From: an uncultured virus (IMG/VR IMGVR_UViG_3300031519_000014) | Lineage: Duplodnaviria; Heunggongvirae; Uroviricota; Caudoviricetes | Length of the DNA: 64,000 nt | Virus record (IMG/VR): IMGVR_UViG_3300031519_000014 | Strand: one strand, 5' to 3' | Part shown: positions 1-64,000 of the stretch, in pieces | Position numbering within the stretch: position 1 is the first letter of the stretch | How the letters are laid out: each line of letters begins with the position of its first letter | Program-made: the position numbers and the translations under genes | The notes under the pieces: model-generated | Told to the model about the DNA's origin: nothing | The model's database searches: none | Seen by the model: only the letters and a program-made list of their open reading frames with translations

Positions 1-86
1 GCTCAATAGCAGACAGGGCCAGTTGTGCAAGGAACAGACCATATCCGACGTAGCTCGGTAACAAGAAGAACCTATGTAAAATCTAA

Positions 87-569
87 TTAAAAATCACCGG
101 GAGCGACTTGACAGCAGAGGATACCTTCCGATCTCCACATGTCTACAACTTTATTACGGTCATCAAACACGCAAAGTAAAGAAGCCCACTTTTTCCTCTT
201 AACCCATTGGTTATTTCTATATTCAAACTCCTCTTTGAGCCAATCTCTTTTGAGGCTGTCGTCAGGTTCGTAGTTCGAAACCGGTCTCATGCGTAATATA
301 TCATAAGATATTCCATTATCTTTTAACCAAGACTCAGTAACCTCCTTGGTTTCCTCTCCACGACCAGAAAAGATGGCCATTTTGTAGCCAGCCCTCTGAA
401 GAGCGATGTAGAGCGCAATGCTGTCGCTCATCGGAACATCTAACTTAATATTATCCGGATTAAAGAATACTTTCCAGTCCAGTTTGCCGTTTTCTTTGGC
501 AGCGAGCGATCTTCTTGCCTCTATGTCGGCCAAGGTACCGTCTAAATCAAATATTATCCACTTTTCCAT
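87..569 (-). CDS. HAD-family phosphatase, polynucleotide kinase 3'-phosphatase (PseT C-terminal-like) domain
   Basis: HAD motifs FDLDGT, FSGR and FDDR; C-terminal QVAPGDF typical of phage PNK-phosphatases. Confidence 0.85.
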   Translation of the reverse strand: MEKWIIFDLDGTLADIEARRSLAAKENGKLDWKVFFNPDNIKLDVPMSDSIALYIALQRAGYKMAIFSGRGEETKEVTESWLKDNGISYDILRMRPVSNYEPDDSLKRDWLKEEFEYRNNQWVKRKKWASLLCVFDDRNKVVDMWRSEGILCCQVAPGDF

Positions 570-572
570 AAT

Positions 573-665
573 CTATTCATTTTTTCCATAACCGCATAAC
601 CACATCATAATCCAGATCCACCAGAAGCGGAAGCTTTCTCTCAAGTATTCAAGTAATCTTTTCAT
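573..665 (-). CDS. 30-aa Trp-rich hydrophobic peptide (MKRLLEYLRESFRFWWIWIMMWLCGYGKNE)
   Basis: Translated by hand; ATG lies 7 nt downstream of the GTATAAT promoter box and the stop abuts the next gene. Confidence 0.45.
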   Translation of the reverse strand: MKRLLEYLRESFRFWWIWIMMWLCGYGKNE

Positions 666-671
666 ACATAT

Positions 672-699
672 ATTATACAAAAAAAGAGGTTAACGTTTC
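672..699 (-). promoter_or_regulatory. Phage early/middle-type promoter GAAAC-N16-GTATAAT
   Basis: Same motif and 16-nt spacing at 2871, 4605, 16881 and 26905. Confidence 0.65.
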
Positions 700-734
700 C
701 ATTAACCTCTTTAATATAAATTATTTAATATTAT

Positions 735-857
735 TTAAAAACTAGCAATTGAATTATGCATTCCATAAACTAAACAGTTATGTATAATGATTCCGGTTAA
801 CAATAGTATCGCAATTCCCGCACTAATTAATTCTCTGTAATCTAATATCTTTTTCAT
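735..857 (-). CDS. 40-aa single-TM peptide
   Basis: Hand translation MKKILDYRELISAGIAILLLTGIIIHNCLVYGMHNSIASF; A-rich upstream region. Confidence 0.5.
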   Translation of the reverse strand: MKKILDYRELISAGIAILLLTGIIIHNCLVYGMHNSIASF

Positions 858-907
858 TTTTGTTTATTTAAGTATATAATTAATAAGTTGTTGTTTTTAT
901 TATAATA

Positions 908-1051
908 TAAATATAGGCATTTAATGTGGGTTAGAAAAATATATCTTCAACAAAGTGAAGAACCACATCCTTGGTCCGGTATTCGCTCTTCATCTATATC
1001 CAAACTTCTTTACCTTATGTTTTTTATATTAAGGAAAAATGCCTATATTTA
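908..1051. repeat. 15-bp perfect inverted repeat enclosing nested hairpins
   Basis: TAAATATAGGCATTT (908-922) / AAATGCCTATATTTA (1037-1051). Confidence 0.85.
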
Positions 1052-1243
1052 CCTAGGCAGAGGTGTGCCGTTCCCAAGAAAATAGGTGAAATTCCATATG
1101 GATAATAACCCGATGTCTCTCTGAATTAAGAGCCACTTTGGGTTTAACTTAATGAAAACTCACTGGTTTAAGTAAAAAGTAAACACAAATTCAATGACTA
1201 CTTTATAACACACGGTAGTGAAGAAATCCAAACCCGCTCACTA

Positions 1244-1428
1244 TCAACCCGGGCTTACGTTTCAAAAGACAATATTTATACTATATTAAAACTATACAAA
1301 ACGAGCTGGTTTCAGTTCTACGCGGGGGTTTTTACCATTCCCCAACTATCGAGCCATATAAAAAAGGTTCTACCCTACTATGGGTTTTCTAAACTATCTT
1401 CTATTTTTACTATTCAACCCGGGCTTAC
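1244..1428 (+). repeat. 15-bp direct repeat TCAACCCGGGCTTAC (2 copies)
   Basis: Copies at 1244-1258 and 1414-1428. Confidence 0.9.
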
Positions 1429-1658
1429 ATTGAGCCACTTGATCCTCCGTCTTTGGAGATCAGTTCACGTACCTTAATTATCTTATTTTTCTATTTTAAA
1501 AATCCAACTGTTACTTAGGTTTTTGTTTTTACTAAACAGAGCCACAAAGCGCATACCCTGTAGTGTGGGTTTCTGGTAGTAGATGCTTGAATTCAACTGA
1601 GCCGTATTTCCCCAGGAAGTTGGCCCTATTCTATATTCCAAGGTGGGGTAACCGAGCA

Positions 1659-1870
1659 GTGCCCTCAGGGCCCGCGTACCCAGAGGCGGTGCTCTCAGGG
1701 TGAGATAGTGCTGCCAGGGTGCCCTCAGGGTGCCTCAGGTGCCCCTGGGGCCTATATGTATATAGTGTATATAGTGAGTATATAGGCAGATAGGTTGAAT
1801 TTTGTGATAATAAAGGCCCGGGCCCAAAAATCACAAATCTCCAGAAACCCATTTTTTCCCGGGAATTCCC
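1659..1870. repeat. GC-rich iteron-like repeats and palindrome cluster (candidate origin or packaging site)
   Basis: GTGCYCTCAGGG at 1659, 1689 and 1719 plus degenerate copies; GTATATAG x3; palindromes GGCCCGGGCC, TTCCCGGGAA, GGGAATTCCC. Confidence 0.75.
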
Positions 1871-1971
1871 AGCTAGTCAAAAAGCTCATTTCTCCTCTAC
1901 GGAAAAAAATCCCGGAAATTCCGTGTGCTTCCTAGGCAAATTTTAAATAAATAACTAAAATAGATATTGAG

Positions 1972-2208
1972 ATGAAGTATAACCACACGGATTTAAAAGC
2001 ACTTATACCTACGATTACTCACTTGATTGTGAGAACAGAGGATAAAGAACTATTAGCGGTATGGCAAGAGTTTGGTAAGAAGTTTGAAGAACACGATGAA
2101 TATTCAAAACCAGCGGAATTTGCCCTGACTGTCGTTCAAGTATTAAAGTGGTTTTCTGGAATAGCAATTGCAGCTGTAACCCTTGCAAAACTATTTAATA
2201 TAATATAA
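1972..2208 (+). CDS. hypothetical protein with C-terminal TM segment
   Basis: ORF preceded by ATAAATAA (1947-1954); hydrophobic C-terminus. Confidence 0.65.
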   Translation: MKYNHTDLKALIPTITHLIVRTEDKELLAVWQEFGKKFEEHDEYSKPAEFALTVVQVLKWFSGIAIAAVTLAKLFNII

Positions 2209-2413
2209 AAGGATACGTATATGCAATATCCTCCTATGCGAAGACGACGGAACCAAAGAGTAAGGACCGGGGACTAGTCACGGATAAGGATTTAAATACT
2301 CGCATGTAGAGCGAAATCAAATAATCACCTCCCGTACCGTACAATATATCTAATAATACAAAAAGAGGAGGTGGGCCCATGAAATTTTTCTTTGGCAAGC
2401 CGGCAAGATAACC

Positions 2414-2671
2414 CTAAGCGTCTTGGTAAGGCTTGCAAATCTCAATAGTGCCTTCTAGTGAATCAGCTATGTCGTTGATCATCTCTCCTAGATTGTAAAG
2501 TTCTCCGGCTAATTCTTCTTTGCCTGCGGATTCATCACGTTCGGCGTCATCGTTAATTTTGGCGCCCAGCTCCTTTAGGAACTCTTGTAGAGTCTCGTAT
2601 TCTAAATTTCCTATGTCCGTGGCGAGTTCTTTCATCGTGTCGAATCCTTTAATATCGATTGGGTGTTTCAT
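2414..2671 (-). CDS. hypothetical acidic helical protein
   Basis: ORF with A-rich upstream region, downstream of the promoter at 2871-2898. Confidence 0.7.
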   Translation of the reverse strand: MKHPIDIKGFDTMKELATDIGNLEYETLQEFLKELGAKINDDAERDESAGKEELAGELYNLGEMINDIADSLEGTIEICKPYQDA

Positions 2672-2870
2672 ATTGTTTAGTTTTATTCTTTATTTAATTA
2701 ACAGTCTGCGAAATATAAATCTCTTGTTATTACTGTTCTGTGTTATCTTATACTTGTAATTTATTAATGCCTAGCCTTATCTACGTCACTCCAATACTCT
2801 TACTTGTATATCTCAGTGATAATACTAAGTCACATCATTAGAGTGAACGAGGATACATATAAATCTCTAT

Positions 2871-2898
2871 ATTATACTAATAAATAATAAAAAGTTTA
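2871..2898 (-). promoter_or_regulatory. promoter TAAAC-N16-GTATAAT
   Basis: Member of the recurring motif. Confidence 0.55.
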
Positions 2899-2949
2899 GA
2901 CTGCATGATATTGTAGACTTAGATACTAGGTATAATCCAGAAGAAAATA

Positions 2950-3180
2950 ATGAAGAATAAGATGAAAGATTTTAAATCACCTGGAATGTTTGGAGGAAAA
3001 ACATTTAAAGGAACCAATCCAAATGGAGAAGGAGTCCAGCATGGACCCCTCTTATATGAATTACCTGAACATCCAGTGGAAACCCTGATGAAAAGCACAA
3101 TGGGTAGCTCTGAGAGTTTTTACGAACCAACTGGATATATTAACTGTGCACCAGAAAAGATTGAATATCTTAAATCTTAA
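2950..3180 (+). CDS. hypothetical protein
   Basis: ORF with GTATAAT just upstream. Confidence 0.55.
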   Translation: MKNKMKDFKSPGMFGGKTFKGTNPNGEGVQHGPLLYELPEHPVETLMKSTMGSSESFYEPTGYINCAPEKIEYLKS

Positions 3181-3467
3181 TGTACTCCAAGTCTATGGCC
3201 GTTAAGTTTAAATGCTCCCCAACTAGGAGATCCCTGCCTTAGCATTTCGTTTGCGATCTGATCCTGTAATATTCTATTACGCTCTGGATCTTTTCTAACG
3301 TTTAATTTATAGCTTGATTTCGCGTTTGCCAGATTTATTTTTTCAATGTCGGTCTTCTTAAATACAGCCCGGTTAATATAGACTGGCTTAGGTCTTATCC
3401 CAATTCTTTCTAATTGTACTCCGGTAATCTTTTGGTAACCACCTAAATCTCTATTTTGTTCTGCCAT
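3177..3467 (-). CDS. hypothetical basic protein (likely start MAEQNRD at 3467)
   Basis: The longer track ORF overlaps the upstream gene; the internal Met removes the overlap. Confidence 0.6.
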   Translation of the reverse strand: MAEQNRDLGGYQKITGVQLERIGIRPKPVYINRAVFKKTDIEKINLANAKSSYKLNVRKDPERNRILQDQIANEMLRQGSPSWGAFKLNGHRLGVH

Positions 3468-3490
3468 GTTAGTTCGTTTAATTTGTAGTA

Positions 3491-3724
3491 TTATACTTTT
3501 AAGGTATCTAAAGGTTTCATTAAACTTAATATTAGAAAGTATTGATCTGGCGTAATTGAAACCTCTACATAGAGATCTGACTCTCCACATGCTGGAAGCA
3601 TACCTTGACTTGAATACCAATCACCGTGTTTTATAGTTAATTCATCATCGTTATATACTTCATCTGATAAAAACTTTGCAATACGTTCTATTATATCTAC
3701 CTTGATCCAAATATGTATTCTCAT
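3491..3724 (-). CDS. hypothetical protein
   Basis: 4-nt overlap with the upstream gene in a packed minus-strand run. Confidence 0.6.
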   Translation of the reverse strand: MRIHIWIKVDIIERIAKFLSDEVYNDDELTIKHGDWYSSQGMLPACGESDLYVEVSITPDQYFLILSLMKPLDTLKV

Positions 3725-4017
3725 TTCTTAAAGTCTAATTGTCTCATTCTACTTAAAACATAATCTTCTATTTCATTTCTTTCAAGTCCTGCTTCCATCA
3801 TTTCAGCGTTTCCCTGTCCATGAACATAGGAGGATCTAATCTCCTCTTCCATACGTTCTCTAAATTTATCGTTAATCATGATTCCAAGTTTACTATCGAT
3901 CTCACCTTCCCACCCTTCAATGTATTTAATAAGTGACTCTTCGTGATCAGCTTGACCTAATTGGTATGCCGTAAATTCAGCGTCAGTTTTAAATCTGTGC
4001 GGTTTCTCGTCTTCCAT
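3721..4017 (-). CDS. hypothetical protein
   Basis: Packed minus-strand run. Confidence 0.65.
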   Translation of the reverse strand: MEDEKPHRFKTDAEFTAYQLGQADHEESLIKYIEGWEGEIDSKLGIMINDKFRERMEEEIRSSYVHGQGNAEMMEAGLERNEIEDYVLSRMRQLDFKK

Positions 4018-4105
4018 AGTTTACTTCTTTATTTAAAAGATTAGAACACATCACGACAATTGATGCGATGATGGATCTTATTCTTCTAAGTTTTAGAACT
4101 CGAGT

Positions 4106-4567
4106 TCATACTCTCTCTACTTGCTTTTTATACAAAAGTGTATAATATATTCCAGCAGATGTTGAAGCGATTGTTGCATTAACAATATCGATTCCAGGGT
4201 TAGCTGCTAAGAACGCGTTAATATCTTTTTCTAATGTAATTCTGTCTTTTCCTGCTAATACTCTAGCGTGGGTTGTAGCTGTATTCATAAGGCTTGGTGT
4301 TATTTTTTGTATTGGTTCGCTTGGGGTTGTAATATTCCGCATATCTTCCATTATTAGACTATCATCGTCTAACTTTACATTCGGAGTTGTTCCAAGATCT
4401 TGGTGATCTATTTCGGTAGGATGTTCTACTTGCGTATCAAGATCAGCTATGCCTCTCTTCAATGGATTTACATCATTTCCTAAATCTTCTTCTTTTTCAA
4501 CTCCCTTAACTTGAGAATTTCTCATTGCTTCTCCAATGAATCCTGGTACAATTTTATCTTTCCACAT
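4106..4567 (-). CDS. hypothetical protein, disordered N-terminus and small C-terminal alpha/beta domain
   Basis: ORF downstream of the promoter at 4605-4632. Confidence 0.7.
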   Translation of the reverse strand: MWKDKIVPGFIGEAMRNSQVKGVEKEEDLGNDVNPLKRGIADLDTQVEHPTEIDHQDLGTTPNVKLDDDSLIMEDMRNITTPSEPIQKITPSLMNTATTHARVLAGKDRITLEKDINAFLAANPGIDIVNATIASTSAGIYYTLLYKKQVERV

Positions 4568-4604
4568 TATATTGGTGATTTTTTTATTAATGTTTTAATA
4601 TCAT

Positions 4605-4632
4605 TTTATACTATATTAAGATTAGCGGTTTT
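4605..4632 (-). promoter_or_regulatory. promoter AAAAC-N16-GTATAAA
   Basis: Member of the recurring motif. Confidence 0.65.
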
Positions 4633-4680
4633 AGATATCTATCAATTCATGCAGTATATATTGAATCTCTTATTTTACTA

Positions 4681-4833
4681 TCATTTTTGTTTTAACTTCT
4701 TCTTAATGAATTTATATACAGTCGATGATATTGCAATAATTACCGCAATATGCAGTATTATTATAGAACCTATTATCAAATATAATAGCTTGATCATACC
4801 TATGCTGGCTTTTATTATTTTAATCTTTATCAT
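4681..4833 (-). CDS. 50-aa single-TM peptide
   Basis: Hand translation MIKIKIIKASIGMIKLLYLIIGSIIILHIAVIIAISSTVYKFIKKKLKQK. Confidence 0.4.
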   Translation of the reverse strand: MIKIKIIKASIGMIKLLYLIIGSIIILHIAVIIAISSTVYKFIKKKLKQK

Positions 4834-4896
4834 CTTTGTTTTGGCTTAATTCATAACTAAGTCTAAAACACATTAAAACGCTGTTTTATCCTTGCG

Positions 4897-5430
4897 TTAT
4901 ACTTTAACTATGCTTATGGTTCCTTCTTTGTGAAACTTTTTGTTATAATATCCTTTTACTTCTATTACGTATGGATAGCTACCAACCGGAGAAAGTTTTC
5001 CACCATATGTCCCATCCCATTGATTGGATTGCTTATTCGATTCGAATACTAATTGACCCCATCGATTATAAATTACCAGATGATATTTTTTTACTCCACG
5101 GCCTAAACCACCAAACGTGTCATTTAAACCATCTCCATTCGGCGTGAAAGCATTTGGTACGTATATGTACATTGACGGCTTAACATCAATGATATTCGAA
5201 AAGCTTATTTCGCTGGTAACTTTGTTTAATGCAGTAACTCGATATTTAATACGAGGATCGTCAATCCCAGGTATGGGATCTCCTGTCTCTAATAGTTGTG
5301 TATTGTTTTCGTTGATATCCATTAACAAATCCCAAGCTGATGGTTTATACCAAACATCATAGATGTTTATTGCTAATAAGCAAAGTAATATTACAAGAAT
5401 CGATTCTCGTTTAGTGCTAAACTTAATCAT
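4897..5430 (-). CDS. membrane-anchored protein with gliding-motility-associated / T9SS type-B C-terminal domain (CHU_C-like)
   Basis: YVPNAFTPNGDGLNDTF, IYNRWGQLVFES, WDGT and GSYPYVI hallmarks; N-terminal hydrophobic segment. Confidence 0.85.
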   Translation of the reverse strand: MIKFSTKRESILVILLCLLAINIYDVWYKPSAWDLLMDINENNTQLLETGDPIPGIDDPRIKYRVTALNKVTSEISFSNIIDVKPSMYIYVPNAFTPNGDGLNDTFGGLGRGVKKYHLVIYNRWGQLVFESNKQSNQWDGTYGGKLSPVGSYPYVIEVKGYYNKKFHKEGTISIVKV

Positions 5431-5648
5431 GGTAAATATGGATTATCTGCTAGGTTTGAATATATGACTATACAGATAGCAATGATAACAGAGACAACAA
5501 ATGCGGTTGACCACGCATGAAACCATTTATAATCATATATCATTTTATCTATAAGCTCTTTATCCTGCTTTTTATATAATTCGATTTGAGCATCTTTCTT
5601 TATACGCTCTTCTTTGAAATAGTTTTCATTATCTTTCTTAGACCTCAC
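5427..5648 (-). CDS. hypothetical membrane protein
   Basis: C-terminal TM segment; packed run. Confidence 0.55.
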   Translation of the reverse strand: MRSKKDNENYFKEERIKKDAQIELYKKQDKELIDKMIYDYKWFHAWSTAFVVSVIIAICIVIYSNLADNPYLP

Positions 5649-5684
5649 TATATCCTATTTATTTTTATTAGTTACTTCGCTGTT

Positions 5685-5936
5685 TTATTTATCATCTTTC
5701 ATTTGTTTTGGATTTGATAGTGTTACCATGAACTTACCTCGAACACTATCATTTAATACAAATGTTATTCCAAAGGTTTTTGATCCGTCTTGCTCTATGA
5801 CTATGCATTCCTTTGCCGTCGTAGTAACTTCGCCGTCGGTTCCAAATGTTTCCTTTAAAAAATCTGCAGTAGTTTTAAGGTGATCATTCATGTTCGCTTC
5901 CATTACTTTTGTCTCGTCTGTTTTCTTATCTTCCAT
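5685..5936 (-). CDS. hypothetical protein
   Basis: Packed run. Confidence 0.6.
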   Translation of the reverse strand: MEDKKTDETKVMEANMNDHLKTTADFLKETFGTDGEVTTTAKECIVIEQDGSKTFGITFVLNDSVRGKFMVTLSNPKQMKDDK

Positions 5937-5945
5937 AATTATAAT

Positions 5946-6149
5946 TTAAAAAGACTCTATCATAGAATCACGTCCATTCTCAATTTCTGCTTTAAGTTTA
6001 CAGTTTTCCTTGAGATATTCAAATTTTTGCTTTTCAGCTTTTATATATTCTATACGAAGTTTACCATATTTCCATGATATAGCAACAAATAAAATTAATA
6101 GTATTGCACATGCAAAGTGATACGGTCGTTCCCTAATGTCTGTAATCAT
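5946..6149 (-). CDS. hypothetical protein, TM plus coiled coil
   Basis: Packed run, 4-nt overlap. Confidence 0.6.
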   Translation of the reverse strand: MITDIRERPYHFACAILLILFVAISWKYGKLRIEYIKAEKQKFEYLKENCKLKAEIENGRDSMIESF

Positions 6150-6364
6150 TTAGCTGGGTAATTATTTCCAATGTACAAAAATTGGATTGTTTTATAATCA
6201 GCGGCTGCATCTTCTATTCTATCATATGGATAAAACATTTCTTCACTCGGGCTGAGTTTACGAGTTAAATATACTTGACCATTTATTGTGTCTATTCCCA
6301 TGTTAAATGGTGCACTTAAAAATTCATATAAATCTTTCTGTACGTTGTAATTAGTTATAATCAT
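6146..6364 (-). CDS. hypothetical protein
   Basis: Packed run. Confidence 0.6.
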   Translation of the reverse strand: MIITNYNVQKDLYEFLSAPFNMGIDTINGQVYLTRKLSPSEEMFYPYDRIEDAAADYKTIQFLYIGNNYPAK

Positions 6365-6365
6365 A

Positions 6366-6629
6366 CTATTTATTTCTTAGGTAATCTTGTACTGCTGGAA
6401 AATCTTCTCGTTCTCCTAACATTAAATCGTCAATTCTTTCTTTTAATTCGTCAAGTGTAAAAAGTTCACTGTAAAGTGATGCTCCACCTGCAGTTACTTC
6501 CATTGCACTCCATATAAATTGTTTCTTCATATCGACAGTTCCGGCGTATACTATGGTGATATAAGTATCTCCCATGTCAATACATAGTGTCTGCATTTCT
6601 CGTATTCTGACTGATTCAATAATTCTCAT
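6366..6629 (-). CDS. hypothetical protein
   Basis: Packed run. Confidence 0.6.
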   Translation of the reverse strand: MRIIESVRIREMQTLCIDMGDTYITIVYAGTVDMKKQFIWSAMEVTAGGASLYSELFTLDELKERIDDLMLGEREDFPAVQDYLRNK

Positions 6630-6667
6630 AGTATTATTTTACTAATTTTAATAAACTTTTTTAAATA

Positions 6668-6868
6668 TTATCGTATATATTTAATATAAATAATCGTAAT
6701 GAATATAACACTTGACCATGCAATGAATATAATAAGTACATCAATGAAGCGTGAAATAGCGGCGATTAAGAATAATGAGCTAGAAAATAGAAGTACTTCT
6801 ACTAAGTCTAATCTACGCAGTAAAATTTTAAAGAAAGCTACCACTATTAACTGTTTTTTTACTAGCAT
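6668..6868 (-). CDS. possible small membrane protein
   Basis: Two hydrophobic segments; overlaps the sigma gene 3' end by 41 nt; start uncertain. Confidence 0.35.
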   Translation of the reverse strand: MLVKKQLIVVAFFKILLRRLDLVEVLLFSSSLFLIAAISRFIDVLIIFIAWSSVIFITIIYIKYIR

Positions 6869-7736
6869 TAAATCTTAATTTCCGTATCGCTGACTTGTAC
6901 CTACGCTGTATAGTGGCACTGCTCCTTCCTAGATCCGATGCTATTTTTGAGAATGATTCTGGAATATCTGTATCAAATCCAAGTCTACGCTTAACTATTT
7001 CTCTATTGATGGGTGTAAGTTGATCCAAGTAAGATGCTATTAATTTATTATAATCATCCGATTTAACAATATGATCTGCTCCATCTGGATCGCCATTAAT
7101 TAAATTAACTGGTATAAAGTCACTGTCGTCAGATCCAGTTCCTTCCAAAGGAGATGCTTTTGTATTTGCTCGTATCGAGTCAACAATTGCCTGTTTCTTT
7201 TTAATTTCAACCGATGATGAAGTTAAAACCCCATCGTTATCTTGTTCTAAATACGCTTCTATTAATTCATCTTCAGTTGGGTCGCGACCTAAGTCATTAG
7301 TTAATTCAGATTCAATATGATTCATCTTAGAAATAGAAGTTACTCTATTTTGAGGTAATCGTATTTGGCGAGAATGCTCAGATAGGTATAATAACATGTA
7401 TTTTCTAATATTCCATACTGCATATGATATAAATCTAAATCCAGTAGTGTAGTCAAATGCCCTAGCTGCATCTATTAATCCGGTATTTCCTTCGTTAATT
7501 AGATCTTGGAATTTAGAAGTACTCCCTCCTGAATATTGCTTAGCTACACTTATCACGAATCGAAGATTAGATGCAATTAATTTATTAATTGCGTCATTAT
7601 CTCCCGTTGCTGTTAATTTAGTTACCTCAAGCTCTTCTGCTGGAGTTAATAATGGATATCTATTAACTTCTACCATGTATCTATCAATTCCACTTGAATT
7701 AGGTGTGTATCTTTCGGTAGGTCTAAAATCTCTCAT
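6828..7736 (-). CDS. RNA polymerase sigma-70 factor, RpoD/SigA-like (short Bacteroidota type)
   Basis: Region 1.2 YPLLTPAEE; region 2 NLRFVISVAKQY, DLINEGNTGL, GFRFISYAVW; region 3 IRLPQN, LGRDPT; region 4 HTH. Confidence 0.92.
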   Translation of the reverse strand: MRDFRPTERYTPNSSGIDRYMVEVNRYPLLTPAEELEVTKLTATGDNDAINKLIASNLRFVISVAKQYSGGSTSKFQDLINEGNTGLIDAARAFDYTTGFRFISYAVWNIRKYMLLYLSEHSRQIRLPQNRVTSISKMNHIESELTNDLGRDPTEDELIEAYLEQDNDGVLTSSSVEIKKKQAIVDSIRANTKASPLEGTGSDDSDFIPVNLINGDPDGADHIVKSDDYNKLIASYLDQLTPINREIVKRRLGFDTDIPESFSKIASDLGRSSATIQRRYKSAIRKLRFNASKKTVNSGSFL

Positions 7737-7812
7737 ATTATAGTTTTAATAGTTAGCGTACTTATAATTTTACTCAATATTATGAATAAATAATAAAAAT
7801 CACGCGACTATT

Positions 7813-9030
7813 ATGCAAGAAATATTTAATTTTAAGACATGGAAAAATAGAGTATTTGAACAGGAAACTGTATATACTAAGGAATCTAAGTATGGCGTAT
7901 ATAATTTCGAGGGAGTATTTCCTGATAATATGATAACGCCAAAACCGGAAGTATACACAGATATAATTGATAAGATGAAATCTGATATAGAAAAGGCAAT
8001 GGACGATGGTATGAAATTGTCAGAACTTAATATATCAATAGAATCAAGTGCAAGTGCTCCCATGGCAACTACATGTCTTCCTAAGGACATAGAAGAAGCA
8101 GATCATAATTTCGGAGACGATACACTTAAAGATAAATGGGCACATTGTGATAGCAACACACGAAGCACACATAGAGTTGAAAATGGTAATAAATTTTTAG
8201 CTGAACATCGTGGACTTAAACTTAAGGAAGTATTAATTAATGAGATTAATAATATGTTAAAGAGTAAGGATATATCAAATAAGATAACCGATGATATGGT
8301 AGAGCTTAGTTTCAAGGTTGCTACCGCAAAGGACCATGTTGGTGATGATAAAAACAGCGATGATAATCGATATGTAAGAGCAAAGATTGAGGGATTACTT
8401 AAATCTAAGAATGTAGAAAAGGAAACTAAGACCGGTCCAACTTACCATTATTACATAGAGCGTTACTCAGATGACGGTGCCCAGAAAAGTAGAAAAACTA
8501 TTTTTAACTTTAAAGAAAATGGTAAATGGTATATGAAAGCAGCATCAGAAAAAATATTTGGAGATGTAAGAAAGGACTCTACTCCTTCTGAGTTTACTAA
8601 TTATGATGCTAAACGCACAGCATATTCACTAATTAAAGATCGTAGCCATGTAGTTTATTCATCTGCTGAAAAAGCACCTGCTACCGTTCCAAGGATAACT
8701 AAAGACCCGGTGGGTCCGACGGAAAAAGCTAACAATAAAGGAGCATGGAAAGGAAAATTCGCAGGATGGTTGACATTTGTAGAAATGAAGAACTACAGTG
8801 CAGTATCAGTAGTTCCATCTAAGCGTGGTGATTTTAAAATAATAAGATGGTGGTATAAAGATAATGATGTATTCACAGCTGAGGTTAAAGCATTAAACCG
8901 CTATCATGGATCCAAACCTATTGTAATAACCAACGATCAAAGTTTACAATGGGGAGCAGCTAGTATAGGTGGAGGCAAAGGAAAACGCAGTTACACTGTT
9001 CCATCCAGTACACCTAGACCTAGTATCTAA
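7813..9030 (+). CDS. putative virion protein with degenerate OmpA-C-like segment
   Basis: Late box ATAAATAA at 7786; N-terminus FNFKTW...VFE; ISIESSAS...N..LA..RG..LK...RYV pattern. Confidence 0.6.
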   Translation: MQEIFNFKTWKNRVFEQETVYTKESKYGVYNFEGVFPDNMITPKPEVYTDIIDKMKSDIEKAMDDGMKLSELNISIESSASAPMATTCLPKDIEEADHNFGDDTLKDKWAHCDSNTRSTHRVENGNKFLAEHRGLKLKEVLINEINNMLKSKDISNKITDDMVELSFKVATAKDHVGDDKNSDDNRYVRAKIEGLLKSKNVEKETKTGPTYHYYIERYSDDGAQKSRKTIFNFKENGKWYMKAASEKIFGDVRKDSTPSEFTNYDAKRTAYSLIKDRSHVVYSSAEKAPATVPRITKDPVGPTEKANNKGAWKGKFAGWLTFVEMKNYSAVSVVPSKRGDFKIIRWWYKDNDVFTAEVKALNRYHGSKPIVITNDQSLQWGAASIGGGKGKRSYTVPSSTPRPSI

Positions 9031-9231
9031 TTAGACGCATGTTGTACGATTGCTATTGCTAAGACCTCCGTCTGTTGCTACGATATCCAACGCAATATCA
9101 CTAATCTTAGCAATATCACAAATGAATAGTAGTGAATATTCTCGGTCAATAATCTCTGTTGCCTCGTCTTTAGTAAACCCATCGGAAACTAAATTATTAA
9201 TAGATTTTTGGTACTCCTTAGCTTTTGACAT
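9031..9231 (-). CDS. hypothetical protein
   Basis: Follows the CAP gene on the same strand. Confidence 0.55.
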   Translation of the reverse strand: MSKAKEYQKSINNLVSDGFTKDEATEIIDREYSLLFICDIAKISDIALDIVATDGGLSNSNRTTCV

Positions 9232-9242
9232 TTCTTTTAGTT

Positions 9243-9749
9243 TTAGTAAAGTGCTACACTTGAATATGATATAATATCTGATTGTTTAAGATCATTGTAT
9301 GATATTCTAAAGGTATTAAGTAATCCGTTACCGAATCCACCTTCTAATACTATTCCCATTCCGCCCATAGTTGAGTTTGGTAATAATAATATATAATTAT
9401 GTCCTGGTGAATCTTGCCAAATTTTAACTATAGTCTTAGCGTTTTTTAAGTAAGTAGATCCTGCATTATATCCGGTATTACTAATACATTCTCCATGATA
9501 TGGAGAATTAGTATCGTGTTTAAAATCGTGCTTTAGTTTCTCTGAATATTCTCGACACTGAGAAGATAACGTGCTATCCCAAACGATTGGTGATTTTCCG
9601 CTATTAACTCTATACTTACTAATTTCTTCAATTACCAATTGCTCTAGGAACTCCATGTCTAGTGTTTTTATACGTAGAGTATCAGTTGGTTCTGTTGCGA
9701 ACGTTGAAGTAGAAATAATAACTAAGATTGCGATAAGTAACTTTTTCAT
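9243..9749 (-). CDS. secreted CAP (SCP) domain protein
   Basis: Signal peptide MKKLLIAILVIISTSTFA; ISKYR, FKH, GECI and WQDSPGHNYILL CAP motifs. Confidence 0.8.
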   Translation of the reverse strand: MKKLLIAILVIISTSTFATEPTDTLRIKTLDMEFLEQLVIEEISKYRVNSGKSPIVWDSTLSSQCREYSEKLKHDFKHDTNSPYHGECISNTGYNAGSTYLKNAKTIVKIWQDSPGHNYILLLPNSTMGGMGIVLEGGFGNGLLNTFRISYNDLKQSDIISYSSVALY

Positions 9750-9874
9750 TTTGTTTAGTTTAGGGGTTATATATTTATTATACTACTAAATATATTAATA
9801 TTAAAACAATGATGTACTAGGAGCGATCTATCTACTTCTCATGAATACGCGAATAAATAATAAAAACGATAACG

Positions 9875-10129
9875 ATGATGGGAAAGAAATTACAATGCTT
9901 TTATAGCATATTTAAAAATGACAACAGTTGGAACGAGAAATCTATAGTAGGTTTCATGGCATTCGCAGTAATGGTTCTATTTGCCGTTGTAGATTTAGTT
10001 ACGGGATACTTTGGAAAAGACCTTGTAATCCAAGAGTTTATATATAACTCGTTTGTATGGATGGTGCTAGGCTCTTTTGGAATTGATGGTATTACTAAGT
10101 TTGCTGGTAAAAACAAATCTTCGGAATAA
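9875..10129 (+). CDS. two-TM protein, holin-like
   Basis: Two TM helices, charged C-terminus, late box at 9853. Confidence 0.6.
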   Translation: MMGKKLQCFYSIFKNDNSWNEKSIVGFMAFAVMVLFAVVDLVTGYFGKDLVIQEFIYNSFVWMVLGSFGIDGITKFAGKNKSSE

Positions 10130-10208
10130 GACTTAGGTTAATATGTATTCGGTGGTAAATTTATCAGGCATATAAAGCTGTTAAAGGAAACGATACTGAA
10201 GTATAAAC

Positions 10209-10239
10209 AAAAAAAAGAGAGGCAATTGCCTCTCTTTTT
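10209..10239. terminator. bidirectional intrinsic terminator
   Basis: A-run AGAGAGGCA-AT-TGCCTCTCT T-run between convergent genes. Confidence 0.85.
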
Positions 10240-10244
10240 GTATT

Positions 10245-11393
10245 TTAAAATAAATCGTCTAGTCCAAGTTCAACGAATGGATTGTCTGTATAGAAGTTCT
10301 TAGCTACTCTTCCAAGTACTAAATATTGTAAGAACATTGATGCAACAACAGGCTGAGTATGTTTTTTAACCATGTCTGTTAAATCAGCAGTATCTGTATG
10401 TCTCTCAGCTGCTTCATATTCTCCGTCTTTCATTGCTAATTCCAAGAATGTATTTAATCTAGGTAATAAAGTATCCGCATCAAATTTAGAAGAGTTGATT
10501 AAGCCAATAAGATCTTGAATTTTCTTTTTAGCTTCTTTATTATTTACTCTTAAATATCCATATTCAGTTGTAATATCATCCGGCGAAATCTCTGACATTG
10601 TTTTTGCATATTCAGATCTGGCCCTATCTCCGCTTTTAGTAAGCATGGGCCCTGCTATTTTTTCAAAGTTTTCTACAAAATATTCAATGAATGCTTCTGG
10701 ATTAACTGTTCTAATATCAGATCTAGTTTTTCTAGAAGCTCTAACTTTATCTTCAGTTTCAAGTATGTATAATATAGAATCTTCTGCAATATGTCCAGCT
10801 TGAATGATTTGACCAATTGTTCCCCACCAATCTGCAATTGCTTCTCCTGAATCTGGATCTATTGCGACGTGTCTTAAATACATTCCTGTTTTTTCAGAGT
10901 GACCAGCTGCTCTCGCTATTTCTAAATCATCTTCTCCAAATTTTTCAATTCTACCAGCAGGTCCAAGTTTACCAAGTTTTCTAGTAATATAATGAAGTCC
11001 GTCAATACTAGGAGTTGCTAGAATTAATCTAGTATCTGTATCCTTAATTTTAGAAATTATTTGTTCTAAATAATGTTGAATGTTTTTTCTACCAGTTTTT
11101 GTACCGATAACCTCTACGTCATGTGCTAATGGAACATCTTCAGTTCCTGGCCACGGTCCTTTTTTAGAAGCATGTGGAGCCTCTCTAGTATGGAACTCAG
11201 TATCCATTTTTCCAGTAGCTGGATTCCATTGCTTCTGAGCTTGTTTACTATGTGTAATTTTTCCACTTAATTTATGAATAAATTGCATAAGATCTTTAGG
11301 AACCCCTAATTTTGAAAGAGAACTTGCCATTTCATTAATAGACTGTGAAGTCGAGTAATCGTTAAATCCTTTAAGGTAGTTGTTTAGTTTCAT
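10245..11393 (-). CDS. putative head-packaged protein (likely start MKLNNY)
   Basis: LKGFNDY...SINE N-terminal motif; late box at 11424-11431. Confidence 0.7.
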   Translation of the reverse strand: MKLNNYLKGFNDYSTSQSINEMASSLSKLGVPKDLMQFIHKLSGKITHSKQAQKQWNPATGKMDTEFHTREAPHASKKGPWPGTEDVPLAHDVEVIGTKTGRKNIQHYLEQIISKIKDTDTRLILATPSIDGLHYITRKLGKLGPAGRIEKFGEDDLEIARAAGHSEKTGMYLRHVAIDPDSGEAIADWWGTIGQIIQAGHIAEDSILYILETEDKVRASRKTRSDIRTVNPEAFIEYFVENFEKIAGPMLTKSGDRARSEYAKTMSEISPDDITTEYGYLRVNNKEAKKKIQDLIGLINSSKFDADTLLPRLNTFLELAMKDGEYEAAERHTDTADLTDMVKKHTQPVVASMFLQYLVLGRVAKNFYTDNPFVELGLDDLF

Positions 11394-11471
11394 GTCGATA
11401 GAATATTTTATAGTCAATTTTAATTATTTATCATTCAATATAAACAAAAAAACCCTCTAATGAGGGCTTAA

Positions 11472-11903
11472 TTAGCGTATTAATTCAATTTCAAGCTTAG
11501 GTCGAATCTTTCTCTCTATTCTAAAATTCATACTCATCGCATGATCTGCTATTTTAGCCGCTGTTTGATCTCCTGGAATTCCTTCCATAGTTTGACCGTG
11601 TAACGAATCTCCTTTAAGATGACCACGCTCTTCAACTTGATCTAGTGGTTTAATATATTCGATAACAATGATATTCCTAGGTGACTGCGTATGCGTTATA
11701 TTAAATCTATTGAAATCCCATTCTTTATCTTCTATTAGATCAATAAGTTCCTTTCCTATCCTACCACAAAAAGTGACCTTTGATGGCCACTTTTCGGTTT
11801 CTGATCCTAATTGATCTATGCATTCTGAAAAAAAGTAAAAGAATTCAGTTGCGAATTCAGGACTTTTTTCAAATGGTACGTTAAATGTGCGATACGACGA
11901 CAT
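11472..11903 (-). CDS. hypothetical protein
   Basis: Operon with the ligase. Confidence 0.7.
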   Translation of the reverse strand: MSSYRTFNVPFEKSPEFATEFFYFFSECIDQLGSETEKWPSKVTFCGRIGKELIDLIEDKEWDFNRFNITHTQSPRNIIVIEYIKPLDQVEERGHLKGDSLHGQTMEGIPGDQTAAKIADHAMSMNFRIERKIRPKLEIELIR

Positions 11904-12189
11904 CGAAATCTTCGATTTTTTTCGTATGCGAATTGTCAGCTAATATCTGTTGAATTAAAGAATTGATTTTAGTTGCACCTTGTCCTTCTAATCTATAATT
12001 ATCTCCATCTTTAATAACTGTTCTTCGTTTATTATCAAAACATCTAAGTCTAAATTTCTTAGGTGGATTAGGAACTACGCCAAAGCTATATATAAATCCT
12101 TCTTTGTCGTAATATCGAGTACTTGCGTCGGCATATTTTTCTAAAACTGAATAAATGTCTTCTGCTGCTTTCGTAGGCATTCTACTCAT
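11881..12189 (-). CDS. hypothetical protein
   Basis: Operon with the ligase. Confidence 0.65.
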   Translation of the reverse strand: MSRMPTKAAEDIYSVLEKYADASTRYYDKEGFIYSFGVVPNPPKKFRLRCFDNKRRTVIKDGDNYRLEGQGATKINSLIQQILADNSHTKKIEDFDVVVSHI

Positions 12190-12196
12190 ATCTATA

Positions 12197-12400
12197 TTAT
12201 TTAATTATTCCCATTATATTTGATTCCTGAACTTTGATAACTGAAAAGTCTGACATTCCGTCTTTGAAATGTAGCTTCAGTTTATCTTCTGCATCTGACA
12301 CATCTGATGCTTCTACTAAATAATTTTCTTTAGTCTTTTGGATTCTGCCGTTCTGGTCGTTAACTGTTTCGAATTGCACTTGGGTATTGTAATACTTCAT
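12197..12400 (-). CDS. DUF4494-like protein (Bacteroidota and their phages)
   Basis: NGRIQKTKENYLVEA.....AE and F.V..V.ES.I pattern. Confidence 0.75.
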   Translation of the reverse strand: MKYYNTQVQFETVNDQNGRIQKTKENYLVEASDVSDAEDKLKLHFKDGMSDFSVIKVQESNIMGIIK

Positions 12401-12452
12401 ATATTTGTTTTTAATTTAATTCTTTTACTTTTAAATTATAATTGGTTTTGTT

Positions 12453-13856
12453 TTAAGATAAGGATTTTGCTGCATTTTCAACTTCCTGTATCTCCTCGAA
12501 TGAATCGGCGGTCTCTTTGTCAGTTCTAATGTATTTGAATACCGGGTGTAACGTTGAATAATTACCTTTACTATCGTGAGATAATCCACAAGATTTCATT
12601 TCAATTATTGCTCCCATTAACGTATCCTGGTTGGCAGTAATATATTTCATGTCTTTCTCCTTGATCCCAGTAGGTTTAGTTACTACTTTACCATCTGATG
12701 ATTCAACCGTAAGAGATGATATAACATGCTCGTTTTTGCTGCCGACAGTCCCGTAGTTGAACCCAACTATCTTCATTGATGTTGCTATCTCAAGTTTCAT
12801 CTTGATTTGCCAGTTAGGCTTACCATCTTTCCAGGTACCATTGTATGTTTTAAGTATAGTTCCCTCTAGTCCTCTATTAAGAGCCTCGACAAAATGTTCC
12901 ATTGCCTCTTTGTAAGTAGTAATGATCTTTTGTTCTACCATTTCAATACCTCCAGCATCATCGTCTTGGTGTTCGATAATGAATGTCATGATACGATGAA
13001 GTCTATCATTGTAAGGTACATCACTCTTCTTAGCTTTGTAATCCTTCAAGTCAATTATATCCCATGCTGTAAATACAATGTTTGCTAGAACTTGATCATA
13101 TGTCATATTGTGACGCTCAAATAAATGTTCCTTGTCTTTCGTTGCAAGTTCTCCGTCTTTTATCTTTTTGGAAATACTGATTGCTGAATTGATTACTCCG
13201 TTACTTTCGTTTCTATCAATTCCGTTTATTGTTAATTCTCCATTAACAACACAATCTTCGTCAAACATTTTAAAGTCATGCATAATCTTCGATCCTGGGA
13301 GATATGTTTCTTCTCCTGACCTTGATTCTAAATAAACGTCTCCGTCTTCTATAATTGCGTTACAATATCTGCCATCCATTTTAATTTGAGAATACGCCAT
13401 TCCACTTGCGATAATATCCCTTGCTAATTTCTCATCAAATGATTTTGCTCCCATATAAGGAGTCTTTTCTATAAGCTTTGGAAATATCTTGTTGATATTG
13501 GAAGTTCCCATTCCTATTTTAAGATCTTTCTCAATTATTCTTTCTAAAACATAAGCATCGTCAGGAGATGATATTTCTAATAATGCCACTAAGTGAGCTA
13601 TTCCTGCAGTTCCTGTAAGTTCTCTGCTACTTAATCGTGATAGTCCCACTTCAATTGCTCCATCTAAATCCCCATTAAGGCCGCTATCAGTTTCATATAT
13701 TGGAAGCTTCTTTATATAATATTTTACTCTTGGACTTTTAGCAGCATACATTACCTTCTTTAAAAGTTCATTATCCTGATATTTTCTAAGGATGTCCATT
13801 TTAGCATTAGAACCAGGTTCTGCTGCAATTTCGTCAAGTATTGTTTTTATATTCAT
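12453..13856 (-). CDS. ATP-dependent DNA ligase (T4 gp30-like)
   Basis: Motif I KMDGRY, NGEL, WDII, EGTILK, KMK; OB fold TLHPVF. Confidence 0.95.
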   Translation of the reverse strand: MNIKTILDEIAAEPGSNAKMDILRKYQDNELLKKVMYAAKSPRVKYYIKKLPIYETDSGLNGDLDGAIEVGLSRLSSRELTGTAGIAHLVALLEISSPDDAYVLERIIEKDLKIGMGTSNINKIFPKLIEKTPYMGAKSFDEKLARDIIASGMAYSQIKMDGRYCNAIIEDGDVYLESRSGEETYLPGSKIMHDFKMFDEDCVVNGELTINGIDRNESNGVINSAISISKKIKDGELATKDKEHLFERHNMTYDQVLANIVFTAWDIIDLKDYKAKKSDVPYNDRLHRIMTFIIEHQDDDAGGIEMVEQKIITTYKEAMEHFVEALNRGLEGTILKTYNGTWKDGKPNWQIKMKLEIATSMKIVGFNYGTVGSKNEHVISSLTVESSDGKVVTKPTGIKEKDMKYITANQDTLMGAIIEMKSCGLSHDSKGNYSTLHPVFKYIRTDKETADSFEEIQEVENAAKSLS

Positions 13857-13887
13857 ATGGTTATTATACTAAAAAACATGATAAAAT

Positions 13888-13924
13888 AAAAACCCCGAAG
13901 GTAGCGTTACTTTCGGGGTTTTTT
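13888..13924. terminator. intrinsic terminator hairpin containing AAGGTAGCG
   Basis: AAAAACCCCGAAGGTA-GCGT-TACTTTCGGGGTTTTTT. Confidence 0.85.
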
Positions 13925-13952
13925 CTATAGTGTAACTATAGACGGTCCTGAG
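13898..13952. other. permuted 23S rRNA H69-H71-like sequence element
   Basis: AAGGTAGCG (13898-13906) and GTAACTATAgACGGTCCT (13932-13949) match the conserved 23S sequence GTAACTATAACGGTCCT|AAGGTAGCG. Confidence 0.7.
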
Positions 13953-13963
13953 TCCGTTATATT

Positions 13964-14620
13964 TTAATGTTTGTTTATTACTATAAATGCGCTTGACATC
14001 TCATCGTCTGTAATACTAAGATGTTTAATCGACCCTGCTTCTTTAGCGGATTTAAGCTCAGATGTAAATTCGTACCATTTATCTTCAGGTTCATCATTAT
14101 CTGAAAAAGAATCTACATATATTGCATATATAGTATCTGTTAAATTTACAACTCCACTATGTAATGCAGTTAATAACTTAGCAAATAACCAAGATTCACC
14201 TTGGTAATATTGATTTTCTTCTGATGTTAATTCAGAATCTGAATTTATATGGTCAATCACTGGATCTAAATCACTAACCTTTTTACTTAATATAAACGAC
14301 TCAATTGCATTTTTAAGTTCTGGGGTTTTATCAAAATCATCTCCGTTAGTAATAATTGTATAGCTAATATGATCATAGTTGCGATTTACCTCTTTTAAAA
14401 AATCTAATATAGGCACCCCGTTTGTTCCATATGCATAATCATCTAAATTATTTAATTCAGTAAGTGTACGTTTCGTATTTGGTCCTATTCCAAGTGTGTC
14501 TAATACTTCCTCGTATCCATCATCTAAATCACTAAAATCGTATCCGCTAAGATCGATGTCATCTAACTCATCTGATTCGTTTAGTCGTTTCCATTCATTA
14601 AAGTTTTGTATCTTAATCAT
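13964..14620 (-). CDS. acidic putative head-packaged protein
   Basis: N-terminus MIKIQNFNEWKRLNES. Confidence 0.7.
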   Translation of the reverse strand: MIKIQNFNEWKRLNESDELDDIDLSGYDFSDLDDGYEEVLDTLGIGPNTKRTLTELNNLDDYAYGTNGVPILDFLKEVNRNYDHISYTIITNGDDFDKTPELKNAIESFILSKKVSDLDPVIDHINSDSELTSEENQYYQGESWLFAKLLTALHSGVVNLTDTIYAIYVDSFSDNDEPEDKWYEFTSELKSAKEAGSIKHLSITDDEMSSAFIVINKH

Positions 14621-14627
14621 ATCTATT

Positions 14628-15062
14628 TTAAATTTTTAATGTTATATTTGATCCATTTGTATTAGATTCTACCCATCCGGATTTTAACTCTACTGCGTAC
14701 ATCGCAGGTTTATCGCTTTTATAAATTTGAAGTTCTGAATCTTGTTCTCCGTCGTATGGATCCATTGTATGGTGGTTGATATAATTAAATTTATCGTCAA
14801 AGAATATGATATCTAGTGCAAATGATACGTTTTTCATCCAGAATCCTAAATCATCTGGCATTTCATATACAAATAACATTCCATCGTTGTTAATGGGCTC
14901 ATCTGATCCCATGTATCCTTTTGCTTTTGTATCTTCATTAGCTGCCACTTTTAGTGTAACCTTGGTTCCTGAAATAGTAGCAACTATTTCTTTACTATCT
15001 ATTGCGTTTTTCCTACAGTATCCTTCGAATAATGGAAAATGTGTCGTTCTTTTATGTTGCAT
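14628..15062 (-). CDS. DUF192 family protein
   Basis: KGYMG, GMLFVY, FWMKNVSFALDIIFFD, YAVELKSG. Confidence 0.9.
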   Translation of the reverse strand: MQHKRTTHFPLFEGYCRKNAIDSKEIVATISGTKVTLKVAANEDTKAKGYMGSDEPINNDGMLFVYEMPDDLGFWMKNVSFALDIIFFDDKFNYINHHTMDPYDGEQDSELQIYKSDKPAMYAVELKSGWVESNTNGSNITLKI

Positions 15063-15855
15063 AATCTATAAATCTCTCGATGTTGACGAAGTATGGCGCA
15101 CGTTCGATATATTTTTTTGGATCAGGAAGTCTTGATTTATCAATCAATTTTACGAAATTCCATGCACTGTTAGATCCAATAGCTCCCTTATCAATTAGCA
15201 GTTGCTCAGGATCACTATCAATTCCCATAAGGTCTTTCATATCATCTCCCATATCAATAGATGGAACTTTATAATATTTGTTATCAGCATCAGATACCTT
15301 CCCGTCTTCGGAGTCATATGAATAATATACAACATGTGCTATACTGTAATCTTCATTCGGATCAATTCCTTCTTGTTTTCTAATATTATCAGGAGAACCT
15401 AACATCATTCGAAGTGCACTTTCCTGTATATAATCTTCTTTAGATAATCCAGATGATTCTATTTCTATATTCAAGGCATCTGCGTCCTTTTGTGCTTTTA
15501 AATTCATTGCATCCTTCCACTCTTGATTCTTTATTCGACGAGCTTCTTCCTCTTGTCTGACTTCAACTAATGTTTTTACATCTATATCATATTCAGTCAT
15601 TATTTCAAAATGTGAACCATGTTCATCAGTCTGAGCGGTCATACCATATTGATAAGTATCATCTTCTCCGCTTACTGATACTTCTTTTACGTACGGAGGA
15701 TCTACCCAGTCTTCATATGATCCATCCTCTTCTACTTCAATTGTAACCTCTTTCCCGTTAGGGTTTATAAGTTTAACGGTATGATCAGACACGCTAATAA
15801 TTTTGACCTCACTTAGTGCCTCATTTATTCGTCTGATATACTTAAGAGTTTTCAT
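15052..15855 (-). CDS. putative head-packaged protein
   Basis: MKTLKYIRRINEA; late box at 15862-15869. Confidence 0.7.
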   Translation of the reverse strand: MKTLKYIRRINEALSEVKIISVSDHTVKLINPNGKEVTIEVEEDGSYEDWVDPPYVKEVSVSGEDDTYQYGMTAQTDEHGSHFEIMTEYDIDVKTLVEVRQEEEARRIKNQEWKDAMNLKAQKDADALNIEIESSGLSKEDYIQESALRMMLGSPDNIRKQEGIDPNEDYSIAHVVYYSYDSEDGKVSDADNKYYKVPSIDMGDDMKDLMGIDSDPEQLLIDKGAIGSNSAWNFVKLIDKSRLPDPKKYIERAPYFVNIERFIDYAT

Positions 15856-15936
15856 ATATGATTATTTATCTAACAAAAAAAGGAACAACTTACGTCGCTC
15901 CTTTTAATATATAAAATTAGATAGTGTTAATTAAGA

Positions 15937-16272
15937 TTATGCTTCTTCAACATCAGCCTCTTCTTGATCAGCTACTTCTTCACCTTCTTCACCTTCTTCA
16001 CCTTCTTGGTCCGGCTCCTGGTCTGGCTCTAATGCTGATAATCTTTCTTCAAGATCATCAATCATTGCCTTAAGATCGTCCATTGTTACTTCTTCTTCTT
16101 CAACATCTTGATCAGAAAATTCCCCCTGATCAGAAACTTCTTCTTGGTCAGCTTGGTCAGCCATTTCTGGATTTGCTCCTGAACTCATTCCTTCTAGGTT
16201 TTCGTTTTGGAATTGCTCGTTTAATTTTCCTGATTTAGATGACATAAATCCTTTAAAATCTTTTACTTTCAT
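15937..16272 (-). CDS. highly acidic small protein, internal-head/scaffold-like
   Basis: MKVKDFKGF...LNEQ; DQE repeats; short coiled coil; late box at 16291. Confidence 0.7.
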   Translation of the reverse strand: MKVKDFKGFMSSKSGKLNEQFQNENLEGMSSGANPEMADQADQEEVSDQGEFSDQDVEEEEVTMDDLKAMIDDLEERLSALEPDQEPDQEGEEGEEGEEVADQEEADVEEA

Positions 16273-16328
16273 TTCGAATATAATTTTTTATTATTTATCA
16301 TTACTATTGATTAAATAATGATTTTTTA

Positions 16329-16859
16329 TTATTTATTCGAATCTTCAAGAGTTTTCTTAGCTTCTGCTGATTTTTCATCTAGATTATTAATAATTCCCAT
16401 AGCTGGTCTAAGTAGCATGCTTGCTGAAAATAATTTACCTGCCGAATCTGATCCTTTGCCTTCGTAGTTATTCATGAAGAATCCAAGTGACTCAATACAT
16501 GCTGCACTTAAATCAACTTCATATCTCTTATTCCTATCATTATCCTTGAGTCCTGCTGCTACACCTGACAATTCAGATTTTGCAACGATAAGTAAGTATG
16601 CTTGTTGTGGTCCCTTGTATCCAGACTTATCTAATAGATTTCTGAAGTAAACCGCATCTACATATCCCATTCCAACTTTGAATGTTCCCATTCTTTCAGT
16701 TTGTAGATCTTGAAAGGCTTGTTCTTCTGTAGATAATTTAACCTCAGGTTTAGTTTCAGCTACTTCCTCGGTATCTTCAGGTATATCTGTTGTTTCTTCT
16801 ATCGTTTCGTCTACTATTTTTTCAGCAGCCTCAACTTCATTTGTTTCATTCTCTTGCAT
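16329..16859 (-). CDS. hypothetical protein
   Basis: Downstream of the promoter at 16881-16908. Confidence 0.75.
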   Translation of the reverse strand: MQENETNEVEAAEKIVDETIEETTDIPEDTEEVAETKPEVKLSTEEQAFQDLQTERMGTFKVGMGYVDAVYFRNLLDKSGYKGPQQAYLLIVAKSELSGVAAGLKDNDRNKRYEVDLSAACIESLGFFMNNYEGKGSDSAGKLFSASMLLRPAMGIINNLDEKSAEAKKTLEDSNK

Positions 16860-16880
16860 AATAATTGTTTATTTTGAATT

Positions 16881-16908
16881 ATTATACTAGGGGAAGTAAG
16901 AAGGTTTT
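16881..16908 (-). promoter_or_regulatory. promoter AAAAC-N16-GTATAAT
   Basis: Member of the recurring motif. Confidence 0.7.
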
Positions 16909-16912
16909 TAGA

Positions 16913-18481
16913 TTATGCCATTAAATCAGATCCTCCCATTTTGGCAAGAACTCTATTAGCGTGATTTGCTCGTTTATTGAGAGCAGCCTCTGATCTATCA
17001 TGCGGTTGTTCATATTGATTTAGAATAACATGAGTCGCTGATTTAACATCAGTAGATTTACGTAAATTATTCAAAGCTCCCTTATGTGTAGTTTTTAATT
17101 CATGAGCTAGAAAACTATATGCAATATCATCATTTGCAGGTTGAACTGTTAAATCAACTCCAAATTTAGATTTAGCATGGTTCTTAAGTGATATCTGTCT
17201 AGAATCATGAGTCCACTGTGACCAGCTATATCCAGTCTTACCGTCAATTACAAGCGGTTTTACTACTGATCCTGGTTTATGTTGAACTCTAGCTGGATAA
17301 AATCCACTCTCTTCCCATAAGTTTCCTGCAAAACCTGCTGCTTGTTCTTTAGTTAATGAGAAGTCTGCAATTAACTTGGTCGCAATTTGGGCTCCCTTAG
17401 TTGCTTTCTGATCCTCTGATGAATTACCCGGTAGAACATTGAATGCACCTGTACTTTTAATAGTTTTCTTAGTAGAGGGAACCGTAATAAAGTCCTTAGT
17501 TTTCTTACTTGAAATAGGTTTTCCCTGTTCAGCAAGCTTAAATAATCTAGCATATATATTTCCAATATCAGTTCCGGTAATATCATTACCATCCTCAATT
17601 ATTCTGTCGTCATCCGTCTTTCTAATACTTCCTATTAAATCTCGTCTCTTACTATATAAATCAAATTTATGTTCAGACTTGTTATATTTAGCAATCTTAG
17701 TTATCCTTTGATCTTTATATCTTATTCTATAATACTTCCTGTGTTTAATACTACTACGACTCTTAAGTTTAGATTTAGACTTAACTTTAGTTTCGGCTTC
17801 TTTCTGCTGAGCAATCGCTTCTCCATCCCATTCAGTTTTGATCGGCCCTTTATATCTAAATGACGCAGTTTTAGTTTCGTTCTTCTTTGCTACTGATCTC
17901 CAACTTTTAATATTATAGTTCATTTCAATTTGACCTGTATTAGCGCCATTAAATCCACCTGATGAATTTGATATGATCTTATCACCATCTACTATAACAC
18001 CAGTATGACCTGATCCCTTATCTCCGGTACGCGTTAGTATAACATCCCCAGGATCAGATGCTGTCTCCCAGTTTCTAATCATTTCCCAATCACTAGATGT
18101 TGATAAATGATCCCATAGTGCCTTAGTTGCATTTTGAATTATAGGTTTTCCTGGTATAATTGGAACTCCGAATGCTCTGTAAAACATTAATGAAACTGCA
18201 GCAGCACATCCAAGTCCACCAGGTGAAGAATTCTTCTTAGTACCTGTCGTATTTGACATTGTTCTAGTGGGAACGTTAATATTAGCATATGCAGATTTCT
18301 TTAGATCTCCTATTGGTTTATCTATAGGAAGTGCAAGAGGTAAATGTGTATCTTTATTATCAATACCAACTGACTTGCCAAAATCGTCATGTGATTTATC
18401 AAAGTCGCTTGCCGCTTCTTCTATAGCCTCTTCCTCGAGTCTACTATTATTTAGCCAACTATCAAACGAATCTATTTCCAT
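16913..18481 (-). CDS. virion-associated dual peptidoglycan hydrolase (NlpC/P60/CHAP-like plus phage tail lysozyme)
   Basis: GCAAAVS...PGDVIL...GHTGVI; AAGFAGNLWEESG...SQWT...FLAHEL...YEQP. Confidence 0.8.
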   Translation of the reverse strand: MEIDSFDSWLNNSRLEEEAIEEAASDFDKSHDDFGKSVGIDNKDTHLPLALPIDKPIGDLKKSAYANINVPTRTMSNTTGTKKNSSPGGLGCAAAVSLMFYRAFGVPIIPGKPIIQNATKALWDHLSTSSDWEMIRNWETASDPGDVILTRTGDKGSGHTGVIVDGDKIISNSSGGFNGANTGQIEMNYNIKSWRSVAKKNETKTASFRYKGPIKTEWDGEAIAQQKEAETKVKSKSKLKSRSSIKHRKYYRIRYKDQRITKIAKYNKSEHKFDLYSKRRDLIGSIRKTDDDRIIEDGNDITGTDIGNIYARLFKLAEQGKPISSKKTKDFITVPSTKKTIKSTGAFNVLPGNSSEDQKATKGAQIATKLIADFSLTKEQAAGFAGNLWEESGFYPARVQHKPGSVVKPLVIDGKTGYSWSQWTHDSRQISLKNHAKSKFGVDLTVQPANDDIAYSFLAHELKTTHKGALNNLRKSTDVKSATHVILNQYEQPHDRSEAALNKRANHANRVLAKMGGSDLMA

Positions 18482-18492
18482 ACTAATATTAT

Positions 18493-18963
18493 TTATCTTA
18501 CTCGATCTAGTATTATCAACTGTGATTTATGTATCTTAGGATACGCATCTTCGATTTTTACAAAACCTGCCCAATCTATTTCCTCTAGTTGTAATTTCTC
18601 TTTATCTATTTTATGACCTATCATTCCTATGTCAGAAGGATCGTCTATTCTCATAATGAAGTATATCATTTGGGAATCAATCGAGCCATCTTTTTTGAAA
18701 CGAGGTACAGTGTGTGGCTCTGAATCTAGCTTCGACGGGTCCACCTCTATTCCGGTTTCCTCGAATACTTCGCGAATTGCTGCGTCTAACGGATCTTCTC
18801 CTACTTTGATTCCTCCTTTTGGAATTCCAAGTGCACTATGTTGCCAACTTGCGTTAGTTGGGTGAACTAGTAAAAGCTTACCGTCCCATACAAATGCGAT
18901 ACCTGCTACATTTTTGGTATCCTCTGATTCATTTATAAATTTATTGAAATTCTTGACCTTCAT
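18493..18963 (-). CDS. Nudix hydrolase
   Basis: Nudix box PKGGIKVGEDPLDAAIREVFEETGI. Confidence 0.92.
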   Translation of the reverse strand: MKVKNFNKFINESEDTKNVAGIAFVWDGKLLLVHPTNASWQHSALGIPKGGIKVGEDPLDAAIREVFEETGIEVDPSKLDSEPHTVPRFKKDGSIDSQMIYFIMRIDDPSDIGMIGHKIDKEKLQLEEIDWAGFVKIEDAYPKIHKSQLIILDRVR

Positions 18964-19135
18964 CCTTTTTTCTGTTATATACTGCTTTATTTAATTCTTC
19001 TCTTTTCTTAACTGACTTCTTCTTAAATCGTTTTCGTTCTCGAAGTTCTTGATGTACTCCTATATCCTTAAGTTTTTTACGGTACGATTTAAGAGCATAT
19101 TCTATTTTATTTCCTTTAACCTTTACTATAATCAT
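18941..19135 (-). CDS. rpsU: 30S ribosomal protein bS21
   Basis: IEYALKSYRKK...G...ELRERKRFKKKSVKKR...KAVY pattern. Confidence 0.88.
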   Translation of the reverse strand: MIIVKVKGNKIEYALKSYRKKLKDIGVHQELRERKRFKKKSVKKREELNKAVYNRKKDEGQEFQ

Positions 19136-19136
19136 G

Positions 19137-19991
19137 TTAATTATATTTTGAATAATCTAAGGTGTGACGTGATTTTATTAACATTGAATCATATAGCTTG
19201 GTTTTGTAATATTTACTAATGCTCTCTGTTATCATTTTATTTTTAACCCAGTTAGGAAGTTTAGAATCATAGAAATCTGAGTAGGCCGCCTCGTATACAG
19301 TTAACGCTTGATGTGGATTCAAATCTAGTTTTCTATTAACGTTATTTAAATATAACCCGCCCTTAACTGATTCAAGTAATTCAACATTATAAAAATCTAA
19401 ATTGTACTTTTCGTATAATTCCTCAGATATTTTAGTTGCTTCTTTCATATGTACGAATCTATTCATGTCTACATCTAGTGGAAATTTATTTATTGATTCC
19501 ACGATGCTGATAGGCTTCCCTTTAAATGATAGGATATTAAATTTAGTTTTAGGTATAACCTTTTCTCTAAACTTTTCGTATAATCCCTCAGATGCTTTAA
19601 GTTTTCCTAGTGTCTTATACTCTACTCCTTCACCTAGTTTATTATATGCTATAATTGGAAATTTTAATTTCTTAATTGTCTTTATGTCACGCGTATATGA
19701 TGGTATAAACTTAGCGCCGCTAAAGTCCTCAATTACCATATTGAAATTTGGAGCTTTATTTAAATTATATGTGAATTCTGATTCATATAGTGCGTTAGAT
19801 TTAAATGAATAATCATCTGCTACTATTACTGGAATCTTATTTAAATTCTCCTTTAGCTCGTATTGATTCTTAATGTAATTGAAGTATGGAAAGTTGATGT
19901 TTTCATTGGTTGCGATTGCAACCTTGTTTATAAATGTATTTGCATCCCTCGAATACTGCTCGCTGTATTGGTTAAAGTTCTTATATTTCAC
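19137..19991 (-). CDS. RimK-like ATP-grasp fold protein, apparently degenerate (likely GTG start at 19991)
   Basis: KLKFPII...GEGV, F.E.V, LDFYNVELLES..G.LYLNNVN; late box at 20011-20018; the track start overlaps the divergent gene. Confidence 0.55.
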   Translation of the reverse strand: MKYKNFNQYSEQYSRDANTFINKVAIATNENINFPYFNYIKNQYELKENLNKIPVIVADDYSFKSNALYESEFTYNLNKAPNFNMVIEDFSGAKFIPSYTRDIKTIKKLKFPIIAYNKLGEGVEYKTLGKLKASEGLYEKFREKVIPKTKFNILSFKGKPISIVESINKFPLDVDMNRFVHMKEATKISEELYEKYNLDFYNVELLESVKGGLYLNNVNRKLDLNPHQALTVYEAAYSDFYDSKLPNWVKNKMITESISKYYKTKLYDSMLIKSRHTLDYSKYN

Positions 19992-20010
19992 AGGTATATA
20001 CGTATTTTTA

Positions 20011-20032
20011 TTATTTATTGTGAGATAAATAA
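20011..20032. promoter_or_regulatory. back-to-back ATAAATAA late-promoter boxes
   Basis: Minus box 20011-20018 and plus box 20025-20032 between divergent genes; resembles T4 late TATAAATA. Confidence 0.65.
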
Positions 20033-20049
20033 TAAAAAACCTATTTAAA

Positions 20050-21081
20050 ATGGTTAATTCATTTAAAACTTGGAGCTCAGTAAACGAAAGACACGGGTCT
20101 ACCGGAGGTAGAGAACATATCTGGGTAAAGGGTAAAAAGATCAATATTGTGTATAAGGTTCAAAATAAGGCACAATTCATGATTAAAATTGTACATTCAG
20201 TAGTTGATCAAATCGATGACAACAAAGGAACTCTTACCTCACTAGGAGCAAGTTCAATACTTAATTACGTAAACGCATCACTTGGATTAGTTCAAACGTT
20301 CGGTAAAATGGATACAGCTTTCTTTGGTAAAAAAGTATTAGTTTATAAAATACTAAAGGACACATCTAGAACTCAGAAATATCAGTTTACAGTTACAGAC
20401 AGAACATTGATCGCAGGATTAGATCCTAATACTGAATTTATTTCAACCGCTCAGATTGCAAATGCAGATGGAGACGAAATACAAACTGTAATTACAGATA
20501 CAGAAGATAAAGTAAAAACCGATGATACTGCGGAGAATCCAACCGATGCAATTAATTTAGAAACAGGTGACGGTGAAGGAACTGCAATTACTATCAGACA
20601 GGCAGGTGATAGGTTCAGATATAAGATGAGATCAAATGAGAAATTATACTTATGTCAATTTACAGAAAACGAAGGAGCAATTGATTGTAACGTTATATCC
20701 GGAGGTAGAAAACCAAGTGGAACAGTTTCCTGGAAAGTTAATATACCAATATGGATTACAGATGAGGATAACAGCGGAACTACAAGCACTGAACCACTAT
20801 ATACTGATACTGAGATATTAGACCCAACTGACAAGAAATTCTTTACTAGAATGTTTACCGATGATGATTATTTAAATAAGATAATCAGTGAATATAAGGA
20901 CAAGTATGGATCAAGCGAATTAAACGGCGAAAATCTTAAGAACATGTTATATTATAACGGAACAGAGGATAAAATATTTCCGTCTGAAGTGGAAGACGAA
21001 GGGGAAGAAACCGCAGATGCTGGAACAGTTGGAACGGCCGGAACAGCTGTAAGAACTCAGAAAATGTGGGATAGGTCGTAG
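20050..21081 (+). CDS. putative head-packaged protein
   Basis: MVNSFKTWSSVNE N-terminus; late box. Confidence 0.75.
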   Translation: MVNSFKTWSSVNERHGSTGGREHIWVKGKKINIVYKVQNKAQFMIKIVHSVVDQIDDNKGTLTSLGASSILNYVNASLGLVQTFGKMDTAFFGKKVLVYKILKDTSRTQKYQFTVTDRTLIAGLDPNTEFISTAQIANADGDEIQTVITDTEDKVKTDDTAENPTDAINLETGDGEGTAITIRQAGDRFRYKMRSNEKLYLCQFTENEGAIDCNVISGGRKPSGTVSWKVNIPIWITDEDNSGTTSTEPLYTDTEILDPTDKKFFTRMFTDDDYLNKIISEYKDKYGSSELNGENLKNMLYYNGTEDKIFPSEVEDEGEETADAGTVGTAGTAVRTQKMWDRS

Positions 21082-21118
21082 TAAAGATTAAGGATATAAA
21101 ATAAAAGAACTAATAGAT

Positions 21119-22765
21119 ATGCAAAGTAACGATTTATATAATAGATACGCAGATCATAGAATTAACGAGCAAGTTGCTGTTATTTCAGATGACATGAAAG
21201 AACGACTTAGGCAGTATCTTGAGAATGACTCATTCTTAGAAAAGTTAAGTGACTTATTCTTAGATTTAGATGATGGCGAAACTACAACATCAACTGAACT
21301 TCAAATATCCGGTAAGAAATTCGGAATTATGGAAAAAGATATTATTCATGTAAGAGTAGATAAGTCTGATGATAAATCACCTAAGTTTTATATGTGGGTG
21401 ATGAATGAAGATCATATGTACGACGGCGTTGATTTCCAACGAGCAGCAGAATTGTTATGGAGATCAGGCCAAGGCGGAGGAGCACTAGGAGCAGTTGGAA
21501 ATGCAATCGGCGCATTAGTCGGAGCAGGAGATGCAGGAGATGCAGGAACCCAAGATGACGATTTAATGGGAATAGCTGGAGCTTTATGTAAAATAGCCGG
21601 AGAAAGATCAATAGATCCAGTAGTATACTTTAACAAATTAAGCAAGACGTTTAGTGAATCTAAAGGAGAAAGCTTAGTTGAATTCCTAGAAACTGAATAT
21701 TCAGGTAGAGCAGAAGCTGCAATACTTAATATGTTTAGACAAAAAGTTGATCCAAGTTGGGAGAGAGGAACTAACCTCGGTGCAATTCTATTAGACATTG
21801 GAATAACTGCAGCTACATTAGGAATGGGAACATTCGCAAGCGCATCTCTTAAGGGAGTGGGAGCAGGAGCTGTTACAACTGCTAATTATATTAATAAAGG
21901 AACTAAAGCAATTAAAGGACTTGCGCCAATCTTAAGATTACAGAAAGCATGGACTGGAATGGGAGCTACTCTAAAGGCAGCCAAGCTTCGTAAACTTGTA
22001 AGAACAGAACAAGCATTAGAATATACTGGAAAGATTAAGACAATAGTGAATGGAGTAGCTAAATTCACAGTATCTCCTAAGCCTATTCAGAAATTTGTAC
22101 ATAGTGTAAAAGGAGGACAAGTATATTGGCACCAAATGGAAACTGTTAAAGGAGTTTATCAAATAAAAAAATTAAGTAAAGCTGGAAAAGTGTTAGACGG
22201 TATACCTGGACCAACTCTTGCTAATTTAGCAGTCGATGGAGGAGCAAAACTTACGGCTAAATCATTAGCTGTGTTAGTTCCAAAGACTGCAACTAAGATT
22301 GCTAAAACAGTAGGAGGAGTAGGAGCAGTAGTTGCAGATGGAGATGTAAGTGGTGATGGTAACGGACTTGAAATTGCTGGAGAAGTATTGGGATGGTACG
22401 ATACAATGACTGCAGACCCAAATGCATACTTAGAGGATCTAGTAGGTAAAAGTGAAGATAATTTAGCAAATATGATATGGGAATTAAGCGAAGGTACTGG
22501 GATATGGGGAAATACTACAAATAAAGAAGAGCTAGCAATTGCTCTTATTATTACATCACTTACTCCTGGGTCAGCTAAGAAAGTACAAACTGCATTTGCC
22601 GATCTAGAAACTGAAAGTAGAACAATACATTCTATACTAGTAGATGAATTAGGAGGAAATCTTGAAGATATCGCCACAACATGGTGGTCAGCTTGTACTG
22701 GAGAAAATATTGGAGAACACCCAAAGATCGATCTTATGTATGGTAAACTTACGAAGAAGAAATAA
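21119..22765 (+). CDS. putative ejection protein with two annexin-like repeats and central hydrophobic helix
   Basis: AAELLW...AGTQDDDL...GESLVEFLETEYSG and LANMIW...T..EELAI...IHSILVDELGG; RINEQ near the N-terminus. Confidence 0.55.
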   Translation: MQSNDLYNRYADHRINEQVAVISDDMKERLRQYLENDSFLEKLSDLFLDLDDGETTTSTELQISGKKFGIMEKDIIHVRVDKSDDKSPKFYMWVMNEDHMYDGVDFQRAAELLWRSGQGGGALGAVGNAIGALVGAGDAGDAGTQDDDLMGIAGALCKIAGERSIDPVVYFNKLSKTFSESKGESLVEFLETEYSGRAEAAILNMFRQKVDPSWERGTNLGAILLDIGITAATLGMGTFASASLKGVGAGAVTTANYINKGTKAIKGLAPILRLQKAWTGMGATLKAAKLRKLVRTEQALEYTGKIKTIVNGVAKFTVSPKPIQKFVHSVKGGQVYWHQMETVKGVYQIKKLSKAGKVLDGIPGPTLANLAVDGGAKLTAKSLAVLVPKTATKIAKTVGGVGAVVADGDVSGDGNGLEIAGEVLGWYDTMTADPNAYLEDLVGKSEDNLANMIWELSEGTGIWGNTTNKEELAIALIITSLTPGSAKKVQTAFADLETESRTIHSILVDELGGNLEDIATTWWSACTGENIGEHPKIDLMYGKLTKKK

Positions 22766-22786
22766 TAGGTAACTAATATAAATGAT

Positions 22787-22812
22787 AAAGCCAGCTTTTA
22801 GCTGGCTTTTTT
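22787..22812. terminator. bidirectional intrinsic terminator
   Basis: AAAGCCAGCT-TTT-AGCTGGCTTTTT between convergent genes. Confidence 0.8.
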
Positions 22813-22813
22813 A

Positions 22814-24784
22814 TTATCTAATAAATTTACTGAAGGGTGTTATATGCTTAAGTGATATACTTTCAGATACTCTGCTATTGGTCTTATCCATTCCCATTCC
22901 TTTTTGTAATCGGTTTTCCATATTCCTGATAATCTCGATCTTTTCTTTACCATATGCCATATTATAGAATTCCTCTACTTCTGGTGGAACTGAATCTTTT
23001 CTGTTATTCCAAGCGTGGGCAACTACTCCAATATCTGGTAATCCAAAGTGAGTTGCATTTTTCTGTAAAGTATCATTAAGTACTTTACCTGATTTCTTAT
23101 CCCTATCACCCAAGATCGGAGCAACATAAGATGCATCAGGATTATCCTTTAAATATTTATTAATTGCATGTTGTACAGTCTGTTGTATCGACTTTAATCC
23201 TATAGCTTTAACCTCTCCATCTGATAATAATTTATCTCCAAACGAATCTGCAAACTTTATAATTTGCTTTCCAATAAATAAAGGCATATATCCCTTTATT
23301 CTAAATACACTTGTACCTATTCGATGGGCTACTCCATATGCCTTACTTGCATGTTCAGTGTTAAGTGCAATTCCCTTATAAAAGTCAGCTAGGTTAAGTT
23401 TATTTTGTTTGACGAAATTGCCAACTTCTTTCTTACCCACCGTACCACCATATGCGTCTTGTAAGAATTTAGCCATATTATCTCCGTACCTAGCCGTGAC
23501 GTTTCCTCCTGACTTTAATAGCACAGCAGGCATCGATGACATAACTACTCCCTTTGAATTAAGAACTCTAAGTTCGTCTCCATGAGTAACTATCTTTCTA
23601 CCTCTTTTTCCAGCGGCGGCAAAGAAATCATCCATATTTTTAATATGTCCCATGTCAATTAATTTAGGTACATCAGCTGCGAATTTAGCTGATCCCTTTT
23701 CAAAGGTTTCAAACATATTTCCAATTGAATCAAAGAATTTCTTTAATGGTTTCCCAATGAGCGGCATCCATCCTGTAACTTTTGCTAAAAATCCTTTAAA
23801 GAACTTAGCTAGTAAGTTACCAACAAGTGGAACTGCTTTGCTAGCCGATTTTGCTATTTTGTCAAGTCCGCTAATTGTTTCAGGTCCAGCTTTAGCAATA
23901 GTGTTAACTGCCTCTGGTGTTATCTTTGCTGTTCCTAATGTATATTTAGATCCACGCTTAACAACGGGTGAAGCATAGTGTGTAGATATTTCCAAAATAC
24001 CTCTACCTGCTTTAGTTCCTTTAAATACAGCCTTCATGATATCTCCACCAAATGGGATAGCCGCAGCAATAAATGATACAAGTGCTAGTAAGAATTTATC
24101 TCCTCCTCCTTTTCCATCAGATCTTTCAGATGCTCCTCTAATTAAGTATATAACTCCGTTAAGAATATCTGCAATAAGTCCAACTGGGACTCCAGTGACG
24201 ACGAATATACCATCTCCTACTAATCCAATAATATCTAATATCAAGTGTATAATTCCTATAGGTTCTCCACCTTCAGTTAATGAGAGTGCTAGATTTTTAA
24301 GAATTCCTAGAATTCCGCCGGCATTTTCTTTTGCTTTAGGAACATCGGTTGTTGATTCTATATTCTTTAACACATTTGCGTCTAACAATGAGGCTTCTTT
24401 CTTTGGGTCAGTTATAATATCAGCCGATGACGGATCTACCTTCTCAATTGATTCATCCTCGTTTAATCTAGGAGATTTAAGTTCGTCTACAATTGATTTA
24501 TAAGACGTAGTGATTTCATCCATCTGGATTGATGAGAACATATCAGATACTTGTTCAAGTAATATATTCTTTCCTTGTAATAAATTTCTATTAAAGTTAT
24601 CAACTCCTCTAAATCCTTGTTCTAACAGTAATTTAATTTCTAACTCAAATCTAACATTTTCTGGAATAAGTGACTCTATTCTGCTTAATATAGCAGACTC
24701 ATTCATTATTAGATCATCGTAGTTAAGAGTTCTAGTTATTCCAAAGGATTGGCTATTATCTCCATACGGTTTTATGTGGCGCAT
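22814..24784 (-). CDS. putative ejection/membrane-insertion protein with pre-toxin-TG-like hairpin
   Basis: HLILDIIGLV...ADILNGVIYLIRG...AAAIPFGGD; MRHIKPY N-terminus and LKHITPFSKF C-terminus; late box at 24801. Confidence 0.6.
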   Translation of the reverse strand: MRHIKPYGDNSQSFGITRTLNYDDLIMNESAILSRIESLIPENVRFELEIKLLLEQGFRGVDNFNRNLLQGKNILLEQVSDMFSSIQMDEITTSYKSIVDELKSPRLNEDESIEKVDPSSADIITDPKKEASLLDANVLKNIESTTDVPKAKENAGGILGILKNLALSLTEGGEPIGIIHLILDIIGLVGDGIFVVTGVPVGLIADILNGVIYLIRGASERSDGKGGGDKFLLALVSFIAAAIPFGGDIMKAVFKGTKAGRGILEISTHYASPVVKRGSKYTLGTAKITPEAVNTIAKAGPETISGLDKIAKSASKAVPLVGNLLAKFFKGFLAKVTGWMPLIGKPLKKFFDSIGNMFETFEKGSAKFAADVPKLIDMGHIKNMDDFFAAAGKRGRKIVTHGDELRVLNSKGVVMSSMPAVLLKSGGNVTARYGDNMAKFLQDAYGGTVGKKEVGNFVKQNKLNLADFYKGIALNTEHASKAYGVAHRIGTSVFRIKGYMPLFIGKQIIKFADSFGDKLLSDGEVKAIGLKSIQQTVQHAINKYLKDNPDASYVAPILGDRDKKSGKVLNDTLQKNATHFGLPDIGVVAHAWNNRKDSVPPEVEEFYNMAYGKEKIEIIRNMENRLQKGMGMDKTNSRVSESISLKHITPFSKFIR

Positions 24785-24875
24785 GTGCTATAGTTTTTTA
24801 TTATTTATTCAACTTTATAAACAAAAAAGACCTACTGATCAAGGAAGGTCTTTTAAATGTGAGTTGCTTTATAGT

Positions 24876-25005
24876 TGGTTCATATTACGGATTCGAACCG
24901 CTTTGCTCTATATTCTGTTCGCCAATGTTTAGCGTTACGTATTATTAAGAGTAATCCTTGAGTTGGTACCAACTCAAGGACCGTGTATCCCATCCACCAA
25001 TATGA
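24876..25005 (-). ncRNA. non-canonical tRNA-like RNA (130 nt, encoded CCA)
   Basis: Acceptor TCATATT/AATATGA+A+CCA; D-like arm GTG-GATGGGATA-CAC; T arm GCGG-TTCGAAT-CCGT; no standard anticodon loop. Confidence 0.65.
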
Positions 25006-25075
25006 ATAAAGGACTTTCACCTTTCCTGATTAGCTGTAACCCACTAATCTTATTTGATCATTCAATCAAACCGTG

Positions 25076-25430
25076 TGGAGATGGAGGGATTCGAACCCTC
25101 GTCCATTAAACATCGACAATAGATTTTATTACAGCATAGGATAATCGTTTTCTAACAATTCCAAAATAGAGAGTTCCCTTATTACTGTTCGGTTTACTCA
25201 TAACTAATCTTCAGGTTTTCAATTTCACGCGTGAGAAATAGAAATACTAACTAAACTGTTACTTCCTTTTACATCTAATCAACCTACAAGTATAATCAGT
25301 TACATGATGTGCACTACTTACCTATTAGGCAGCCATTGCGTACTCAGCGTTGTCGGCTAAGATTGATGTAGGTCATCACCCGTTGCTGAATCTAAAGCTT
25401 CTCGAATAATGTCAAAGCCATGTCATCCCC
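25076..25430 (-). ncRNA. ssrA: tmRNA
   Basis: 5' GGGGATG pairs with 3' CATCTCC-A (G3:U70 Ala identity); T arm GAGGG-TTCGAAT-CCCTC; tag frame 25357-25325 ADNAEYAMAA followed by TAA TAG. Confidence 0.93.
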
Positions 25431-25475
25431 ATGTTTTAAAGAACTGTAAAGTAACGATATACTATTTAGTTACTG

Positions 25476-25568
25476 TTACAAAATATACATTACCAATAAT
25501 GCAACTATAGCTCCTAATATAAAAAAAGCAATTTGCTCTAAAAACTGTATTCTATTAAATTTAAACAT
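25476..25568 (-). CDS. possible 30-aa TM peptide
   Basis: Hand translation MFKFNRIQFLEQIAFFILGAIVALLVMYIL. Confidence 0.35.
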   Translation of the reverse strand: MFKFNRIQFLEQIAFFILGAIVALLVMYIL

Positions 25569-25581
25569 TTTTTTAATATTT

Positions 25582-26601
25582 TTACACCAACTCAAGATTA
25601 AAAATTCGTTGCAATTCCCTTCTCTGTCTATTAATTAAGTCAGGAGAGTATGCTTCAATTAAACGTTTAACATCGTTTTGATTTGATACGTATAATAAAT
25701 CCTTAAGAACTGGATCCTTAATTAACTTCTTCTCGGGATCATATTCTATCTGAATAGCAGCAAGACAATTAGACGCAAGGGTTTCATAGAACCTGTATGT
25801 TGTTACGTTGTCTAGGTGTTCTTCGTCTCCGGTAATAAATGAGACTTTTACTTTATCCAATTGCGCCATTAGGTCTTCGTGCTTTAACTTCTTCATGAAT
25901 TCTCCCGGTACCTTATCAGACTTATATCCAATTTTTAGATTGTTTGTATCTGATGGGAAATACTTTCTTAATTGATTTTCTCTAAAGGATCCTCTTTTAT
26001 CTCCAAAATATACGAGATCGAATTCTTTTTCAAGTGTTTCGTCGGCAGGTGCAAATATGTCAAATTGTTCCGAGTTAGTAAATCGTTCCTTAAAGATATA
26101 AGTGAACCAATCTACCTGTTGATGGTTTTTAGGTTCGTATCCTAGAAATTGCTCTATATTCTTTCCAGCAAATAAGTACGTCGCATTCTCAATAATATTA
26201 TCCCAAAGTTCAACAGATTCATTACATATATCAAATCGTTCAGATATAGTCTTTGCGTAATTCATTGGTGGAATTCGTGGATCATTAATAAGGAAATAAA
26301 TCTTTCCTTTAAACTTTGCAAGGTTATTACAAATAGTTTCACAATGTTCTCCCATAACTCCTCCGAAGAAATTAGGCGTAGATAATTGAACGATAACTGC
26401 TCCGTATTCTGAGAAATCATTGTCGGTATAGTTATGATAGAAATCAAGATCCTTCATGTTTCTATTCTTATAACCTACACAATCAACTTGAGCTCCTTTT
26501 TCTTCCATCATTTTCTTGATGAACATTGCTTCTAGTCCTCTATGGTTCTTATCGTTATACGTAAGATTTGCAAATACTGATGTTAATGCTATTTTCTTCA
26601 T
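25582..26601 (-). CDS. DNA beta-glucosyltransferase (T4 BGT-like)
   Basis: NFFGG, IYFLINDPRIP, DLVYFGDKRGSFRE and GDEEHLDNVTTYRFYETLAS align in order with T4 BGT NFFGG, IYYLFTDIRLP, DVIYGGSFRSGQRE and GDKNYNDNFITLRVWETMAS. Confidence 0.85.
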   Translation of the reverse strand: MKKIALTSVFANLTYNDKNHRGLEAMFIKKMMEEKGAQVDCVGYKNRNMKDLDFYHNYTDNDFSEYGAVIVQLSTPNFFGGVMGEHCETICNNLAKFKGKIYFLINDPRIPPMNYAKTISERFDICNESVELWDNIIENATYLFAGKNIEQFLGYEPKNHQQVDWFTYIFKERFTNSEQFDIFAPADETLEKEFDLVYFGDKRGSFRENQLRKYFPSDTNNLKIGYKSDKVPGEFMKKLKHEDLMAQLDKVKVSFITGDEEHLDNVTTYRFYETLASNCLAAIQIEYDPEKKLIKDPVLKDLLYVSNQNDVKRLIEAYSPDLINRQRRELQRIFNLELV

Positions 26602-26617
26602 AATAATATTATACTAA

Positions 26618-26896
26618 TTACTTCTTATCTTTTTCATTTATATAATTCTCCAATCCTTGGATATATGCTAATGCGTCTAATAAGTTATCTTGTTTATGAT
26701 TGTAAGATTCTCTTGAGAATTTAAGTGAAATTAATGCTTTGAACATATCAGCGCCATCTACTTTATGACCTGTCATTCCTTGGAATATCATTGCTGCTCT
26801 ATCCATACCCTCTGAGAATGGTCCGTAATTTCTCTCTGCTTCTTCAGATCGATTATTTACGATATCATCTGCTAGTTTTAAAATTGATTTATCCAT
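26618..26896 (-). CDS. DUF6378-like nucleotide-modification-associated protein
   Basis: IL..A..IV..R...YG.F...LK.SR....K.DN..D...Y pattern. Confidence 0.75.
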   Translation of the reverse strand: MDKSILKLADDIVNNRSEEAERNYGPFSEGMDRAAMIFQGMTGHKVDGADMFKALISLKFSRESYNHKQDNLLDALAYIQGLENYINEKDKK

Positions 26897-26904
26897 AGTT
26901 ATAT

Positions 26905-26932
26905 TTTATACTAAGTTAATATACTACGTTTT
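26905..26932 (-). promoter_or_regulatory. promoter AAAAC-N16-GTATAAA
   Basis: Member of the recurring motif, directly upstream of DUF6378/BGT. Confidence 0.7.
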
Positions 26933-26943
26933 ATTGGAAAATA

Positions 26944-26970
26944 AAAAAGCGAACTAAAAAGTTCGCTTTT
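26944..26970 (-). terminator. intrinsic terminator
   Basis: AAAAAGCGAACT-AAAA-AGTTCGCTTTT. Confidence 0.8.
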
Positions 26971-26992
26971 AAATTAATTATGTGTAAAAGAA

Positions 26993-28822
26993 TTATGATC
27001 TAAGATACTGAGAAGCTAGATTAGATTCGGCAGTAACTCCTTCGTCTAATTTACCAGATTCCTTATCTTCTACTGTTTTCTGAGTTGAAGTAGTTCCGAT
27101 TGCGTCTTTCTCAGCTTTGTCTGCAACTACTTTCTTATCCTTTGGATTAGATCCGGCCTTAGCTCCTTTCTTAGCCAAATAAGCCTTAAGTCCATCATTC
27201 ATTTTTTTCTTTTCATTAACAGTAGGAGCGATTTCTCCTTTAGCTAAATCAATTGTGATATATTCTTCTTTTAGTGTAGAAACTGATTCTTCAATAGAAG
27301 TTTTTAATTTCTCTAATGAAGCTATATCAGATGCATCAACCGATCCAGAACCGATAGTCTCGTCAAGTTTAGCAATAGAACCTTCTAATTTAGCAACATT
27401 CTCTAATATTGCAGATTTAGCTGCTTCCATTTTTCTCTTTTTCTCGATAGACTCATCAATCTTAGTTGCAAATACTGAACTAATATCATACTGAAATTTA
27501 TCGTTGAAAAAATCAAACATCTGATGTTCATCAACCTTACCCCATGTTCTTTGTGCAGTGTTAGGTTTATCACAAATAATGTAATCTCCATTTAATTCAA
27601 AAACAGTTGCTTCTGAAATAAGTCTATCATTTGATATATTCTTGATGAATTCAAATGCGAAGATCTTATCTATATTTTCAAAAACATATTCTACTCTTGT
27701 TCTAACAGCTGGAGTTTCCATTGCTAAAGCTTCAGTTAAATTAATAGAATCTAATCCATCAATCTTAACGTCATTTAGGTAAATATCAAGTCCGTTAGAC
27801 TCGTTAGTGTTTAATCCAATTTTAAAGTTTCTAATCGCGTTACTTTCTACTCCTTCTCTATTTGCAGCCTGTTTAAATCCAAGTGAAGCAAAAGATTCTG
27901 CTAGTTGAAATAACTTTGGAAATTTACTGGCAACGAAATCAGGATCCATAGTAGCGATTGTAAATCCTTCGTTAATATGAACTTCACTTTCATTACCACT
28001 AAGTTTAGTAGATTCTGAAATCTTAATGAATCTATTATCTGCATAGGTTAATATTCCATTTTTAAGTTTTTGAGATGGTGCAATTAAATTAGTAATTCTA
28101 GTATCAACGTTTCCGCCTCCTAATGTAAATCCTGAATCCTTTTTAGATTCTGTAATTTTTAGGTTGTTTACTAGATTAGCAACTAGTGGTAATTGAGATT
28201 CACCGTGTCTTAAGTTAATAATATCAGAGCTGTATTTGTTTTCAGCAAGTGATTTCTTTAACGAATTAGCGATATCATCATATATTGGAGATTTAACATT
28301 TTCCATAAGTTGGATAGTGTTCAAAACCTCAAAGTCAGAAGCTTTATTCTCTAATATTGAATTTATTTGATCAACTACAGTTTTAACTGAGCTCTCATGA
28401 ACGTGCTTACTAAATTCATTTATAAAAGAAGGATATAATTGAAATTCAGAGGTGCCATTAGAAATCTGTGAAGCGAACGTATCTACTTGAGATTTAATAA
28501 TTGGATTTGAATAAGCATTTGATTCTCTAATAAGCCCTAACTTGCTAGTTAAATCTCCTACTTTACTCATTTCGTAAAGAACTGAGTCTACCGTTCTATC
28601 TTTCTTCGAAAATTGAGAAAGCATATTTTTAATTTTATTATTGTTTAAGTGTTCATTGACCCCATTAAGAGATTCTTTTAGTTGAACATATATGTTATCA
28701 TAGCTTTCATTACTTATAATCGATTTAGTTGTCGATTCGATAACTAACTTTATTAGAGTGTTCTCGTTTAGTTTAGAATCATTCTTTAATTCAAGTAATA
28801 CGCCGTTTACGAAATCCTTCAT
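26993..28822 (-). CDS. putative prohead core / internal head protein
   Basis: Coiled coils; many (L/I/V)xE sites (LNE, IRES, ITES, IDES, VNE); late box at 28844. Confidence 0.6.
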   Translation of the reverse strand: MKDFVNGVLLELKNDSKLNENTLIKLVIESTTKSIISNESYDNIYVQLKESLNGVNEHLNNNKIKNMLSQFSKKDRTVDSVLYEMSKVGDLTSKLGLIRESNAYSNPIIKSQVDTFASQISNGTSEFQLYPSFINEFSKHVHESSVKTVVDQINSILENKASDFEVLNTIQLMENVKSPIYDDIANSLKKSLAENKYSSDIINLRHGESQLPLVANLVNNLKITESKKDSGFTLGGGNVDTRITNLIAPSQKLKNGILTYADNRFIKISESTKLSGNESEVHINEGFTIATMDPDFVASKFPKLFQLAESFASLGFKQAANREGVESNAIRNFKIGLNTNESNGLDIYLNDVKIDGLDSINLTEALAMETPAVRTRVEYVFENIDKIFAFEFIKNISNDRLISEATVFELNGDYIICDKPNTAQRTWGKVDEHQMFDFFNDKFQYDISSVFATKIDESIEKKRKMEAAKSAILENVAKLEGSIAKLDETIGSGSVDASDIASLEKLKTSIEESVSTLKEEYITIDLAKGEIAPTVNEKKKMNDGLKAYLAKKGAKAGSNPKDKKVVADKAEKDAIGTTSTQKTVEDKESGKLDEGVTAESNLASQYLRS

Positions 28823-28850
28823 TTCAGTGCAAATTATTTTTTATTATTTA

Positions 28851-30881
28851 TCAGTTCCTTTTTATCTTTTTAGCTAAATTAGAGAAGACCGTCGGATTCT
28901 TAGATTTCTTACCTGCATTCGATACGCTAGTTTTAATTTTCTTAGGACTAGGCATTCCAATTCTATTTACAACAGAAGGCGAGGCCTTCTTCTTAATTAC
29001 AGAATTTCTAGATAAATTGAATTTCTTTTTGTCAGCATCTAATGATAATTTAGCAATTTTAGCTTCGAGGGCAGAGATTGCAGCATCTCTATTTTCTCTT
29101 TCATCACCTTCAATCGTAGCTGCTTCAACTGCCGCATCAACATCTGCCTGTTGTGCAGGCTTTCTCCATTCTCCAGTGTACATTAACGTTTCATCTCCTA
29201 ATTGAGAAACTGAAGTTATGTATACTGTTCTATTTGATGACGACATTATATTTTCACTATCATTCTTATTAACGTTGAATAACAACTCTCCCGTTGAATA
29301 GTTTTCAAGCTTATCACTATTTGAACTATCTACCTTTACTTTGCCTCCGTCTAATTCAAATACTAATCTAAATTTAGCTTTATTTAGGTTAAGATCTAGC
29401 GGTATTGCTTTCTTACCTACGATGTTAAACATTTTAAGTTTTATCGCATTATCAAATGGCGACATTATGAATCTAAGATCTCCGGGTCCAAATATTACTT
29501 CATCTGCTTGATCCTTAAGTTTAACACTTCCACTTCCATTTGAAATTGATATATTATTATTACTGAAGAATACAGGAACGTATTCAACTGAACTAACTGT
29601 AGTTTTTTTAGATTCTACTTCTCCTTCAAACCCTGGAGCAAAGGTAGGCTCAATGAATAAATTAGTTGCTTCGAAGTTCTTTTTAATTATCTTATTGTAT
29701 ACCACTTGAGATTGAGGCTCATCTGACAGTGGAATAGTTGTTAATTTTTTTCCGTATTTCTTTGGAGATAACAAGTTGAACGATGCTTCTCTAATTATTT
29801 GTTCTCCGTTTAGTCTATTAGTTAGTCGGCTTAAAAGATCAATCGACATACTAACGGCGGTACCTGCATTCTTAAGAATTGGTCTAAATACTAACGGTTC
29901 ATCCCAGTTATCTTCTTGAAATATAATTTGCCTAGTTGTATTAACGAATGAGCTTCCGATTTGTTCAAATATACTAAGTTGGTGGATAATTATCCAATCA
30001 TTGCTTGGATTTCGTTTATTAAGTATTGATATTAATTCTTCAGGAAATCCTGCGTTATATGTTAAGTAATATTCTATAAAATCTCCATCTGTTGCTTCGT
30101 TGATATACGTGCCAACTGTATCAAATTCGTTAGTTTGAGATACTGAAGCTTCATGATTATCTGAAATAGTAAATACATCGTATTTAACGTTAACATTAGT
30201 TGATAGTTTTTCTCGCGTGGCACATTCAGATAAATTAATATATATAGGAGAGTTGGTTATAAATCCAGTAGATCCTCCAGTTCCGTTCGGAGTAATGTTG
30301 GCAGCAAACGTTGTAGATTGATTTAATGCAGTATTATACTCTTCATTAATATTCTTAATTGATGGAACCTTGATATCTACGTATCTATCATATAGTGAAT
30401 CGGATAAGAATAAAGGTTTAGAATTAAATGTAATTAGCTCGGCAATAGTTTCAGGAGCAAGTAGTATGTTTGCGAATAAGAAATTCTCACCGTTGTTTTG
30501 TTTTTGTCTAATACTCAAAAGTATTGCTTCAAATCCTTCAAAATCAAATCCCGCAATAAAGTGAAATCTTACTTGATCATATACTACATTATATCCGTTA
30601 ATAGGAGTCTCGGTTATTGCATCATCAAAATCAATATAATTTGGAATCTTTTCAGAATCAATATATGCTACCTTATTATTTCCAATAGGGACTACTGTTA
30701 GATCCTTAATGTTTTTAGTAGACGAGTATGAACTGTCTGTATTAAATATCTGAGCAGTTTCTGCGGTTGTATTTGATAGTAAAACCACGTCTTCACTTAG
30801 GAAATTGCTTGAACCTAATGGTTCGAACATATATTCAACTAAACAATATTGAGTTAAACTTATAAATCTACTTTGTGTCAT
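28851..30881 (-). CDS. putative virion structural protein
   Basis: Long beta-rich ORF in a late cluster. Confidence 0.65.
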   Translation of the reverse strand: MTQSRFISLTQYCLVEYMFEPLGSSNFLSEDVVLLSNTTAETAQIFNTDSSYSSTKNIKDLTVVPIGNNKVAYIDSEKIPNYIDFDDAITETPINGYNVVYDQVRFHFIAGFDFEGFEAILLSIRQKQNNGENFLFANILLAPETIAELITFNSKPLFLSDSLYDRYVDIKVPSIKNINEEYNTALNQSTTFAANITPNGTGGSTGFITNSPIYINLSECATREKLSTNVNVKYDVFTISDNHEASVSQTNEFDTVGTYINEATDGDFIEYYLTYNAGFPEELISILNKRNPSNDWIIIHQLSIFEQIGSSFVNTTRQIIFQEDNWDEPLVFRPILKNAGTAVSMSIDLLSRLTNRLNGEQIIREASFNLLSPKKYGKKLTTIPLSDEPQSQVVYNKIIKKNFEATNLFIEPTFAPGFEGEVESKKTTVSSVEYVPVFFSNNNISISNGSGSVKLKDQADEVIFGPGDLRFIMSPFDNAIKLKMFNIVGKKAIPLDLNLNKAKFRLVFELDGGKVKVDSSNSDKLENYSTGELLFNVNKNDSENIMSSSNRTVYITSVSQLGDETLMYTGEWRKPAQQADVDAAVEAATIEGDERENRDAAISALEAKIAKLSLDADKKKFNLSRNSVIKKKASPSVVNRIGMPSPKKIKTSVSNAGKKSKNPTVFSNLAKKIKRN

Positions 30882-30896
30882 TATGTTTTATACTTT

Positions 30897-31676
30897 TTAT
30901 AACCCGAAAGGGCTGAATAATTTTTTGATAGGCTTATTTAAATTATAAGTTACATTGAATCCTACGGTAACTCCATAACTTACAGTTCCTCCTCCAAACA
31001 CAATACCATATCCTATTGATGGGCCTATTACAACTGCACTTTCATTTGATTGAACCATTTTCTTATCTATAATTGCTCCTTGTATATCAGTTGCGATAAA
31101 TCCTGGATAATCCGATGTTATGAATATTTCGTAATTATCTTTACCTTCCTTAAGTCCAGTTGTTAACTTTAACCCAAATGTATTTGTATTGATACTTGTG
31201 AGTGCGTTAGATACAGTTCCATTATCAAAATCAAACACGGTGGTCCCTGCCATTTTCTGATAATTACCTACACTGAACGTTGAATCATATTCCCAATCTA
31301 ATTTAAAAGTATTAGAATCTATTTTAGTAACAAATGTTTCAACCTCAATTGTATCGTGTACTATTCTAGTCTTAATTAAATAAACAATTTTAGGGTTGTC
31401 CTTAAGGTACTTTACTTCATCATATAGTTCTTTATTAATATCCTTTAATTCCTTCTTAGATGCAATCAAGGCGCTCTTCTCGTGAACTAGAGATCCGTTC
31501 TTCTTCTCATATGTAGTTACACTGTCTAATAATGCAGCCTGATTCATGTTAATAATCGCAACTTCGCTACCTAAGTTAGATGTACTATTACATTGTCGTA
31601 ATAATAGAATGACAACTACTATGATCACAATCATTAGGATTGTGTTTAGATTGATCTGCTTTAGTTTTTCTAACAA
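30897..31676 (-). CDS. N-terminal TM, coiled-coil protein (spanin-like)
   Basis: TM ending LLRQC, coiled coil, C-terminal IGPSIGYG...VGFNVTYNL beta hairpin. Confidence 0.55.
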   Translation of the reverse strand: MLEKLKQINLNTILMIVIIVVVILLLRQCNSTSNLGSEVAIINMNQAALLDSVTTYEKKNGSLVHEKSALIASKKELKDINKELYDEVKYLKDNPKIVYLIKTRIVHDTIEVETFVTKIDSNTFKLDWEYDSTFSVGNYQKMAGTTVFDFDNGTVSNALTSINTNTFGLKLTTGLKEGKDNYEIFITSDYPGFIATDIQGAIIDKKMVQSNESAVVIGPSIGYGIVFGGGTVSYGVTVGFNVTYNLNKPIKKLFSPFGL

Positions 31677-31916
31677 TTATGAGTTTATTATTTTCTTTAG
31701 AAAGTCGTGGGTTAACTTTTCACCTGTCTCGCTCTCTATTTTATTTATTAGGGATATCTCAGATTCTCTTAAATATTTAAGTTCATCACTTACTTGGTTT
31801 TTCTTGTTTATTATATTTTCCATTTCAACTTCAAGAAAATTTATTTTATCATATACCTCTCCGTATGATTCTGTTATACTCTTTAATTTATTCTTATCTT
31901 CTGTTGTAATATTCAT
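31677..31916 (-). CDS. coiled-coil hypothetical protein
   Basis: Packed operon. Confidence 0.7.
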   Translation of the reverse strand: MNITTEDKNKLKSITESYGEVYDKINFLEVEMENIINKKNQVSDELKYLRESEISLINKIESETGEKLTHDFLKKIINS

Positions 31917-31917
31917 A

Positions 31918-33822
31918 TTAATCTATAATTTTAACATCGAGTGGACCAGCTAGCGCATTTTCTATCTTTCTAAGTCTAGCAACTACTTCCGACATGTCTA
32001 TATTAGTTGGCGATACCTGAGTTGACGTGTTTGATGTATCAGTATTAGATACCGAAGACGGTGCTTCAGGTTTAGATTCCACAGGGGTATCTGCTTTAAT
32101 AGGTTCAACTTCTGTTAATTTAACATCATCTTCTTCAGGTGAATCTGGGGTATTAATAGGAGCTATTTTTTTATCTATTCCTAATTTAGATTTTGTAACC
32201 TCAATTGCATTTCCTATTTTATCCTTAATCTTATTTTTTGCTCCTTCTAGAAACTTAGGTGATTTATCTACGTTTAGCGATGATTTAATTGATTCTGAAC
32301 TTTCGTCAATTTCATTTATTACACTATTATCACTTTCATTTACTACAGATCCATCCACATTGTTAATACTAGATTCTGAACTTTCGTCAATTTCATTTAT
32401 TACACTATTATCTTCTTCACTGATTGAAGTTGATTTCGCGTTCCCCTTTCTTAAAAAATTCAAAGTTGCACTTATATCGTCTTGTGTAAATGAGCTTCCT
32501 GCTATATTATTTGCGATATTTACATTTTTATCTTGAAGTGTGTCATTTATTCCAGTAACAGGAGGAATGTCATCACTAGTCGCAGCATTAGGTCCAGCGA
32601 GGTAATCTCTATCTCCTATTTCATTAATTACAGAATTAGAAGATTCAACTGTTTCATTTATTACGGTACTATCTCCTTCTATATTTTGAGCGAGGTCAGT
32701 AGATGTAGGTTCTTCATTAATAACCTCTCCACTTTCATCATTGATAGTACCTGCGGTATATTCAGCTTCGGTAGTATCTAATTTTTCCTGTGCAACCTCA
32801 TTTTGATTTGTAATATTACTTACTTCATTTATTGAATTCTCTACAATATCATTAAATACATCTCCTTGTTTTGCTACATCTGTATATTCATTTATATTAA
32901 TAGCACCGTCGCTATTAGTATCAAAAGTAGATTTATCTGCAGGTTCATTAATTGGAGCTGGCGGAACTACTTCAGTAAAATTATCAGATTGTTCACTTAC
33001 ATCTGCTGGAACTACTGTGCCGTCAGATTTAGGAGTTTCTTCTTTTTCAAGTGCAGGAGTGGCCGATTCAACGCTAGATGTTTCAGTTTCAATGTCTACT
33101 GTGCCGTCTCCTTCATTTATTGGTCCATCTTCAGATCCGTCTTGTGATTCTGTTTCTTCTACTTCATTAATTGGAGCTGCTTCCTCGTTAATTGGAGCAG
33201 TATCTGTATCGTTGATTGGAGCAGTTTCCTCTTCAACTTTCCCATTTGGCCCAGCTTCAGTTAATGCTGCTATGAATTCAGAAGAATTAACTACTTGACG
33301 TGGAGCTTCATTGTAAATATCATCACGGTTCATACCACTCGAACCAAGTATACCTTGAAGCTCAGTTGGAAATTTTAGAAATTGTTTCCAGTTTTTATCA
33401 TTTTCACCTGTAAACAATCCCCTAATTCTATTAAGAAGATATTCAGAACCCTTTGTTTTTTTATCCTTTTCACTAGCGACGCTATTTTCTGCACTCGCTA
33501 CATCTTCAATTGAGTCACTTAACCTTATTAGCCGTTTTAATTTTTTATCAAGGTCATCATCGAATCCTATTAAGTCCTGATATTCAGGACTATCTTTTTG
33601 GTTTAACGATGTTACTCCAACTGCTCCACCTCCTGCAGGAAACACAGCAGTAAAGTTTTTCTCTTCTGAAAGCATTGTGAATTCAGCCAATAGGAACGGA
33701 TATAGTTCTTCCCACTCGGCAAGTTCAGCTTGCTTTTTAATAAGATGGTCCTGGGCCCTAGCAATATACTTATCTGCTTTCTCATTAAACTTTGAATCGT
33801 ATGCACTTAATATTTCACTCAC
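31918..33822 (-). CDS. acidic low-complexity protein with 11 INE motifs (tail/baseplate cluster)
   Basis: Late box at 33840; follows the gp26/gp51-like pair. Confidence 0.75.
   Translation of the reverse strand: MSEILSAYDSKFNEKADKYIARAQDHLIKKQAELAEWEELYPFLLAEFTMLSEEKNFTAVFPAGGGAVGVTSLNQKDSPEYQDLIGFDDDLDKKLKRLIRLSDSIEDVASAENSVASEKDKKTKGSEYLLNRIRGLFTGENDKNWKQFLKFPTELQGILGSSGMNRDDIYNEAPRQVVNSSEFIAALTEAGPNGKVEEETAPINDTDTAPINEEAAPINEVEETESQDGSEDGPINEGDGTVDIETETSSVESATPALEKEETPKSDGTVVPADVSEQSDNFTEVVPPAPINEPADKSTFDTNSDGAININEYTDVAKQGDVFNDIVENSINEVSNITNQNEVAQEKLDTTEAEYTAGTINDESGEVINEEPTSTDLAQNIEGDSTVINETVESSNSVINEIGDRDYLAGPNAATSDDIPPVTGINDTLQDKNVNIANNIAGSSFTQDDISATLNFLRKGNAKSTSISEEDNSVINEIDESSESSINNVDGSVVNESDNSVINEIDESSESIKSSLNVDKSPKFLEGAKNKIKDKIGNAIEVTKSKLGIDKKIAPINTPDSPEEDDVKLTEVEPIKADTPVESKPEAPSSVSNTDTSNTSTQVSPTNIDMSEVVARLRKIENALAGPLDVKIID
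32291..32412. repeat. 41-bp perfect direct repeat, 81-bp period
   Basis: 32291-32331 and 32372-32412, encoding DNSVINEIDESSES twice. Confidence 0.9.
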
Positions 33823-33846
33823 GTAACTGAATCTTTTTATTATTTA

Positions 33847-34059
33847 TTAGATTTTTAAGTGAGAAGGTAGATTTACAGACGGGCTGGTAACAGTATCTGG
33901 TATTTGATCTATATCAGTCATCCCATTGTTCGCCTCTTCAATATCCTTATTAATAATATTAAGAAGTAATGAGTATTCTAGGTATTCTAAATTGTAAAGT
34001 GTATCGAAGCTTTGGTTAAGCTTCACCGCTAATCGAGCATTAAGCTCAAATAAGTTCAT
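33847..34059 (-). CDS. baseplate hub assembly protein, T4 gp51-like (likely start MNLFEL, or frameshift extension)
   Basis: Short helical ORF overlapping the end of the gp26-like gene. Confidence 0.5.
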   Translation of the reverse strand: MNLFELNARLAVKLNQSFDTLYNLEYLEYSLLLNIINKDIEEANNGMTDIDQIPDTVTSPSVNLPSHLKI

Positions 34060-35044
34060 CAAGTCCAGCTGAAATAATGAAAATATCTTTGACAGTGAAG
34101 CTTCCTCCCAAAAAAATTGAGCTCTCCAGTCTTGTCTTACATTTTTCACATACTCCAGTTGCACGGTTTACGGATGCGGCCTTTAGCGCTTCTGTTATTT
34201 TATACAGAATTGCGAATTTTCTATCTCCCCATCCCATTGATTCCATTTTAAAATGTGCAAATGATTCATTTCTGATTCCTCTCCAATCTGTAACTAGATA
34301 CGGGTATGTATCGTAGAATGATTTATCAACATCAGATCCACTATTTAGCTCAGCTTTCTTTTTCTGTCTAAATTTATTTGTAATACCTGAAGATGGTAGA
34401 TATAATTTAAGAGTTTCTCCTAATTTCTCAGAATTAATAACGAAACACTTTTCATCAGGATGATAGTACTTCTGTAATTCGTCAGGTATATCAAATCCTA
34501 ATAAATTCTGACTTGTTACTTTAATTCTATTAACATGCTTACATTTAGAGTTATCACATCTAAGGTTTGCCATTAATTTATTCTCCTGATTTGGAAAAGT
34601 AAGTTCATATATTCTAAATAGAATATGATACTTATCAACCTCAGAATAATCATTGAAATTTAAAGGTGTCGGATTTCCTCTTACTTTAAATTTAGTGCAT
34701 GCATTTAAAACGAAGTTGATTTTTTCTCTAACATCAATTGGATCATGTTCATCCATGGTAGACCAATGTCTAATTTCCTTAGTCTTAGCTGATCTAATTA
34801 ATAATTCGACTCCTTCAGGATAAAACATTCCATTTGATGGAAGTACATCTAAATTAAGTAATTTCCAAGGCGATTCCTCAGCAGCAGACATATTTACCTG
34901 CTCATAGCTCCTAGCTTTTCCTAAGCTCTTAATAGGTTCCTCCTTTTCTACAACAACTTCACTGCTTATGTTGACACCATGTTCTGCGTCCATTGCATCC
35001 AGTTTAGTTATTTGATCTTCTTCTTCTTGTGATTCATCGCTCAT
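34046..35044 (-). CDS. baseplate hub subunit / tail assembly chaperone, T4 gp26-like
   Basis: LPSNGMFYP, IRSAKTKE, D..HILFRI, CxxxxC and CxxC motifs. Confidence 0.65.
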   Translation of the reverse strand: MSDESQEEEDQITKLDAMDAEHGVNISSEVVVEKEEPIKSLGKARSYEQVNMSAAEESPWKLLNLDVLPSNGMFYPEGVELLIRSAKTKEIRHWSTMDEHDPIDVREKINFVLNACTKFKVRGNPTPLNFNDYSEVDKYHILFRIYELTFPNQENKLMANLRCDNSKCKHVNRIKVTSQNLLGFDIPDELQKYYHPDEKCFVINSEKLGETLKLYLPSSGITNKFRQKKKAELNSGSDVDKSFYDTYPYLVTDWRGIRNESFAHFKMESMGWGDRKFAILYKITEALKAASVNRATGVCEKCKTRLESSIFLGGSFTVKDIFIISAGLDELI

Positions 35045-35127
35045 AAATAAACGTTATTTTATATCTTATATAAAGAATGATGCCTCTAGTTTTAAAACTG
35101 AGGCATTCTATTAATATTATTTATTGA

Positions 35128-35601
35128 TTATGATCCCAAGAACTCAGAGAAGTTCATTGCTCGGTATTTAGATTCAAATATACGTTCCATTGTATCAACG
35201 TATATTTCTTGCTCTTCTAGCGTTTCTGGATTATGGATATAGATTTTTATAGTATGATCTCTTCTATTAATTTCAACTTTAGTAAGTTTTCCAATAACAG
35301 TTCTACCATTATCTTTATTAAGTTGAGAATTAACTAGAATTCCACGAACTCTATCTCCAGGTTTATAGTATTGCTTTATGATATTTACATTGTAGTCAAA
35401 TTCACTAATGCCGGCGTCTCCGCCTTTATGTGACATATCGCTTAGTGGAAGTAGTTTAATGGAAATACCGGGAGTGAATTGACTTCTACCCATAACAAAG
35501 TTGAAATCACCCTTAGCTCCTCCCCACGGAAGTCCCCTTAGAGTATCACGATGTTGAAACGCACCCATTGCGCTTCCGTTATTTTCGTTAACTTTACTCA
35601 T
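35128..35601 (-). CDS. hypothetical virion-associated protein
   Basis: C-terminal IFES...AMNFSEFL motif. Confidence 0.7.
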   Translation of the reverse strand: MSKVNENNGSAMGAFQHRDTLRGLPWGGAKGDFNFVMGRSQFTPGISIKLLPLSDMSHKGGDAGISEFDYNVNIIKQYYKPGDRVRGILVNSQLNKDNGRTVIGKLTKVEINRRDHTIKIYIHNPETLEEQEIYVDTMERIFESKYRAMNFSEFLGS

Positions 35602-35602
35602 T

Positions 35603-36037
35603 TTATCCGATTCCTAATGGCTGTTGATTAGTTCTATGTCCCATTATTGAATAAGTTCCTCCAGCTGCTACCGGAGTTCCTGCTAAATCACTAGCAAATT
35701 CAAATTTCCAAAGAATAAGATCTAATGTTACTCCATCTAGATATGATACTGGATATACTACAGCTGATGCGTCAGTGTTATGTATCGCCCATACTTTAAT
35801 GTGAGTTGCACTTAGGTTACTAAGATCTGCAAATTCTATTTTATAGATTGCTCCTACCGTATTACCAATTCTATCACTTTCTAAAGGTCCACCTACTTGA
35901 AGATACTTCATTGTAGTAAGAGTAGGATCTTTCACTCTCTTATCGGTTACAATATAAACAGGTTTATACGATAATTCTGGACTTGCAGAATCTGCGTTGT
36001 GTAATGCTATGATTTCTGTTGCGCTACTGTTATGCAT
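35603..36037 (-). CDS. hypothetical structural protein
   Basis: Packed late operon. Confidence 0.7.
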   Translation of the reverse strand: MHNSSATEIIALHNADSASPELSYKPVYIVTDKRVKDPTLTTMKYLQVGGPLESDRIGNTVGAIYKIEFADLSNLSATHIKVWAIHNTDASAVVYPVSYLDGVTLDLILWKFEFASDLAGTPVAAGGTYSIMGHRTNQQPLGIG

Positions 36038-36049
36038 GTTTGTTAAAAA

Positions 36050-36586
36050 TTATTTTACTTTTCCATGGATAATTAATCCCGAAACTTTAACATTAAACAA
36101 TGAGTTTGGGTTAACTATCTTTATTCTATTTATTAGATCAGTTGGGTCATTTGATTTAGGATTAGTAAACATCGCAAATAAATTATACAAATTGTATTTT
36201 TTATACGTCAATGTTTCAGCATCTTCTATCCAAAGCTCGACTGATTTGTCAACTATATCAATCTCTTCTCCGTTATCATCGTTTACTGGATATGTAACTT
36301 TAAGGAGAATTCCTCTCACATATATTTTATTCTGAGTAAGATCAGTAACGGGAGATCCTATCGTTAATATTTCATTATCGAATAGTGTAATTTCTCCGCC
36401 TGCCATCTCAGCAGATAATGAAATACATTGTTCTCCGTCAACAGGAAACGCAAAATCGCCTAAGCAGAATTCGGCTCCGGTATCTACTCCAGATATTACT
36501 TTAAAGCACTTATCGTCGAATAATTGTAATATGTCCTGTGATGAAGATGAATCGTCGCATATTTCATTAAGTTTTGCTATCGCCAT
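36050..36586 (-). CDS. hypothetical structural protein
   Basis: Packed late operon. Confidence 0.7.
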   Translation of the reverse strand: MAIAKLNEICDDSSSSQDILQLFDDKCFKVISGVDTGAEFCLGDFAFPVDGEQCISLSAEMAGGEITLFDNEILTIGSPVTDLTQNKIYVRGILLKVTYPVNDDNGEEIDIVDKSVELWIEDAETLTYKKYNLYNLFAMFTNPKSNDPTDLINRIKIVNPNSLFNVKVSGLIIHGKVK

Positions 36587-37409
36587 TATCGTTGGTGTTA
36601 TTTTTATACATTTGACCCGTGTTAGGATTTATTCCTTTTTTAATTAAGCTAAGGGTTGCCTCATTTCCTTTATTGGGTCTAATTTTGCCTACTGGAAGTC
36701 CAGTTCCGCTTGCGGTTAATCCGCTCGGTGTATTTTTATTAGGAGATACTTTTTGCTCCTCTTTATATTCTTCAATAAATTCCTTTATTGCTTCTGATTC
36801 AATATCATTGGATACTTCCTTGTCCACTATTTCTTGAATTTCGATATCTTCTAAGTCATTTACCATATTGTTCATTACTTGATCTAATGCATGTTCTTCA
36901 TCGAATTCTTTTTCAATTGTTTTAACTATTGGATCCTCATCTTCTGGAATATCATTCCTTGAATCGTTAAATTTAATATAGAAGTGAAGTGCAGTTAATG
37001 ACATAAGAGGTAAAGTTCCTCCTTGAATAGTTGCTAGAAATCTCCTATGATCTAATACATCCCAATCCATGAATATCGGTTCAATAAGCTGCACCCAGGA
37101 TACAAAGCCTTCGCCTACGGGATTAATATCTTTAAACTCATAGAATATGTTACCAATTACTTGAATTGCTGTAACTAACCCGAATAAGAACCATATTGAT
37201 CCCCTACTCATTTTAATTGAGGCGGCGGATACTGAAGCTACTGCAAATATCTCAATTGCAACTGATAAGTAAATAGCCCATGATCTAGGGTTACCTAAAT
37301 CATACCAACTTACAACGTGACTAATTGACATGATTACCACCAATAAAATTGGAAGTAAGAACGAGTTACGAACTATTGCATCTCTATTGTTTTTAAACCA
37401 GGTAGCCAT
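36567..37409 (-). CDS. four-TM membrane protein
   Basis: Hydrophobic N-terminal half (SISHV, AIYLSVAIE, QVIGNIF); acidic tail. Confidence 0.75.
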   Translation of the reverse strand: MATWFKNNRDAIVRNSFLLPILLVVIMSISHVVSWYDLGNPRSWAIYLSVAIEIFAVASVSAASIKMSRGSIWFLFGLVTAIQVIGNIFYEFKDINPVGEGFVSWVQLIEPIFMDWDVLDHRRFLATIQGGTLPLMSLTALHFYIKFNDSRNDIPEDEDPIVKTIEKEFDEEHALDQVMNNMVNDLEDIEIQEIVDKEVSNDIESEAIKEFIEEYKEEQKVSPNKNTPSGLTASGTGLPVGKIRPNKGNEATLSLIKKGINPNTGQMYKNNTNDNGDSKT

Positions 37410-37410
37410 C

Positions 37411-37731
37411 TTATTTCTGTAGATCCTTTATTTTATCCTTAATCAGTGTATGAAATCCCATTAACTGATGTGTTCTATCTACTCTAGAAATAGTATCGTC
37501 AAGTGATAAGTATATTGATAATTTTTCAATTCTAGCTATTTCCGGTATAGAATCTAATCTGGCGTCTTTTATTTTGATTGTAGTATTTAAACTGTCGATC
37601 ATTTCGACATTTGATATATTTACTTTCTCGAGTCTATTAATACTTCGTGATTTTCCACATGATCTGAGGAAAACAATAACAAGGAGTCCCGCTATTATGT
37701 AAACTAAGTACTTTTTTATAAAGTCTAACAT
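37411..37731 (-). CDS. membrane-anchored coiled-coil protein
   Basis: TM ending LRSCG; late box at 37752. Confidence 0.7.
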   Translation of the reverse strand: MLDFIKKYLVYIIAGLLVIVFLRSCGKSRSINRLEKVNISNVEMIDSLNTTIKIKDARLDSIPEIARIEKLSIYLSLDDTISRVDRTHQLMGFHTLIKDKIKDLQK

Positions 37732-37764
37732 CTCTAATGTATATATTTTTATTATTTATTCTTT

Positions 37765-38244
37765 TTATGCGGATACAAGACCTAATATCGTAGTATAAAC
37801 TCCTATTCCTGCTATCGTTGAAGTTATAAGTGAGTATACAATGTCGTATATGAATTTAGATTTATTGTATTTTCTAAAATCATAACTTATCTTAACAACG
37901 TATCCATAAAATTCGGTAGTTGCCACGCGTTCATATTGGGCCTCAACAACATCAAGAATTAATTCCTCTTGTAAAAAATTAGTATACTTCTTCATTTTTT
38001 CTGATATGAATTTAAGCTCAACTGATTCTTGTGAATCTTCAGTATACATTAACAGTTCTGGATTTAAATTAATACCTATGAACATGTTGTCCTTCTCTTT
38101 TTTAATTCCTATTGATACTAGCTTACCGTCCTCTTGGAGTTCAATAAGCACTCGCTTATATCTATTAAAATGATTAAATTCAACAAGTGTTTCCTTTAAT
38201 GATTTATATATTAGCTGCGGGTATATATAATCTTTTATTTTCAT
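37765..38244 (-). CDS. hypothetical protein with C-terminal TM
   Basis: 4-nt overlap with the ECF sigma gene. Confidence 0.7.
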   Translation of the reverse strand: MKIKDYIYPQLIYKSLKETLVEFNHFNRYKRVLIELQEDGKLVSIGIKKEKDNMFIGINLNPELLMYTEDSQESVELKFISEKMKKYTNFLQEELILDVVEAQYERVATTEFYGYVVKISYDFRKYNKSKFIYDIVYSLITSTIAGIGVYTTILGLVSA

Positions 38245-38885
38245 ATGTCAAATACGTGGTTTAATGTTTCTCTAAACTCTGGATTTTTTTCTAATACTCT
38301 TTCTTTGATGTCTGCTCTAATCTTTCTAAGTTTAGTTTTTACAGTGTTTTCATTTATTGAATATCTATCTGCAATACATTTGACCTTATCTTTCTTGATC
38401 ATTTTATCTATTGCGATGCTCTGTAGTAAAGTATCATCTATGTGACGGATCTCATCTATAGTCATATCGTGCATTTTTTTAAATTCTAATTCAAAATCCT
38501 CGAATGTTTCAAATTCTGGAGATTCCCCATGAGTTGATGCATATTCTCCTTCGACTCCGTCATATGCATACATTTTATTTCTTTTTTTCATATGTAGATA
38601 ATATAATGTCTCATTTCTAGCTATTGTATATATCCAAGTGGTAAATCTACCTTTGTCAAAATCAAACAGCGGGATATTATTAAATATCTTCTTTAGTGTC
38701 CATTGTAATGCTTCGTCAGTATCGTCATTATTCTTACAAAACTTCCAAACGTGATACCTAAGTTTAGGATAAATTAGAGTAGCTAATTCGTTTCTTTCAC
38801 GCTCTGTAATTATGTCGTCTTTAAATTTTAGTGATATTTCCTGAATTCTGTCATTAATAATCCTGTTTGTTTTCTCAAATCCCAT
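38241..38885 (-). CDS. ECF-like sigma-70 factor
   Basis: Region 2 D..DEALQ...FDFDKGRFTTWIYTIARN; region 4 IADRYSINENTVKTKLRKIR. Confidence 0.85.
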   Translation of the reverse strand: MGFEKTNRIINDRIQEISLKFKDDIITERERNELATLIYPKLRYHVWKFCKNNDDTDEALQWTLKKIFNNIPLFDFDKGRFTTWIYTIARNETLYYLHMKKRNKMYAYDGVEGEYASTHGESPEFETFEDFELEFKKMHDMTIDEIRHIDDTLLQSIAIDKMIKKDKVKCIADRYSINENTVKTKLRKIRADIKERVLEKNPEFRETLNHVFDI

Positions 38886-39195
38886 ATAATTTTACTTGTT
38901 TTTTTCGTTCATCAATTGCACTTATAATATCCACACACGACTGGCATTTTTCGTATTCCTCTAGTGATTCAAAGAAATCTATACATCTTCCAAGACTAGA
39001 TACAAACTTATCACGAGTTAGATTAATTGAGTAGTCCTTTGACCCGGTAGTTATTTTTACCACATTAATTTCATCTATTTCATGTAAAGAATAATTTTCT
39101 TTTATAGATTTTAATACACTATCATATATCTCCATCTTATGATCTTTGAAGATTTGATCGACCGTTACATCTCCACTAAATTGTAATTTCCTCAT
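38875..39195 (-). CDS. hypothetical protein with UVR-like EEYEKC helix
   Basis: FFESLEEYEKC motif. Confidence 0.7.
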   Translation of the reverse strand: MRKLQFSGDVTVDQIFKDHKMEIYDSVLKSIKENYSLHEIDEINVVKITTGSKDYSINLTRDKFVSSLGRCIDFFESLEEYEKCQSCVDIISAIDERKKQVKLYGI

Positions 39196-39247
39196 AATTA
39201 GAATATTTGTTGCAATATACTTGCAAGTATATTATACCACAATGAAA

Positions 39248-41233
39248 TTAAGATTTAAAAAATTTATTTTGTAATTTTTGAATATGTTCAATTGTTTCAG
39301 TATTGAACACGTCATCTTTGACGTCGGACGGTTTTCTAGTTTCATGCCCACTATTGATTCCGTTCATTTCTCGAATAGAATCGTAATTCCAAGACGATCT
39401 ACTTTTACCTGTTCTATGGATATTTAGTATTTGTTCCTCTAGTTCTTTAACGTACTCTTTGTCCTTACGTTCAAACGTCTCTATTGCAATATCCCAAAAC
39501 TGAGATGATTCAAATAATGCTGACATATTAACTGAGGTCATAGCTAAATCATCATTTCCATTTTGACCTCTATACACTCCACCCTTAGATCTACCAAATG
39601 ATTGTAGTTCAGTAATCGTATATTCGTCGTTTGGAATAATTCTGTTGATTGTAACTAAATATTTAAACTTCTCACAATATTTAATTTTATTAGAAGGACC
39701 TAGTCTTATTCCAGGTTTAAATTTAACTGCAGCTTGTGTATGCTTAGTATGAATCATTTGACCTTGCCAGTACATATCATTTTGTTTAAATTGATCTAAT
39801 ATGATATCTCCCTTGTGATTAAGTTCAAGAACTATCCTAGTTTGATCTGATTTAAATATATTGTATATTATATGTTCACACGCTAACGAAAATTCTCCAA
39901 TGTCTAATTCATTAGATCTAAGATATCCAACTTGAACTAAAGATATCGCATCTATTTCGTTCTTAACAATTTCTTTCTTTTTAAGAAGTTCCTTGATTGG
40001 CATACTTACAACTTTGTAGATATTTAGAACAGAGTAATCTCCACCTATTCCGTCTGCGGTATCAATACTAAATACATAATTTGATTCGTCAGATTTAAAA
40101 TCATCAACACTGCGATTCACATAGTTTTTATGGAAGTATAAATATTCATTCATATAATGTAGATCTTCTTCTAACACTAGATTCATTTGACAATATTCTC
40201 GTTTAATTAATTCTAATCTCTTAAGATCTCTAGAGTTTAATAATAACTTGTCAGATGAGAAGAACTGTAAACCATATTCTTGATTGAAATCCTCTACTGA
40301 ACCTAAATCTGCAATAACTTCTTTCTTCCATTCATCTCCTCTTCCTGCAACTTGCCACCAGTCCACTCTTAGTGGAACGTATCTTGAATCCCCGTCAATT
40401 GCAGCTTTCCATATCTCCCAAAATTTATTCTTACCGTTTGGTGTAGACGTTAATATAATCTTACCATTTGGATCGGCAGTTACAGTAGGGAAAATTGCTC
40501 TATAAAAATCGTTTAGGTTAGCTTCTCCAATGTGGGCAAATTCATCTACATATAATAAGTTTACAGTAAGGCCAATACCTGATTTCTTAGTGGTTGTTCG
40601 ACCAACTAATCTACTGTTTGAATCAAATTTTACATTACTTGCGTTTATAACACTAATTCCAGGCTTCATAAAGAACGGAATTCCCTCGAGTGATATTTTA
40701 AATTTATCAATAAGTTCTTTAGTTGTTGTGAAGTTATCCGCAACACAAAGTGCCGTTTTTTCTGGATGAAATATTAAGAACCATAGAATATATAAAGCAG
40801 ATGTGACGGTCTTACCTGTTTGTCGACTTGCCATTAGGATATTTAGATTGTTAGAATTAAATGTATTTAATATTTGTTCTTGAAAATCTCGCAATCCTCC
40901 TATGTCCTTAACTAGTTTACGACCATCGTGTGTCTGAATAATACAATAGTTAATTACAAAATATAGTAGACTGTTCTTACATTTAGAAAGTTCATCTATT
41001 TCTTCAGGTGTATATTCAAATGGTAATTTCTCTCTTTTAAGATTTAAATCATTATCTTTGAATGGTGAATTCTTAAGTTTTCTAATATCTTCGTTACCGT
41101 TATTAATATCACTTACTAATTTATTAATCTTTTCAGTTGTCCATATGTAACTATTTCCTCCGCTAGAATCTCCCCCTAATCCCGAAACCTTTATTGAAGA
41201 GAACCCACCACTATTTGACATTATATCCTTCAT
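39248..41233 (-). CDS. terL: terminase large subunit (T4 gp17-like)
   Basis: Walker A SRQTGKT, Walker B LLYVDEFAH, coupling motif TSTPNG, FNQEY, nuclease IDTADG and DDLAM. Confidence 0.95.
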   Translation of the reverse strand: MKDIMSNSGGFSSIKVSGLGGDSSGGNSYIWTTEKINKLVSDINNGNEDIRKLKNSPFKDNDLNLKREKLPFEYTPEEIDELSKCKNSLLYFVINYCIIQTHDGRKLVKDIGGLRDFQEQILNTFNSNNLNILMASRQTGKTVTSALYILWFLIFHPEKTALCVADNFTTTKELIDKFKISLEGIPFFMKPGISVINASNVKFDSNSRLVGRTTTKKSGIGLTVNLLYVDEFAHIGEANLNDFYRAIFPTVTADPNGKIILTSTPNGKNKFWEIWKAAIDGDSRYVPLRVDWWQVAGRGDEWKKEVIADLGSVEDFNQEYGLQFFSSDKLLLNSRDLKRLELIKREYCQMNLVLEEDLHYMNEYLYFHKNYVNRSVDDFKSDESNYVFSIDTADGIGGDYSVLNIYKVVSMPIKELLKKKEIVKNEIDAISLVQVGYLRSNELDIGEFSLACEHIIYNIFKSDQTRIVLELNHKGDIILDQFKQNDMYWQGQMIHTKHTQAAVKFKPGIRLGPSNKIKYCEKFKYLVTINRIIPNDEYTITELQSFGRSKGGVYRGQNGNDDLAMTSVNMSALFESSQFWDIAIETFERKDKEYVKELEEQILNIHRTGKSRSSWNYDSIREMNGINSGHETRKPSDVKDDVFNTETIEHIQKLQNKFFKS

Positions 41234-41237
41234 AGCG

Positions 41238-41972
41238 TTAAATTATTTCATCTAAGTCTATAAAATCGGTATCCTTATCTTCTTCAAATGTAATATCTTC
41301 GTCAACATTCTTCATTAATTCAAGTTTATTACGTGGATCAATTAGATTGTCTTTATATTCATTTAGTTCAGATTCAGTTACCTCTCTTGCTGTTAGATTA
41401 TCCATTATATTTTTAGTTCCAACTGATATAAAGAATTGACCTTCTGTTGGTTTAGAATCGACAATTACATGATCAGAGTTGGCAGGCGCATCATTATTTA
41501 ATTTCTTATAAGTATCCTCAAGGAATAAAACGTAGTTAGCCTGCATCTTCGTAATGTTAGCCATTTTATCTTGAAGTTGTCCCATAACCTCTAATAATCT
41601 AGGATGGGTATTTCCAGATGCTATTTCTTCCATGACCTTCATGATAGTTATCTTTAATGTTCTTAATTGAAAGAATAAATTTGATATATTAATAGTATCT
41701 AGCTCCTTCTTATGACGAGCGTAATCATTTTTCTCGAATATTCCTATGTCTACGAAGTTCTTAAATAGTGAATCAGTAATTTCCTTTGCTTTTACTGTGT
41801 ATTCATTACTCATTGCCTCAAAGTCGTATGGACTAGGTGCTCGTGTTTCTTCTGCTAGATCATTATCTATTAAAAGATCTGTGTTATCCTCAGAGCTTAT
41901 CGTGCTTAATAGAGATTCAATCTCATTCTTGAGTATACTTCTATTGTCTTTATTAATTTTACCGTCTGACAT
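41238..41972 (-). CDS. helical protein upstream of terL (terminase small subunit candidate)
   Basis: Position and HPRLLEV helical motif. Confidence 0.5.
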   Translation of the reverse strand: MSDGKINKDNRSILKNEIESLLSTISSEDNTDLLIDNDLAEETRAPSPYDFEAMSNEYTVKAKEITDSLFKNFVDIGIFEKNDYARHKKELDTINISNLFFQLRTLKITIMKVMEEIASGNTHPRLLEVMGQLQDKMANITKMQANYVLFLEDTYKKLNNDAPANSDHVIVDSKPTEGQFFISVGTKNIMDNLTAREVTESELNEYKDNLIDPRNKLELMKNVDEDITFEEDKDTDFIDLDEII

Positions 41973-42260
41973 TTAGTTGAGTTTATTTTCATACTTGTCG
42001 ACTGCAGGGTTTGCGAATATTTTGATTTGCTTAACTGATTCCACCCAGTTATATACAATGTCGTTTACGGTTTTAATTAACCGGTTTAATGGTTCGTTAA
42101 CATCAAACATTTGACCCGACATAGTATTCTTCATAATATTATCCTTGTAGTCATAGCCACGATGTAACCTCTTTTCTCTTCTCTCATAGATTTTTCTGTA
42201 TATACTATCTTTAACCATATTTGTTAGTTTATTTAATGCTCGGCCTTGGAACAATATCAC
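41973..42260 (-). CDS. hypothetical protein
   Basis: Packed between the baseplate and terminase genes; start may be the internal MVKD. Confidence 0.6.
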   Translation of the reverse strand: MILFQGRALNKLTNMVKDSIYRKIYERREKRLHRGYDYKDNIMKNTMSGQMFDVNEPLNRLIKTVNDIVYNWVESVKQIKIFANPAVDKYENKLN

Positions 42261-43896
42261 TAATTTTTATATTAATAGCTCCTAGAAATTCATCTGATAT
42301 TCCTTCAGAATATTCATTTCCATGCCTATCAGTAAAACCTCCTCTTATTATTGGAAGTTCATTATCAACAATTATTATATCGTTGAATTCATCAAGTCCA
42401 ACTAATTCTGCTTCTGAATTAAACTTCTTCGATGTTTCGTTATCTTCTCCGACCACGGTTACTGCTACTGAATCAACTCCTTTTATTTCTTCAAGTAGTT
42501 TAATTAAATCACTCTTAGGAATTCGTTTTCGCCGAGTGTTGATAATAAAATAGTTTCCTAAATCAGCATGTATATCGTTCTTAATTAATTCAGGTGGAAC
42601 ATCGTCAAATACAATAACTGTTAAATTAATAACATATCTAGTTATGTTTGGATCAATTAATTTAGTATCAGTTCCAATTAACTTACTTCCTGATTTCTCT
42701 AAGTATTTTAAAAGTTCGCTTTTTTGATAAGTAGTTAATTTAAATCTATCTAAATCCGCTCCAAAATAATCTTGAGATTTACTAAAAGTCTTTCTAATAT
42801 CTGGAACTACAAATATATTTAACATTCGTCTATCTAGCTCGTCTAAATAAACATCGATCAATGAAAATAAGTTTAATTTTCTTAGGGCTATTTCATAATG
42901 ATCTACATTAACTAGCGCGAAACTCTTAGATGTTCTAGGAGCAATTATTCGCGTTAATTCTGAATTCTCTGGATTAGCTCCAAAGTAAGGAGACTGAGTG
43001 GTTGTTATATTAATATAATCATTAAGTTCTATTTCTTCTCCTAGTATTGAGAATCCAGTATCTTCAAATTTATATTTAACACTCTCTGGGTCATTTGTCT
43101 TAATGTTTCCTCTTGGTCCTTCGTTAACTAAATATTCTACAATAATTTCTGCACCATTAGGTGGAACTAATCCAAATGATTGATTTCCGAAATATATGTC
43201 AAGTCCACTAGTTATTCCAGTTCTAGCAATAAACGACTTTTCTCTTCTTGGCATATCGATCATAGAATCATATCTTTTCCATTTTTCTCCATTAACATAT
43301 ACATTCACAAAAAATTGGTCGATGAAGAAGTTCTGAGGACTCCCTATTGAGAAACTTTCAAGGTTTTTACCTTTTGAAGTTACAATCTGCGTCTCGAGAA
43401 TTCCCTGTCTTACATTTAGTTTAATTCCATCATCTTTTCCGTTTAATGAGAACTTAATCTCGTCTTGTGGAAGATCTAAAATGTATGTTAAGTTATTATT
43501 CTCACATGTTAACCTAGACATATTTGGTAAAATTACTAGATCAACCGGAAATTCCTCTGCGTCATAATTAATTCCTAATGAAATTTCTCCACTGGCTGAC
43601 ATTGCTCTACTTGGATTATGACCGGCAATTGAGGCTAATGAATATATTGAAGTTAGTCTAGTTGCCTCATTCATATTCAATTCAGTTATTGCATCTTCAA
43701 TATAATAAAATACCAGCTGTGTAAGATTTTCTGTCACAATTAGTATTTGACCAAATGGAGACGCAGCTGTAAATACGGATTTACTCTGATTGAACTTCGA
43801 AGACAGGTACTTGATTGAATCTATTAATATATCTTCAACTGTTGCCTTTAACGTATTCAATATTTGATATTCTCCTAGTTTAGTGTTAGCTGCCAT
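42229..43896 (-). CDS. baseplate wedge protein (T4 gp6-like)
   Basis: SIYSLA...GHNP.R, IYFGN..FG.VP..G..I.VEYL, ALVN..HYE motifs. Confidence 0.8.
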   Translation of the reverse strand: MAANTKLGEYQILNTLKATVEDILIDSIKYLSSKFNQSKSVFTAASPFGQILIVTENLTQLVFYYIEDAITELNMNEATRLTSIYSLASIAGHNPSRAMSASGEISLGINYDAEEFPVDLVILPNMSRLTCENNNLTYILDLPQDEIKFSLNGKDDGIKLNVRQGILETQIVTSKGKNLESFSIGSPQNFFIDQFFVNVYVNGEKWKRYDSMIDMPRREKSFIARTGITSGLDIYFGNQSFGLVPPNGAEIIVEYLVNEGPRGNIKTNDPESVKYKFEDTGFSILGEEIELNDYINITTTQSPYFGANPENSELTRIIAPRTSKSFALVNVDHYEIALRKLNLFSLIDVYLDELDRRMLNIFVVPDIRKTFSKSQDYFGADLDRFKLTTYQKSELLKYLEKSGSKLIGTDTKLIDPNITRYVINLTVIVFDDVPPELIKNDIHADLGNYFIINTRRKRIPKSDLIKLLEEIKGVDSVAVTVVGEDNETSKKFNSEAELVGLDEFNDIIIVDNELPIIRGGFTDRHGNEYSEGISDEFLGAINIKISDIVPRPSIK

Positions 43897-43983
43897 TAAA
43901 TTAATCTATTTGTATTATTTATACTGCAAATATGCCGTTTCGATTAGTTACAGTTTAATTAGCTAGTATATGCTAATAAATAA

Positions 43984-45330
43984 ATGAAAGTATTGAATAT
44001 TAATATGTACAAGGAGTTAGACAAATCTAAAGTTTACGAGAATTCAAGTTTATCATTTATATTCGAATTTAAGTCCCCAGTTAGGAGACGAGACCTTGCT
44101 TCAAAATTATCTAAGAATTTAGGTAAGAAAGTTCAATGGTTTAAAGGAGTAAATGAAAGCTTCAATCCTACAAATGACACATTTAAACTTTCCAATAAAT
44201 ATAACGCAAATACTAAATCTTTTGTTTTTGAAACCGGATTCATGCAATATCAAGATGCTATACATACGATGTTGAAGACTATGAACATCGTGGATCACTT
44301 CGGGCACACTGACGATCGTTGCGAAGTTAAAGTGAATGTGTCTATGCATGAGAAACATATAGAATCTGGTGTACATATTTCAAAGCTTAATAAATTTAAA
44401 TATCTTATTGGTTTGAACGAAGAAAGCATTTTAAATGATTGGAATACAGAATCCACCGATAGGCATAAAATTAATCAAAATCAATACTTCTATGTCCACG
44501 CAAAAGATCCTTACAATACCATTATATCATCTTCACTTGTTGAGCGAATGGATCCTCATGTATTCAATTTCCCTAAATCCGACTTCTTTGGTCATGATTT
44601 CTCTCATTTAGATGAGGGATATTTAACTATCAACTATATTGGCGGAAAAGACTACCAAAAGAGAAAAACCGAAGCGGTATCAACCATTAATTCAGTGATT
44701 GATAGATTATATGAAACATTATCAAGTAATTATCAATATAGAACCGATGAGAAAAGAAAGATTGAGAAGATAGTGGAAGAATATAAAACTGTCGTTAAGG
44801 CAACTAAGAACTTTGATACACTTAGATCTAATTATCCTAATCTTCATATAACATATGATTTATATGGATATGATTATATTATAGAATCTAATTACCAACG
44901 ATTTAGAGAAAAGATATTTGAACTTTTAGTATTCGGAGGAGTTGAAGTTGCAGATATTAATTTTGATAACGAACGACAAATGATTCAAGTAAAAGACGCT
45001 AAGATTAATAAGAATGTAATAATGGAAGATTTTGAATTCTACAATTGCATAGTTGAGGCCGACGCTAAAAATTGCTTATTTAGTAATTGCACAATAAAGA
45101 ACTCAAAATTAGAAGAATGTGATATTATCACAAATAACTACATAAAGAACTCAAAAATTATAGAATGTAGGTACCAAGGATCAGGCAACGAAATAACAAA
45201 TAGTTATCTTGATAATGATCATAAAAACATGATAGATGCATCACTTAAAAATTGTCTTGTAAGTAATGGCAGTTTCAGGATTTCATCAGAAATAGACAAA
45301 GACACCGTTATCCTTAGTAAAAACACATAA
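43984..45330 (+). CDS. amidoligase (COOH-NH2 ligase)-like protein with C-terminal beta-helix, apparently degenerate
   Basis: FIFEF, FETG, TDDRCEVKVNVS, YLTINYIGGKDY; repeated IKNSK.. beta-helix turns. Confidence 0.5.
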   Translation: MKVLNINMYKELDKSKVYENSSLSFIFEFKSPVRRRDLASKLSKNLGKKVQWFKGVNESFNPTNDTFKLSNKYNANTKSFVFETGFMQYQDAIHTMLKTMNIVDHFGHTDDRCEVKVNVSMHEKHIESGVHISKLNKFKYLIGLNEESILNDWNTESTDRHKINQNQYFYVHAKDPYNTIISSSLVERMDPHVFNFPKSDFFGHDFSHLDEGYLTINYIGGKDYQKRKTEAVSTINSVIDRLYETLSSNYQYRTDEKRKIEKIVEEYKTVVKATKNFDTLRSNYPNLHITYDLYGYDYIIESNYQRFREKIFELLVFGGVEVADINFDNERQMIQVKDAKINKNVIMEDFEFYNCIVEADAKNCLFSNCTIKNSKLEECDIITNNYIKNSKIIECRYQGSGNEITNSYLDNDHKNMIDASLKNCLVSNGSFRISSEIDKDTVILSKNT

Positions 45331-45398
45331 TGGATCATCCGTCATCGATATCTTTGGCTGTAATCCTAAATAAATAAAATAAAATATAGGATAACTAG

Positions 45399-46781
45399 AT
45401 GTCAATATATAGTAATTTAGAGAATATCAGAAAGCTAAGCAACTCTAGCTTAACCTCAATAGTGGACGTAACTAACCTAAATTTCAAAAGCCTATCTGAG
45501 GCGACTTTAGGATTTTTAAACAATATCAACTATAACGAGGATACTAACTCGTTTTCAGCGTTTAAAGGAACCTTTGAATTAGTAGACATTACAAATACGA
45601 TATCCCTTACGTCAAATGGAGTACCTACATTTACAATTAATTCAGCAGGTAAGGCAACTGGAAGTGAATTATTAGTAGAGGTATCTGAATCAAAAAGACA
45701 TAGATTTACAGATTTTAATGACTGGCCAGACGAAGGAGTCCCAGGTGAAGTTATTTACACTGGTGTTCAGAATCAAAAACCTGAATTCGGAGAAGATTTT
45801 ATAGGATACCTAGATGGAAGGGGATGGGTTAGTTTAACATCATTTAATGCCGCAATTCAAGGACTAGGGTTGTTAATTGAGGCAGGAAGCCCAATTATAA
45901 TGCCAACCGTTGCAAACGGAGAAGGACTAGTGTGGATAGGACCTCCTGGATTAGAGTCAACGTATTCTCCAGTTAACACAACAATATATTTTTCTGATGA
46001 TGAAGGAAATCATTTTGATATCCTTACTGATTTTGCTTGGGAAATAGTAGGAACCAATGCCGAGTTTAAACCCGCTGGGAAAGCAATCATAAATAACGGT
46101 GCAGGACTTCAGTACGTTGATGGTAATGAAACTGCTGGATATGTATTACACACCGATGGATCAGGTAACGCATACTGGGCACTAAACACCGGATCCGGTG
46201 GAGGTGGACCATTGAACTATTCATACTGGGAACTTGCATCATTCACAGCAGATGTAACCAAAACGATAACTCACAGCTTAGCAACAACTAATATTGTATT
46301 AGACTTTATAGATACTACTACAAATGAAAGAGTAGATGCTCATGCTGACAATTATACATCAAACACCGTTGATATTACACTTACTGAAACTAACGCTACA
46401 GTTAAGATAATCGCGCTAGCAGCAGGTGGAGCAACCGGACTTGCGCAAATTCAGAAAATGTCGCCTGATGATAAGGGATGGGTAGGTTTATTAACTGTAT
46501 CCGACGGAGATCCAGCATCTGCTAGTACTATAACTAATACGCCAGGAGATGGAAGTTATGTAGAAGCAAAAATAAATGGAGTTGAATATGAAGTTGGAGA
46601 TGGAGTTATAACTAAATCTTGTTTCTTTGCGGATCCAGCAACACCCACTGTTCCTAGAGGATTTTCTACTGCACACTTGAATGGACAAATACAAGCTGGA
46701 GATAAATTATACTGGAATGGAAGTATTGCAGGAGTAGAGATACTAGCGGGATGGAGGGTTTCGTTAAATTATCTAGTTTAA
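45399..46781 (+). CDS. tail/baseplate structural protein
   Basis: Gly/Thr-rich; ITHSLAT and GYVLHTDGSGNAYW fibre motifs; late box at 45370. Confidence 0.7.
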   Translation: MSIYSNLENIRKLSNSSLTSIVDVTNLNFKSLSEATLGFLNNINYNEDTNSFSAFKGTFELVDITNTISLTSNGVPTFTINSAGKATGSELLVEVSESKRHRFTDFNDWPDEGVPGEVIYTGVQNQKPEFGEDFIGYLDGRGWVSLTSFNAAIQGLGLLIEAGSPIIMPTVANGEGLVWIGPPGLESTYSPVNTTIYFSDDEGNHFDILTDFAWEIVGTNAEFKPAGKAIINNGAGLQYVDGNETAGYVLHTDGSGNAYWALNTGSGGGGPLNYSYWELASFTADVTKTITHSLATTNIVLDFIDTTTNERVDAHADNYTSNTVDITLTETNATVKIIALAAGGATGLAQIQKMSPDDKGWVGLLTVSDGDPASASTITNTPGDGSYVEAKINGVEYEVGDGVITKSCFFADPATPTVPRGFSTAHLNGQIQAGDKLYWNGSIAGVEILAGWRVSLNYLV

Positions 46782-46798
46782 AAAATTAAAATAGTAAT

Positions 46799-49700
46799 AT
46801 GAGTTTAGTAGACATAAGTCAAATAAGTGGAATATCAGGTTTGCAGACGCAAATTAATAACTTAAATCAAAGTAGTGGACTGGTTACGGGCGGTGTAGAA
46901 TGGTCAGGATCCGGGTTAATATATGATGTCACTTCATGTTCATATATAATTGGAGGTACTCTGTTGACATCACAGCCAGTTCAAGTTACACTAGCAGCAT
47001 CAGATCCAACTGATGATAGGATAGATATAGTATATGTTAATACTGCAGGAACTGTTGATGTTGTTACAGGATCACCTGCTGCAAGTCCAACTAAGCCCGC
47101 TCTTCCTGACACAACTGATAATGTAGAGATAGCCTTTATTTTAGTTACAGCAGGGTCAACTGCTCCTGTTGGGATAACATACGAAGCTATATATTTAGAG
47201 AACGCTGGCACTGTCGGAGGAGAATGGGATGGAACTACAACCGACGCTAGCTTATCCCTGGGAGATACAATAGATCCATACCAAGGCTCAATTCACATAT
47301 CACACGGTGGAGTTAAGTTGCAATCACCAAATGTTATTGTGCATATGACATTTTCTCCAGTTGGAACATACACGATTCCAGCAGCGGGAACTCTTACCTT
47401 TTGGTGGAAAAATAGCACGGATGGAATTCCTGCTCCAATTAAGGAAATTAACAAAATACGTATAGGATTCGCAGTAGGTGGTAATATAGTTGGGGAAAAT
47501 GTTACACTCGGAGGATCAACATTAATTACTTATGGATTCGATCCATATTACAACGGATGGCAGCTAGTATCCATTCCGCTTTCCGAATTTACATCGATAT
47601 CATCTCCACTGCCGTCAAACATTGATGAGTTAAGGTTTTATTCAAATTATTGGTCAAATGGTGGTCAATTCTATTTTTACGGATACGGAGGATGGAAGAC
47701 TGACAATATAAGAATTCAAGAAGGAACTGAACCTGATCCAATAGATAATGGTGCTTACCTTCCTCTTGCAGGTGGCACGATGATAGGAGATATAAATCTT
47801 TCTAACAACGTTGTTATTAAAGCATCGAGTGGCGGTGGGCAAATAAACTTACGTAACGGAGTCGACAGTATTGTAGATATTACCACAGATAATGGTGGTT
47901 ATTTAACTCCTTGGTTATACTTAGACCCACAAACTGCTTGGTTAGGCGAAGGTGGCTCAAACGCAGGTATTGTCGCAAGGCAAGACTTAGCTTCTACTAT
48001 GCAAGGGGCTTCAATTGTTACGCAGAATAATACCATAAACGATATGGTAATACACTCAGACGTAAGTAAGCCGTCAAGTATTTCATCTTCGGGTGTTACG
48101 ATACCAGCAGGTTTAGTTAATGTTGTAATGGTTGGTGCTTCGGGAGTCGTAGCTCAGACAAGCCATACTGCATACGTTAACCAAGTTGGGTTCAATGAGT
48201 CTGTTGGTATTGAGGGATTGTTAGGTAACACTACATTAACTTCATCAAGAACTTGGTTACTTCCAGATGCAACAGGAACTATTGCACTTGATGTAGCTGG
48301 AGGATATCTACCACTATCTGGTGGTACTATGACAGGAGACATAAATATAGGTAGTAACTCTATACTAGCCCCTGGAATGGACTTTCAGTTAAACAGTGGT
48401 CTATATATAAGTGATGGTATAACAAACTCTACATTTTCACCTTCTGGAAGCCTAACATATAACAACGGTGGTGCTAATAATGGTATTCTTAATTATGGTG
48501 CTATTACCACTTCTCAAACTTGGACAATGCCTGATGCTACAGGAACGATTGCATTGTTAAGCGACATTACAGATACCAACCTTGGTAACACAAACCAAGT
48601 ATTAGCAGCTGATAGAATAATAACTCTAAATCCATTTAACCTTGAGCTACAAGGTAATGGCGGTCTTTTTACAACTAATGCTAATACAAGTTGGTCAATT
48701 GGAGCGGTATTGAGTAGTGACTTTCAAATGTATCAAGTAGTATCTACACATTCTGCGGGTCATTATATAATTCAACAGAAAGCAGATGTATCTGGTTCAG
48801 TATATGGACAAAGAATATTAAGTACTATCCTTAAGTCAGGAGCAGGTTCAATTTATGGTATGCACTCATCAATACAAGGAACTCACGCAGCGGGTACTAA
48901 TGTTGGTGGTTATTTTGATGCCCAAAACGGACTAAACAACTACGCGTTACTTACCTTAAACGGAGATGTAGGATTTGGAACATTAACACCTACTGAACAA
49001 CTTCACGTAGTAGGCTCAATTAAAATGGTTGATGGTAATGAAGGAGCAGGTAAGGTATTAACAGATGTTGCCGGAGATGGTGTAGGAGTTTGGACCGCAG
49101 CTGGGGCTGAATTAAACGGCATATTCGATGCAGCTAACGATGGTGGAACAATACCCGCGGCTTTCGATTACACTCTAACAGACAGTATTCAGCAAAACGC
49201 TGCCAATAGCTACATTAAACACGAAGATAGAGAGTTTGCGATGGTAGGAACTGCCCTCGGAGATAGGTCTTACTCTATTTCAAGAAGTTTGGCAAATACA
49301 AGTGGCAATGGTTCTGTTTTTATGCTAAATAATTCAGGGTTAACTGATAACGACCGAATTGACTTTTTATTGCAAAATTTATCTGGAGGAGTCGCTTCTG
49401 ATACCGAACTTAATTTTAGAAGGCAAAACATAGGCGCAGGAAGCGGTGGCTCTTGGATTGATTTTATGATGCAAAGTGGGGTAACTCAGAACCTATACTT
49501 TAATTATAACAAAAATGGTTCAGCCTACGGAGATGTTATAGTTCAAAATGGAGATTTTAGAATAAATGAAAACTTAGTTTATGAAGCTACCGCAGTAGCG
49601 TTAGCAGATGCAATTAAACTTGTTCAATCTACGGGGGCTATTACGTGGGATGGAACAACGGGAGGCTTATTCGCTATTACTGATGATAAAGATGGTCAAC

Positions 49701-50068
49701 TATTTGGAGTGGCAGATGTAAGTGGTAATGATATAATGTATGCAGATGCCGATTGGTTAATACAATTAGGTAATCCATTCGATGTTCCATTTGAAATAGT
49801 GTATAATGATACGACTGGAGTCACAGAAACATTTGTTAATTCATCTACTGGTATCGGCTACAATAATAACGGAGGAACAATAGATCCAAGCGCGGTATTA
49901 GATGTACAAAGCACAACTCAGGGATTTAAACCACCAAATATGACAACCGCCGAAAGAAACGCTATAGTGAACCCTGCTAAATCACTGATGGTATATGATA
50001 CTGATCTAGATCAATGGATGGGAAACAATGGAACAGGAGGTTCACCAAATTGGGTAATAATAGGATAA
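46799..50068 (+). CDS. tail fibre protein with carbohydrate-binding-like domain
   Basis: YLPL.GGTM.GDI x2, PDATGTIAL x2, WQLVSIPLSEF, GFGTLTPTEQLHVVG, MTTAERNAI. Confidence 0.8.
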   Translation: MSLVDISQISGISGLQTQINNLNQSSGLVTGGVEWSGSGLIYDVTSCSYIIGGTLLTSQPVQVTLAASDPTDDRIDIVYVNTAGTVDVVTGSPAASPTKPALPDTTDNVEIAFILVTAGSTAPVGITYEAIYLENAGTVGGEWDGTTTDASLSLGDTIDPYQGSIHISHGGVKLQSPNVIVHMTFSPVGTYTIPAAGTLTFWWKNSTDGIPAPIKEINKIRIGFAVGGNIVGENVTLGGSTLITYGFDPYYNGWQLVSIPLSEFTSISSPLPSNIDELRFYSNYWSNGGQFYFYGYGGWKTDNIRIQEGTEPDPIDNGAYLPLAGGTMIGDINLSNNVVIKASSGGGQINLRNGVDSIVDITTDNGGYLTPWLYLDPQTAWLGEGGSNAGIVARQDLASTMQGASIVTQNNTINDMVIHSDVSKPSSISSSGVTIPAGLVNVVMVGASGVVAQTSHTAYVNQVGFNESVGIEGLLGNTTLTSSRTWLLPDATGTIALDVAGGYLPLSGGTMTGDINIGSNSILAPGMDFQLNSGLYISDGITNSTFSPSGSLTYNNGGANNGILNYGAITTSQTWTMPDATGTIALLSDITDTNLGNTNQVLAADRIITLNPFNLELQGNGGLFTTNANTSWSIGAVLSSDFQMYQVVSTHSAGHYIIQQKADVSGSVYGQRILSTILKSGAGSIYGMHSSIQGTHAAGTNVGGYFDAQNGLNNYALLTLNGDVGFGTLTPTEQLHVVGSIKMVDGNEGAGKVLTDVAGDGVGVWTAAGAELNGIFDAANDGGTIPAAFDYTLTDSIQQNAANSYIKHEDREFAMVGTALGDRSYSISRSLANTSGNGSVFMLNNSGLTDNDRIDFLLQNLSGGVASDTELNFRRQNIGAGSGGSWIDFMMQSGVTQNLYFNYNKNGSAYGDVIVQNGDFRINENLVYEATAVALADAIKLVQSTGAITWDGTTGGLFAITDDKDGQLFGVADVSGNDIMYADADWLIQLGNPFDVPFEIVYNDTTGVTETFVNSSTGIGYNNNGGTIDPSAVLDVQSTTQGFKPPNMTTAERNAIVNPAKSLMVYDTDLDQWMGNNGTGGSPNWVIIG

Positions 50069-52653
50069 GATATGGGATTAATATACGACGTAACAGAATT
50101 GGGACTCAAGCAGGTTTCAAAAACAGAAGTAGAAAGAGACGCTATCGTTAGTCCTGACGAAGGACTGTCGATTTATAACTCGACTAATAAATCAATAGAT
50201 TTCTATGATGGTACTAGTTGGTTATCATTGAATACTGGAGGCGGCAGTGATGGTAACGGCATATATACGGGTTCAGGTTCTTTGAGTGCAGCTACTACTG
50301 TAACAAACGCGGGTTTTGACTTGTCTATTACAGGAACGGGTAATTTCGGCATCGGAACAAGCACACCCTTAGAAAAGTTAGATGTTACAGAATCTTTCGC
50401 TGGTCTTGGTGGTGTGAAAATAAAAAACACAGATGCAGGAGCAAATTCTTATTCAGGAATTAAATTTGAGAATGATGCAGCTGGTTTAAAATCTTACATA
50501 TCATTGAACAGCACGACAAACACAAGTTTTGCCGGGGCGAACAGCTTTAATATATCAACACAAGGGACAGGTGGATTTGCCATAAACACTAAGGACAATT
50601 CAGGTAATGCATACTTTCAAATTAACCAAACAACAGGACACGTTGGGATTGATTCTGCCTCCTCCGAGGGTGCTATGTTAGCATTAGGCACAGGATTAGG
50701 AGATAAGCTATTCTTGTATGACACGGCAGACCCTTACGGATTCGGTGTTACAGCAGCACAAGGTTTGCAACATTTTGCAGGTGACGTAAACGGACAGATT
50801 ACGTGGGGATATGGTAAATCTGCAACATTTACCGAGCGAATGAGATTGAACTCAACAGGTTTAGGTATCGGAACAAGCACACCAACAGAAAAACTTGAAG
50901 TTGTTGGGAATGCTAAAATAAACGGAAATAATTTACTAGAATCTTCAAGCAGTTATATTCAAGAAATTTACAAAACAACAAATAGTGGTTCTTTTGGGAT
51001 AGACTTTCACGCTAAAAATTCGGTAAATGTCAAAACACGTTACGGAGGTATTTTAGCAAACATCGAAAATAATGCTGATGGATCAGAAGAAGGTAGCATT
51101 AGATTTGCACTTTCGGAAGCTGGAGCGGTTAGTAGCTCAGAGCATTTTAAATTTAGAATCAACGGGTTAATTGAAACCAAAAATTCGGGTAGCGGAGGAA
51201 CATTTAGAGATTTAAACACTGTTGGAGCGTCAAGTGGTTGGAATTATTCCATGCGTGACAGTGCAAACAACATACAGCCTTACGGATTCTTATCGGCTAA
51301 GATAGAAGATAATACAAGTGGAAGTGAAGATGCTTCTATGGTTATGGGATTAGCTAAAAATGGAAACCCTGATTCAAATGGTATATTTGAATTTTATAAA
51401 GAGAGTATAATTAGAGGTACTAGTACAGGAATTGGAGTATATAACGATGTTGCAAGTGTAAATGGTACAAACACTGCTTTCTCATTTTGGGCAAACAATA
51501 GCATTGAAGCAAGACATCCTTTCGCATCAATTTACAGTAAAGTACTCGATAATACTTCAACAAGTGAGGATGCTGATTTAAGATTCAATGTTATCCAAAA
51601 CGGAACATTAGATAGTGAAGGACATAATATGGTACTAACGGGCACGGGTTTAGGCATCGGAACAAATACACCTACAGAAAAGTTAGAGGTTGTAGGGAAT
51701 ACTTATGTAAATGGTTTAATAGGTTGCAATGTTTCGCCAATAGCCGGTCAAGCATTGACAATTAACAGCACAGGCAGCAGCACAGAAAAAGCCTTACAAA
51801 TTAGAACGAACGCGGGAACGGAAAGATTTTTTATTCAAGGAGATGGCAAATCTGAGTTAACAGGTAGGTTAGGAATAAACGATACAACAGTACAAGGAGC
51901 GCAAAATTATATGATTTGGGCAAAACAAGACGTTTCAGCTTCAAAGTTATTCGGACTTGCTGATAATGCTGGTAATTTAAAGATGGAAATGTCAAGCGTG
52001 GGTAGATTGACGTTAAATTCAAATGACGCATTAACGCAAGCTGGTTTTGGAGTAAATTCAGCTTTCAGCACAACAGTTGGAATATTGGGAAAAACGGGAA
52101 ACATTTACGCTTTAAAAGTTGGCGTAGGTGCAAACGTTAATAAATTAAACGTCAAAGGGAACAACGATAATTATGGTGTCGGTGTTATGGTTGACGGAAC
52201 AGATGCAACAAACCTAAAAATTGGAGCAAGTACAACAACACATTCAAGCATAAATTTTGTAAATGGAGCAGCACCGACAAGTCCAAATAATGGAGATTTT
52301 TGGTTTGATGGAACAGATTTATTTATACGAGTAAGCGGAACTACTTATACTTTAACAAAAACTTAAAACAATAAAAAATGAGTCATTTAACTGTTGGAAC
52401 ATAATGTAGGATAAGATATGGGATTAATATACGAAGTAACAGAATTGGGACTCAAACAGGTTTCAAAAACAGAAGTAGAAAGAGACGCTATCGCCAGTCC
52501 TGACGAAGGACTGGCTATTTATAACTCTACTAGTAAATCAATGGATTTCTATGATGGTACTAGTTGGTTATCATTGAATACTGGAGGCGGCGGCAGTGAT
52601 GGTAACGGCATATATACGGGTTCAGGTTCTTTGAGTGCAGCTACTACTGTAAC
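50061..52653 (+). repeat. about 245-bp direct repeat (about 95% identical) at the 5' ends of two fibre genes
   Basis: 50061-50304 vs 52407-52653; 9 substitutions and one 3-nt indel by hand alignment. Confidence 0.9.
50072..52366 (+). CDS. tail fibre protein, cassette A
   Basis: GIGTSTPTEKLEVVG repeats; C-terminal APTSPNNGDFW. Confidence 0.8.
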   Translation: MGLIYDVTELGLKQVSKTEVERDAIVSPDEGLSIYNSTNKSIDFYDGTSWLSLNTGGGSDGNGIYTGSGSLSAATTVTNAGFDLSITGTGNFGIGTSTPLEKLDVTESFAGLGGVKIKNTDAGANSYSGIKFENDAAGLKSYISLNSTTNTSFAGANSFNISTQGTGGFAINTKDNSGNAYFQINQTTGHVGIDSASSEGAMLALGTGLGDKLFLYDTADPYGFGVTAAQGLQHFAGDVNGQITWGYGKSATFTERMRLNSTGLGIGTSTPTEKLEVVGNAKINGNNLLESSSSYIQEIYKTTNSGSFGIDFHAKNSVNVKTRYGGILANIENNADGSEEGSIRFALSEAGAVSSSEHFKFRINGLIETKNSGSGGTFRDLNTVGASSGWNYSMRDSANNIQPYGFLSAKIEDNTSGSEDASMVMGLAKNGNPDSNGIFEFYKESIIRGTSTGIGVYNDVASVNGTNTAFSFWANNSIEARHPFASIYSKVLDNTSTSEDADLRFNVIQNGTLDSEGHNMVLTGTGLGIGTNTPTEKLEVVGNTYVNGLIGCNVSPIAGQALTINSTGSSTEKALQIRTNAGTERFFIQGDGKSELTGRLGINDTTVQGAQNYMIWAKQDVSASKLFGLADNAGNLKMEMSSVGRLTLNSNDALTQAGFGVNSAFSTTVGILGKTGNIYALKVGVGANVNKLNVKGNNDNYGVGVMVDGTDATNLKIGASTTTHSSINFVNGAAPTSPNNGDFWFDGTDLFIRVSGTTYTLTKT

Positions 52654-54748
52654 GATGGGCGCAAGCGACTTGTTGTTTGCTTCAACAAGCGGCGTTATTA
52701 ATATTCAAACAGCGTTAAACATTACAGGCGCAAATGAATTAAATGTAGGAGGTGGAGATATTGTAATTAACAACAATGTGAGCGGTGCTTCTGCAATTTG
52801 GTTAGACCAATCAGTTAGAACGTTAGCAACTATGAGTATTTGGCAATCAGGTTCTATCTTGCTAAACAACGTTGTGACGGGTGGTAGTTACCAATGGAGA
52901 AAAGACAATAATCAAATCACAATGGAACTACAAGAGGGTTCACTTAACACTCATTGGTTAAAAGTTGGTCGCACATCAGTAAGCAATCAAACACTTTCCT
53001 TTGGAGCAAACATTGGATTTGGCATTGGTAGTGGTCAGCTACAAATGAACGCAAGACCCATAGATAAAATAAAGTTTGGCAGCTATGACGGCACTACATT
53101 CGTTGAAAAATTAACTTTGGATAACCCAACAGGAAACTTTGGTATAGGTACATCATCACCGACAGAAAAGTTAGATGTTGTTGGGAATGTTAAAATTAGT
53201 GAAAATGTAGGAATAGGCTCATCTCCTTTATCAGATTCAAGGTTATACATTGAGCAAGATTCTGCAGCATCACCACCTTATAACAACGCAATAACTTTAA
53301 AAAGGACAGGAGGATCGCTAACATACGCAATAGGCACAGGAACAGCAGGAGTTTCTTTCGATAATCTTAGGTTTCAACAAAATGCTGTTGATGTTTTCGG
53401 AATTAATATCAATGGTAACTTTGAAACATTTAAACCTACAAATGTAGGTGGAGATTTGCAGTTAACTTGGGGTGCAAATTTAGGCTTAGTATCTTTATTC
53501 GACGCAAGTTATGAGCAGTCAATTAGATTTCACGACAATGGTAGGCAGATAAAATTTGACAACAAAGCCTCTGCCGGTAATCCGGACTTTATATTTGATT
53601 GGAGTGGTTCGGTTCAAGGTGATGTAGGTATCGGAACATCTACACCATCAGCAAAATTAGAGGTTGTCGGGAATACTTTTGTTAATAGTGGTAAATTAAC
53701 TGTTTCAAACGCATTTAATACAAGTACCGGAGCTATTGAGGCTACTGCACAGGCAACATCTGGGAGTAGTGGATTCACAAGTGCTGGAAAGTTTAACTCA
53801 CTAATAACAACAGCAGGATTTTCTGCAAACAATGTTGGAGTTTTAGCGACAGCAGTTGGTGGAACATCTGAAACTTTTGCGGCTAAATTTCAAGTCAATT
53901 CTGGTGCTGTTGACACTCCTACTTATGGAACTTATGGCGTTTTTTCAAGAAATAACGCAACAACGACAACTCCAAATTATGCTGGATATTTCAAAAGTGA
54001 AAATGTAAATGGTTCAAGCAATCACGCTATTTACGGCTTTGCAAGTGGTACGGGAACAAAAAACATAGCTGGTTTATTCAACGCAACAGGAGCAACAAAT
54101 AATTACGCTATTATTGTTCCAAGTGGTGGCGGTAATGTTGGAATTGGAACGCTTACGCCTACAGAAAAATTAGAGGTTGTAGGGAATACAATTACAGGCA
54201 AAGCAGTAATAGGTTCAAATTCATTTGTTGCGACAGAGGTATTAAGAACACTCGGAGAGGTAAGAATGGAGGGTAATGCAAGGATTCACGCAACATCAGC
54301 AGGAACGCAGTACTTATTTAAAGTTAGAGATTTTGCTAACTTAGAACTTATTAACATCACTGAAGATAAAAAATTAACTATTAACACAGATACGGGTACA
54401 AGGGTTGGTTTCGGGGTTGCTTTTGTGAACAATACGGTTGTAAATATAAAAGGAGAAACGGGAGTTGATAAGGTTTTACGAGTTATAGATAATTCATCAG
54501 CTAATATAGTTGAAGTTTGGAATAATAAAGACATTTTCATTGATTCTGCATCAGGTACTGAAATTGGAATTGGCAGACCAAGAACGGCAGATACTTTTAT
54601 GGATTTTAAACCTGGAGAGGCCGCTAAAAGTCAAATGAGATTAAGACACGGAGTTGCACCATCATCTCCTGTTGATGGGGATATGTGGACAACAACAGCA
54701 GGTTTATTTGTAAGAATAAATGGAGTTACAGTTGGGCCGTTAAGTTAA
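52418..54748 (+). CDS. tail fibre protein, cassette B
   Basis: Same N-terminal ~80 aa as cassette A; GIGT..P..KL.VVG repeats; APSSPVDGDMW. Confidence 0.8.
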   Translation: MGLIYEVTELGLKQVSKTEVERDAIASPDEGLAIYNSTSKSMDFYDGTSWLSLNTGGGGSDGNGIYTGSGSLSAATTVTMGASDLLFASTSGVINIQTALNITGANELNVGGGDIVINNNVSGASAIWLDQSVRTLATMSIWQSGSILLNNVVTGGSYQWRKDNNQITMELQEGSLNTHWLKVGRTSVSNQTLSFGANIGFGIGSGQLQMNARPIDKIKFGSYDGTTFVEKLTLDNPTGNFGIGTSSPTEKLDVVGNVKISENVGIGSSPLSDSRLYIEQDSAASPPYNNAITLKRTGGSLTYAIGTGTAGVSFDNLRFQQNAVDVFGININGNFETFKPTNVGGDLQLTWGANLGLVSLFDASYEQSIRFHDNGRQIKFDNKASAGNPDFIFDWSGSVQGDVGIGTSTPSAKLEVVGNTFVNSGKLTVSNAFNTSTGAIEATAQATSGSSGFTSAGKFNSLITTAGFSANNVGVLATAVGGTSETFAAKFQVNSGAVDTPTYGTYGVFSRNNATTTTPNYAGYFKSENVNGSSNHAIYGFASGTGTKNIAGLFNATGATNNYAIIVPSGGGNVGIGTLTPTEKLEVVGNTITGKAVIGSNSFVATEVLRTLGEVRMEGNARIHATSAGTQYLFKVRDFANLELINITEDKKLTINTDTGTRVGFGVAFVNNTVVNIKGETGVDKVLRVIDNSSANIVEVWNNKDIFIDSASGTEIGIGRPRTADTFMDFKPGEAAKSQMRLRHGVAPSSPVDGDMWTTTAGLFVRINGVTVGPLS

Positions 54749-54842
54749 TAAAAACAATAAAAAATGAGCCATTTAACAACAGATTTAGTATATGGGAAAA
54801 ACGCTAGTGGATCAGTTTAATAAATAAATAAAAGATTAAATT

Positions 54843-55076
54843 ATGGAGGAAACAACTATATACTTAACAGAACAACAGGCTACCGATTTAATAAGTCAAG
54901 GTAGCCGAGTCAGCGCGGGAAACGTATATCAACTATCAGCTAGGTATGATGGTTATAAGTACAGTTATGCTCTAAAGGGAGATGCATTAGGGTTATCTGA
55001 TTCATCGACTGCATCAGAAATAGATAGTGCATGGGTTACCTATATCCAACACACGTCTTATCAAGGAACTAAATAA
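54843..55076 (+). CDS. small fibre-associated protein (paralog of 55800-56066)
   Basis: LT.QQA.DL...GS and S.R.DG..Y...LGL shared. Confidence 0.7.
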   Translation: MEETTIYLTEQQATDLISQGSRVSAGNVYQLSARYDGYKYSYALKGDALGLSDSSTASEIDSAWVTYIQHTSYQGTK

Positions 55077-55763
55077 ATGGGAGTACATTACCATAAACGA
55101 CCAATCGTAAAGGATGGACTTGTCTATGAAATAGATGCAGGCAACAAAGTATCATATTCGGGAGCAGGCGTTACTGCCTACGAGTTGGTCAATAGAAACA
55201 ATGCTACCCTTATAAACGGCATAACCTTTTCAGACGATGCGTGGATACAAGATGGTGTTGATGATTACGTAGATATGGGTCAACCAGCTGTGCTGGACAT
55301 TGATGCATTTACATTCACTTCATGGTTCAAACCTACTGAAAATAATACGGGTATCTTTACAAGAGGTTCTTCAAGGGCAAACGAAACTACAAGAGATTTA
55401 GATATTTATGGTAATGGCACTAATTTAAGAGTCACAGCGATTAACACCGTTCCAGCATCTCTTATATCTCCTAGCGGTATTGAAACTCCTTTCCCGGCAC
55501 TCAATGAATGGCATGAAGTTACAGTTACTTGGGATGGGACTACTGATGCTAATAAATTTATAGCTTATCTTAACGGTGATACCTTTGGTTCTTCTACTGC
55601 CGTAACCGCGACTATTGCAAAGAGATTTAATTTTCACCTTGGAGGCAAAGGCAGTTTCGTAGGTAAAAGCAGTTTAGGAGTACAAAGAGGTTATAACAGA
55701 CCCTTAACGGCAACAGAGATATTACATAATTACGAAACACAAAAATCAAGATATGCACAATAA
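55077..55763 (+). CDS. LamG/concanavalin-A-like virion protein
   Basis: IVKDGLVYEIDAGN, DGVDDYV, WHEVTVTWDG, YNRPLT..EI..NY. Confidence 0.8.
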   Translation: MGVHYHKRPIVKDGLVYEIDAGNKVSYSGAGVTAYELVNRNNATLINGITFSDDAWIQDGVDDYVDMGQPAVLDIDAFTFTSWFKPTENNTGIFTRGSSRANETTRDLDIYGNGTNLRVTAINTVPASLISPSGIETPFPALNEWHEVTVTWDGTTDANKFIAYLNGDTFGSSTAVTATIAKRFNFHLGGKGSFVGKSSLGVQRGYNRPLTATEILHNYETQKSRYAQ

Positions 55764-55799
55764 TAAGACGTGCGTAAATAAATAAATAAAAACATTAAC

Positions 55800-56066
55800 A
55801 TGAGTCATTTAACAACACAACAGGCAAGAGATTTAGTAGAAGGCGGAAGCATTCTAAGGAGAATAATAGACGGAACTTATTCGTTTCACAAATTTAGTGG
55901 AAGATTAGATGGTATGTACTATGAATGTGCAACACCTATGACTCACGATTTAGGACTTGATCAAAATACAAGTAAAACAGACGCAATATCCGCGTTTAAG
56001 GCGCATTTTGAAACAATTGAACACATGGGAACATCTCCTACTATTGAGGACACTACCAATTGGTAA
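55800..56066 (+). CDS. small fibre-associated protein (MSHLTT family)
   Basis: Paralog of 54843; late box at 55778. Confidence 0.7.
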   Translation: MSHLTTQQARDLVEGGSILRRIIDGTYSFHKFSGRLDGMYYECATPMTHDLGLDQNTSKTDAISAFKAHFETIEHMGTSPTIEDTTNW

Positions 56067-56087
56067 TATAAAAACAAAAATAAAATT

Positions 56088-56339
56088 ATGGCGCATAATA
56101 ACAAAACATATGCAATAGCTCAGATAACTGAATTAAATAATGTAGATTATTCACAAGTCCAACAGACATCTGCTGATACGGTTCGTAAGAATGTTGCGGA
56201 AACAGAATTTGTATTAAAATGGATTGGTCACATGCCAAGCAGTGTATCAGCAATTACACCGACTATACCTACATATACTCACGAAGAGATATTAGCAGTA
56301 ATGGCAACCGAAGAATGGAATCCACCAATAGAAGAATAA
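56088..56339 (+). CDS. conserved phage hypothetical protein
   Basis: VDYSQV..TS.DTVRK, F.LKW and YTHEEIL..MAT.EW pattern recalled from marine T4-like phages. Confidence 0.7.
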   Translation: MAHNNKTYAIAQITELNNVDYSQVQQTSADTVRKNVAETEFVLKWIGHMPSSVSAITPTIPTYTHEEILAVMATEEWNPPIEE

Positions 56340-56340
56340 G

Positions 56341-57072
56341 ATGGGACAATTTGTACGTAGAGCAATATTAAAGGACAATTTAAGGTACTCGTTTGATGGT
56401 GCTAATTTAATTATGCGTAAAGACGCTAATACTATAAGAGATGTTGTTGAGCATAGAGAACTCCTTTTAGAAAATGGTACAACATTCTCTGACAAAGGTA
56501 TAGTTTTTGATGGTGTCGATGACCAAGTTAATGTTGCGGGCAGTCCATTAAATCAAATAACTTTAAAAGCAGCAGATAGACCTTATACACTTTCCACTTG
56601 GGTTCAAGAAGAAAGAAATATCTTTAGTTCATATATCATAAGTCGCTCAAGCGGTGCCGTGGTAATAGGAATGGGTCGAAATAGTGGACAAGCAGCATCA
56701 AATGAAGTGGTGGTTCAATGCCTTAGTCAGTTAATAAAAGGTGGTTCAGGTAATGGGTCTATTCCTGCAATAGTTCCTTATAATCAAGGAGATTGGATGA
56801 ACATAGTTTATACTGCACCCTCAGATGTATTGGATGCTGAAATGTTTATTAATGGAATTAAGGTTGCTGATGTTAGCGATTCAATTAATCCCATAACGCA
56901 GTACGGTACGGATTCAGTAAATAATATATGGGTATTAGGTAGGTTGCAACTAAATGCCTTTAATCAATATACACTTCAAGGAACTCTCGGTCTAACAACT
57001 ATACATAGTGCAGTATTAACTCCCGAACAGATACTATATAATTACGAAGTACAAAAACACAGATACTTATGA
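56341..57072 (+). CDS. LamG-like virion protein
   Basis: FDGVDDQV, W.NIVYT, LT.EQI.YNYE.QK.RY. Confidence 0.75.
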   Translation: MGQFVRRAILKDNLRYSFDGANLIMRKDANTIRDVVEHRELLLENGTTFSDKGIVFDGVDDQVNVAGSPLNQITLKAADRPYTLSTWVQEERNIFSSYIISRSSGAVVIGMGRNSGQAASNEVVVQCLSQLIKGGSGNGSIPAIVPYNQGDWMNIVYTAPSDVLDAEMFINGIKVADVSDSINPITQYGTDSVNNIWVLGRLQLNAFNQYTLQGTLGLTTIHSAVLTPEQILYNYEVQKHRYL

Positions 57073-58454
57073 GTGCGGGAGGATTTAGAGATATAGTAAC
57101 AGATGGACTTATATTTCAAGTAGATGCTTCTAATAAGTTATCTTTTTCTGATGAAAGTTTAGATATAGTTGATTCGAATATTAGACTACATTGGGACTTT
57201 TCTAAGATAACGGGATTAAATAATCTCGATAACATATTGGCAGTTCCAGACCAAAGTGGAAACGGCTATACGGGAACTTCCGCAGTAGGAGAAGAGTTTG
57301 TATTTCTTGAAAATTATACTGACCAAAATTTATCAGTTGGAGATGATGTTACCTCTGCTAATGGTGTACAAACTTCATCATATAGTGCGGATGGTATCTT
57401 GGAGTTACTTATAATGTATTCAACTTTCGATTATAGCAATGGAAATAGATTTTCGATGCCAACTTCAATCGGTCCATTAGTTAACGGAATAACAATTAAC
57501 CATACTACCTCAACAGCTTTTAGGAGTGTTAATAAATGGCAAGGAACGGCTACACAAGAAGTTTCGACTTGGACAATACCCGACCAAAGTATAGATAGTT
57601 TACACATTTACGCATTAAAAATATCAGTATCAAATAAGTTAATGGAGTTATTTGTTGATGGAGTATCTTATGGAACTAAACCAATAGATGCATCTGCAAC
57701 GTCTATTTTAGCAACGTTAGGTGATACTTATTTAGGTCACGGTCAATCGGGAGCAACGGGTTCGGGTAACATAAATTACGGTGAAATGTTTGTTGCAGAG
57801 GGTGTTTATAGTTCAATCAAAATAATCGAGTATTCAAATAGACTTACAAATAAGTGGGGTAATTTGTTTACTAAAAATATAGTTGCTCCAACTCAGATAG
57901 GGACGTTTACTAACGGTGCAACGGTTGTTAATAACGCTTATAGTTTCGATGGAACTGATGATTATATTAGTTGTCCGTTACTTCCAATAGCTGATTTAGG
58001 CTCTACATTTAGCTTTGAACAATGGATTTATATTGATACTTTTTTGGGGGAATATCGAACAGAATATAATGACAATGCCAATAACAGAAATTTTTTAATT
58101 AAAGTTAGTGCAGGGAATCCAAATCTATTGAAGGCAACAGTAATAAATGCTTCAGTGAACGATAATTTGACGGCTACAACTACGCCTGTAATAAATACGT
58201 GGTATCATATAGGATGTTCTGCGGTTGAAAATGGAAACGCTAAATTATACATTAACGGAGTTTTAGAAGATACAATAGCTATAACTACTCTAACAAGTAG
58301 TGTTACTGATGGTTTTAATATTGGGTGCGACAGAAGCGCAGTCGGAAATTTCTTTAACGGGAAAGTTTCAAATATGAAGATTTATGGAAACGTAGAATTA
58401 ACACAAGGAGATTTTGAAAAAAATTACGAAGCAACTAAACATAGGTTTATATAA
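57069..58454 (+). CDS. tandem LamG-like virion protein
   Basis: IVTDGLIFQVDASN, FDGTDDYI, WYHIG, LYING, FNGKVSNMKIY, NYEATKHRF. Confidence 0.8.
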   Translation: MSAGGFRDIVTDGLIFQVDASNKLSFSDESLDIVDSNIRLHWDFSKITGLNNLDNILAVPDQSGNGYTGTSAVGEEFVFLENYTDQNLSVGDDVTSANGVQTSSYSADGILELLIMYSTFDYSNGNRFSMPTSIGPLVNGITINHTTSTAFRSVNKWQGTATQEVSTWTIPDQSIDSLHIYALKISVSNKLMELFVDGVSYGTKPIDASATSILATLGDTYLGHGQSGATGSGNINYGEMFVAEGVYSSIKIIEYSNRLTNKWGNLFTKNIVAPTQIGTFTNGATVVNNAYSFDGTDDYISCPLLPIADLGSTFSFEQWIYIDTFLGEYRTEYNDNANNRNFLIKVSAGNPNLLKATVINASVNDNLTATTTPVINTWYHIGCSAVENGNAKLYINGVLEDTIAITTLTSSVTDGFNIGCDRSAVGNFFNGKVSNMKIYGNVELTQGDFEKNYEATKHRFI

Positions 58455-58566
58455 GACGATATACCTAGGTCGCTCTACCTCGTAATTTAACATTACTTGT
58501 GGTTACTAATTGATTACTTCAGTTATATAATTCTTATTGGAATAAATAAAATAAAAGTATCATTCC

Positions 58567-61500
58567 GTGAAGACTACTAACAAATTCCAAAATATATCAG
58601 TTAAAGGATTCATCACAATCAAGGATCAATATACTCTGCCAACGGTGGACGGAGTATTTGGTCACATAATGATTACTGATGGCGCCGGAGGCGTTACATT
58701 TCAAGCACCAAGTGCATTATCTTTAACGACAAATGACATAACCGAAGATCCATCTAACTTATATTTTACAAACGAAAGAGTTGACGATAGAGTTGACCAA
58801 TTAATCATAGACGGTACAGGACTTACCTGGACTTATTTAGATGGAGCAGACACATTACAGGGTAATGTAGTATTAACTCCGTTCACTACTACTGATTTAT
58901 CAGAAGGAACTAATCAATATTACACGGGAGAACGAGTAGATGATCGTGTTTCTACTCTACTTCAAAATGGAACAGGAATTTCATGGTTATATTCAGATAA
59001 TGGAACTAGCGCAGGAACTTTAACTCCAACTATAACGTTATCGCCGTTTGACACAGACGACCTTTCAGAGGGAGCAGTTAACAAATACGCAACAAACGAA
59101 AATATAGATGATAGGGTATCTAACTTAATACTTGACGGAACAGGTTTAACTTGGACATATAACAACCCGGCAAATACATTTACAGGGAATGTTTCATTAT
59201 CCTCATTCGATACTGATGATTTATCTGAAGGAGCAATTAATAAGTATTATCTTGATGAAAGCGTAGCAGATTACCTAGGTAATACACTATTACAAGACAC
59301 GGCTACTGTCACTTGGACATATAATGATATAGCAAACACACTAGAGGCAGATGCGGTATCACAGCCACTGCTGATAGATATACAAAAAGGTGGAGGATTA
59401 ATAGGATCAAGAGGAATTATTAACTTTATCGAAGGAGCTGGGGTTGCCTTATCAATTGCAGATAACGGAGCAAATAGTAGAGTTGATGTAACAGTAACTA
59501 GCACGAGTACAGGAAATGCTGGAACTTTAAATAAAATATTATCAGAAAACTTACAAATTGGAGACGCCGATATTGAATCATTAAACTTTTCTAGTAAGTT
59601 TTCAGTAGTAGAAGCCCCAGACACATACGTAACTGTCGATATCACAATGTTAATTGAGGAACTTTCAGATGTATCTATGATTTCACCTGCGATAAATGGA
59701 GATATATTATTGTATAACGGTACAAGCGGACTATGGGAGAATGAATCGATAGTTGAGCTATTAACCCTTGATAATCTATCAAACGTCGAATTAACATCTC
59801 CAATATTAAACGGACAGATTATAACATTTAATAATGGAACTGGGCTATGGACAAACAGTGATAGGAGTTTATACACGTTAGATGAGGTAGAAACATCAAT
59901 GTCGCCAATTAGTGGCGATATTATGAGATACAACACATCATCTAGTAAATGGGAAGCAGCTCGGCCATTTACTATTATTAGTAGGAATGGCACACAGACC
60001 GGTGGATTATATCCAGAAGAACTTGATTTTTCTACTAAATTCTCAACAACAGTCAATGGAGGAAATCCAGCTAGGATAGATGTAGATATTATAATGACAT
60101 TAGACGAATTGACAAATGTTACAGTGTCTGCACCATCAAATGGAGAAATTATTAAATACAATTCAGGATCTGGACAATGGGAAAATGCAGCAGATGGTTC
60201 ATCTGTTATGTTACAAGACGTATATGATAATTCAACGCTTGGTAGAATAACAACAGACGTTACTAGAGGATCATTTGAAATAAAGCAAGGATCAGGATCT
60301 AATACTGATATTATATTAGAAGGAATTAATGATGTAGATGCTACTGTATTCTCATTAACAGGAGAAGGTAAGATAACTGCTGGAGAATGGAATGGCACTG
60401 AGATTGGCATATTATACGGAGGTACAGGACAGACTACAGCCCAAGCGGCAATAGATGCGCTTACTCAAGTTTCATCTGGTACTACTAGTCACGTATTAAC
60501 AAAGGATGGTAGTGGTAATGCAACATGGCAAGCTACAGCAGCTGCGGATTTAACTATTATTCAAGTAGATGGAGTTCAGGTTTCAACAGGAGCACCTACT
60601 TTGGATTTTGATAGCACCTACTTTAGTTTAACTGAATCTCCCACTGATGATTTTGATATAACATTTTTACCGGGAGGAATTGACCATGACTCATTACTTA
60701 ATTTTGTAACAAATGAACATATTGACCATACTAATGTTACAATCACAGCAGGATCAGGATTATCATATAGTGTATTTGGAACTGATATATCACAAGACTC
60801 TACAATAGAGTTAGATATTAACAGCTTAACTACTGAATCTGTTATCGCAGGTACTGATTTCATTGCGTTCTGGGACGTAATCGGAGTTACTAATAAAAAG
60901 ATTACAGTTAATAACTTTCTAACTGGATTATCATTAGGATTAACACAGGTACTTTCAGCAGACAACACAACAAGTGGAAGAGATATCATAATAACAGCAG
61001 GTGATAATATAATATTTGAATCTGGAAGTTTCGGTTCAACTATCGGAACTGAGACACTTACTGCGGATTGGGTAGCAAATCTTCCTAACGCATCGGGCAC
61101 ATTGGCATTAACATCTCAGACTAATGGTACAATAGGACATGATACTGATTTAACTGGAGTTGTGTCAGATGAACATATTGACCATACTCAAGTAACTCTA
61201 ACTGCTGGCATCGGACTAACCGGAGGAGGCACTATCGCTGCAAACAGAACATTTGATTTAGATATCCCAGGACTTACTGCTTTGTCTTCACCATTCGAAC
61301 CTGTATCTGCGGATACATTTGCAATATACAACTCAGTATCAGCAGCACATGAAGAACTTACATTAACTCAACTGGCTAACGGAGTACAAACTGAACTTAG
61401 TTTAGTTGACGGATCTGGAACTAATAATTACATATCAAAATGGACTCCAGATGGAAACACATTAGGCGATTCGTTGATACAAGATGATGGAACTACATTA

Positions 61501-64000
61501 GGAATAGGAATTGCTCCTAACGCATCTTATTATTTACACTTATCGTCAAGCATACGAACTGGAGTATTCAATGAGACATTCTATAACGGAGCACTTACTT
61601 CATGGGGATTACAAGTTTCTAATTCAGGTGTAGATACTGCTACTAATAAATTTGGCATACAAACCTCAGTTGGAAATAATCCAACTTTAAATACTGGAAT
61701 TTATTCTAGAGCATATTCAGCAGCAATAACAAATGTTGGTATTTTCGCAGAAGCAGTTGCAGCAACTAACAATTATGCTATTAGATTAGTAGATGGAACT
61801 GAGACTACGGCAAATAGAGTTCTATCAAATATAGACACTAGTGGTCATGCACATTGGGTAGATCTTACTGAATCTATGATTACTGATCTAGGATCATACG
61901 CATTAGAAACAACTACTATAACTGCAGGAATTGGTTTAGTTGGAGGAGGAGATATTTCAGCAAATAGAACAATCGATTTAAATATCCCAGAACTTCCAGC
62001 GTTATCTGAAGGATCAATCGCATCCGCAGATACATTCGCAATGTATAATGCAAGTGTACCGGCTCATGAGGAAGTTACATTAACTCAAATCGCCGCAGGA
62101 ATTCAAACTGAACTAGGTTTAGTTACAGGAGCGGCAGTCAATAATCAAGTTGCAGTATGGTCAGGAACTGATACATTAGATGGAGATTCGGGATTTACTT
62201 TCGATGGAACAACATTAGTGGTTCCTAACTTAACAGTGAGTGGAACAACTACGACAATTGATTCAACTGTAGTTACAATAGCAGATCCGGTTTTTCAAAT
62301 TGGAGATGACGCAGTAGATGATAATAAAGATAGGGGTATTTCATTCTTATGGAATAACGGCGCGACTAAGGAAGGATTCTTTGGATTAGACGATTCGACT
62401 GGACGATTTACCTTTATACCAGATGCGACTAATACGACAGAGGTATTCTCAGGAACATTAGGAGATGTTGAATTCGGTGGAATCTACGGGACTATACAAA
62501 CGGTATCACAGACAAATATAACTGAAATAGGAACAATCACGACCGGAACCTGGAATGGCACTGCGATCGGAGATACTTATATCTCAAGTGCAGCTACTTG
62601 GAACGCTCTTGTATCTAACGTAACGACAAACTTATCCGAAGGAGTAACTACTAATACTACGGTAGATGTAGATTCTTCTGATGGCACAAACGCTACTTTA
62701 GCTGCCGCTTCCACTATTAGAGCAGGTGTAATGACTAAAGCTAAATTTGATGAAGTCGTAGCTAATAACGCTAAAATAAGCAATGTTTCTACAGATTTAT
62801 CCCTTGGGCCAATATCAGCCACGGCAATGGATGTAAATTCAAGTGATGGTACTAATGTAACATTAACTGAGGCTGACACTAACTTTGCTGGAGTAATGAG
62901 TGCTGCTAAATGGAACGAGATCGTAGCAAATACTTTAAAGAATACGAACGTATCAACTACTTTAAGTCAAGGTACATTAACAGCTACAACATATGGTATC
63001 ACATCAGACGGTGGGGCAGACGATATAGTATTAATTGAAGCTGACACAAATAACGCAGGTTTATTAGGATCAGACAAATGGGATGAGATCGTAGCTAACA
63101 CTTTAAAGAATACAAATGTATCTACAACGCTAGCCGCAGGTACAATAACTGGGACAACATACGGAATTACTTCTGATGGAGGAGCAGATGATATAATATT
63201 ACCTCAAGCTACTATCACAGAAGCAGGTTTATTGGCTGCAGCCGATCAGGTAAAACTTAATAATACATCTGGTACTAATACGGGAGATCAAACTTCAATC
63301 GTAGGAATTACTGGAACTAAGGCTCAATTTGACACAGAATTATCAGATGGTAACTTTATGTATATCGGAGATGCCCCTACCGCCCATACTCATTTACTTG
63401 CTGCAGGTGCAACTGACGTAACTGCAACTGCTGCTGAAGTAAACTTATTAGACTTAGCCGCGTTAACTGCAAGAGATGTATTAGTAGCGTCAGGAGCAAC
63501 AGCTGCTTCATGGAGACCATTAGTAGAGGCAGATATTTCAGATTTAGGAACCGGGTCAACTATGAATGCGGACACTACTCTAGCTGGAAACGCATATTTC
63601 TTAGACGACGATACAATGGCTGGAAATGATGCAACTAAGGTCGCATCTCAGCAATCAATAGTTGCTTATGTATCCTCGGAAATAGCTTCTGCTATTACAA
63701 CAGGGATGGATTACAAAGGAGCGTATAATGCTTCTACTAATACACCAGATTTAGATACATCTCCAATTGCAGCAAACATAGGGGATGTATATGCAGTAAC
63801 CGTAGCAGGTACATTTTTTACTGTATTAGTTGAAGCAGGAGACATATTAATAGCGAATCAGAATACTCCTACAGTTGAGGCTCATTGGGATGTAGTTCAA
63901 GCGAACTTAACACCTGCTTCTATTAAAACTCAATATGAATCTAACGCAGATACAAATGCATTCACTGATGCTGAACAGACGTCTATAGGACATATTTCAG
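58567..64000 (+). CDS. giant repetitive tail fibre protein (>1800 aa, runs off the window; absent from the ORF track)
   Basis: GTG start after the late box at 58542; frame 1 open wherever read; TDDLSEG..N.Y...ERVDDRV repeats, AG.GL.GGG.I.ANRT repeats and KWDEIVANTLKNTNVST repeats. Confidence 0.85.
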   Translation, partial: MKTTNKFQNISVKGFITIKDQYTLPTVDGVFGHIMITDGAGGVTFQAPSALSLTTNDITEDPSNLYFTNERVDDRVDQLIIDGTGLTWTYLDGADTLQGNVVLTPFTTTDLSEGTNQYYTGERVDDRVSTLLQNGTGISWLYSDNGTSAGTLTPTITLSPFDTDDLSEGAVNKYATNENIDDRVSNLILDGTGLTWTYNNPANTFTGNVSLSSFDTDDLSEGAINKYYLDESVADYLGNTLLQDTATVTWTYNDIANTLEADAVSQPLLIDIQKGGGLIGSRGIINFIEGAGVALSIADNGANSRVDVTVTSTSTGNAGTLNKILSENLQIGDADIESLNFSSKFSVVEAPDTYVTVDITMLIEELSDVSMISPAINGDILLYNGTSGLWENESIVELLTLDNLSNVELTSPILNGQIITFNNGTGLWTNSDRSLYTLDEVETSMSPISGDIMRYNTSSSKWEAARPFTIISRNGTQTGGLYPEELDFSTKFSTTVNGGNPARIDVDIIMTLDELTNVTVSAPSNGEIIKYNSGSGQWENAADGSSVMLQDVYDNSTLGRITTDVTRGSFEIKQGSGSNTDIILEGINDVDATVFSLTGEGKITAGEWNGTEIGILYGGTGQTTAQAAIDALTQVSSGTTSHVLTKDGSGNATWQATAAADLTIIQVDGVQVSTGAPTLDFDSTYFSLTESPTDDFDITFLPGGIDHDSLLNFVTNEHIDHTNVTITAGSGLSYSVFGTDISQDSTIELDINSLTTESVIAGTDFIAFWDVIGVTNKKITVNNFLTGLSLGLTQVLSADNTTSGRDIIITAGDNIIFESGSFGSTIGTETLTADWVANLPNASGTLALTSQTNGTIGHDTDLTGVVSDEHIDHTQVTLTAGIGLTGGGTIAANRTFDLDIPGLTALSSPFEPVSADTFAIYNSVSAAHEELTLTQLANGVQTELSLVDGSGTNNYISKWTPDGNTLGDSLIQDDGTTLGIGIAPNASYYLHLSSSIRTGVFNETFYNGALTSWGLQVSNSGVDTATNKFGIQTSVGNNPTLNTGIYSRAYSAAITNVGIFAEAVAATNNYAIRLVDGTETTANRVLSNIDTSGHAHWVDLTESMITDLGSYALETTTITAGIGLVGGGDISANRTIDLNIPELPALSEGSIASADTFAMYNASVPAHEEVTLTQIAAGIQTELGLVTGAAVNNQVAVWSGTDTLDGDSGFTFDGTTLVVPNLTVSGTTTTIDSTVVTIADPVFQIGDDAVDDNKDRGISFLWNNGATKEGFFGLDDSTGRFTFIPDATNTTEVFSGTLGDVEFGGIYGTIQTVSQTNITEIGTITTGTWNGTAIGDTYISSAATWNALVSNVTTNLSEGVTTNTTVDVDSSDGTNATLAAASTIRAGVMTKAKFDEVVANNAKISNVSTDLSLGPISATAMDVNSSDGTNVTLTEADTNFAGVMSAAKWNEIVANTLKNTNVSTTLSQGTLTATTYGITSDGGADDIVLIEADTNNAGLLGSDKWDEIVANTLKNTNVSTTLAAGTITGTTYGITSDGGADDIILPQATITEAGLLAAADQVKLNNTSGTNTGDQTSIVGITGTKAQFDTELSDGNFMYIGDAPTAHTHLLAAGATDVTATAAEVNLLDLAALTARDVLVASGATAASWRPLVEADISDLGTGSTMNADTTLAGNAYFLDDDTMAGNDATKVASQQSIVAYVSSEIASAITTGMDYKGAYNASTNTPDLDTSPIAANIGDVYAVTVAGTFFTVLVEAGDILIANQNTPTVEAHWDVVQANLTPASIKTQYESNADTNAFTDAEQTSIGHIS

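Follow-up and report, generated by a model that had tools for sequence, protein, structure and literature searches.

Antisense RNAs such as CopA (pairing with CopT), RNA I (with RNA II) and OxyS (with fhlA, through a two-loop contact) present their pairing sequences in hairpin loops, and the interaction starts between loops. Base-pairing RNAs act on messages, the targets in these examples being plasmid or cellular mRNAs or primer RNAs, and we know of no loop-presenting antisense RNA that targets rRNA. RNA complementarity to conserved rRNA is found in Shine-Dalgarno pairing, in the pairing of the calicivirus TURBS with 18S rRNA, which acts beside the stop codon, and in snoRNA guides; these either address the rRNA of the small subunit or, in eukaryotes and archaea, direct modification together with protein partners. 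In the large subunit, H69 forms a central bridge between the ribosomal subunits, with a role in decoding, termination and recycling. Base-pairing small RNAs that arise from mRNA 3' ends and share the terminator of the mRNA have reportedly been reviewed by Miyakoshi, Chao and Vogel in 2015. A synthetic PNA against H69 is described in PMC12828698, with reference to Kulik et al. 2017, as blocking translation and growth of E. coli, which indicates that antisense action at H69 is feasible.

The element described here is found in the window, i.e. the whole stretch of 64,000 nucleotides of viral DNA that was analyzed. Like the small RNAs derived from 3' ends, it would close a coding transcript, finishes in the Rho-independent terminator of the gene and carries a short conserved pairing sequence in or near hairpins; unlike these, it is complementary to 23S rRNA instead of mRNA, has its words in two hairpin loops, and belongs to a family carried by phages of very different kinds. 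The display of short complementary sequences in hairpin loops is shared with the loop-presenting antisense RNAs, and as the two loops would address neighboring 23S segments, the seemingly permuted word order is explained. The anti-H69 PNA has the same target region, but is artificial, short and without hairpin presentation or natural context. Unlike the Shine-Dalgarno, TURBS and snoRNA cases, the presumed target is H69-H71 of the large subunit and no partner protein is evident, and unlike plain Rho-independent terminators, the loop is conserved family-wide and preceded by two conserved hairpins. Large-subunit rRNA is a new class of presumed target; neither literature searches nor Rfam 15 yielded a natural RNA of bacteria or phages that is described as base-pairing to the functional 23S core.

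The element is contained in a 107-nt gap between two genes that are, as the sequence-only reading had claimed, both on the minus strand (Table 1). The three inverted repeats that it had named are present and fold as hairpins, and both strands of the element fold into three hairpins (fold z -5.2 to -6.0). The third hairpin of the window reads ACGCUAC followed by U5AU4, which fits the loop core CGCUA(C/U) and U-run of the family described below, and it shows the features of a Rho-independent terminator, namely a stem-loop rich in G+C that runs directly into U residues on the strand that is transcribed. The upstream gene has its stop codon at 13964-13966, 4 nt ahead of the match to the family model. 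No variation was found within the element among contigs from four DNA runs. One variant contig has the 5' end of the ligase gene in common with the window (15 differences in 124 nt) and diverges exactly at the ligase start codon, at 13857; it is thus without the element, as are related phages in the same kind of sample.

Table 1. Positions of the RNA element, its parts, its neighbors and other features named in the text, numbered along the window unless another record is given.
Feature	Position	Strand	Description
Intergenic gap	13857..13963		107 nt
Whole RNA element	13888..13959	-	72 nt; hairpin A, hairpin B, A-tract, terminator hairpin, U-run
Hairpin A	13942..13957	-	stem ACGG/CCGU, 8-nt loop ACUCAGGA
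Hairpin B	13925..13941	-	CUAUAGU-UAC-ACUAUAG
Intrinsic terminator	13883..13924	-	A6 tract, 11-pair stem with one mismatch, apical GUA-ACGC-UAC, U5AU4
Long 23S-like word GTAACTATAGACGGTCCT	13932..13949	+	23S 1910-1926 plus one inserted base
Short 23S-like word AAGGTAGCG	13898..13906	+	23S 1927-1935
Promoter-like box TAGTATAATA	13862..13871	-	5 nt ahead of the ligase ATG; conserved in ligase relatives
Other exact copies of TAGTATAATA	2870..2879, 9776..9785, 16880..16889, 26607..26616	-
ATP-dependent DNA ligase gene	12453..13856	-	downstream of the element; PF01068, E 6e-14
218-aa acidic ORF	13964..14620	-	lineage-specific, between the DUF192 gene and the element
DUF192 gene	14628..15062	-	upstream of the 218-aa ORF
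Polynucleotide kinase-phosphatase domain	87..569		PNKP HAD domain, E 3e-24
ORF with CHU_C domain	4897..5430		type IX secretion signal domain, E 6e-20
Sigma-70-type protein gene	6828..7736
bS21 gene	18941..19135
tmRNA gene	25073..25430
Sigma-70-type protein gene	38241..38885
RNA-like stretch of Vibrio phage PWH3a-P1	536..628 of L392; ~80880..80975 of NC_020863.1		unannotated

The sequence-only reading had looked for support to a recurrence of the element in relatives, and to compensatory changes in its stems, and both were observed. By searching with the ligase protein, we obtained 46 viral and 42 metagenomic loci, with 17 distinct contigs carrying a ligase at least 61% identical to that of the window. 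Five of the 17 have the element at the syntenic site ahead of the ligase (G001, L007, L009, L059 and L096), G001 being the record nearest to the window with 97% identity across the stretch, and the other 12 have a plain terminator or nothing at the site. The element is 81-96% identical between variants, compared to 66-76% over the initial 300 nt of the ligase gene, and all three hairpins are kept in all four ligase-lineage variants. The ACGG/CCGU stem of hairpin A is identical between the window and its relatives, and the loop, ACUUAGGA in the relatives, differs by a single change in the window (ACUCAGGA); in L007, L096 and L009 it reads CUUAGGA. Hairpin B of the window has one U-A pair more than that of the same three relatives, and the inserted base that breaks the 23S match of the window is thus one half of a compensatory base-pair insertion. 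Searches with lineage-specific patterns for further relatives returned only known contigs or chance matches in coding sequence.

The permuted pattern, i.e. GTAGCGA, a gap of 15-45 and RACGGTCCTAAG, was found in at least 120 viral contigs (a raw count from a collection of unstated size), and the lengths of the matches listed cluster at 44-51 and 56-64 nt. Within the 49-51-nt class, ten members from other contigs, none of the window's lineage, share the build of the window element, and from these ten only we constructed a covariance model, R1. In the ten-member alignment 93.3% of the cells are paired, and 9 out of 18 pairs are changed on both sides, which none of 500 shuffles equaled. R1 matches the window in full length at 13888-13959 on the minus strand (56 bits, E 5.3e-12, model positions 1-69 of 69), and its next match in the window scores 18.3 bits and falls on the opposite strand of this terminator. 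Among the relatives, L007, L096 and L009 score 60.9, 58.9 and 41.1 bits, respectively, and out of 79 of the 80 loci taken from the contigs with the permuted pattern (L293, which is the contig of L007, was omitted), 30 match at E<=1e-3. The window element is a full-length, if somewhat degraded, member of a large phage RNA family.

Most members were found via patterns derived from 23S rRNA, so that the 23S likeness of the family is partly there by construction; free of this bias are the four variants found by synteny and the third loop in the set retrieved with hairpin A only. A scan with the 17-mer of hairpin A alone gave 29 loci with 22 distinct sequences, and in all 22 a third hairpin is preceded by a variable middle one; the loop of the third hairpin, which is outside the query, reads CGCUAC in 15, CGCUAU in six and CGCUCC in one. 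Variants of the middle hairpin in the family, e.g. GUAG..CUAC, AUAGC..GCUAU and CUUGC..GCAAG, keep the pairing. A same-strand ORF ends between -3 and +30 nt before the element in 7 out of 10 members, and another begins 22-75 nt past it, also in 7 out of 10, which together suggest an intergenic RNA that makes up the last part of the upstream message.

The family had no match in Rfam 15, and no description of it was found in full-text literature searches. At the Rfam 15 gathering threshold the tmRNA was the only hit in the window, and a permissive scan of the element returned sub-threshold terminator-like matches only. R1 had no match in the cultured Cellulophaga phage phi4:1, and a blastn search with a family member gave one weak match among the GenBank phages. 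The 56-64-nt sister class (38 loci among the matches listed, L242-L321) has the same two 23S-like words, and 18 of these 38 loci also have a word of 10-11 nt identical to E. coli 16S 517-528, in the 530-loop region, in the same orientation.

Read on the strand of the RNA, 23S 1923-1929 has its complement in ACUUAGGA, which is the hairpin A loop, and 1918-1922 in the 3' arm of that hairpin; the complement of 1929-1936 is the core of the loop of the terminator hairpin, the third one. Over 26 distinct members, i.e. the 22 from the hairpin A scan and the four ligase-lineage variants, pairing is possible opposite 1931-1936 in at least 25, and either C or U, both frequent, stands opposite G1929 in 25 and opposite G1930 in all 26. 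The anchor expression behind these counts permitted only A or C opposite 1931 and C or T opposite 1930, but all 26 sequences matched it. In the lineage of the window, the 5' arm and loop of hairpin B carry the complement on, across the H69 loop, to 1910, and the inferred ancestor is complementary at 19 out of 20 positions. The window terminator has the loop ACGC, to which the 3' arm adds CCUU, so that CGCUACCUU complements 23S 1927-1935; the mismatches of the window are a C opposite A1927 in loop A and a one-base bulge from the pair insertion in hairpin B.

The reading that we prefer, with a probability of roughly 55%, is that a phage transcript ends in an RNA which forms base pairs with the H69-H71 junction of the host's 23S rRNA, 23S rRNA being the target that we infer. 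An antisense RNA in the minus-strand 3' UTR, as proposed in the sequence-only reading, is favored by the family membership, the polarity of the terminator, the loops that complement adjacent 23S stretches and the C or U opposite two G residues. Certain observations count against pairing with 23S rRNA. Most of the complementary bases of the window are situated in stems, loop A has a C.A mismatch, hairpin B has a bulge and the terminator loop has only 4 nt. Furthermore, 23S 1920-1937 is largely structured in mature ribosomes, a phage requires working ribosomes, and the element is absent from phi4:1 and from 12 of the 17 ligase relatives. RNA.duplexfold, applied to the element and the whole 23S rRNA, gave z values of -0.9 to 0.1 against 60 mononucleotide shuffles, which speak neither for nor against pairing because long interior loops are allowed.

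Under pairing with 23S rRNA, the RNA would be read from the minus strand, begin at or just past the upstream stop codon and end at its own terminator, and would thereby be the last part of the upstream transcript; it may also accumulate as a stable piece, about 75 nt long. The two exposed loops would first touch the H69-H70 junction, in nascent 23S rRNA or in free 50S subunits, and pairing would then spread into H69. Candidate outcomes, all speculative, are that H69 folding or subunit joining is blocked, that the double-stranded RNA becomes a substrate or cut site, or that 50S subunits are held near the stop codon or the end of the message. A wider claim, which we put forward tentatively and at slightly less than even odds, is that phages of many hosts carry RNAs that pair with the H69-H71 junction (with 16S 530-loop words in the sister class) and act on ribosome assembly, subunit joining or recycling, here as part of a translation-takeover kit with bS21 and tmRNA, and that these would be the first natural antisense RNAs against bacterial rRNA. 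If the family targets the 23S site, it represents a new layer of host takeover and a ready-made natural design for rRNA-directed antisense agents.

Unlikely, but deserving serious consideration, is that the conserved loops serve another partner, i.e. a phage or host protein or another RNA with the same words, and that the 23S complementarity is incidental. Loop sequences as invariant as these are often seen in protein sites, and the position right at stop codons, in the ligase lineage as well as in the 7 out of 10 members mentioned above, could reflect handling of the 3' end in cis. An incidental resemblance is, however, hard to reconcile with two loops whose combined complement spans about 14-20 consecutive bases of a single, universally conserved stretch of rRNA, and the variation between C and U opposite G1929 and G1930 is the pattern that RNA pairing would be expected to give. 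Neither word has a second copy in the 64-kb window, and the genes upstream of the element are very different among the phages of the family, as fits a universal target.

How far the 23S likeness may be due to chance bears on a further alternative, namely that the element is an ordinary terminator with two accessory 3'-end hairpins and that its resemblance to 23S rRNA is a product of chance or neutral inheritance. The description of the likeness in the sequence-only reading was accurate. GTAACTATAGACGGTCCT and AAGGTAGCG are found on the plus strand, in one copy each, and the 26-mer GTAACTATAACGGTCCTAAGGTAGCG is E. coli 23S 1910-1935 (rrlH, L005), relative to which the two halves are swapped and one base is inserted in the window. 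The same 26-mer occurs exactly in the 23S genes of the Flavobacteriaceae Xanthomarina, Flagellimonas, Tamlana and Flavobacterium (L103, L123, L163 and L176). Within the window, the best match to E. coli 23S rRNA has 17 matching positions and one edit, at the end of a smooth tail (three loci with 16 matches, six with 15 and ten with 14), and three other independent loci with 17 matches were found in 324 kb of related phage DNA against the 23S rRNA of Flagellimonas. About 0.6 such matches are therefore expected per window, placing the long word at about chance level. For the adjacent 9-mer to lie within 60 nt, P is between about 0.001 (strict adjacency) and 0.03 (loose criteria). On statistics from the window only, the resemblance is probably coincidental.

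The same holds to some extent for the closest relatives. L007 and L096 have an ungapped 18/19 match to 23S 1911-1929, with GTAGCGA (1930-1936) in the terminator loop, and as this is the single match at 18/19 in 361 kb of related phage DNA, with nine at 17/19 and 72 at 16/19, it is, taken alone, compatible with the tail of chance matches. An ordinary terminator would also agree with the canonical form of the third hairpin, with the promoter-like box that follows it and with the plain terminators at the same place in other ligase relatives. What makes this alternative rather improbable is the family: the two words recur in the same order and structural positions in the at least 120 contigs, the third-loop motif is present in 22 out of 22 distinct sequences from the hairpin A search, and conservation is higher in the element than in the coding DNA beside it. 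A 23S likeness conserved across the whole family exceeds chance and overturns the conclusion drawn from the window alone.

A control word from elsewhere in 23S rRNA also gave far fewer islands of likeness. The exact 18-mer 23S 1918-1935 was found in 17 viral contigs (L223-L239), two of them with real 23S genes and 15 with islands outside rRNA, which comprise ten distinct sequences of 19-41 nt, all but one diverging right past A1936. The control 18-mer, from 23S 2497, had two matches, i.e. one real 23S gene and one 23-nt island (L240 401-423, identical to 23S 2497-2519 and outside any rRNA gene). We count the difference, 15 out of 17 against one out of two, as support for specificity and for pairing with 23S rRNA. 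In Rfam scans, the contiguous islands gave sub-threshold terminator-like matches only. Several have a GNRA-capped hairpin and another copy of TAGCGA after them.

The strand of the RNA was assessed in the 26 distinct members, 25 of which have a T-run of at least four past the third hairpin, compared to 10 with an A-run of at least four ahead of it. This polarity indicates that the RNA corresponds to the strand antisense to 23S rRNA, which in the window is the minus strand, i.e. the sense strand of the genes. The U.G pairs of hairpin B on the minus strand of L096 and L009, which on the other strand would be C.A mismatches, agree with this. Both observations argue against a further proposal of the sequence-only reading, an H69 mimic or decoy for ribosome-directed factors or toxins, for which an RNA from the plus strand would reproduce H69-H71 in the sense orientation. 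The window terminator has a bidirectional shape, A6 preceding and T6 following it, and the plus strand folds slightly better than the minus strand, but a plus-strand RNA that stopped at the T-run would be without the long word, and all genes within kilobases of the element are on the minus strand. Moreover, hairpin B takes up the letters of the H69 loop in its pairs instead of exposing them, and an H69-like stem-loop does not form, so with the polarity also wrong we regard a mimic as very improbable. Some contiguous islands of other phages are 23S-sense on a tRNA strand, which counts in favor of a mimic and against an antisense RNA; three such islands (L225, L237 and L239) are situated 30-120 nt downstream of tRNA-Pro genes.

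The proposal that the element is the scar or decoy of an rRNA-specific homing element, i.e. an I-CeuI-type site or captured rDNA fragment, draws on 23S 1910-1935 being a known homing-site region and on the adjoining lineage-specific 218-aa ORF with its flanking repeats of about 10 nt, but is largely refuted, as relatives without this ORF retain the element, structural selection is evident, the site is permuted and interrupted, the rDNA similarity is not extended, and the ORF has no match to an endonuclease family.

As a recognition sequence for an I-CeuI-type LAGLIDADG enzyme, the site is split, permuted and has an inserted base, and the neighboring ORFs match no nuclease family; this candidate was rejected. 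A true fragment of 23S rDNA was rejected as well, the halves being permuted and extended collinear similarity lacking. Local alignment to the E. coli and Flagellimonas 23S rRNAs ends at 1909/1910-1929, and no collinear similarity to either was found outside 1910-1936. No LSU rRNA or intron family was found in the window in the Rfam scan at the gathering threshold, and the LSU model had no match in G001.

An RNA-like stretch was also found in cultured T5-like Vibrio phages, where it is unannotated and situated on the gene strand after a small ORF; in the PWH3a-P1 locus L392 this is the minus strand. Besides PWH3a-P1, it is present in qdvp001, vB_VpaM_R16F, vB_VibM_10AMN and P018-4. The stretch includes 24 nt antisense to 23S 1907-1930, with two differences that are both G.U-compatible, and GUCGCUACC downstream; at 3.6 bits with R1, it is not a member of the family. 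We count this related RNA in favor of pairing with 23S rRNA, and the cultured vibriophages, e.g. PWH3a-P1 on Vibrio natriegens, offer a tractable system in which the hypothesis is directly testable.

The phage of the window is related to the Cellulophaga phages phi4:1 and phi17:2. The genes around the element do not constitute the late operon assumed in the sequence-only reading, as the downstream gene encodes an ATP-dependent DNA ligase and the upstream genes are the 218-aa ORF, which belongs to no family, and the DUF192 gene. Comparisons of the 218-aa ORF with Pfam, PHROG and PDB sequences gave no match. It is inserted in the lineage of the window only, and its two ends share directly repeated sequence, ACATTAAAA(A)T, of about 10 nt (window 13964-14620 and 14621-14640). 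In L007, L009 and L096, the TAA stop codon of the DUF192 gene overlaps the first bases of the element.

The box TAGTATAATA has five exact copies in the window, compared to 0.76 expected, and none of 100 shuffles reached five. All copies are on the gene strand, 5-26 nt ahead of a start codon, and the phage encodes two sigma-70-type proteins. The box may be a phage-specific promoter giving near-leaderless messages. Another candidate, a promoter of the phage-RNA-polymerase type in hairpin B, which we had presumed from a resemblance, was rejected; the motif is not recurrent, as 37 loose matches were found where 33 are expected.

The CHU_C type IX secretion signal domain in one ORF fits a host among the Bacteroidota. 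Furthermore, the bS21 and tmRNA genes that the sequence-only reading had placed in the window were both confirmed, and together with the ligase and the polynucleotide kinase-phosphatase domain they make up a notable set of nucleic-acid repair and translation functions in one window.

What the first reader, a model, noticed from the sequence alone, without database searches (positions are those of the whole stretch)
24876..25005. CCA-ended tRNA-like RNA whose anticodon arm is replaced by a 26-nt perfect palindrome
Seen (minus strand): 7-bp acceptor stem, discriminator A, encoded CCA, a GG-containing D-like loop and a canonical TTCGAAT T loop. At the anticodon position lies TCCTTGAGTTGGTACCAACTCAAGGA (24955-24980, perfectly self-complementary), followed by an approximately 50-nt extra arm (CTCT/AGAG with inner CGCTAA/TTGGCG). 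It lies 70 nt downstream of tmRNA, after a spacer with three hairpins including a T-loop-like AAAGG-TGAAAGT-CCTTT. Inference: a non-decoding tRNA mimic, such as a decoy for anticodon nucleases or synthetases, a processing signal, or a tmRNA partner.
Basis: partly seen in the sequence, partly recalled or inferred. Interest (0 to 1): 0.78.

Follow-up and report, generated by a model that had tools for sequence, protein, structure and literature searches.

The report
Anticodon-less tRNA-shaped RNA behind phage tmRNA
A large marine phage carries, just behind its own tmRNA gene, a 128-base sequence that keeps the frame of a tRNA but has a long closed hairpin where the anticodon should be, and a second copy found elsewhere keeps the end helix paired through matching changes, so it is probably a real non-decoding tRNA look-alike of unknown job.

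Summary
The described sequence is real. On the minus strand, 25006-24878 has a 7-8 bp end helix, U8, a 3-bp D arm with a GG loop, a 12-13 bp hairpin containing the perfect 26-nt palindrome 24980-24955, a 46-nt extra arm and a GGTTCGAATCC T arm. It lies 67 nt behind a phage tmRNA and about 25 nt before a terminator.

It is not a decoder. ARAGORN (default) and Rfam do not call it, and it has no anticodon loop.

It belongs to a roughly 745-nt cassette (small ORF, tmRNA, three hairpins, this element). Two other assemblies carry the cassette; all 13 other related phage loci lack it.

The key result comes from one metagenome run. A more abundant, unrelated contig holds the same 116-nt core (2 substitutions, 1 extra base) in different flanks. 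Those flanks again form the end helix: 3 pairs changed on both sides, 1 changed C-G to U-G, none broken.

The "CCA end" is weak. ACCA reads ACAA in the second copy, and it is out of register in the canonical 7/5 frame.

Best reading (about 0.5): a selected, tRNA-shaped, non-decoding stable RNA, cut out of the tmRNA transcript by tRNA-processing enzymes. The closest analogue is T4 species 1 RNA (rnaC), whose function is also unknown. Only two sequence variants exist and there is no RNA evidence.

The parts
24878..25006 (-). tRNA-shaped element, canonical 7/5 register (T1 = 25006, C73 = 24878).
   Evidence: Sequence read. Frame descriptor hit at 25006-24879. Fold. CM R1 self-score 173.8 bits.
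24879..25006 (-). End (acceptor-like) helix: 5' strand 25006-25000 (or to 24999) pairs with 3' strand 24885 (or 24886) to 24879. This gives 7 bp, or 8 bp if T24999-A24886 pairs (8/4 form).
   Evidence: Pair probabilities 0.67-0.999. In the second copy from run X5, 3 pairs changed on both sides, 1 changed on one side to U-G, 0 broken (read by hand from the loose ends).
24983..24997 (-). D-like arm: GTG stem, loop GATGGGATA, CAC. Preceded by T8 (24999) and G9 (24998).
   Evidence: Sequence. Aligned by R1 to the D arm of Flavobacteriaceae tRNA-Cys. Only 0.02 probability in the energy-only ensemble.
24954..24981 (-). Long hairpin in the anticodon-arm position. It contains the perfect 26-nt palindrome 24980-24955, has a GUAC loop, and is closed by G24981-U24954.
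   Evidence: pair probabilities 0.945-1.0. In the second copy the closing G-U becomes G-C and the 5' arm gains a 1-nt bulge.
24906..24951 (-). 46-nt extra (variable-arm-like) arm: outer CTCT/AGAG, inner hairpin CGCTAA-ACA-TTGGCG (24934-24920).
   Evidence: outer pairs 0.81-0.89, inner pairs 0.56-0.999.
24886..24902 (-). T arm: AGCGG-TTCGAAT-CCGTA. Four pairs plus an A-A mismatch in the 7/5 register, or a 4-bp stem in the 8/4 form.
   Evidence: Sequence. AGCGGTTCGAATCCG is identical to the tRNA-Cys of 5 Flavobacteriaceae genomes. Only 0.02 probability in the energy-only ensemble.
25008..25071 (-). Spacer with three predicted hairpins: 25071-25052, 25049-25028 and 25024-25008.
   Evidence: MFE fold of 25080-24800.
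25073..25430 (-). Phage tmRNA, tag DNAEYAMAA. The 3' CCA is not fully encoded.
   Evidence: ARAGORN. Rfam RF00023, 75.8 bits, E 1.2e-27.
25476..25568 (-). 30-codon hydrophobic small ORF at the head of the cassette.
   Evidence: Read. In L004 it is interrupted by a further 527-bp insertion.
24822..24854 (-). Terminator-like hairpin plus T run. It sits at the same position as the terminator of cassette-less relatives.
   Evidence: Alignment A1 and fold. The simple terminator scan did not call it, because its loop is longer than 8 nt.
24855..25597 (-). Approximately 745-nt cassette that is absent from relatives: small ORF, tmRNA, spacer and tRNA-shaped element.
   Evidence: A contig of a relative in run X5 joins 24828 to 25591.
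25582..26601 (-). Upstream gene, similar to T4 beta-glucosyltransferase. Used to fetch the related loci.
   Evidence: Pfam PF09198 E 1.8e-9. PHROG 7922 E 2.4e-18.

Best explanation
This is a real, selected, tRNA-derived RNA gene that cannot decode.

Proposed mechanism:
- It is transcribed as the tail of the phage's tmRNA cassette, on the same strand and ending at the hairpin plus T run at 24854-24822.
- It keeps the acceptor/T-arm stack and the D-loop/T-loop elbow. Host tRNA-processing enzymes should therefore treat it as a tRNA precursor: RNase P would cut in front of T25006, and a 3' nuclease (with CCA addition if needed) would finish the end near C24878.
- That cleavage frees the tmRNA precursor upstream and leaves a stable RNA of about 128 nt.
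- The product has a closed 12-13 bp hairpin in place of the anticodon arm and a 46-nt extra arm. It cannot read codons, but it could occupy proteins that recognise the upper half of a tRNA.

Shown: the sequence frame; the position in a cassette that relatives lack; identity across independent assemblies; and a second copy in other flanks with compensatory changes in the end helix.

Inferred: transcription, the cleavage sites, stability, and any partner.
For: 1. The tRNA frame is complete apart from the anticodon loop. It has a 7-8 bp end helix, U8, a 3-bp D stem with A14 and GG, one base before the long hairpin, a T loop GGTTCGAATCC, and no spacer before the 3' strand. Such a frame occurred once in 150 simulated windows. 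The same descriptor recovers 21 of 29 ARAGORN tRNAs in control loci.

2. A second copy exists in another context. In run X5, a 1087-nt contig at depth 25 (about 5 for the phage) matches only 24885-25000, with 2 substitutions and 1 inserted base, and runs on unlike on both sides. Its flanks again pair: UCUAACUU/AAGUUGGA against UUCAUAUU/AAUAUGAA. Three pairs changed on both sides, one went from C-G to U-G, none broke. Its other substitution turns the hairpin's closing G-U into G-C. Six random flank positions would all pair with probability of about 0.003 (my arithmetic).

3. The fold is more stable than shuffles: -38.1 kcal/mol, z -4.2, 0 of 200 shuffles as good. The cloverleaf form is only 2-2.6 kcal/mol above the MFE.

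4. A model of the element (R1) finds real tRNAs. tRNA-Cys was hit in 5 of 151 Flavobacteriaceae genomes at 29-34 bits, sharing the T arm and the D-arm layout.

5. The setting fits. The element is on the same strand as the tmRNA, 67 nt behind it and about 25 nt before the terminator. The window is a Bacteroidota-type large phage encoding S21, sigma factors and a PNKP phosphatase domain.

6. A precedent exists. T4 rnaC is 139 nt, lies beside tRNA genes, has a canonical T arm near its 3' end and long hairpins in the middle, and has no known function (PMC3014915 and PMC9697503, passages read).
Against: - Only two sequence variants are known: the window lineage, identical in 3 assemblies, and the X5 contig. 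The second is known only from a read-laying table and two 30-nt loose ends. I could not fetch it, so the covariation rests on one comparison read by hand.
- There are no changes in the D, T or extra arms, so those arms are untested.
- By energy alone, the D and T arms have about 0.02 probability. The MFE instead pairs UGGA (24996-24993) with UCCG of the T arm.
- Rfam gives no tRNA-clan hit for the element (24876-25006) at E up to 10; the clan hits in that scan all include the tmRNA's own 3' end. ARAGORN default gives nothing.
- A core that is 97% identical beside an end helix changed at 4 of 8 pairs is odd for slow divergence. It would also fit a mobile module.
- There is no RNA evidence for the element.
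- No further homologues were found in IMG/VR, the JGI metagenome collection, GTDB genomes or related phage records.
Confidence: 0.5

Rival explanations
1. It is a small protein-less mobile DNA module. The 116-nt core (about 25000-24885) moves between genomes and lands in the centre of short palindromes. The 'acceptor helix' would then be a property of the target site, not a selected RNA stem.
For: The core is 97% identical in two contexts whose flanks are unalignable. In both, the flanks that abut the core are inverted repeats of each other (TTCATA|TATGAA and TCTAAC|GTTGGA). The region behind the glucosyltransferase gene is an insertion hotspot: there are different inserts in L010-L015, and an extra 527 bp in L004.
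Against: There are no terminal inverted repeats, no direct target duplication and no transposase nearby. The two 'targets' share almost no sequence. The core itself carries the tRNA elbow nucleotides, and the helix continues into the core (T-A, T-A). The junction spacing is exactly that of a tRNA.
Confidence: 0.15
2. It is a decaying tRNA gene, a pseudogene that came along with the tmRNA. Its anticodon loop was destroyed, for example by palindrome-forming template switching, and the extra arm is junk insertion.
For: No detector calls it a tRNA. The T stem has an A-A mismatch in the 7/5 register. The acceptor stem is AT-rich, unlike the 29 regular tRNAs of the related phage G002. That phage's tRNA array also holds irregular and half tRNAs.
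Against: A dead gene would not keep its end helix through 3 double changes, nor improve a G-U to G-C, in a second context. All elbow nucleotides are intact. The element is identical in 3 assemblies, while the adjacent tmRNA shows 4-5 differences between the window and L004 (a weak argument, p about 0.13 by my arithmetic).
Confidence: 0.12
3. It is a working tRNA with an intron. ARAGORN's relaxed call is tRNA-His(GTG) with a 50-nt intron.
For: With introns allowed and the threshold lowered to 90%, ARAGORN reports tRNA-His(gtg) at 25006-24877.
Against: ARAGORN reports nothing at default thresholds, with or without introns. The proposed intron sits at position 32/33, not 37/38. The proposed anticodon stem has two non-pairs. 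The 'intron' has no group I or II features in Rfam. From general knowledge, bacteria have no enzyme known to splice such short tRNA introns.
Confidence: 0.02
4. It is a chance look-alike in a structured AT-rich intergenic spacer.
For: The T-loop 9-mer GTTCRANYC is not rare: 5 in the window and 5.7 per simulated window. Across hundreds of thousands of scanned windows, a 1-in-150 frame will turn up by chance.
Against: Chance does not explain a second, near-identical copy elsewhere with a re-paired end helix, nor the fold z-score of -4.2.
Confidence: 0.03

Closest known systems
Bacteriophage T4 species 1 and 2 RNAs (rnaC 139 nt, rnaD 119 nt; AF158101 70908-71171)
   Same: Both are phage-encoded, of similar size, and lie next to tRNA-type genes on the same strand. 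rnaC has a canonical T arm (CCGGG-UUCGAAU-CCCGG) just before its 3' end, a helix between its two ends, and long hairpins where the D and anticodon arms would be. Its function is still unknown (PMC3014915 and PMC9697503, passages read). Rfam has no family for it either.
   Different: There is no sequence or model similarity: R1 finds nothing in the T4 locus. rnaC has no D arm, and its end helix is short and interrupted. The element here follows a tmRNA rather than a tRNA array, and it has a perfect palindrome.
Class II tRNAs and (8/4) allo-tRNAs (Mukai et al. 2017, PMC5389517)
   Same: It has a long extra arm after the anticodon arm. A possible 8-bp acceptor with a 4-bp T stem gives the 12-bp stack that paper describes for some phage tRNA-Ser and tRNA-His (abstract and passages read).
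   Different: Those tRNAs have a normal 7-nt anticodon loop and decode. Here the loop is replaced by 7 more base pairs and a tetraloop, and the extra arm (46 nt) is about twice as long as any I know (from recall).
tRNA-like domain of tmRNA, including permuted two-piece genes
   Same: It has an acceptor helix plus T arm without an anticodon, and it lies beside a tmRNA gene.
   Different: There is no G3-U70 pair, no tag reading frame and no pseudoknots. The only similarity to the adjacent tmRNA is the 11-nt T loop. ARAGORN's tmRNA search finds nothing even at 80% threshold.
tRNA-like processing modules such as mascRNA at the MALAT1 3' end and the tRNA-miRNA units of murine gammaherpesvirus 68 (recalled, not from a call)
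   Same: In these, a tRNA-shaped fold is placed beside another RNA so that RNase P or RNase Z cuts the transcript there. This is the mechanism I propose here.
   Different: These are eukaryotic systems. The only mascRNA-menRNA match in the scan (RF01684, 14 bits, E 5.2) lies on the tmRNA's own 3' end at 25077-25120, not on the element. Processing here has not been shown.
Flavobacteriaceae tRNA-Cys(GCA)
   Same: It is the best-matching real tRNA to the model of the element. It has an identical AGCGGTTCGAATCCG, the same 3-bp D stem with a 9-nt loop, and a similar CAAC trailer.
   Different: The acceptor stem differs at 4 of 7 pairs, the discriminator is C rather than U, and the anticodon loop is missing. 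tRNA-Cys was hit in only 5 of 151 family genomes, and in 0 of 151 genomes in each of the order and phylum samples.

Membership tests
Canonical tRNA (Rfam RF00005 / ARAGORN) | 7-bp acceptor stem closing the molecule | tested here: met
   25006-25000 pairs with 24885-24879, 7 of 7 pairs.
Canonical tRNA (Rfam RF00005 / ARAGORN) | Anticodon stem of 5 bp with a 7-nt loop and U33 | tested here: not met
   The arm is a 12-13 bp hairpin with a 4-nt GUAC loop.
Canonical tRNA (Rfam RF00005 / ARAGORN) | T arm with a G-TTCRANY-C loop, and a D loop with GG | tested here: met
   GGTTCGAATCC and GATGGGATA are present. The T stem has 4 pairs plus an A-A mismatch. The energy model alone gives these arms 0.02 probability.
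Canonical tRNA (Rfam RF00005 / ARAGORN) | Recognised by the standard detectors | tested here: not met
   ARAGORN default finds nothing. Rfam gives no tRNA-clan hit for the element (24876-25006) at E up to 10; the clan matches in that scan (tmRNA, tmRNA_permuted, mascRNA-menRNA) all include the tmRNA's own 3' end.
Intron-containing tRNA | Intron at the canonical site (37/38) leaving an intact anticodon arm, with a known splicing mechanism | tested here: not met
   The only call is a relaxed ARAGORN hit with the intron at 32/33 and a mismatched stem. There are no intron families in Rfam.
tmRNA or tmRNA acceptor piece | G3-U70 in the acceptor stem, a tag reading frame, pseudoknots | tested here: not met
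   Position 3-70 is C-G (U-G in the second copy). ARAGORN -m at 80% finds nothing. The Rfam tmRNA_permuted hit of 15.7 bits spans the tmRNA's own 3' end and the spacer and stops at 24981, so it overlaps only the first ~25 nt of the element.
Displaced 3' end of a tRNA or tmRNA gene left by an integrative element (att scar) | A direct repeat of the 3' part of the neighbouring gene | tested here: not met
   Only the 11-nt T loop is shared with the tmRNA. The element has its own matching 5' strand.
T4 rnaC-type phage tRNA-like stable RNA (a loose class, defined by description rather than by a model) | Phage gene beside tRNA-type genes, T arm near the 3' end, ends paired, no anticodon loop | tested here: met
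T4 rnaC-type phage tRNA-like stable RNA (a loose class, defined by description rather than by a model) | Sequence or profile homology to rnaC or rnaD | tested here: not met
   R1 finds no match in the T4 locus at E up to 10.
T4 rnaC-type phage tRNA-like stable RNA (a loose class, defined by description rather than by a model) | Accumulates as a discrete stable RNA processed with tRNAs | not testable with these tools
   The runs laid were contigs only, and none covered the element.
(8/4) allo-tRNA (PMC5389517) | 8-bp acceptor plus 4-bp T stem, and a long variable arm | tested here: inconclusive
   T24999-A24886 can pair, giving 8/4 with 12 standard pairs. The 7/5 register with U8 is equally readable.
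(8/4) allo-tRNA (PMC5389517) | A functional anticodon loop | tested here: not met
YrlA / bacterial Y RNA (from recall) | tRNA-like module whose termini lie in a Ro-binding stem | tested here: not met
   No Rfam hit. Here the termini lie in the acceptor-like helix.

The most novel reading that the evidence does not exclude
The element is one member of a family of phage tRNA mimics with a fixed body (elbow, long hairpin, giant extra arm) and an exchangeable acceptor stem. The body binds a host or phage protein that recognises the upper half of tRNAs. The acceptor stem is re-tuned between genomes. Such an RNA could soak up or misdirect a tRNA-directed host factor, such as a defence nuclease, a processing enzyme or a synthetase. 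This phage also carries its own tmRNA, S21 and an RNA-repair phosphatase domain.
Probability: 0.12. Interest if true: 0.8.

Novelty: new variant of a known kind. Interest (0 to 1): 0.5.

Why it matters
Phage tRNA-like stable RNAs have been known since T4's species 1 and 2 RNAs, and still have no assigned function. This element is an unrelated example from a marine Bacteroidota-type large phage. It has an unusually complete tRNA frame, no anticodon, and a first hint of selection on its end helix, and it sits in a tmRNA cassette that is present or absent among close relatives. If such RNAs prove to be processing modules or protein decoys, they would add a non-coding layer to how large phages handle host translation and tRNA-directed defence. 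The presence/absence polymorphism offers a natural comparison for testing this.

Tried and rejected
**Homologue searches**
- Viral contigs: the exact 3' part, an internal 30-mer and two D-loop/T-loop gap patterns each found only the same two contigs.
- JGI metagenome contigs found one contig, the G001 record.
- GTDB genome contigs with the gap pattern found 0.
- GenBank phages, by blastn with 651 nt, gave no match.
- Model R1 found nothing real in 49 window and viral loci, in 5 related phage records, in 49 Bacteroidota ssrA loci (one 10.8-bit noise hit), in 5 genomes, or in the order and phylum samples (0 of 151 each).

**False lead: TonB-dependent receptor**
- R1's only full-length bacterial hit (G017, 23.7 bits) lies inside the plug region of a TonB-dependent-receptor ORF (read by eye).
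- tblastn back to the window gave E 0.2 with stop codons in the alignment. I rejected it as chance.

**False lead: 11-nt repeat**
- The 11-nt CTTGAGTTGGT of the palindrome arm recurs at the stop codon of the upstream gene.
- Equally long or longer matches occur elsewhere in the window (E 2.5; a 14-mer at E 0.04). I rejected this as chance.
- The open frame that such a junction would create has no counterpart in the 14 relatives' C-termini.

**Host ssrA plus tRNA capture**
- 0 of 49 Bacteroidota ssrA loci has a same-strand tRNA within 700 nt downstream.

**tmRNA partner**
- The duplex energy with the tmRNA is no better than for shuffles.

**Downstream regions of other phage tmRNAs**
- Of 51 viral loci with this tmRNA 3' end, only the candidate's own contig has the element.

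**RNA evidence**
- Contigs of RNA runs X15 and X17 covered the generic tmRNA 3' end.
- X17 also covered 25115-25285 of the tmRNA body, and X15 covered 25512-25700.
- None covered the element. This says nothing about expression.

**Other**
- The two 30-nt loose ends of the X5 contig were not found in viral contigs.
- Literature searches found no description of such an element behind a phage tmRNA in the library searched.
- Earlier notes of this scan: nothing by place or by sequence.

Full report
**What is there**

On the minus strand, the window reads as follows.
- A tmRNA at 25430-25073. ARAGORN gives the tag DNAEYAMAA, and Rfam scores it at 75.8 bits.
- A 67-nt spacer that folds into three hairpins.
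- The candidate, read from 25006 to 24878, consists of:
  - an end helix TTCATAT/ATATGAA, which becomes 8 bp if T24999-A24886 also pairs;
  - T8 and G9;
  - a D-like arm, GTG-GATGGGATA-CAC;
  - one base, G26;
  - a hairpin of 12-13 bp with a GUAC loop, which contains the perfect 26-nt palindrome 24980-24955;
  - TA;
  - a 46-nt arm, CTCT...AGAG, with an inner hairpin CGCTAA-ACA-TTGGCG;
  - CAA;
  - a T arm, AGCGG-TTCGAAT-CCGTA, immediately followed by the 3' strand of the end helix;
  - then C, then CAAC.
- A hairpin with a T run follows at 24854-24822.

The palindrome is unique in the window, and none of 100 shuffles gave a match.

**Is it more than chance, or an artefact?**

- The RNA fold of 25005-24873 is -38.1 kcal/mol (z -4.2). 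None of 200 shuffles folded as well.
- I wrote a descriptor for the tRNA frame. It requires a T arm with at least 4 of 5 pairs, 7 of 7 acceptor pairs directly behind it, U8, and a D arm with A and GG, and it allows 40-189 nt in between.
  - It hit once in the window, at 25006-24879.
  - It hit once in 150 simulated windows.
  - It recovered 21 of 29 ARAGORN tRNAs in control loci.
- The palindrome is identical in two other viral assemblies (L003, L004). It is also identical in a contig of a run from another study (X6 record 18, 24700-25033, no differences). An assembly artefact is therefore excluded.

Points against the cloverleaf:
- By nearest-neighbour energy alone, the D and T arms have only about 0.02 probability.
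- The MFE pairs UGGA with UCCG instead.
- The cloverleaf lies 2.0-2.6 kcal/mol above the MFE. Tertiary elbow contacts are not in that model.

**Detectors**

- ARAGORN at default settings, with or without introns, finds nothing.
- Only at a 90% threshold does it offer tRNA-His(gtg), with a 50-nt intron at position 32/33 and a mismatched anticodon stem. I reject that call.
- Rfam gives no match for the element at gathering thresholds. At E up to 10 it gives no tRNA-clan hit for the element itself; the clan matches in that scan all include the tmRNA's own 3' end.
- Rfam also has no family for T4 rnaC or rnaD. Its silence is therefore expected for this kind of RNA.

**Context**

The window is a virus record. 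Its genes point to a large phage of a Bacteroidota host:
- a gene similar to T4 beta-glucosyltransferase;
- a T4-type terminase;
- two sigma-70-like proteins;
- ribosomal protein S21;
- a PNKP phosphatase domain;
- a CHU_C type IX secretion domain.

The exact 30-nt 3' end of its tmRNA occurs in 49 genome loci, all labelled as Bacteroidota lineages.

I fetched 15 related loci through the glucosyltransferase gene.
- L003 and L004 carry the same cassette.
- L005-L009 (86-90% protein identity) go from the stop codon, through about 40 nt, straight into the same terminator and a conserved downstream promoter-like stretch.
- L010-L017 have other inserts or none.

So about 745 nt are an indel among close relatives: a 30-codon hydrophobic ORF, the tmRNA, the spacer and the element. 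A contig of a relative (about 88% identical) in run X5 joins 24828 to 25591, which is the cassette-less form.

**The second copy**

I laid contigs of four runs on 24700-25700. In DNA run X5, one 1087-nt contig has these properties:
- Its depth is 25, against about 5 for the phage pieces.
- It matches only 24885-25000.
- It has two substitutions and one extra base.
- It runs on unlike for 177 nt on one side and 793 nt on the other.

On the RNA strand its flanks read ...CAUCUAAC|UUGG... and ...CCGUAA|GUUGGACAAU.... The end helix therefore becomes UCUAACUU/AAGUUGGA, where the window has UUCAUAUU/AAUAUGAA.

| Helix position | Window | X5 copy | Change |
|---|---|---|---|
| 2 | U-A | C-G | both sides |
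| 3 | C-G | U-G | one side |
| 5 | U-A | A-U | both sides |
| 6 | A-U | C-G | both sides |

- Positions 1, 4, 7 and 8 are unchanged. No pair is broken.
- Six unrelated flank positions would all pair with a probability of about 0.003 (my arithmetic, G-U allowed).
- The two flanks are not reverse complements of each other beyond these six bases, so the contig is not an inverted-repeat artefact.
- The substitution at 24954 turns the closing G-U of the long hairpin into G-C.
- The extra base makes a one-base bulge in the 5' arm. The hairpin is thus kept, but the perfect palindrome is not.
- After the helix the window reads C-CAAC and the second copy reads C-AAUA.

I could not fetch this contig. 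Its two 30-nt ends are not in IMG/VR. The core is in no other contig of the collections I could scan.

**Which tRNA does it resemble?**

I built a covariance model from the three identical copies with my structure (R1).
- It found six hits in 151 Flavobacteriaceae genomes.
- Five are tRNA-Cys(GCA), at 29-34 bits. They share AGCGGTTCGAATCCG, the 3-bp D stem with a 9-nt loop, and a CAAC trailer.
- The sixth is a chance hit inside a TonB-dependent-receptor ORF.
- Order and phylum samples gave 0 of 151 each.

The element is thus tRNA-derived and closest to a host-family tRNA. Descent from tRNA-Cys is only a weak inference.

Register:
- The 7/5 reading gives canonical junction spacing and U8, but an A-A mismatch in the T stem.
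- The 8/4 reading gives twelve standard pairs. Mukai et al. describe this form for some phage tRNAs (PMC5389517, abstract and passages).
- In both readings the discriminator is C, and CCA is not encoded in register.

**What it is not**

- It is not a tmRNA piece. There is no G3-U70 and no tag, and nothing is shared with the adjacent tmRNA but the T loop.
- It is not a displaced att copy of a neighbouring gene's 3' end.
- It is not a captured host ssrA-tRNA pair. None of 49 bacterial ssrA loci has a same-strand tRNA within 700 nt downstream.
- The 11-nt repeat of the palindrome arm at the upstream gene's stop codon is at chance level.
- Pairing with the tmRNA is no better than for shuffles.

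**How it most likely works**

Shown:
- a complete upper-half tRNA frame without an anticodon loop;
- the same strand as the tmRNA, and a position between the tmRNA and the terminator;
- a cassette that is present or absent among relatives;
- a second copy with a re-paired end helix.

Inferred:
- co-transcription with the tmRNA;
- RNase P cleavage before T25006 and 3' trimming near C24878;
- release of the tmRNA precursor;
- accumulation of a stable RNA of about 128 nt that cannot decode but could bind proteins that read the acceptor/T-arm stack and elbow.

I put about 0.5 on this reading.

The odd pattern is a 97% identical core beside an end helix changed at four of eight pairs. It keeps two other readings alive. 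One is a small mobile module that lands in palindromes (0.15). The other is the bolder reading of a tRNA mimic with a fixed body and a re-tuned acceptor stem (0.12). I give a decaying pseudogene 0.12, and an intron-containing tRNA or pure chance a few per cent together.

**Closest known**

I fetched them.
- rnaC has a canonical T arm just before its 3' end, paired ends and long internal hairpins. Its fold is -50.2 kcal/mol, z -4.6.
- There is no model similarity to the element.
- Two papers state that the roles of RNAC and RNAD are unknown (PMC3014915 and PMC9697503, passages read).

I therefore file the element as a new variant of that loosely defined kind, not as a homologue.

I found no description of an anticodon-less tRNA-shaped RNA behind a phage tmRNA in three full-text searches. 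Comparisons with mascRNA, the MHV68 tRNA-miRNA units, YrlA and integrase site preferences are from recall.

**Limits**

- There are only two sequence variants, and one is known only from a table.
- There is no covariation inside the D, T or extra arms.
- There are no RNA ends.

Noticed in passing
L004:5110-5640 (the G001 record); corresponds to window 25491/25490: One of the two other cassette-bearing assemblies has a further 527-bp insertion. It lies inside the 30-codon hydrophobic small ORF that heads the tmRNA cassette (alignment A1).
   Followed up: no
L074:2300-2600 (tRNA array of related phage record G002): Between tRNA-Met and tRNA-Ile lie half-tRNA pieces. A T arm ending in CTCCCCCA sits upstream of a 5' half that begins GGGGGAG. 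A second 5' half is followed by about 70 nt and another T arm. Two pieces share an AGGATTAG...TTCCTTC segment. These could be permuted, split or decayed tRNAs.
   Followed up: partly
L074:1310-1393 and L074:666-1105: An irregular tRNA-like sequence with an AT-rich acceptor stem. ARAGORN calls it only at an 85% threshold, as 'tRNA-Stop(tta)' with a 13-nt insert. It follows an ORF that reads like an HNH endonuclease by eye.
   Followed up: partly
L035 (reverse strand) 1089-1204: A 116-nt tRNA frame with an insert of about 40 nt, in the tRNA array of another large phage contig. ARAGORN does not call it.
   Followed up: no
L024, about 75-140 nt downstream of its tmRNA: Another phage tmRNA is followed by a tRNA-like sequence with a CAT-containing loop and an ACCA end. 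ARAGORN does not call it.
   Followed up: no
L018-L068: Of the 51 viral loci that share this tmRNA 3' end, ARAGORN reports 15 as permuted (two-piece) tmRNA genes.
   Followed up: no
window 87-569 (-), 18941-19135 (-), 4897-5430 (-): The phage encodes a PNKP phosphatase domain (RNA-repair type), ribosomal protein S21, and a protein with a CHU_C type IX secretion signal domain.
   Followed up: no
window 25115-25285: A 171-nt contig from a metatranscriptome run (X17 record 8) matches the body of this phage tmRNA with 2 differences. This shows presence in an RNA library, not proof of transcription.
   Followed up: no
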